From assembly GCA_051382295.1 (NCBI GenBank), contig JBBCAW010000128.1, positions 1 through 27,906 on the forward strand: DNA of 27,906 nt, in the 5' to 3' direction. This DNA is from Bdellovibrionota bacterium FG-1 (GTDB taxonomy: Bacteria > Bdellovibrionota > UBA1018). Positions 1 to 27,906 of this stretch are shown here, one piece after another. The notes beneath the pieces are model-generated. The model did not search any database, was not told where the DNA came from, and saw nothing but the letters and a program-made list of their open reading frames with translations. Both the position numbers and the translations under genes were made by a program. Position 1 is the first letter of the stretch; each line of letters begins with the position of its first letter.

Positions 1-102
1 TGTAACTTATTAAATCTAAGCACTTTAATAGTACCCGACTCCCCCAAGTAGCGCGGATATGATTTACCAGGCAATCCCACCATATTTGCGCACCGCGTCT
101 TA

Positions 103-477
103 GTGACGGATATTTTGAGGCAATTCGCGGTGCTGATCACGACGGAAGCGGCGGAACTGGTGCGTGATTACGTGGATCATCACCGGACCGCCGGCTCCGA
201 CTTCCTGTTCAGCAATCGGTACGGTCAGCATCTGTCCCGGAATGGGATCGCCGAAGCCCTACATCGGCTCGCCAGTCACGCCAGTGTGAACCTGCCAGCC
301 GGGGATAAAATCGAACTCCGGCCCCATCTCCTGCGTCATCGGCATGCTTACAAGGCCCGTAGCGTTCACGGCGATGTTTTCGCGGCCAAAAGACTCGGGC
401 ACAGCTCTTTGCGACATCTGGAGCGGTACGCGGGCCTGAGTGAACAGGAAGAGCGGGATCTAATCGAGCGGATGTAA
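103..477 (+). pseudogene. Tyrosine recombinase/integrase, C-terminal catalytic fragment (5' truncated)
   Basis: Box II motif HLLRH...LGHSS...RY (H-x-x-R, H, catalytic Y) and an upstream FLFSNRYG patch. The frame is closed by TAG at 49-51, so the N-terminal domain and the first catalytic Arg/Lys are absent. Confidence 0.8.
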
Positions 478-554
478 ATTTTCGTAAGGGGGTCATGGTG
501 ACTTTCGGACGATTCAACCGATCCTAAACAGGATCGAAACCAAAAGGAAAAAAA

Positions 555-680
555 GTGAAGATTCAAAATGAAACACGTGAAAAGCCCCTATTTACGACTC
601 GTCAGCGGGAAGTATTGATTGCTCTGGCGGTCGGAGTAGCACTCGCGGCGTTCTTACGCCCAACACCAAGCTGGTACTGA
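555..680 (+). CDS. Small membrane peptide (41 aa; not in ORF track)
   Basis: Manual translation MKIQNETREKPLFTTRQREVLIALAVGVALAAFLRPTPSWY*. AAGGA at 544-548 precedes the GTG; one hydrophobic stretch. Confidence 0.5.
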   Translation: MKIQNETREKPLFTTRQREVLIALAVGVALAAFLRPTPSWY

Positions 681-762
681 GTAACATCAACTTTCGAGGT
701 CCAATAACGGACTGAGATCAACCGCGCCTGGGTATCTGGGTGCATTAACGAAGGAAATAACG

Positions 763-999
763 ATGGAACAAACCAACGAAAAGACAACGGGTCGGACCGA
801 AAAGAAGAAGAGTGGCGGAAAGTCATGGGCGGACCATGCCTTGGATGGCGGTTTAACGCTCCTCAGTGGGCTCCTGCTCGGTATCGGGTCAGCGGCCGGA
901 TCGCGTATCGTCAATAGCGCATTTGCTGAGCCAGCCACCGGCAAATCGGAAGCTGAAGGCCATACCGTCGTGCCACTCAGAAAAGTCGGCTCAGCCTGA
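763..999 (+). CDS. Hypothetical small protein with Gly-rich hydrophobic segment
   Basis: AAGGA upstream of ATG; segment GGLTLLSGLLLGIGSAAG; terminator directly downstream. Confidence 0.65.
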   Translation: MEQTNEKTTGRTEKKKSGGKSWADHALDGGLTLLSGLLLGIGSAAGSRIVNSAFAEPATGKSEAEGHTVVPLRKVGSA

Positions 1000-1007
1000 G
1001 TCGCCGG

Positions 1008-1033
1008 AAACCCCATGGATCGGGGTTTTTTTT
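1008..1033 (+). terminator. Rho-independent terminator
   Basis: AAACCCC-ATGGATC-GGGGTTT followed by a T run. Confidence 0.75.
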
Positions 1034-1250
1034 AGCTCAAAGATCCTCCCAGACCCATCGCACTCCGAATAGTTCGCGCCAGTTCGCCTGAGTCCACGGG
1101 TTTAGCAAGATGCACCTGGCATCTTGCAGCATATGCTAACTCCCAACTTTGGGCATCCGCGTAGGCGGTGTCAGTGCCAAGACCGGGATGCATCCACTCC
1201 TTTCATGACTGTGAGCTTTCAGACGAATGCTCCGAATCAGGCTGTAGTAT
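1032..1250 (-). pseudogene. Decayed response-regulator receiver domain (C-terminal half)
   Basis: Minus strand reads YSLIRSIRLK...IPVLALT, shifts frame near 1170, then AYADA...QVHLAKPVDSGELARTIRSAMG. This matches the receiver pattern GY.LIR.IR...IP..ALTAYA...HLAKPV. Confidence 0.65.
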
Positions 1251-1422
1251 CGCTCCAGTAAACGGCTATGGCCATCTGCAAAAAGGCAGAAAAGGAAGGA
1301 GCAAAGATCGGAACCCTGACAGTTGGGTTCCTTGTTGACAAAGTGGTTACCTGCGGCTTACTCCCTGTATTTATACAGTTATTTTTTTTACAATAAACGA
1401 CAAGATATGCCGATAGGATCTA

Positions 1423-1438
1423 TGGCGAAGTACTTGCA
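1423..1438 (+). promoter_or_regulatory. Putative sigma54 -24/-12 promoter
   Basis: TGGCGAAGTACTTGCA = TGGC-N7-TTGCA (GG-N10-GC), upstream of the ORF at 1525. Confidence 0.4.
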
Positions 1439-1524
1439 TTTATTGTGAAATGCGGAGGGTAAAAGGACCCTTGTGTTGTGCATTGTGTCATGCTAACCTC
1501 GTCACTGGGCAGGGATAAGAGAAA

Positions 1525-1716
1525 ATGTTTAAGCCAAGAAAAACTGAGCCCGTTAAAAATTTATCCCCAAAAAAATGGCGAGAAATGACTCGGCCCGTAC
1601 CTGTTGATGTATTTGAAAAGCGGCTTACTGAAACGCGAAACTTGGCGAATTTCTTCGAGGTTATTACACCTGAAGAAGCGGTCCTTCTTCTAAAGCAAAA
1701 ATTAGTAGCCCGCTAG
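1525..1716 (+). CDS. Small basic hypothetical protein (candidate antitoxin)
   Basis: 63-aa ORF with purine-rich leader; ends 9 nt before the GNAT gene, the usual antitoxin position. Confidence 0.65.
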   Translation: MFKPRKTEPVKNLSPKKWREMTRPVPVDVFEKRLTETRNLANFFEVITPEEAVLLLKQKLVAR

Positions 1717-1725
1717 AGTCGCGTC

Positions 1726-2358
1726 GTGGATAAAATTTCTTTCGCGGGTCTTAGCAAAGATATTCTGGATCTCATTAAGGAGAATAACCTTTTTTCGAGC
1801 GGCAACCGTGCTGTCGACGAATTTCTCTTTGATGATGCTATCCAAATGCAGGAGCAAAAATATGTCCAGACGACCGTGGCCCTGCGAGGCTCGGATGTAG
1901 TTGGCTACTACGGTCTTTCGACCGACGCGTTAGAGGTGCAGTCCAAAGAGAAGGACCGATTCAAGCGTCATCATCGGTGGTTTCCGGCAATCAAACTTCA
2001 GTGGCTCGGAATCAATAGTGTTAATCAAAGTGTCGGGCACGGCAAAATCTTGATGAGAAGGATCGCGGGTCATATTGTCGAAATGAACTCCTACACTAAA
2101 TGTGATTGGGCTGCTGGCTGTAGGTTTATTACGCTGGATGCACAGTTTGACCATGCAAAGAGTAAAGATAAAAAGCTAAATCCCGTCGGTTTCTATGAGA
2201 AAATCGGCTTCCAGTTTTGCGATAAAATGAGCTACAAAGAACGCTTTTTACGTTACAAAAACGGCGCTAATAATGGCAGAGGAAAGGGAACTGTCAGCAT
2301 GTATTACGACGTATTCGATGATAGCGGGGCACTTTTTGAAGGTTTTACACGTGGATAA
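1726..2358 (+). CDS. GNAT-family N-acetyltransferase, toxin-like (AtaT/TacT-related) subgroup
   Basis: FSSGN..VDEFL, VVGYYGLS, PAIKLQWLGI, acetyl-CoA loop QSVGHG (Q-x-x-G-x-G), RFITLDA and GFYEKIGF. Confidence 0.85.
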   Translation: MDKISFAGLSKDILDLIKENNLFSSGNRAVDEFLFDDAIQMQEQKYVQTTVALRGSDVVGYYGLSTDALEVQSKEKDRFKRHHRWFPAIKLQWLGINSVNQSVGHGKILMRRIAGHIVEMNSYTKCDWAAGCRFITLDAQFDHAKSKDKKLNPVGFYEKIGFQFCDKMSYKERFLRYKNGANNGRGKGTVSMYYDVFDDSGALFEGFTRG

Positions 2359-2692
2359 CAGCCAAATTTGTAACTTAATCAGCCAAGTGACTAAAGGTTG
2401 GACACCCTTGCGCGTGGAACTCCTGGAACCAGCCGGAAGTTCATTTACCCTGCGGATTGTATCGGATCACTTTATCGGAGTGCCAATGCTGAAGCGGTTT
2501 GATGAGGTCACGGGACTTCTTCACACCCAACTTCCTGAACTGGTTAAGGCGCACCTTTTCGACCTTGAAACTTGGACTGCCGCCGAGTTTACCGACCTCG
2601 AAAAGCAGGGCAAAACATCCACAGCCCTCTCTCCCTCTGGACACGGTTCAATGGCCGCACACGGCCCCGCAACCAACGACGCAGGTCTCTAA
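2351..2692 (+). CDS. Divergent BolA/IbaG-like protein (113 aa)
   Basis: GTG overlaps the GNAT 3' end (GTGGATAA). FTLRIVSDHFIGVPMLKRFDEV and TWTAAEF resemble BolA F.V.IVS..F.G...V.RHR.V and T.TPEEW. Confidence 0.55.
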   Translation: MDNSQICNLISQVTKGWTPLRVELLEPAGSSFTLRIVSDHFIGVPMLKRFDEVTGLLHTQLPELVKAHLFDLETWTAAEFTDLEKQGKTSTALSPSGHGSMAAHGPATNDAGL

Positions 2693-2738
2693 TTTACGAT
2701 CACCACCGGACGGATCACGTAAAAGCACCACCCCAAAA

Positions 2739-2800
2739 TTTGGGAAACTTTTGGGAAACTAATGTCCAAAAACGACCATTAATGACCATGAACAACCAGG
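2739..2800 (+). repeat. Tandem repeats, probable integrase arm-type sites
   Basis: TTTGGGAAACT twice (2739-2760), then three imperfect 10-mers AACGACCATT/AATGACCATG/AACAACCAGG (2771-2800), 90-150 bp from the att core. Confidence 0.55.
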
Positions 2801-2886
2801 GGGTGCGAGCCGTGCGATCTCTTTGTTATTATTTGCTATTGTTTGATTTTATGGTATTTTTTGTTTTTCTTGAAATACTCCGGTTA

Positions 2887-2945
2887 ACGACTCAAAATCG
2901 TGTATCCTTACGGGTGTGAGAGTTCGATTCTCTCCGGAGCCACCA
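2887..2945 (+). tRNA. tRNA-Leu(CAA) 3' fragment (att site, not an intact tRNA)
   Basis: Anticodon arm ACGA-CTCAAAA-TCGT, long variable arm, T arm GAGAG-TTCGATT-CTCTC, acceptor strand CGGAGCC-A-CCA. No D arm or 5' acceptor strand upstream. Confidence 0.85.
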
Positions 2946-2971
2946 CTAAAAAGGTATCAGGTTACTTTTTG

Positions 2972-3682
2972 ATGCTCGCCGCATTAATCCTTCTCCCCTG
3001 GACCCTCTCCAATACCTTCGCCGCTGACGTGCATCTCGCGGTCGCAGCTAACTTCATGGCTCCGATGGAAAATTTTTCGACGCGATTTTCTGAAAAAACA
3101 GGTCACAAACTGATCATTAGTTATGGAGCCACGGGTAAGCTTTACTCCCAAATCATGAACGGCGCACCCTTTGACGTTTTTCTTTCCGCTGACCAAGAAG
3201 CTCCAAAAAAACTCATCCAAGAAAACCAAGCCGTCAACGGAACTCAGTTCACTTATACGACCGGCCGTCTCGCTCTTTGGAGTGCAGACCCAAAAAGAGT
3301 GGACTCAAGGGGCGAGGTCCTCGCAAAAGCCGAATTCAAACATCTTGCCATCGCAAATCCGAAGCTCGCCCCCTATGGCGTAGCGGCCCAGCAAACGCTA
3401 GAAAAACTAGGACTATGGCACAAATTCCAACCTCGCTTAGTTCTAGGAGAGAGCATTACGCAAGCCTACCAATTTATCGCCACCGGCAATGCCGAGTTAG
3501 GGTTTGTGGCCCTCTCGCAGATCAAACAAGAAGGCAAAAAGCCTGAGGGTTCGTTTTGGTTGGTTCCGCAGACGATGTATTCGCCTCTGAGACAGGACGC
3601 AGTTTTATTAGAGAAGGGCAAAAACAACGTTGCCGCCAAGCAGTTTCTCGAATTTTTGAGGCCTAGCAATGCCACACCTTAA
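2972..3682 (+). CDS. modA: Molybdate ABC transporter substrate-binding protein
   Basis: Hydrophobic leader, [28 protein letters not shown] and [10 protein letters not shown]. Start placed at ATG 2972 because the longer ORF start lies within the tRNA fragment. Confidence 0.93.
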
Positions 3683-4343
3683 CTTGACCCCAGTCTGGCT
3701 CACCCTCGCCCTGGCACTGATCACGACCCTGCTTCTTTTGCTCATCAGCACCCCAATTGCGTGGTGGCTAGCACGAACGAGGTCTCCTCTTCGCGCGCCC
3801 ATTGGGGCCCTTATTTCATTGCCGCTTGTCTTGCCACCCACCGTTCTGGGCTTTTATCTCTTAGTGCTCATGGGGCCCTCAGGCCCCATAGGCCTTCTCA
3901 CTGAATCTCTGGGCTTAGGATCACTCCCCTTCACCTTTACCGGTTTAGTTGTGGGCTCAGTCCTTTATTCATTGCCCTTTGTGGTCCAACCTATTCAAAA
4001 TGCTTTTGAGGCAATCGGGCCTCGCCCCCTGGAAATTGCGGCCACGCTCAGAGCCGGGCCGTGGGATCGCTTCTTTACGGTGGCACTGCCGATGGCAAGG
4101 TCGGGTTTTTTTACGGCTACGGTGCTTGGATTTGCTCATACGGTGGGCGAGTTTGGCGTGGTGCTCATGATTGGCGGCAACATCCCAGGACGCACCCAAG
4201 TCCTATCGATTACGATCTATGACCACGTGGAGGCGCTTGAGTACACCCAAGCTCACTGGCTTGCAGGCGGAATGCTCCTATTTTCTTTCATCACTCTGCT
4301 CATCATGAATTTGCGCCGTCAGCCACTGAGGCTCATCACATGA
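3669..4343 (+). CDS. modB: Molybdate ABC transporter permease
   Basis: [15 protein letters not shown] and [20 protein letters not shown]; overlaps modA and modC. Confidence 0.95.
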
Positions 4344-5026
4344 CCACACATAGCATCAGCATTAGCGCTTCGGTCCGGGCAAAGGTCGGAGACTTCAGTC
4401 TGGATATGACCTTTGAAACGCCAGGAACCGGCGTTACCGCGATCGTTGGGCGCTCAGGCTCGGGAAAAACAACCCTCCTTCGCTGGATGGCTGGGTTGGG
4501 CCGAAAATATGTGGGCGATCTTTCGGTTAACAAGGAGGTCTGGGAGGATTCGAAACGCCGGATTTTCGTGCCGCCCCATCAGCGCGCAGTCGGCTTGGTT
4601 TTTCAGGATGCCGGTCTGTTTCCACACCTGAGCGTCCAGGGCAATCTTCGCTACGGCTTCAGTCGAGTTCCTCAACAAGAAAGGCAGCCCGATTTCGATC
4701 AGATCGTTGATCTTTTGGGACTCAGAGTGTTTCTGGATCGCATGCCTTTTCAACTCTCGGGGGGCGAAAAACAGCGCGTCGCGATCGCTCGAAGCCTATT
4801 GGCCAGCCCCAAGTTACTTCTGCTCGATGAACCACTCACAGGCCTGGATACCACCAGCAAAGATGAAGTTTTAGACTATCTCAATCGTGTTAAAACCGAA
4901 TCTAAAATTCCTGTCATTTATGTGAGCCACTCCATGGACGAGGTGCGGCGTCTTTCGGACCATCTGATTCAAATTGAAAACGGAAAAATTTCGATCAGTC
5001 CGACCAAAGTGTCCGGAGCGAACTAG
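4340..5026 (+). CDS. modC: Molybdate ABC transporter ATPase (short form, no TOBE domain)
   Basis: Walker [32 protein letters not shown] overlap with modB. Confidence 0.92.
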
Positions 5027-5102
5027 CCGTCTCCTTACTCTGGTCCGAACCCTGCAACGATCCTCATTGCGAATAAACACTAAATTTTGGAGGAATTCCT
5101 TT

Positions 5103-5645
5103 ATGGCAATACGCAATATGTTACCCAGTGCTTGGCGCGGTGAACGCAGTGTTTGGAATCCGATGCGTGAAATGAACCGACTTCAACGAAGAATGGACCG
5201 CATGTTCCAAGAATTCTTACCCGAATCCTTCTCGTCCATGACTAGCCCGGCCGGCGACCTCCTATCAGCCGATGAAAACATCGAATTCACTCCGGCTTGC
5301 GATATCGCAGAAACCAAGAGCCATTATCTCGTGACGTTCGATTTACCCGGCATGAAGAAAAGTGATGTCAAAATCGACCTTCAGGACAATCAACTGACGG
5401 TATCTGGCGAGCGCAAGCACGAAACACATGAAGAAGAACAAGGCCGAGTAAGTCGCGAACGTTATTACGGCGCATTTTGCCGTGCATTTACGCTTCCTTC
5501 AAAAGTGAATGCCGACAAGGTCGAGGCCAACTACGAAAATGGTGTCCTACAAATTGCCATTCCAAAAACAGAAGTTTCAGTCGGCAAACAAATTCCGATC
5601 AAAGAAGGAAAACTCTTAGAATCCAAGGCCACGAAAGCGGCCTAA
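5103..5645 (+). CDS. Hsp20/alpha-crystallin small heat shock protein
   Basis: GGAGG before ATG 5103; DLPGMKK, LTVSGER, ERYYGAF.RAFTLP and ANYENGVLQIAIPK. Confidence 0.95.
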   Translation: MAIRNMLPSAWRGERSVWNPMREMNRLQRRMDRMFQEFLPESFSSMTSPAGDLLSADENIEFTPACDIAETKSHYLVTFDLPGMKKSDVKIDLQDNQLTVSGERKHETHEEEQGRVSRERYYGAFCRAFTLPSKVNADKVEANYENGVLQIAIPKTEVSVGKQIPIKEGKLLESKATKAA

Positions 5646-5678
5646 TCCCAGATTTTAAGATCACGAGAAAAGTTGTTT

Positions 5679-5710
5679 GACGGGTGAGGGAGGCGCACTC
5701 CCCGCCCGTC
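5679..5710. terminator. GC-rich hairpin between convergent hsp20 and GST genes
   Basis: GACGGGTGAGGGAG-GCGCA-CTCCCCGCCCGTC imperfect inverted repeat. Confidence 0.6.
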
Positions 5711-5727
5711 CTCCTATCCAAGACGAC

Positions 5728-6354
5728 TCAACTCAGTCCCTCTTCTTTTAGAACTTTTGTGACCGCCGGGCGAGCGGCAATGCGACCCATATAGCTCTGA
5801 ATATTGGGATAGGGAGTCGTCGGAATTTCAAGCCACTGGGTCCAACCCACGACCACAAACGCATAAGCGTCCGCTGCGGTAAAAGTCTTGCCCATCAAAT
5901 AATCTTTTCCGGCGAGTTTCGCATCCAAGTATCGCAAACACTCATTTGACCTTTCGACCATGTAATTGCGAACAGTCGCCTGAATGGTTTTGTCATCCGA
6001 AATTCGAGACACTGAAAACAATCCACCAATGCTTTTATGCAAGTCGGAGCAAACAAAAGAAAGCCAATTCAAAGCTTCAGCTCGCTCAAAAGTTCCAGAT
6101 GACGGCAAAAGATTCTTACTGGGCGCAAGATCGGCGACATAGGCATGAATGGCAAAATTTTGATCCAGCTGTCTACCCTCATCCGTAATCAAAACAGGCA
6201 AGGTTCCGAGAGGATTGAGCTTAGCCACGACCGCAATATTAGGATCGGACGCATTATCCCAATCGACTTCAATCGCTTCATATTTGAGACCCGATTCTTC
6301 AAGTGTAATGTGACAGGAAGTCGAACAAGACCCTGCGGAGTAATAGAGTTTCAT
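5728..6354 (-). CDS. Glutathione S-transferase (beta class-like)
   Basis: MKLYYSAGSCS, LNPLGTLPVL, FTAADAYAFVV and RIAARPAV. Confidence 0.93.
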   Translation of the reverse strand: MKLYYSAGSCSTSCHITLEESGLKYEAIEVDWDNASDPNIAVVAKLNPLGTLPVLITDEGRQLDQNFAIHAYVADLAPSKNLLPSSGTFERAEALNWLSFVCSDLHKSIGGLFSVSRISDDKTIQATVRNYMVERSNECLRYLDAKLAGKDYLMGKTFTAADAYAFVVVGWTQWLEIPTTPYPNIQSYMGRIAARPAVTKVLKEEGLS

Positions 6355-6363
6355 CCCCCCTGA

Positions 6364-6627
6364 TTATACACAGTACGCAAACCTGTCAACCGCATCCGGA
6401 GTTACCCCGCGGGAATAAAATCGTATGGGACGAAGATGAATAGCATAAACTTCCAAACGATCCAAAAGACCATGATGAATCATCATCTGCAATAGAACCG
6501 TCTGAAGGAACAGCGGTAGATGTTCAAAGTCATCAAATAGATTCTCAAAATTAGTTTTAAGCCCAGTGAGCTGTGCCTCTAAGAAATTTAGATTTTCCAT
6601 ATTGAACCGATCATTAGCAAGCGTCAT
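6364..6627 (-). CDS. Hypothetical protein (87 aa)
   Basis: ATG preceded by a G tract; ends 9 nt before the GST start; no recognisable motif. Confidence 0.4.
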   Translation of the reverse strand: MTLANDRFNMENLNFLEAQLTGLKTNFENLFDDFEHLPLFLQTVLLQMMIHHGLLDRLEVYAIHLRPIRFYSRGVTPDAVDRFAYCV

Positions 6628-6733
6628 GCCCCCCCCGAGCAGTCCCCATCCGTCGTCCCGTCCCGTGCCGTCGATTCCCTCAGTCCAACGGGGTATCATA
6701 CCCGGCACCGCTCGAAAAAATGCCCCACAGAAT

Positions 6734-6922
6734 TTAATTTAAAACGGCCTCTGCCTCCAACGCTAAGGGAAAGGGAACAAGACTATATTGAGAAGATGGT
6801 TGGAATTGATCATCCATCGGTCGAACCGCCGACTCATCCATTTGAAAGCCAAATATGGCCAAGATACAACCCAAAATAACATAAGGATAAATAGAGAACG
6901 CTAGCCGACTCGGGTAACTCAT
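6734..6922 (-). CDS. Hypothetical small membrane protein (62 aa)
   Basis: GGAAGGGA before ATG; hydrophobic segment IYPYVILGCILAIFGF. Confidence 0.45.
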   Translation of the reverse strand: MSYPSRLAFSIYPYVILGCILAIFGFQMDESAVRPMDDQFQPSSQYSLVPFPLALEAEAVLN

Positions 6923-7161
6923 GCAGATTCCCTTCCGAAACAAACACCTGGGGTTCCTCATGAACTCAGGTTTGAGCGGAGCAGCATCAGCAACAATTAT
7001 GCCATTCGTTCTGCGTTCACCTGAGAATTGAATTTTTCAAAAATCAGCTGGTGATGGCAAAGGGGCGCTTTTTTAGATATTTCGGTAAATATGCCCCCAA
7101 AAATATCCGCGATCAAACTCTGGTTTCCGTTAAACAGTTGTATTCGCACGTCATTGCTGAT

Positions 7162-7177
7162 TGGCGCGCAAGTTGCT
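7162..7177 (+). promoter_or_regulatory. Putative sigma54 -24/-12 promoter
   Basis: TGGCGCGCAAGTTGCT, close to consensus TGGCACG-N4-TTGC. Confidence 0.6.
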
Positions 7178-7218
7178 CTGCTCTCCCCCTGAAAGAAACA
7201 ATAAGGCAAGGAGGCCAA

Positions 7219-7452
7219 GTGGAAAATCAATTACATGATCTGTTGAATACTTCGGAAAGTGACTTAGAAAGTTTTGAATATATGGAGATTGGAATAATTC
7301 ATCGAGACGCTCTGAGCGCGGAGAGCCATCGAGAAATTCCTAGGTCCTATGGCCTCCTCAGGCTCATGCCACTCGGTAAGCCTGAACCTATGCCGGTTTT
7401 TAAAAAGGCATGCGTGAAGCGAAATTACTCAAATAGTCAGCTTATTTGTTAA
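7219..7452 (+). CDS. Hypothetical protein (77 aa)
   Basis: Strong AAGGAGG before GTG 7219, downstream of the sigma54 motif; preferred over the longer 7051 start. Confidence 0.55.
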   Translation: MENQLHDLLNTSESDLESFEYMEIGIIHRDALSAESHREIPRSYGLLRLMPLGKPEPMPVFKKACVKRNYSNSQLIC

Positions 7453-7510
7453 AAAAACGCGCCACACTCAGCTCATTTCGTTGTAGATTCACCCAACGAG
7501 GAGTCTGATT

Positions 7511-8935
7511 GTGGCGTCTTTCATTTCCACACATTTTGCGATCTGGGTGGTCTTTTCCGCCTTTTTAAATACTGCGATAGAAACGTCGCACTCCGCATGG
7601 GCTGAACCGCCATTAGCCAAATCAGTGATATCCACCCTCAAGACACAGGCAATGGAGAAGTCCCCGGACATCCGTCAAGCCCAGACGACGATGAGCGCAA
7701 AGCAGGCCCAGCTTTATACTTCCTGGGCAAGATGGGCACCTCGCGTCGATCTCCAAGTCAGTGGAACTCAGCAGCAAAACTATAGCTTTCTGACCAGCCT
7801 CCAGGCCTCGGGGATTACGGGTTTTCCGATCTCCGGCGGGGTTCCCGTCACCAGCCTTTACTCCTGGCAACTCGGCTTTACTCTTCCCATCTACAAACGC
7901 TCCGTTCATCTTTCCATTTTGCAATCTCTCGCCGAAAGATCACTTGCTGAGGCTCAACTTGAGTCCAAAATCAACGAACTCGACTGGCACCTTCGACAAC
8001 TTCTTGGAGATTTTCTTGTCAAAACTTACCAGCTCGCAACTCTCCGAGGTTCTTTGGAGCAGGGACAAAGCAATCTCAAGGACGCGAAGCTCCGTTTTCA
8101 ACTGGGACAAAACACCCGGGTTGACGTTTTACGAGCCGAGGCCAATTTAGTCTCGCTCGAATCCAAACGGCTGACCTTTGAACAACAGCGTAAGACGAGC
8201 CTCAGCGCCTTTCTTGAGTACTCCGGCTTTACCCTGGAGGAATTCAAACTTTCCGCGATTGAATCCTTTCTCAAGGACGAAGCAGAGACTTTGACCTTTA
8301 TCGAACAATTTACCGAAACCGAGTCACTGCGCCAGAAGCTGACGCAATATGAGGATCCGGCCCGTAAGCTCGTAGAATCCGGCCCGAATTACCGCGCCTA
8401 CTTGGACCAAGAAGACCTAGCCAATGCGCAAGCCCGACAAGTCATGCTGGCAGAATGGCCTGAACTCGACCTCCAAGGCAATCTCAACAAACAAAGTGCC
8501 TCTAACAACGCCTTTTCGGATTTGAGCAATCTCTCTCAAAATGTCTCGTATGCCTTAGGCTTCACCGTCACGATCCCCATCTTTTCGTGGGGAACCACCG
8601 TAAGTACCCTGACCCAAATTTCGAAGACCGCTCAGGTCAACGAAATACAACGTCAACGCGATACCCTCAAACTCAAGAACGAGGTCGAAAACGATCAACT
8701 CCGAGTGGAAGCGCTCACCCGCTCGGTCGAATCCTTGAAAATCAATGTTGCGCAAAACGAGGAGATCGTCCGTCTCTCCCAAAAAAGTTACACGCTGGGC
8801 AAAGCGACGCTAGTGGAACTTCTCGGTAGCCAAAACGATTTGATCACTTCGAAAATTAACTTAGCCCAAAACCGGGTAGACTTGTCAGTCACAGTTCGAA
8901 AGCTGGCATGGAACCTGGGCGTCCACGGGGATTGA
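7511..8935 (+). CDS. TolC-family outer membrane efflux protein
   Basis: Signal-like N-terminus; two OEP repeats (RFQLGQNTRVDVLRAE and SYTLGKATLVELL); followed by adaptor and ABC genes. Confidence 0.9.
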   Translation: MASFISTHFAIWVVFSAFLNTAIETSHSAWAEPPLAKSVISTLKTQAMEKSPDIRQAQTTMSAKQAQLYTSWARWAPRVDLQVSGTQQQNYSFLTSLQASGITGFPISGGVPVTSLYSWQLGFTLPIYKRSVHLSILQSLAERSLAEAQLESKINELDWHLRQLLGDFLVKTYQLATLRGSLEQGQSNLKDAKLRFQLGQNTRVDVLRAEANLVSLESKRLTFEQQRKTSLSAFLEYSGFTLEEFKLSAIESFLKDEAETLTFIEQFTETESLRQKLTQYEDPARKLVESGPNYRAYLDQEDLANAQARQVMLAEWPELDLQGNLNKQSASNNAFSDLSNLSQNVSYALGFTVTIPIFSWGTTVSTLTQISKTAQVNEIQRQRDTLKLKNEVENDQLRVEALTRSVESLKINVAQNEEIVRLSQKSYTLGKATLVELLGSQNDLITSKINLAQNRVDLSVTVRKLAWNLGVHGD

Positions 8936-8942
8936 AGACCGA

Positions 8943-9962
8943 ATGAATCGCAACTCTATGACAACCACCACCCTCATTTTTTCCACAATCCTGCTTCTCG
9001 CCCTATCCACCGAGGGATGCTCCAAAGGGCCCAAACTCAAAGGCGTCAAGGCCACCCAAACGATGGTCGAAACCACCGTAAGCACCACCAGCTCCGGAAC
9101 GGTGGATGCGGAACAGCAGGCCGTTCTGGGATTTTCAACCACGGGTCGAATTGCGAAGATCAATGTCCGACTGGGCTCCGCCGCTCGAAAAGGCCAGGTT
9201 CTCGCAGAACTTGAAAATATCGACCTCCGGTCGATTCTTGATGATTCTGAAAACGAGCTCAAGCGAAGTCGGGAGCTTTTCGCCAATGGGCTGGTTTCGA
9301 AGGCAGCCTTGGATACCGCCAAGAAGAATAACGATATTGCCCGCGCGAATCTGGATCGCACCCTCTTACGTGCCCCTTTCGACGGCGTCGTAACCGAGAT
9401 GAATTTAGAATTGGGCGAACTCGCGCAATCGACGGTCTCACCTACGAAAGCCCTCTTGCGACTCATCGATATGAAGCCTCGAATTATCAAAGGCGAAATC
9501 GATGAGGTGGACCTTGCCAAAGTCAAGGTCGGGGATCCCGCACGGGTCAAAATTCAAGCGGCGCGGCCTCAGCCATTTTCCGCCAAGATCCGGCGGGTCG
9601 TCCCTTTCGTAAGCACCACAAAAGAACAGGATCGCACCTCACAGATTGAGCTTCAAATGGCCGAGACTGAATCCCTCATTCCGGTCGGAGCCTCCGCGGA
9701 TGTCGAAATCATTACCCATACTAAGCCAGAGGCCCTCGCGGTGCCGACCCGGGCGATTCTGGGCACTGGAGGCCAGAAGTACCTTTACCGATTCGATGGG
9801 AAAAAAATTCACAAAACCGTCATTAAGCTAGGCGTTGGAAACTACGAACGTACGGAAATTCTTTCAGGAGTGACCAATGGAGAAGTAGTGGTTTACCCTT
9901 CAGACGACTTCGAACTCAAAGACGACATGCGGGTCCAAGTGGAGCTCTTGCCATGGCCTTAA
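8943..9962 (+). CDS. Periplasmic adaptor (MacA/HlyD-like membrane fusion protein)
   Basis: Lipoyl halves GRIAKINV..G..RKGQVLA and LRAPFDGVV; IDEVDLAKVKVG; possible lipoprotein Cys (EGC). Confidence 0.92.
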   Translation: MNRNSMTTTTLIFSTILLLALSTEGCSKGPKLKGVKATQTMVETTVSTTSSGTVDAEQQAVLGFSTTGRIAKINVRLGSAARKGQVLAELENIDLRSILDDSENELKRSRELFANGLVSKAALDTAKKNNDIARANLDRTLLRAPFDGVVTEMNLELGELAQSTVSPTKALLRLIDMKPRIIKGEIDEVDLAKVKVGDPARVKIQAARPQPFSAKIRRVVPFVSTTKEQDRTSQIELQMAETESLIPVGASADVEIITHTKPEALAVPTRAILGTGGQKYLYRFDGKKIHKTVIKLGVGNYERTEILSGVTNGEVVVYPSDDFELKDDMRVQVELLPWP

Positions 9963-10645
9963 TCGAAGTGTCCGACGTATCTAAATCCTTTGTCATGGGC
10001 AAGGAAACCATTCGGGCGCTGGATGGGGTTTCGTTCAAAATCCAAGAAGGCGATTTGGTTTCGATCATTGGCCCGTCCGGGAGCGGAAAGTCCACGCTCA
10101 TGAATATCCTGGGCTTGTTAGATCTGCCCAACTCCGGGACCTATTTCCTTGATGGCAAAGATGTAAGTCGTCTCAATGACGACGAGCGCGCCATGATGAG
10201 AAACCAAAAGATCGGCTTCGTTTTTCAGAGCTTCAATCTTTTGCCACGAGCCTCTGCCCTACGCAATGTTGAGATGCCCCTGGTTTACTCCGCAAGTTAT
10301 GACCGATCCTTCTCCAAGACCAAGATCCGCGAGATGGCACTCAGCGCTCTCGCCCTCGTCAAACTGAGTGATCGCGTCGATCACAAGCCCAACGAGCTTT
10401 CTGGGGGCCAAAGGCAACGCGTGGCTATCGCACGAGCCTTAGTCAATCGCCCCAAGATTCTTTTTGCGGATGAACCCACCGGCAATTTGGACTCACGCTC
10501 GGGTCAGGAGATTCTCGGACTTTTTGACGAACTCCACCGCCAGGGTGTGACGGTAATCATTGTCACCCACGACCCCAAGATCGCGACCCGCACGCATCGA
10601 ATCCTCAATGTTTTTGATGGAAAAGTGACCGAGGAGAAACGCTAA
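9953..10645 (+). CDS. ABC transporter ATP-binding protein (MacB/LolD type)
   Basis: [23 protein letters not shown] and [10 protein letters not shown]. Confidence 0.95.
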
Positions 10646-10647
10646 CC

Positions 10648-11856
10648 ATGCCTTTTTCGGAGATTCTCAAGCTGGCTTATGAAGCCTTGATCAGCAACAA
10701 ACTCCGAGCTGGACTAACGATGCTCGGGATGATCATCGGCGTTGGCGCGGTGGTGCTGTTGGTCTCGATCGGAAACGGGGCCAAGAATTACATCACACAT
10801 GAATTTGAGGGCATGGGATCCAACCTCATCATTGTTAATCCCGGAAAAACCGACAAAAAGAGCGGCTTTGGTCCGCCCAATAGCAGCGTCAAACGCAAAC
10901 TGACGATCCGGGACGTCGAGGCGCTCGAGCGATTTTCTTTTAATCTGGATGGAGTCACCGGAATCGTGTTCGGAACCGGGAGCGTAAAAACGGGCGAACA
11001 AACCACGAACGTCAGTATTATGGGAGCACGGGATTCTTTAACCCATATTTTCAATGTCAAGATTGGGCAAGGCGTCTTCTACTCCCGCGAGGAAGAAGAA
11101 GCCGGCCGACGCGTAGCCGTCCTGGGTTATAATGTCGCCCACAATCTTTTTGGCGATGAGAGCGCCCTAGGTAAGCTCGTCAAGATCAATGAGAGCGAGC
11201 ATCGAGTGATTGGCGTCACCCAAAAAACAGGCGAGACCTTGGGTTTCAATATGGACGATGTCGTCCTGATTCCTACGCGCGACGCCATGCGAGTTTTCAA
11301 TGACGACAAATTATTCGGAATTCGCGCCAAGGCCAAAGCCCGCGTCAGCGTCGATGATGCGGTCATGGAGGTCAAAGAGATCCTTAAGCAACGTCACAAC
11401 GGTGAGGAAGACTTTACGGTGCTCACCCAGGTTTCAATGCTGCAAACCATGAACACCATTCTTGGAATGCTCACTTTTGCGCTCGGCGGGATCGCCATGA
11501 TTTCAATGGTCGTAGGCGGGATCGGAATCATGAATATCATGCTAGTCAGCGTCACTGAACGTACACGAGAGATCGGGATCCGCCGCGCCGTCGGGGCGCG
11601 ACGCAAGGATGTGCTCAGGCAATTCATCGCGGAAGCCCTCGTCCTATCCCTTCTTGGCGGACTCATCGGTCTTTTGAGTTCGGCGGCAATCACCTACATC
11701 ATTTATTTTGCCGTGCCAAAATTTGATATGCGCGCCCCCTTCTGGATTCTGATCCCCGCGTTCGCGATGTCCAGCGTGGTTGGAATCATCTTTGGCGTTT
11801 GGCCCGCACATAAGGCTTCACAGATTGAAACGATTGATGCCTTGAGGTTTGAATAA
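10648..11856 (+). CDS. ABC transporter permease (MacB/FtsX type)
   Basis: LTMLGMIIGV and GGIGIMNIMLVSVTERTREIGIR. Confidence 0.95.
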   Translation: MPFSEILKLAYEALISNKLRAGLTMLGMIIGVGAVVLLVSIGNGAKNYITHEFEGMGSNLIIVNPGKTDKKSGFGPPNSSVKRKLTIRDVEALERFSFNLDGVTGIVFGTGSVKTGEQTTNVSIMGARDSLTHIFNVKIGQGVFYSREEEEAGRRVAVLGYNVAHNLFGDESALGKLVKINESEHRVIGVTQKTGETLGFNMDDVVLIPTRDAMRVFNDDKLFGIRAKAKARVSVDDAVMEVKEILKQRHNGEEDFTVLTQVSMLQTMNTILGMLTFALGGIAMISMVVGGIGIMNIMLVSVTERTREIGIRRAVGARRKDVLRQFIAEALVLSLLGGLIGLLSSAAITYIIYFAVPKFDMRAPFWILIPAFAMSSVVGIIFGVWPAHKASQIETIDALRFE

Positions 11857-11881
11857 AATGGAGACGACTACCTAGTGCGCT

Positions 11882-13981
11882 ATGTTCTCATTTAACCCAG
11901 CCCTCAGACTGCGTCGCCTGCTGATCGATCCCGCTCAGCCATTCATTCACCGGGATTTGAGCTGGCTTCAATTCAACTCTCGGGTTTTGGCCGAAGCCAA
12001 GCTCGAGACCAATCCCCTGCTCGAACGAGTCAAGTTTCTCTCGATTTCCTCCTCCAATTTAGATGAATTTTTCATGATCCGGATGGCCGCTTTGGGTAAA
12101 ACGATTGCTGCCGCGCTACGCCGAGGTAACCCAAGGCAACTTCAACGCCAAAGACGTATTCGCTCCCTGATTCTTGGCATTGTCCGCAAACATCTTAAAC
12201 AGCAGGCCCAAACGCTCGATGCGCTGAGTGCGGCATTGACTCCGGTCGGCATCCATATTGTTTCCGATCCTCGAAGTTCGAATCTGACACTCTTTTTAGC
12301 AAAACAGGTTTTCGATGAACAAGTGTTTCCAGAACTCTCACCTCCCGAACCCTACGGCTCAGCTCAATTAACTCTCATCGACAACTCGCAATTTGCCGTT
12401 TTTTTTCAGTCTGGAACCTTTTTACGAATACCCAAGAAAGTTAAACCGGTCTTTTTGCTCCTCAACCCGGGCGACTCCCAAACTTATTTGTTTTTTTTGG
12501 ACCGCCTGCTAGAAATTTTTTCAGCGTCGGCTTTTCGCTTACAAGATGACCCTTTAGTTTTACGGTTGACTCGAGATGCAGACCTGAGCGTCGACTTGGA
12601 GGAAGAAGATCCCGAATCGGTCCCCGACGTCGTGATTTCCAGTTTGAGCAAACGAGAACGAGGTCGCCCCGTTCGAATCCAATACCGAGGCCGCACCGAT
12701 CCAAAATTGCTTAATCTTCTGCAAAGGATTTGGAGGCTCAGTCCTCAACAGGTTTTTGAAATGCCCACCACGATGTGCCTTCCTGGCCTCTGGCCCGTCT
12801 TGAACAGCATCCCTGAACCCATTCAAAAAGCGGTGAGTTTGATCTACCCCCCTCTCAGATCACTCGTTCCAAACGAATTTAAAAAATCGAGGGATATCTT
12901 TGAAGTATTAAAGAAACGGGACTTTCTGCTTCATCATCCGTACGATTCCTTTGATACCTACGTAAACTGGATACGAATGGCTTGTGAGGACCCATCGACC
13001 ACGACGATCCAACAAACCGTCTACAGAATGGACGCACTGTCCCCCGTGGTCGACGCCCTTAAATCGGCCGCAGGTCAAAAAAAAATCAGAGTGGTCATTG
13101 AGCTTCGGGCTCGCTTCGACGAGTTTAACAATCTGCGACTGGCAGAAGAACTCCGAAATGCGGGAGTAGAGGTGGTCTTCGGTTTTGGGAAATTGAAACT
13201 TCACGCAAAAATTGCCCTCGTCACTCGCCAAGAGGGCCCGCTCACCAAACTCTATACCCATCTCTCGACAGGAAACTACAATTCCATTACCGCAAGGCAA
13301 TATACTGATCTGGCCATCTTAACCGCAAACCAGGAAATAGGTGAAGACGCCCAGCACTTTTTTGATTCCGTGTCCCAAGGAAAAATACCACACCTGTTCA
13401 AACGCCTTGTCCCCGCGCCCACCCGTCTTCATCGGAAGATTTTGCAGCTGATTGAAGAAGAGATTTTGGCCGCCAAAAATGGAAAATCCGCAAGAATCGT
13501 GGCAAAGGTCAACACCCTGGTGGATCACGCCGTGATTCAGAAGCTTTACCTGGCTTCCAACGAAGGGGTCACAATCGACCTCATCGTACGAGGTGCGTGC
13601 GCACTGATCCCCGGAATTAAGGGACTCAGTGAAAATATTCGCGTGTTCAGTATCGTTGATCGCCTTTTGGAGCATAGCCGAATTTATTATTTTGAAAGCT
13701 CAAATGCGCTCTATCTTTCAAGCGCGGATTGGATGCCTAGAAATTTTTTCTCACGCTTGGAGCTGGCGTTTCCGATTCTCGACAAAAGGATACATGACTT
13801 TATTGTTAAGATAGTGCTTCCCACTTATCTTCAAGATCGCGTAAAAGCGCAAGAGTTGACCTCAGACGGAACCTGGCAAAAACGTCCGCTTCCAGAACGT
13901 GGCTCACCTCTACGGTCCCAATTTTATTTTGATGAATTAGCTACCCAAAAATACAAAGGAACGCCCCTTGAGTTTGACTAA
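11882..13981 (+). CDS. ppk1: Polyphosphate kinase 1
   Basis: RDLSWLQFN.RVL, SSNLDEFFMIR, LHHPYDSF, ELRARFDE, KLHAK, STGNYN, LEHSRI and SSADWMPRN. Confidence 0.97.
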   Translation: MFSFNPALRLRRLLIDPAQPFIHRDLSWLQFNSRVLAEAKLETNPLLERVKFLSISSSNLDEFFMIRMAALGKTIAAALRRGNPRQLQRQRRIRSLILGIVRKHLKQQAQTLDALSAALTPVGIHIVSDPRSSNLTLFLAKQVFDEQVFPELSPPEPYGSAQLTLIDNSQFAVFFQSGTFLRIPKKVKPVFLLLNPGDSQTYLFFLDRLLEIFSASAFRLQDDPLVLRLTRDADLSVDLEEEDPESVPDVVISSLSKRERGRPVRIQYRGRTDPKLLNLLQRIWRLSPQQVFEMPTTMCLPGLWPVLNSIPEPIQKAVSLIYPPLRSLVPNEFKKSRDIFEVLKKRDFLLHHPYDSFDTYVNWIRMACEDPSTTTIQQTVYRMDALSPVVDALKSAAGQKKIRVVIELRARFDEFNNLRLAEELRNAGVEVVFGFGKLKLHAKIALVTRQEGPLTKLYTHLSTGNYNSITARQYTDLAILTANQEIGEDAQHFFDSVSQGKIPHLFKRLVPAPTRLHRKILQLIEEEILAAKNGKSARIVAKVNTLVDHAVIQKLYLASNEGVTIDLIVRGACALIPGIKGLSENIRVFSIVDRLLEHSRIYYFESSNALYLSSADWMPRNFFSRLELAFPILDKRIHDFIVKIVLPTYLQDRVKAQELTSDGTWQKRPLPERGSPLRSQFYFDELATQKYKGTPLEFD

Positions 13982-14438
13982 AACATTGATCATCATTCGC
14001 CATGCCCACCGCGACAAAGAAATAGGCCGGTCCATTGACAACGGCCTGAGTCCCAAGGGGCATGCGCAAGCCCTCCGAATACTCAAACATTTCAAAAAAC
14101 ATTACACCAAGCTGCATCCCCTCGTGGCCAGCAGTCCTAAAAAAAGATGTTTTGAAACGGTTTTACCGCTGGTCCAAAACGACAAAAGTCGCATCGAAAC
14201 ACTTTCGTGCTTGGATGAGGGCGAACCCCTTCAAGCTAAGATCGCTCAGTTCATGCAGTGGTGGCATAAGCAAGGCAAGCCCTTGATTGTGATTTGTTCC
14301 CATGGAGACTGGATCCCTGCCTGCATTGAAGCGCTTACTGGCGAACGGCTTGAGCTCAACAAGGGGGCCTGGGCGAAATTAGAAACCAGGGACGATCAGA
14401 TCAAGCTTGTTGAGGTTATTCAAAATTTTCAAGAATGA
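13968..14438 (+). CDS. Histidine phosphatase superfamily protein (SixA-like)
   Basis: IIRHA, LSPKG..QA, SSP..RC.ET and CSHG; overlaps the ppk1 3' end. Confidence 0.85.
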   Translation: MSLTKTLIIIRHAHRDKEIGRSIDNGLSPKGHAQALRILKHFKKHYTKLHPLVASSPKKRCFETVLPLVQNDKSRIETLSCLDEGEPLQAKIAQFMQWWHKQGKPLIVICSHGDWIPACIEALTGERLELNKGAWAKLETRDDQIKLVEVIQNFQE

Positions 14439-14448
14439 GTTTTCCAAA

Positions 14449-15945
14449 TCACGCCCGCCGTAACACGATCTTTTTACGATAAATTTGCTGAAAAAGCGTT
14501 TTTCGACTTTCAACTCTGAAAACCTCGAGATCAGAATAAGAGCCCCGCGAAAACGTGATTCCCACAGAATTCTTGGCTAGGCTTACTTTTTTGATCACCA
14601 CGAGAGAGCTAGGAACCGCATCCAATGCATCCACAATGCATAAAATGCCCAACAATTTCAAAAACACCCGTCCTTGCATCGTTTCTCTTTTAAACGGCAG
14701 GGTTTTAAAATCGACCTTGGCGTGATTATGACAACGACAGAGTTGCGCAACCAGTTCGGACTCCCAATCCTCCACAAACGGAAAGTGGGAATTTTTTACG
14801 ATATAATAGGAGTGTTCCGGATGCCCGACGATCGATACGGCTTTGCCGACATTCCGTAACACCACAGCGGCTTCAAGGTAGAGGCTCCAATTTTGATCCA
14901 ATTTATGGAGAGGCCGAAACTTCTGAAAAAGAATCTCAGCGTTTTTGCATACAGCTTTGATATTTTTCTCATCGCCACCCAGTTTTTTGGCCTTCTCCAT
15001 GAGATCGGGCAGATGGAGCGCCATGTTGGATTTTATATGTTTGTCGACTAATTCCACTTGTTCCCTAACAATCCCATCCCGAAGCGAGTAATCGGTGGGT
15101 ATAATACGCTCTGCACCAAAAGCGGTCACGCACTCCTCCAAAAGGATAGCTCCTGCCAAAATCATATCTACGCGCTTGGCTTCCATTCCCGAAAGACCCA
15201 GAAGTTGAGTGGTAGTCATCTGGCTCATCTTTTTGACCAGCAACCGTAACTCATGGGTACCCAAAACCTTTCGTCCGGTTTGCTTTTTGGCAATTTTAGT
15301 TAAAGCTTTGATCGTGCCGCTCGAACCCATCACTTCCGAGACTTTGAGGGAGGTGCTCGCAGATAAATGCACGGGGAGGCCCTTGCGAATGAATTGCCGA
15401 AGTTTTTCAATACTCTCAGCGGACGGAGGGCTCTTCTTAAGGAAAACTTGCTGTAACCGGGCTGTTCCGAGCGGGAGGCTTTCACAATAGAGAATCTTTT
15501 TGTTATGAACCATGCTGATTTCGGTACTGCCACCCCCGATGTCAATGAGGGCCGTGCGGACTTTGGGAAGCTTGGCGTTGCTCAAAATGCCAAGAGCAAT
15601 GAGTCGGGCTTCCTCCGATCCCGAGATGGTACGAACATCAATGCCGGTGATTTTTTTTATTTGATCGACAAGCTTGGGGCCATCCATGGCCTCACGCAAC
15701 GCACTTGTCCCCAGCGCGATAATTCGACTGACCGAGAACTCATCCGAAATCCGCCTAAAGGTCGAAAAGGCATGGATCGCCCTATGGATGGCGTTCCGAT
15801 CCAACCGTCCTTTGACAAAAACACCTTGGCCCAAACGAATCATCACCTTTTCTCGATGAAGGACCCTGGCCGATTTTTTTGGTCCCAATTGATGAATGTC
15901 AAAACGAACCGAATTTGTGCCCAAATCGATGATGGCAATCCTCAT
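14449..15945 (-). CDS. ppx: Exopolyphosphatase Ppx/GppA family
   Basis: IDLGTNSVR, GTSALREA, ISGSEEARL, IDIGGGSTE and LRDG; C-terminal HD-like domain. Confidence 0.93.
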   Translation of the reverse strand: MRIAIIDLGTNSVRFDIHQLGPKKSARVLHREKVMIRLGQGVFVKGRLDRNAIHRAIHAFSTFRRISDEFSVSRIIALGTSALREAMDGPKLVDQIKKITGIDVRTISGSEEARLIALGILSNAKLPKVRTALIDIGGGSTEISMVHNKKILYCESLPLGTARLQQVFLKKSPPSAESIEKLRQFIRKGLPVHLSASTSLKVSEVMGSSGTIKALTKIAKKQTGRKVLGTHELRLLVKKMSQMTTTQLLGLSGMEAKRVDMILAGAILLEECVTAFGAERIIPTDYSLRDGIVREQVELVDKHIKSNMALHLPDLMEKAKKLGGDEKNIKAVCKNAEILFQKFRPLHKLDQNWSLYLEAAVVLRNVGKAVSIVGHPEHSYYIVKNSHFPFVEDWESELVAQLCRCHNHAKVDFKTLPFKRETMQGRVFLKLLGILCIVDALDAVPSSLVVIKKVSLAKNSVGITFSRGSYSDLEVFRVESRKTLFQQIYRKKIVLRRA

Positions 15946-16006
15946 ATCTTGAAAGCCATATCATCCCTTCACGGAGTTTTGGAACGGATTCGATCCTCCG
16001 CAGTGC

Positions 16007-16573
16007 TTAGATTTTACCCACCAGATCCACCCCCGGTTTCAACGTTTTTGCACCTGGAGTCCACTTGGCAGGACAGACTTCGCCTGAATGAGAGTCCACA
16101 AACTGGGCTGCCTGGACTTTCCGGAACAACTCATCGGAGTTACGGCCGATTCCATTGTCCTGAATTTCGGCGATCTTGATTCGACCCTCAGGGTCGACCA
16201 CGAACGTGCCGCGATAGGCAAGCCCCGCTTCCTCAATATGTACACCGAACGCACGAGTGAGATATCCGGTGGGATCGGCAAGCATCGGGTATCTGATCTT
16301 TTTAATGGTCTCAGACGCGTCATGCCACGCCTTGTGTACAAAATGGGTGTCCGTGCTCACGGAGTAAACCTCGACTCCCAGTTTTTGAAAAGCATCGTAC
16401 TTGTCGGCCATGTCGCCGAGTTCAGTCGGGCATACGAAGGTAAAGTCGGCAGGGTAGAAAAAAAATACCGACCACTTCCCGTTCAGGTCATTCTGCGTCA
16501 CGGTCTTGAAAACCCCATTATGATAGGCTTGAACCTTAAAATCCGGAATCTTGCTATTAATAATCGTTGTCAT
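16007..16573 (-). CDS. ahpC: Alkyl hydroperoxide reductase C (2-Cys peroxiredoxin)
   Basis: FYPADFTFVCPTELGD and GEVCPAKW. Confidence 0.97.
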   Translation of the reverse strand: MTTIINSKIPDFKVQAYHNGVFKTVTQNDLNGKWSVFFFYPADFTFVCPTELGDMADKYDAFQKLGVEVYSVSTDTHFVHKAWHDASETIKKIRYPMLADPTGYLTRAFGVHIEEAGLAYRGTFVVDPEGRIKIAEIQDNGIGRNSDELFRKVQAAQFVDSHSGEVCPAKWTPGAKTLKPGVDLVGKI

Positions 16574-16625
16574 GTTTTATTTTCCTCTTGTTTATCGATA
16601 TCGCCTAAAACTCAGAAAATATGAA

Positions 16626-16661
16626 ATCGATTAAAACTATGAAACGATAGTTGAAAACTAT
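16626..16661. promoter_or_regulatory. OxyR binding site
   Basis: ATCG-N7-CTAT-N6-ATAG-N7-CTAT upstream of ahpC, next to oxyR. Confidence 0.8.
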
Positions 16662-16671
16662 CAAAAATACA

Positions 16672-17628
16672 TCAACAAAATTCGAGCACTACCTCGTTCC
16701 GTTCACGTCGCTGATGAATTTCAGCCGGCAAGGTCTTGCTCACGGCCTCCTCGATGGCCTTGATAATCTCGAGCTTCCAATGATCGCGCCGATAGACAAA
16801 ACTGACCTCCCGCACCGGAATAGGGGCCCTGAAAGGCCGGACATGAGCGTCAAACTCTTTTTTTTCAAGCGCAACAGCCATCATCGCAGGGATCAGGGTA
16901 AATCCCCGATTTGCGCGAACCAGGCGCCGCAACGTATCCAGACTTCCACTCTGAAAATGGATATGGGTGAGCGCGGCCTCAAAGTCGGGCGGAAGTGAGC
17001 AGAAGTTCAAGACCTGACCTTTAAAACAATGGCCATCCTGAAGGAGCCACATCTGACTGGTATCAAGGTCCTCGCGCAAAACTTGAGACTTTTTCAGCAG
17101 CGGATGCCCGGGCGAAAGGTAGACAAAAAAAGGCTCGTAATAAAGCGGATGAACCTTGAAATCTGCGCCCTGAATGGGGGTTGCGAGAATCGCGCCATCA
17201 AGCCTGTCATTTTGGAGTTCGTTTAAGATCGTTTCAGTCTTCATTTCCTCGATAAAAAGTTCGACGCGGGGAAGAGCCTTGGAGAAGCTTTTGAGAAAGC
17301 GCGGCAAAAGATGACTGGAAATGGTAGGGATCACGGCAAGTCGAAAATCGCCTGCAATCTCCCCTTCTTGGACCTGCTTTGAGACATGAACGAGCTTTTG
17401 GTGTTCCCTCATCACAGCCCGAGCCTGCTCCAAAAACCGTTTCCCTTCCTGGGTGGGCAAAATCGGCTTCTTCACACGATCGAAGAGGACCATTCCGATC
17501 TCATCTTCGAGCTTTTGCAACTGCTGCGAAAGAGTCGGCTGAGTCACGTGGCAGGACGCAGAGGCTCTCCCAAAATGCCGATGTTTCTCGACGGAGAGGG
17601 CGTATTCTAACTGAGTCAAGGTAATCAT
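16672..17628 (-). CDS. oxyR: Peroxide-sensing LysR regulator OxyR
   Basis: LysR HTH (HFGRAS..CHVTQPTLS) and redox motif DGHCFKGQVLNFC (C-x8-C); upstream of ahpC. Start set at ATG 17628. Confidence 0.92.
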   Translation of the reverse strand: MITLTQLEYALSVEKHRHFGRASASCHVTQPTLSQQLQKLEDEIGMVLFDRVKKPILPTQEGKRFLEQARAVMREHQKLVHVSKQVQEGEIAGDFRLAVIPTISSHLLPRFLKSFSKALPRVELFIEEMKTETILNELQNDRLDGAILATPIQGADFKVHPLYYEPFFVYLSPGHPLLKKSQVLREDLDTSQMWLLQDGHCFKGQVLNFCSLPPDFEAALTHIHFQSGSLDTLRRLVRANRGFTLIPAMMAVALEKKEFDAHVRPFRAPIPVREVSFVYRRDHWKLEIIKAIEEAVSKTLPAEIHQRRERNEVVLEFC

Positions 17629-17985
17629 GACTGAGAGGGCTATCACAAATTCAGCATGAAATTCAACGGGGTCCCGTGGGCATTTTGGTACATAGAGGCT
17701 GTCCGGTGATTAGTCCCCATTTTTCTTCATAAAAATTAAAACATTTGGTGCATTTATAGTGAGATTAGATATGTTTTATTTATCTTGTTCACGTTAAAAA
17801 CCCAGGTAAAACATGAAGAAATACATACCAGCCCACAAACAGGACAGCTTGTTTGCGCCAACTCTGAGAACTATTCCGATCGCCTATGTGCGCTTCAACA
17901 TGACCAAATTTGTGAAGGACATGGCGTTAGGGGCCTATTCCATGCATGAGGGGTCAACATCAGGCAACAACATTAAACAGGAGAA

Positions 17986-18231
17986 ATGAAAATGACCTCA
18001 ACACAAGACAAGCTCAACGGAACACTCAATACGGCTGCCGGTTCGGTTAAACAAGCCGTCGGCGCGGTAACGGGCAACGAGAAAATGAAAATGGATGGCA
18101 AGGCTAAGTCCATCAAGGGCGAAGCGCAGAAATCCTTTGGTGCGATCAAAGCCGCGATCAACCAAGGGCTTCATGCGACGGGTGATGCAGTCAAGGAAGT
18201 GGGTGAAAAGATTGAGCACCTAGCCGACTAA
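17986..18231 (+). CDS. CsbD-family stress protein
   Basis: DKLNG....AAGSVKQAVGAVTGNEKM...G....KGEAQK; CAGGAG RBS (start may be ATG 17992). Confidence 0.88.
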   Translation: MKMTSTQDKLNGTLNTAAGSVKQAVGAVTGNEKMKMDGKAKSIKGEAQKSFGAIKAAINQGLHATGDAVKEVGEKIEHLAD

Positions 18232-18257
18232 CCGTTTACTCATCGCCAACCGAAAAC

Positions 18258-18296
18258 TTAAAAAGGGCCCTCTTCATCAGAAGAGGGCCCTTTTAA
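18258..18296. terminator. Bidirectional rho-independent terminator
   Basis: AAAAGGGCCCTCTTC-ATCA-GAAGAGGGCCCTTTT perfect inverted repeat between convergent genes. Confidence 0.9.
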
Positions 18297-18323
18297 TTCG
18301 CAAACCATTCGCAAACAAAAACC

Positions 18324-19324
18324 TTACATCTGTGCAGTCTTCTCATGCTGGATCAAAATATCAACCCGGCGGTTCTGCGCACGACCCACCGATGTTTTGT
18401 TGGTCGCCAAAGGCTTCTGATAATCATAACCGACGGCCGTGATCGTCACGGGGTCGGAGCCCGCAGTGGATAGCTTTTCATTGATGATCTTGCCGCCGAC
18501 AGAATCGGTGTGACCTTCAACGACAACTGTACTTTTTCCAAAGTCCTTGATCACCTTTTGCACTTTTGCAAGAAGTGGAAAATTTGATCCCTTTAACACC
18601 GCTTGGGCCACCGGAAATTTGAGCCCTCTCAGCCGGATCATAAGCGTATTGCCCTGCTTATAAACTTCGGCTTCGCTGCCCGTAAATTCTGCACGGGCTT
18701 CTTCAAAGCTGTGATTGAAGGCCTGTTCGGACTCCAAATCCTTATTTTTTTCAGCAAGCGCGGTCGTGGTACCCTGTTCTTTGACCAGTTGGATTTGCTT
18801 ATTATCCAGTTGGGCCTGTTTTCCGACAAGCTAAAGCTGTTTGTCCTGCACCTGGTTTTTTTCGCTTTCTATTTGAAGGGCTATTTCTTCTGGAGCGGTC
18901 TTTTCTCCAGTTTTGGATTCATGGGTAATCTTTAGGAGATGTACGGCCTGGGCTAGGCTTTCATCGGAACGCTTTTTAACTTCGGCAGTTTCATGCCGAT
19001 TTGCAGTAATGTATGCATCGGTATTTTGAACATCCCTTTCGGCGAGAGCAAGACTGCGCGGGGCAAATTCTTTTCCTTTTGCTTATCTAGACTTTCCTTT
19101 GCATCCTGCAAAGACTCTTGAGCATGCTTAAAATTGTAGGGTGATAAAACATCGACCTGCGCTTCCAGTGCCTTGTTGATTTCGGTATCCAACTGAGTGA
19201 CTTCATCTTTTGGGCTGGCGGTATCTGGAAGGTCCTGAATCGCGGGTCCATGACTGCATCCCGAAAAGATCGCTAAAAGTGTGCTTAAGAAAATGGTTCC
19301 ATAAGATCGAATTGATAAATTCAT
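18324..19324 (-). pseudogene. OmpA-family coiled-coil lipoprotein, disrupted
   Basis: Lipobox FSGC; frameshift near 19060; in-frame TAG at 18831-18833. The OmpA domain has EGHTDSVG and AQNRRVDI but lacks the RA.AV..YL helix. Confidence 0.85.
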
Positions 19325-19357
19325 TTGTATCCCTCGCTTTTTGTTTGGCTGGAGGAA

Positions 19358-19373
19358 TGCATCGAACGTGCCA
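19358..19373 (-). promoter_or_regulatory. Putative sigma54 -24/-12 promoter
   Basis: Minus strand TGGCACGTTCGATGCA, 33 nt upstream of the lipoprotein ATG. Confidence 0.65.
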
Positions 19374-19376
19374 CTG

Positions 19377-19916
19377 TCACGCAAGCCGGTGAGCCTGCAC
19401 CTCTCCCATGAAACTCTCTTCTCCGGCCGTTACAACCAGCTGCCCATCGTTGTGAAGTACAGCCCAGGTATTGTCACGGGCCAGGATAGCGCCGAGAGAT
19501 TTCAAAAAAGAAGCGTCGAACGCAAAAATCTCGATCTCGGCGGCATGATGAATCTGCTCGCCCGACACCTCTCGTTTGAGCACCTCCGGATCCTTGTACG
19601 TGTATACCCGCACCGTTCGCGCCGCTTTTGCGGCCTTATGAAGGCGACGCGCGCCGGGATTGCCAATATCGATCCATTTCGCGATGCCGCCATTCGAGTC
19701 AGGAAGCCAGAGAGCAGGCTGATCTGGTTCACCCAGGCCTGGCGAAAACCTGAGGCCATCTTCAAAGTTGAGCGCGTAGGCGAGAACCCGCGTGAGCAAA
19801 AAAGCCTCAGTTTCGGAGGAGTGCATGGCCACGCGCACATCAAGGGAATCGTAAACTGAGCGGTCAACGTCCGATAGCGTGATTCTGAAGCGATAAAGAG
19901 TGGAGGGATTGGCCAT
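19377..19916 (-). CDS. yaeQ: YaeQ family protein
   Basis: LSDVDRSVY, AMHSSET...LTRVLAYALN, PALW and WIDIGNP...RLHKA. Confidence 0.92.
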   Translation of the reverse strand: MANPSTLYRFRITLSDVDRSVYDSLDVRVAMHSSETEAFLLTRVLAYALNFEDGLRFSPGLGEPDQPALWLPDSNGGIAKWIDIGNPGARRLHKAAKAARTVRVYTYKDPEVLKREVSGEQIHHAAEIEIFAFDASFLKSLGAILARDNTWAVLHNDGQLVVTAGEESFMGEVQAHRLA

Positions 19917-20059
19917 TTTGAAAAACAGTAATACACTGCAACAAGAACAAGCAAACTCCAAACACTATGATAAAATGCTAATTCTGGACCAGAACTCAAA
20001 GTTCTGGTATCAGGGGTGCTCGGAATAGACAATTCGAACACAAGAAAGGTTAAATTCAG

Positions 20060-20257
20060 ATGCCTGGCATTTTAATCCGCGAAGGCGACTCCTTTGAGGC
20101 CGCTCTTAAGAAATTCAAAAAACAGTGTGAAAAAGCCGGTACTCTGAACGAGATCCGTAAACGCGAAGCCTATGACAAGCCCTCTGTGAAGCGAAAAAAG
20201 AAGGCTATCGCGGCTCGCAAGCGCGCGCTGAAGAAGCCAAAAACACCTCGTTTCTAA
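20060..20257 (+). CDS. rpsU: 30S ribosomal protein S21
   Basis: [17 protein letters not shown] and [16 protein letters not shown]. Confidence 0.97.
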
Positions 20258-20404
20258 GACGGGTCCCCCAGCCTATAAAGCCGGAGTGAATAAGTCAGGT
20301 TCACCTCGATCAACGCCCTTCCAGTAGAGAAAATCATCGAAAGTGGTCGAATTTGGTTTGTCTAGGTATTGACTAAGTGCGTCAATCTGTGTAAATCGCA
20401 CTTC

Positions 20405-21775
20405 ATGCAAAGATCTCTGAGTTTACCCCCCCTTTTTGCCACTATGGCGTGCATTACCGCATTCGGATTTTTGGGGTCATCCGCTCATGCGGATATCTTA
20501 TTTATCGATTTAAACGATTCGCCGGCTGAAATTAAAGAAGCTACGACTTCCGTTTTGGCCCGTCATGAAAAACTCTTCGTTTTTCCTCAATACACAAAAG
20601 AAGAGAAAGTAAACATTCGCAAGAGCCTCGCGATGGTCGAAAGTCTACGTGGGGCACTCGAAGATCCCGTTAATCAAAAATTCCCGGCAAAATTAGAAAA
20701 AATTCAAATCCAACTCAACACCGCTGCTCAAGAATATCGTCGGGTGTTTCATGGCGGATTTAATTTGAAAAAGCTAGATGAGTACCTTGCTCTTCTGGAA
20801 AAAGAAAAATCAAGTGTGTCAGCTTTGGTGCTTTCTAGTCACTCCGCGGGAGGAGAGTTTTGGGGAAAATTTGCGACTTCTCATGTCTCTCTCGGGGAGT
20901 TGTTTGAAGTCATCGATCGGCATCCGTCCATTAAAAACGACCTTCGAACCGCGATTTTACTCGCTTGCTACTCGGGAACTCATGAGTACTTAGCAGAATG
21001 GAATAGGCATTTTCCAGAAATGAAAATCATTTTTGGATTCGATGGTCCAGGTCCAGGCAGCGAGTACCCCTATTCTTACCGACTTTTAGGAAATCTCCTT
21101 CTTCAGCAAGAACGGCTCTTTTTAGTGAAAAACGGGGAAGAAGCTGCAAAAGCAATGGCGAACATTCCCTACGCTCGAGCGACAGAGACGTCCGCCCTGT
21201 TTAACCATATTTGGGTGACTCGGGACGGGTTTCAAGGAGAGTTTAAGGATGACGAACAGGATTGCAGTCCTCAAGATCTAGAGCGGATAAAAAACGAAAA
21301 ACATGTTTTTCAAAAATACTTTGAGGCTTCTGGTACTGACGATGTCCCCGTAAATGAATTTTCTTCAGACCTGAGAAGCTATTACAATCATCTTCAAAAG
21401 GGCTCTTACTGCACCTTGCCCTCGGACACTCCGCCACTGGCGGTCGTAGGAGCCCTCATTCATTTTCGAAATCTGCGTCACTCTTTTGCCATCGCGTTTC
21501 AAGAAAAGGCTCAACAGGCCAAGGAAGCGCTGCTTCGAGAGGGAAAAGAGCAGGCCACACCTTGGGTGGACCTTGCGGCCCCTACTACCACCCGGCGAAT
21601 GGTTTTGGACGAGATTTTAAATTTTCGCCGCTTGATCAAAGGCTCCGAAACACTAGAGGTCGTGCGTGATTATGTGGAGTGGATGGATGCGGTCTTGGGG
21701 CGAATGGATTGTGTTCCAAGATCTTGGATCACCTTCAATGATCCCTGGCCCCAGGTTCCGGCTAAATGTGACTAA
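20405..21775 (+). CDS. Secreted hypothetical protein with possible caspase/CHAT-like domain
   Basis: Signal peptide ending AHA-D; motifs LVLSSHS and ILLACYSG; start codon uncertain. Confidence 0.7.
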   Translation: MQRSLSLPPLFATMACITAFGFLGSSAHADILFIDLNDSPAEIKEATTSVLARHEKLFVFPQYTKEEKVNIRKSLAMVESLRGALEDPVNQKFPAKLEKIQIQLNTAAQEYRRVFHGGFNLKKLDEYLALLEKEKSSVSALVLSSHSAGGEFWGKFATSHVSLGELFEVIDRHPSIKNDLRTAILLACYSGTHEYLAEWNRHFPEMKIIFGFDGPGPGSEYPYSYRLLGNLLLQQERLFLVKNGEEAAKAMANIPYARATETSALFNHIWVTRDGFQGEFKDDEQDCSPQDLERIKNEKHVFQKYFEASGTDDVPVNEFSSDLRSYYNHLQKGSYCTLPSDTPPLAVVGALIHFRNLRHSFAIAFQEKAQQAKEALLREGKEQATPWVDLAAPTTTRRMVLDEILNFRRLIKGSETLEVVRDYVEWMDAVLGRMDCVPRSWITFNDPWPQVPAKCD

Positions 21776-21789
21776 GGGCCCGACAATGC

Positions 21790-22737
21790 CTAAACGGCAC
21801 TCTGCGAAATCGCACTCAAAACCCACGACCCCGCAGCTCCGCCCGTCCTCACAAAGGTCCAATACTCTTCAAACTTTACTGGATCGGCATCACTGCCTGA
21901 AACCACTTTTCCGGTTTCGTCTGTATTGTAGTCCAAAAGATTCGCAAGAAATCGAACCGTCACATAATCAGAGCCGGCGTCTTGCCAGGACTCGGTGATT
22001 TCAACGTCTCTTACTGCGATATTTTCTAGACGATTGACCTCACGACGGCTTTTCAAACTATCCAAATCTTGTTGAAGAACTCCCAAGGTTTCTGGGCTCA
22101 CCCGATTTTTCACCAGACTCAGATCTCCACGAGTCCAGGCACCTTGGACCTTAAAGAATAGATCTTGCGCGATCTCTTTCAAACCAGCGGAATCAAACGC
22201 CATTTCTGGGCGAGAAATCGACTCAGGAGCAGAATAAGTGAGCACAGAATGAAGGGGTGTCGAGTAGCTCGAGTCGGGCTCAGTACGCCGACTCCGAAAA
22301 ATCCTGAAAATCACAAAAATCAGCCCCCCCAACAAGAGGATCTCAAGAAGTCCAATTCCGCCACCGCCGCCACCCTGGCCGGCGCCCCAACCGCCACCCA
22401 TTCCCAAAGACCTAAAAAGCATGCTACCCACCATGCCCCCCACCAAACCGCCCGCCATGTTTCTCAAAAATCCGCCACCACCCATGGGTTGAGATGGCTG
22501 GGAAAAGGGTTGATTTTGTTGGGGTTGTGCTTGCTGATAGGGGGCCGCCGGACGAGAGGGCTGACTCAAACTTCGAGATGGCGCACTATAGGTTCGCGAA
22601 CCCCTGCTGCCGAATGACCTTCCGCCACCGGCGCGGGCCGAAGCATCGGGTGAAAAGCAGGCCACCATCAAAAGGGTAGCAATAATTGATGCACGTGGTA
22701 AGAAGCCGGGGCTGGTTTTCTTTTTTGAAAAATTCAT
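21790..22737 (-). CDS. Tim44 domain-containing protein
   Basis: Signal, ARAGGGRSFGSRGSRT, Gly-rich region, TM segment, then VQGAW...D and FEEYWTFVR......WVLSAI.Q. Confidence 0.92.
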   Translation of the reverse strand: MNFSKKKTSPGFLPRASIIATLLMVACFSPDASARAGGGRSFGSRGSRTYSAPSRSLSQPSRPAAPYQQAQPQQNQPFSQPSQPMGGGGFLRNMAGGLVGGMVGSMLFRSLGMGGGWGAGQGGGGGGIGLLEILLLGGLIFVIFRIFRSRRTEPDSSYSTPLHSVLTYSAPESISRPEMAFDSAGLKEIAQDLFFKVQGAWTRGDLSLVKNRVSPETLGVLQQDLDSLKSRREVNRLENIAVRDVEITESWQDAGSDYVTVRFLANLLDYNTDETGKVVSGSDADPVKFEEYWTFVRTGGAAGSWVLSAISQSAV

Positions 22738-22859
22738 AACATTCTCCTTGTGGGCAGGCTGTGAGTGCTAGCCTAGCATCTTTCTCAAAATAGTTCGAAG
22801 CTAGTCATTTTGGCCCACTGCATATATATGTCGTTTGTCTTGAAAGGACGCAATTTTTT

Positions 22860-23990
22860 ATGAATTCATTCACCAGCTTCGATCTGCTCTCCTCCCTTCA
22901 AGCAACCCTGGTCGAAAAGGGCTTAATCAAGCCCACTGAAATCCAAAACCGGGCGTTGCCCGCTTTACTCGATGGCCGCTCCGTGGTCGGTGTCGCGGAA
23001 ACCGGTAGCGGCAAGACGCTGGCCTATGCGCTGCCAGTGTTACATCAGCTCAAATGCCTAGAGCATATGGGTGAGCGAGTGACCGAGGACAGCCAGCCTC
23101 GCGCTGCGATCATTGTCCCCACCCGCGAACTCGGAGAGCAAGTATCCCGAGTCTTCAAACCCTTTACCCACACCACCCGCCTTCGGGTTCGTACCGTCCT
23201 AGGCGGCACAACCCTGGAAATCGCCAAAAGAAACATCTCTGGCCCCTTCGAGATCCTCGTAGCGACGCCAGGGCGCCTCGTTCAATTGCTCGACCGACGT
23301 CTGCTGAACCTGAGCGACGTTCGTGTCCTCGTTTTCGACGAGGCTGATCAAATGCTAGACCAGGGGTTTTTACCTGCGGCCGACCGCATTGTGCAGGCGT
23401 GTCCCGCTGAACGTCAAATGGCCCTCTTTTCTGCGACAGTTTCACCCGCCGTACAGCAACTGATCAACAAACTATTCGCCGATGCCGAAGTGATTCGCAG
23501 CGAAGGCCACCACCGCGTGGTGGAAACCCTCAAGACCGTCAACCGCACCGTGATGAATGGAAAACGTTTTCCGCTGCTCGAAACCTTACTCGCCGATGCC
23601 GTCACCGGGGGAACCCTGATTTTCACGAACACCCGTGAGCAATGCGATAAACTCGCCGAGGAACTTCGAAAGAAGGGCCATACCTGCGTGATCTATCGAG
23701 GAGAGATGGACAAGGTCGAGCGCCGCGCGAATTTGAAAGCGTTTCGCGACGGAAAGATCGGTTTACTGATTTCCACAGACCTCGCATCGAGAGGACTCGA
23801 CGTCGATCATGTCGGGCGCGTGGTCAACTATCACCTCCCCCAGCAAATGGAAAACTACCTCCATCGCGTCGGTCGAACCGCGCGTGCCGGGCGTACCGGT
23901 GTCGTTATCAACTTTGTAACCGAACGAGACCAACCGTTGGTCAGCCAGTTGGGCAGTGTTCAGGCTGCGCCTCGGAAAACTCGTTCTTGA
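22860..23990 (+). CDS. DEAD-box RNA helicase
   Basis: PTEIQ, AETGSGKT, PTREL, TPGR, DEAD, SAT, SRGLD and HRVGRTAR. Confidence 0.96.
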   Translation: MNSFTSFDLLSSLQATLVEKGLIKPTEIQNRALPALLDGRSVVGVAETGSGKTLAYALPVLHQLKCLEHMGERVTEDSQPRAAIIVPTRELGEQVSRVFKPFTHTTRLRVRTVLGGTTLEIAKRNISGPFEILVATPGRLVQLLDRRLLNLSDVRVLVFDEADQMLDQGFLPAADRIVQACPAERQMALFSATVSPAVQQLINKLFADAEVIRSEGHHRVVETLKTVNRTVMNGKRFPLLETLLADAVTGGTLIFTNTREQCDKLAEELRKKGHTCVIYRGEMDKVERRANLKAFRDGKIGLLISTDLASRGLDVDHVGRVVNYHLPQQMENYLHRVGRTARAGRTGVVINFVTERDQPLVSQLGSVQAAPRKTRS

Positions 23991-24014
23991 ATAAAATCCC
24001 AACCAAAAGGTGGC

Positions 24015-27000
24015 ATGAATAATACCGAAACCGAGCAAAGTAGCCGGCACTTTGCCGATTTCCTAAGTATTTTACGCCGTTCGACGGATCTTCTCACCGC
24101 AGATCCCGTGCGCGAAGAACTCTTCAGCGTGGAGCGGCTTGAACTCTACGCGACCTACCTCGCCCAACAACTCGCGGTCAGCTCCGATCCCCGGCGCGGC
24201 CGCTCTTTGCTGCCTGAATTCAAACGCACCGGCGCTCAACTCCTCGAAGACTACCAATCACTCACCGCCGCCATCCGAGCCAAACAAGCGGTTTCACCTG
24301 CGGCGGAGTGGTTCGTCGATAACTTCCACATCATCGAAGATCAGCTTCGGAGCATCAAACAGGATCTGCCGCAAAATTATTATTATGAACTTTCAAAGCT
24401 CGCATCCGGAGAACTCAAGGGTTATCCCCGTGTCTACGCCATGGCCATGGCCATCATCGCGCACACGGATAGCCGTCTGGATGCAAATACCCTCCGGCGT
24501 TTCATTCAGGCCTATCAACAAATATCGCCTCTCAAGATCGGGGAGCTTTGGGCGGTCGCGATCACGCTTCGCATTGCGCTGCTTGAACACTTAACCCCCC
24601 TGACGGCGCGGATCGTAAGCGCCCGCAAGAACCGAGGGGCCGCGGACACTCTGGCGGATCGCCTTCTCGAACTGGCCGTCGATCCAAAAGTCGAACCGCA
24701 CGAACTCCTGCAACTGCTCGCGCGCGAGTTAGGCCCCCCGGAAACCTATGATCGGGCTTTCATCGTGCAGCTCACCCAGCGCCTCCGCGATCAAGATCCG
24801 GATGTCCGGCCAGCCTTCGACTGGCTTGAAAAACAACTTCAGACTCACCATCACACCAACACTCTGCAAGTCGTTCAGCTCGAACTCCACCGCCAGGCGG
24901 CCGCGCAAGTCACGGTTGGCAATATCATTTCAAGCTTGCGACTGCTGGCAACCCTCGATTGGCGCGACTTCTTCGAAAGCGTCAGCCTAGTCGACCCGAT
25001 CCTGGCACAGGATCCCGCCGGCGCTTACGCGAAAATGGATTTCCAAACGCGGGACCGCTACCGGCACGCCATAGAACGAATCGCCCGACGGTCCAAGGGC
25101 GACGAACTCGAAGTCAGCCGTCAGGCGATGGTCCTTGCCACTGCGGTGAAAACCACGAACCCGAATGATCAACGACGATCACACATCGGGTATTATCTGA
25201 TTGGCGAAGGACTCCCGCAGCTCGAAAGGATTTTCAAATACCGCCCACGCTTGATGGAACGCCTCCATCGAATGATTCTGCGCTATCCGACGTTTTTCTA
25301 TCTGGGATTGCTCAGCGGCCTCGTTTCTTTTTTCATCATCCCTTTGAATGAATTGCATTGGACCATTTGGTTCCTAGCCGCCTTTCCGGCCAGTGAACTC
25401 GCGCTCAGCATCCTCAATTATTACATCACCTTCCTCATTAATCCTCAGGTTCTTCCTAAGATGGAAGCCGTGCACGGCCTTCCCAGTGATGCCCACACCA
25501 TGGTCGTCATCCCGACCCTTTTCACCCATGTCAACGTGGTCCGTAGTCTCCTCGAATCGCTCGAACTCCACTATCTCGGCAATCAAGATCCCGTGCTTTC
25601 CTTCGCACTTTTAGGAGATTTTTCTGATGCGGATGTCGAGCACGGACCGAATGACGAAGCGATCCTCGCGGTCGTCCGACAAGGGATCCATGAACTCAAT
25701 ACACGATATCCTGCCGCTCCCCATGCCCGCTTTCATCTTTTTTACCGGCGTCGTCAGTGGAATCAATCCGAAGAAAAGTGGATCGGCTGGGAGCGCAAAC
25801 GCGGAAAGCTTCTGGAATTTAACCGACTTTTGAGAGGCGCACGCAACACCAGTTATCTCGGAGCACTGCCTGACTTCAAATTTCTCTCCGAAATCAAGTA
25901 TGTGATTACCCTGGATTCGGACACCCAGCTTCCTCGGAATGCCGCCCATCAGCTGATCGCAACCATCGTTCACCCCCTCAATCAACCTCAGTACGATACC
26001 CGCCAAAAAAGAGTGACTGCGGGCTACGGCATCCTGCAGCCGAGAATCAACGTTGATCTCGTGAGCGCGACCCGGACCCGGTTCGCGCAGCTATATTCGG
26101 GTAATACCGGACTAGATCCTTATACGACCGCCGTCTCTGACGTTTACCAGGATCTCTTTGCCGAAGGGAGCTTCACCGGCAAAGGGCTGTATGTCGTGGA
26201 TGCCTTTGAACTCGCCCTTGCCGATCGCGTACCGGAAAACATCGTCCTGAGCCATGACCTGTTCGAGGGCTCGTATGCCCGCTCGGCACTCGTCACCGAT
26301 GTCGAACTCTTTGACGATTATCCGTCGGACTACGAAACCTTTTCAAAGCGCGCCCATCGTTGGACCCGAGGCGACTGGCAAATCGCGCCCTGGCTCTTTC
26401 CGTGGGTGTCCGATGCGCGGGGGCACCTCGTTCCAAATCACCTATCCATCATTTCGCGTTGGAAGATCTTCGATAATCTACGTCGGAGCCTCGTACCGAT
26501 CACGACACTTTTGTGGCTCATCCTAGCCTGGACCCTGCTTCCAGGAGCGCCCGCCGCGCTGACGGTGCCCATTTTAATTATGCTCGCTTTTCCGATCTAT
26601 GCACCGATCCTGTCGGGCGTGGCCTTGAAACGGGACGGCTTGCCGTGGCGCGGATACCTCCTGAATGGCTTCAAGCAAACCCTACTTCGACTGAGCCAGG
26701 TTTCGCTCATGATCGCTTTTCTACCCGACCATGCTTGGACCCAGGCTGATGCGATTCTCCGGACGCTTTACCGAAAACTGATATCCGGAAAAAAGCTCCT
26801 CGAGTGGATGACCTTTGCCCAGTCCCATTACACCCACCATTCTCAGATAAAACGCCGTCCAATATTTATCTTTGAAGAAATGATGGCGCCCGGGCCTTTA
26901 CTGGCAATCCTCATTGGAAGTCTCCTCATCGGAATACCGGGTCTTTGCGCGCGGGCCCTTCCGATTGCTTCGCCTTTTCTTCTTTGTTGGCTGGCCGCGC

Positions 27001-27906
27001 CCTTTATTAAACACTGGGTGAATCAAAAATCCCCCCGTAAGACTCATACCCTAGAGCCCGGGGAAGTTCGGGCGTTTCGGCGGTATGCACGACGCACTTG
27101 GCATTATTTTGAAACCTTTGTCGGATCCGCGGATCACTGGCTGGCACCCGATAATTTTCAGATCGATCCCAGACCGGTCGTCGCGCACCGGACCTCTCCC
27201 ACGAATATAGGTCTGCAGCTCCTGGCCACCTCCTCCGCCTTTGACTTGGGCTATCTCGGTTTTCTGGAATATCTCGAAAGCCTGGAAAGGACTTTTTTAA
27301 CCCTCGGCCAACTCGAAAAAAAGCATGGCCACTTCTTGAACTGGTACGACACCCTCACCCTCGAACCCCTCCGCCCGCAATATATTTCCACGGTCGATAG
27401 CGGCAATCTGGCCGGGCATCTCATCACGCTCAAGCAAGCCTGCCGCGAGCTCGCGCAGGCACCAGGATCATGGCAACAGCAACGGCCCGCTTCCAGAGCC
27501 GGACTCGCGGACACTCTCCACCAATTACTTGAAGAGGCATGCAGCGTCGAAAATCTCACGCAGAACTCCGGAACGATCACCCTCAAGCACCTTCAGGACT
27601 CAATCGAAGCCTGTCTGAGACAGGCTTCTCCGAGCGGAACGGAAACAGGCCTACCTTGGGCCGAACTCCTGACGGACCTGTCCTCCCGGTTGGCCGAATG
27701 CGAAGACATTTTGAATGGAGTCGCGGCCGAAGAAAACCCGGATAAACTCTCGGAAACCCGGATTTGGTTGGTGGCCATACAAAGACAGGTGCGGGAATTT
27801 CAACGGGACCTCCAAGAATTGGAGTCGGGCGCCCGCCCAACCGCGGGCCCCCGGTTCGCGGCCCTCATGACCCAATGTGATGAGCTCATGGGCGGGATGG
27901 ATTTTC
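24015..27906 (+). CDS. Cyclic beta-1,2-glucan synthase (Cgs/NdvB/ChvB family), partial, runs off the window end
   Basis: Not in the ORF track. Manual translation from ATG 24015: PVREELFSVERL, AAEWFVDNFH, GYPRVY, WERKRGKL, TLDSDT, LSHDLFEG, HRWTRGDWQ, RTSPTNIGL and YISTVDSGNLAGHL. Frame spot-checked at four points. Confidence 0.93.
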   Translation, partial: MNNTETEQSSRHFADFLSILRRSTDLLTADPVREELFSVERLELYATYLAQQLAVSSDPRRGRSLLPEFKRTGAQLLEDYQSLTAAIRAKQAVSPAAEWFVDNFHIIEDQLRSIKQDLPQNYYYELSKLASGELKGYPRVYAMAMAIIAHTDSRLDANTLRRFIQAYQQISPLKIGELWAVAITLRIALLEHLTPLTARIVSARKNRGAADTLADRLLELAVDPKVEPHELLQLLARELGPPETYDRAFIVQLTQRLRDQDPDVRPAFDWLEKQLQTHHHTNTLQVVQLELHRQAAAQVTVGNIISSLRLLATLDWRDFFESVSLVDPILAQDPAGAYAKMDFQTRDRYRHAIERIARRSKGDELEVSRQAMVLATAVKTTNPNDQRRSHIGYYLIGEGLPQLERIFKYRPRLMERLHRMILRYPTFFYLGLLSGLVSFFIIPLNELHWTIWFLAAFPASELALSILNYYITFLINPQVLPKMEAVHGLPSDAHTMVVIPTLFTHVNVVRSLLESLELHYLGNQDPVLSFALLGDFSDADVEHGPNDEAILAVVRQGIHELNTRYPAAPHARFHLFYRRRQWNQSEEKWIGWERKRGKLLEFNRLLRGARNTSYLGALPDFKFLSEIKYVITLDSDTQLPRNAAHQLIATIVHPLNQPQYDTRQKRVTAGYGILQPRINVDLVSATRTRFAQLYSGNTGLDPYTTAVSDVYQDLFAEGSFTGKGLYVVDAFELALADRVPENIVLSHDLFEGSYARSALVTDVELFDDYPSDYETFSKRAHRWTRGDWQIAPWLFPWVSDARGHLVPNHLSIISRWKIFDNLRRSLVPITTLLWLILAWTLLPGAPAALTVPILIMLAFPIYAPILSGVALKRDGLPWRGYLLNGFKQTLLRLSQVSLMIAFLPDHAWTQADAILRTLYRKLISGKKLLEWMTFAQSHYTHHSQIKRRPIFIFEEMMAPGPLLAILIGSLLIGIPGLCARALPIASPFLLCWLAAPFIKHWVNQKSPRKTHTLEPGEVRAFRRYARRTWHYFETFVGSADHWLAPDNFQIDPRPVVAHRTSPTNIGLQLLATSSAFDLGYLGFLEYLESLERTFLTLGQLEKKHGHFLNWYDTLTLEPLRPQYISTVDSGNLAGHLITLKQACRELAQAPGSWQQQRPASRAGLADTLHQLLEEACSVENLTQNSGTITLKHLQDSIEACLRQASPSGTETGLPWAELLTDLSSRLAECEDILNGVAAEENPDKLSETRIWLVAIQRQVREFQRDLQELESGARPTAGPRFAALMTQCDELMGGMDF

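Follow-up and report, generated by a model that had tools for sequence, protein, structure and literature searches.

The window, the whole stretch of 27,906 nucleotides analysed here, is contig C128 of genome G000 (4.44 Mb, 51% GC, 97.7% complete), and it carries three intact plus-strand genes at the end of a putative integrated island. The first (ORF1, 1525–1716, ATG start) encodes a small, basic protein of 63 aa, which is predicted to bind the product of the second, a GNAT acetyltransferase of 210 aa related to AtaT and TacT (1726–2358, GTG start). The third gene (2351–2692) encodes a protein with a divergent BolA fold, 113 aa long when counted from the GTG at 2351; its frame is already open from an ATG at 2273, and homologues begin at the position matching 2351. 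The preliminary description had reported three co-oriented, tightly coupled ORFs, and the coordinates, the 9-nt gap between ORF1 and the GNAT gene and the 8-nt overlap of the GNAT and BolA-like genes are all reproduced. Beneath this last junction a HEPN gene has left a remnant of its 3′ end (about 2317–2378, plus strand, stop codon 2376–2378). The GC content is 0.417 in ORF1, 0.447 in the GNAT gene and 0.526 in the BolA-like gene, with 0.51 for the genome. No convincing promoter, terminator or Rfam match was found at the locus, and a comparison of the window proteins with PADLOC (2023 library) returned zero matches.

The attR site that had been placed after the three genes is confirmed: its core (2887–2945, plus strand) is the 3′ 59 nt of tRNA-Leu(CAA) and is identical to C59:23634–23692, part of an intact tRNA-Leu(CAA) gene (C59:23606–23692) that is followed by a 384-aa integrase-like ORF. 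Two tandem TTTGGGAAAC repeats (2739–2759, no strand assigned) are likely to serve as arm-type sites for the integrase, and paired 10-nt TTTGGGAAAC repeats occur on the element side of both cores, that of the window attR and that of the C59 tRNA gene. We infer, rather than observe, that C128 and C59 are the two ends of one island, because the contigs are not joined in the assembly.

Several other features surround the three genes. Within positions 1–477 is a tyrosine-recombinase fragment (130–477) that shares 92% identity with a 311-aa gene, intact on C37; the fragment is cut at about 127 by sequence common to the end of C7 and similar to those at the ends of C101 and C158, which is probably a repeat that inserted here. 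A 78-aa ORF at 763–1015 contains a hydrophobic segment rich in Gly and Leu and is followed by a strong hairpin-poly-T; paralogous ends occur on C37, there behind the recombinase, and on C21, and the ORF has no match in Pfam, PADLOC or NCBIfam. On the minus strand at 1032–1260 is a broken fragment that by eye resembles the end of a receiver domain, and similar DNA is found on C35, C92 and C93. An element of roughly 40 nt directly follows attR (2947–2990) and has 14 matches in the genome, itself included, with two copies directly behind tRNA genes (tRNA-Met on C12 and tRNA-Val on C78). The region beyond attR (2900–6354) holds ordinary genes, for a molybdate-type ABC transporter, Hsp20 and glutathione S-transferase.

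The GNAT protein and its predicted small partner

The GNAT protein had been assigned to the AtaT/TacT type from its motifs, an assignment that is upheld by both profile and structure comparison. A HMMER search over 1.84 billion representatives gave 168 matches at E≤0.001, query included; identity to the window protein is 24–43% among the 149 other matches listed, the closest sharing about 35–40%. A word-based search found the query only, the single protein matched 0 of 60 relatives, and a single-sequence search of the PDB was uninformative. A profile of 128 sequences, compared with the PDB, is most similar to AtaT (E 3e-33), KacT (4e-31), GmvT (4e-31) and TacT (5e-30); after the tRNA-acetylating toxins, which extend to E 1e-26, come one entry at 2e-15 and then other GNATs at 1e-10 or weaker. 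AtaT, KacT, GmvT and TacT are likewise the top Foldseek matches of the predicted model (pLDDT 89). The QSVGHG motif named in the preliminary description is present at residues 101–106, the acetyl-CoA loop is kept (G104 and G106) and the catalytic tyrosine is Y157; G106 and Y157 correspond to G108 and Y144 of AtaT, whose residue numbers were counted by hand from the profile alignment. The protein is also longer, as had been noted (210 aa against a median of 181 aa for the 149 homologues listed), and its basic insert comprises residues 164–190 with a net charge of +5.

The GNAT protein thus shares its fold, sequence family, acetyl-CoA loop and catalytic tyrosine with the toxins of AtaR-AtaT, KacA-KacT, TacA-TacT and GmvA-GmvT (reference structures of RHH/DUF1778-GNAT systems: PDB 7chd, 6gtr, 5zgn, 5fvj and 9ilr), but differs from AtaT-type toxins in having tryptophan in place of Arg95, an acidic helix 1 and the basic insert. 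W93 occupies the position of R95, at which 105 of the 128 homologues have arginine, and H34, R37 and R40 of AtaT are D37, Q40 and E43, so that helix 1 is acidic or neutral. In the passages available from the AtaT study, R95 and H34/R37/R40 are described as tRNA-contact residues important for toxicity, which in the R95A mutant falls to the level of Y144F (PMC7595197). With these residues missing from the window protein, a tRNA target is not assured.

The position in the family tree is also distinct. A quick tree was built from 150 sequences (58 listed homologues, 91 GNATs from loci and the window protein). In it, one branch (SH-aLRT 100) sets the 24 RHH-linked GNATs of the phylum apart, the RHH/DUF1778 label being a reading of the upstream protein sequences rather than the outcome of a domain scan. 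The window GNAT lies outside this group, together with P0030, P0057 and P0066 (four members, SH-aLRT 97). Ordinary pairs of an RHH-type antitoxin and a GNAT occur twice in G000, at C78:72342–72806 and C3:65718–66227.

The upstream partner had been described as not RHH-like, and this stands. The 63-aa product of ORF1 has no family match in Pfam, PADLOC or NCBIfam and no detectable DNA-binding domain, and hhalign gives a probability of 0.2% against 14 RHH-type antitoxins from the phylum; the best Atlas score, 0.80, is a lead only. Kinship of ORF1 with a small-protein family marked by the motif MA[RK]PI..TP found no support, as 545 of 3000 shuffled sequences score as high, nor did kinship with four sister-type ORFs (2413 of 2947 shuffles), and the idea that ORF1 is the C-terminus of an RHH antitoxin also failed against shuffles.

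Conserved neighbours are nevertheless a property of the wider GNAT family. When GTDB genomes were scanned with one motif, 461 GNAT loci were confirmed, which places the pair in a large group, and the best 80 of these 461 were examined together with five loci on viral contigs. In 82 of these 85 loci an ORF of 48–63 aa, belonging to one family, that of the MA[RK]PI..TP motif, adjoins the GNAT gene, lying upstream in 55 and downstream and convergent in 27; the other three run into the end of a contig or locus, though the small ORF is still present in one. Twelve members of the small-ORF family were scanned and have no Pfam family at a meaningful E-value, and the family has a weak likeness to the RHH C-terminal region (hhalign 7.7%). 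The position, length and charge of ORF1 fit this small-partner slot, and the GNAT loci L144, L145, L148 and L166, in which the arginine is also missing, each have a short ORF upstream. As even the closest homologues are only about 35–40% identical to the window GNAT, their neighbourhoods are indirect evidence for the window itself. The 27 convergent loci (within L038–L086) are all archaeal by record title, the genes often overlap, and the small protein is of the same family as the bacterial upstream partner; a downstream partner on the opposite strand is unusual for a TA-like pair.

Complex modelling, which had been proposed as a check, predicts that ORF1 binds the GNAT protein, with scores of 0.77, 0.77 and 0.76 against 0.07 for the best of three controls. 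The runs agree in at least 90% of contacts with a partner pLDDT of at least 83, and in calibration 116 of 157 solved complexes and 2 of 215 mismatched pairs attained the mark applied to such scores. In the model, ORF1 wraps the enzyme: its residues 44–47 pair with strand 1 of the GNAT (residues 4–7) and its helix 49–60 packs beside it, and further predicted GNAT contacts include residues 67–75 and 82–92, which by analogy would lie next to positions equivalent to the KacT dimer surface, as far as this is described in the available part of PMC6698736. Antitoxin-GNAT complexes have already been solved, and the score may therefore partly reflect memory; memory is unlikely to be the whole story because sequence likeness is absent and the strand pairing differs, the KacA strand pairing with strand 3 of KacT (PMC6698736, in the portion available) and the modelled ORF1 strand with strand 1. 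As in RHH-GNAT systems there is a small upstream gene whose product is here predicted to wrap the enzyme, but the partner has 63 aa and no RHH fold and the GNAT falls outside the RHH-linked clade. On the basis of the model, ORF1 is likely to be an antitoxin or inhibitor of the GNAT.

A pair of this type has already been mentioned in print, and the window pair is a variant of it. The available passages of Bikmetov et al. (2022) describe GNATs outside a 'true TA clade' with short, divergent upstream ORFs that lack DNA-binding domains, a type presented there as untested, and flag this group as one without a known antitoxin (PMC9177977). The window pair resembles it in being a TA-like bicistron of an AtaT/TacT-family GNAT and an adjacent short ORF without a predictable DNA-binding domain, and the two clades may be the same; the passages at hand name no partner family, complex or function (PMC9177977). 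The confident predicted complex and the partner family present at 82 of 85 loci would bear on the question of the missing antitoxins raised in 2022.

On balance, ORF1 and the GNAT would form a type II toxin-antitoxin pair whose antitoxin has no DNA-binding domain, whereas aminoacyl-tRNA as the target is somewhat more doubtful, if still quite possible. An unlikely alternative, to be taken seriously all the same, keeps the gene history proposed below and makes the GNAT a regulated acetyltransferase with a protein or small-molecule substrate, the small ORF being its inhibitor or specificity subunit. That the R95 equivalent and the basic patch on helix 1 have been lost (PMC7595197, passages available) points this way, as do the position outside the RHH-linked clade, the statement in the accessible text of Bikmetov et al. 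that such GNATs may have other functions (PMC9177977) and the small gene that is convergent, not co-transcribed, at 27 of 85 loci, which is unusual for type II TA systems. On the other hand, every one of the best matches by structure and by profile is a tRNA-acetylating toxin, and E falls from 1e-26 to 1e-15 and 1e-10 thereafter; the small partner is near-universal; the pair is carried on the island and, in the three phages examined, between lysin and integrase; and Lys90, kept in 110 of 128 homologues, might stand in for the arginine. A toxin-antitoxin pair is the reading followed here.

The BolA-like protein and its HEPN neighbour in relatives

The third gene had been called BolA-like, and the fold search agrees in placing BolA first (Foldseek E 2e-4; VIA Z 8.9, rmsd 2.6 Å, 78 aligned residues) with MNT folds ranking lower (VIA Z 6.1–6.4), while the Pfam BolA match of the single window sequence (E 1.1e-4) is under the curated cut-off. 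The family profile matches BolA domains in the PDB at E 2e-9; all 13 family members match Pfam BolA at E≤0.5, none of the 13 matches NTP_transf_2 or Polbeta at E≤0.5, and the GS/DxD motif is not conserved. From about residue 90 the tail of the protein is disordered and acidic or polar.

BolA proteins are stress and Fe-S regulators, in which the histidines of the HAL motif and after the arginine that corresponds to Arg49 of the window family bind Fe-S clusters. The window family shares the fold and the VS..F.G motif with the housekeeping proteins BolA and IbaG, but the HAL motif is found in 0 of 13 members, no member has a histidine after the invariant Arg49, and no glutaredoxin lies beside family members. 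G000 carries a separate, ordinary BolA-glutaredoxin pair on C55, and such ordinary pairs are separate, weaker matches to the family. A homologue with 76% identity, P0006, is known. A reverse profile search of 281 genomes gave no new strong member; its six strong matches outside the window all come from the training set, and the search therefore shows solely that no HEPN-free strong member appeared. Viral scans and plasmid searches found nothing, and a metagenome candidate (L036) was dropped because it matched over 17 residues in a frame that is not homologous. Another divergent subfamily of BolA-like proteins, 107 aa long and also without HAL, occurs at L142:3639–3962 (G026) and L143:3866–4189 (G104); these relatives are weaker matches (E about 1e-13) and have no HEPN, GNAT or glutaredoxin gene adjoining.

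In relatives the BolA-like gene follows a HEPN gene. When the HEPN protein of G084 was compared with 401 genomes of the phylum, 10 matched, eight of them with a BolA-like gene behind (seven with a 28-nt overlap and one with 25 nt); the other two are a fragment without a C-terminus and a weak match (E 7e-4) to an unrelated ORF. With the G084 query locus added, the count comes to nine loci, spread over four families of the phylum (L140:3082–3779, L168:1483–2171, L169, L170, L171, L172, L173, L174 and L141), in eight of which the HEPN is full-length; two BolA-like relatives from the same organism family as the window are among those that follow HEPN with the 28-nt overlap. All eight aligned HEPNs match PF05168, with His42, Glu46, His69 and Arg111-Tyr112 invariant, and PADLOC gave one weak match for the eight (E 0.012). 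The pair of G084 adjoins two other TA-like pairs and a transposase-like ORF, and two of the nine loci are, by eye, directly behind an integrase-like ORF. In G002 (L141:1–1248) the HEPN gene is truncated on its 5′ side, and repeated pieces of a single other gene flank the pair; HEPN loss beside an intact BolA-like gene is thus seen a second time.

The arrangement recalls HEPN-MNT toxin-antitoxin systems (HEPN-T/PF05168; PMC3710099, PMC2701414), to which it is similar both in the PF05168 assignment and in the overlap of the HEPN 3′ end by a small gene, MNT in L178 and L179 and BolA-like here; it differs in that the partner is BolA-like and conserves no nucleotidyltransferase GS..DxD motif. When the HEPN profile was compared with 201 genomes of another phylum, three weak matches were obtained, with MNT behind two and another ORF behind one. 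The MNT of L178, which lies behind HEPN with a 34-nt overlap, matches the BolA-like profile at 16 bits through the shared motif VVS..FEG....R, against 7.6 for the best of 886 shuffles and 23–52 bits for other BolAs. This score hints at a relationship between BolA and MNT, and the same operon slot and partly shared fold make a link of the family to MNT antitoxins possible. The idea that the BolA-like protein is no more than an inactivated MNT found no support, since BolA scores higher by profile and by fold, although an MNT may still be its origin.

The literature, mostly non-subscription papers whose supplements could list such neighbours, yielded no GNAT-BolA or HEPN-BolA system; 'BolA' is absent from the main text, as far as available, of surveys of HEPN proteins (PMC3710099) and of type II TA systems (PMC2701414), and two matches on BolA (PMC8195603 and PMC7641849) are unrelated in the parts at hand. 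The HEPN and BolA-like genes are likely to be an apparently undescribed toxin-antitoxin pair, which is a more novel lead than the GNAT pair and is intact in relatives only. With a BolA family stably placed behind a HEPN RNase, the BolA fold would acquire an antitoxin role.

A HEPN remnant beneath the junction

In the HEPN frame the window reads R-F-Y-T-W-I-T-A-K-F-V-T up to a stop codon at 2376–2378, in the position that the HEPN stop has in the relatives, which yields the 28-nt overlap of the family with the BolA-like start. Positions 2339–2378 are identical to the HEPN end of G351 at 32 of 40 nt, and 17 codons, scored against six distant HEPNs, beat all 10000 random stretches of the genome. 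Within the overlap, five of nine codons agree with G084 when read in the HEPN frame and two of nine in the BolA frame, a score that 44 of 20000 synonymous recodings reach. For the seven codons ahead of the BolA-like start the result is 17 of 20000 against G084 and, less strong, 402 of 10000 against distant HEPNs; part of this likeness could come from a shared ribosome-binding site. Further upstream, residues 198–205 of the GNAT, past the last conserved motif of its family, agree with the HEPN columns that come before (88 of 20000 random sequences score as high), and residues 189–194 do not (4492 of 20000). About 20 HEPN codons are left in the window and no intact HEPN stands there, nor was a HEPN of the PF05168 pair family found elsewhere in G000 (97.7% complete). 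It is therefore very likely that a HEPN gene once stood in this slot, and because the family follows HEPN elsewhere and a remnant persists here, the GNAT pair most likely replaced it.

An error of assembly or sequencing at the junction, such that the gene order or the GNAT end is not real, is very improbable. Only a single assembly is at hand and the HEPN-like codons shift frame by one base near 2340, as an artefact might produce, but the junction is internal to a single contig and no repeat was detected at it, both proteins are complete (GNAT 210 aa, BolA-like 113 aa), and most of the HEPN is missing in whatever frame.

The preliminary description had proposed a tripartite system of the small protein, the GNAT and the BolA-like protein, and this is not supported by the comparison of neighbourhoods: a BolA-like gene adjoins the GNAT in 0 of 85 loci of the broad family, 0 of 29 in the phylum and 0 of 23 on plasmids, phages and genomes, which for the BolA link is the outcome that the description had itself named as refuting. 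The functional form of that idea, in which the BolA-like protein was recruited after the loss of HEPN as a second regulator, chaperone or sensor, seems decidedly improbable, though less so than an artefact. It would account for three ORFs that are intact and coupled through a 9-nt gap and an 8-nt overlap, and a BolA-like homologue with 76% identity exists (P0006), albeit as a sequence alone; against it, no second example of the triad appeared in any search, the GC content is unequal between the parts, and the HEPN remnant can still be recognised, which makes the junction young.

A probable mosaic of two modules

The locus is probably a mosaic of two modules, a pair of small protein and GNAT and the leftover of a HEPN module with its orphan BolA-like gene, so that two two-gene modules emerge in place of the supposed three-part system. 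The GC content steps from 0.42 and 0.45 in the GNAT pair to 0.53 in the BolA-like gene. What speaks against this reading is the state of the BolA-like ORF, which has stayed intact and coupled to the stop of the GNAT gene, although nothing would require this of a pure passenger.

In the proposed order of events, a low-GC cassette of ORF1 and the GNAT gene would have recombined into the terminal slot of the island, replacing all but about 20 codons of HEPN. ORF1 would bind the GNAT and keep it inactive; once freed, the GNAT may acetylate its target, most simply aminoacyl-tRNA, which would block translation and arrest growth, and such arrest could favour retention of the island or abort phage infection. 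Both the sequence of events and the defence role are put forward as a model. The BolA-like gene would now be a passenger whose natural HEPN partner is lost, and it is probably still translated or co-translated because its start region is kept.

A wider and more tentative proposal, for which the balance lies somewhat on the side of doubt, is that HEPN and the BolA-like protein form an undescribed TA family of the mobile islands of the phylum, in which a BolA-fold protein stripped of its histidines replaces the nucleotidyltransferase antitoxin and neutralises the HEPN ribonuclease by binding. The window would then capture such a module as it is overwritten by a second type of TA system, a GNAT with a tiny antitoxin that does not bind DNA.

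Pairs of small ORF and GNAT are also carried by phages. In phages of Bacillus, Latilactobacillus and Listeria they lie between lysin and integrase, and further examples are carried by an Acinetobacter phage and by a P2-like phage of Vibrio (L145:1309–2046, L148:1244–2061, L166:1286–2001, L146:1294–2004 and L147:204–1012). These pairs are candidates for prophage defence or maintenance genes. A GNAT domain is also contained in the integron defence gene Brc113, according to the portion available of 10.1101/2024.07.02.601719.
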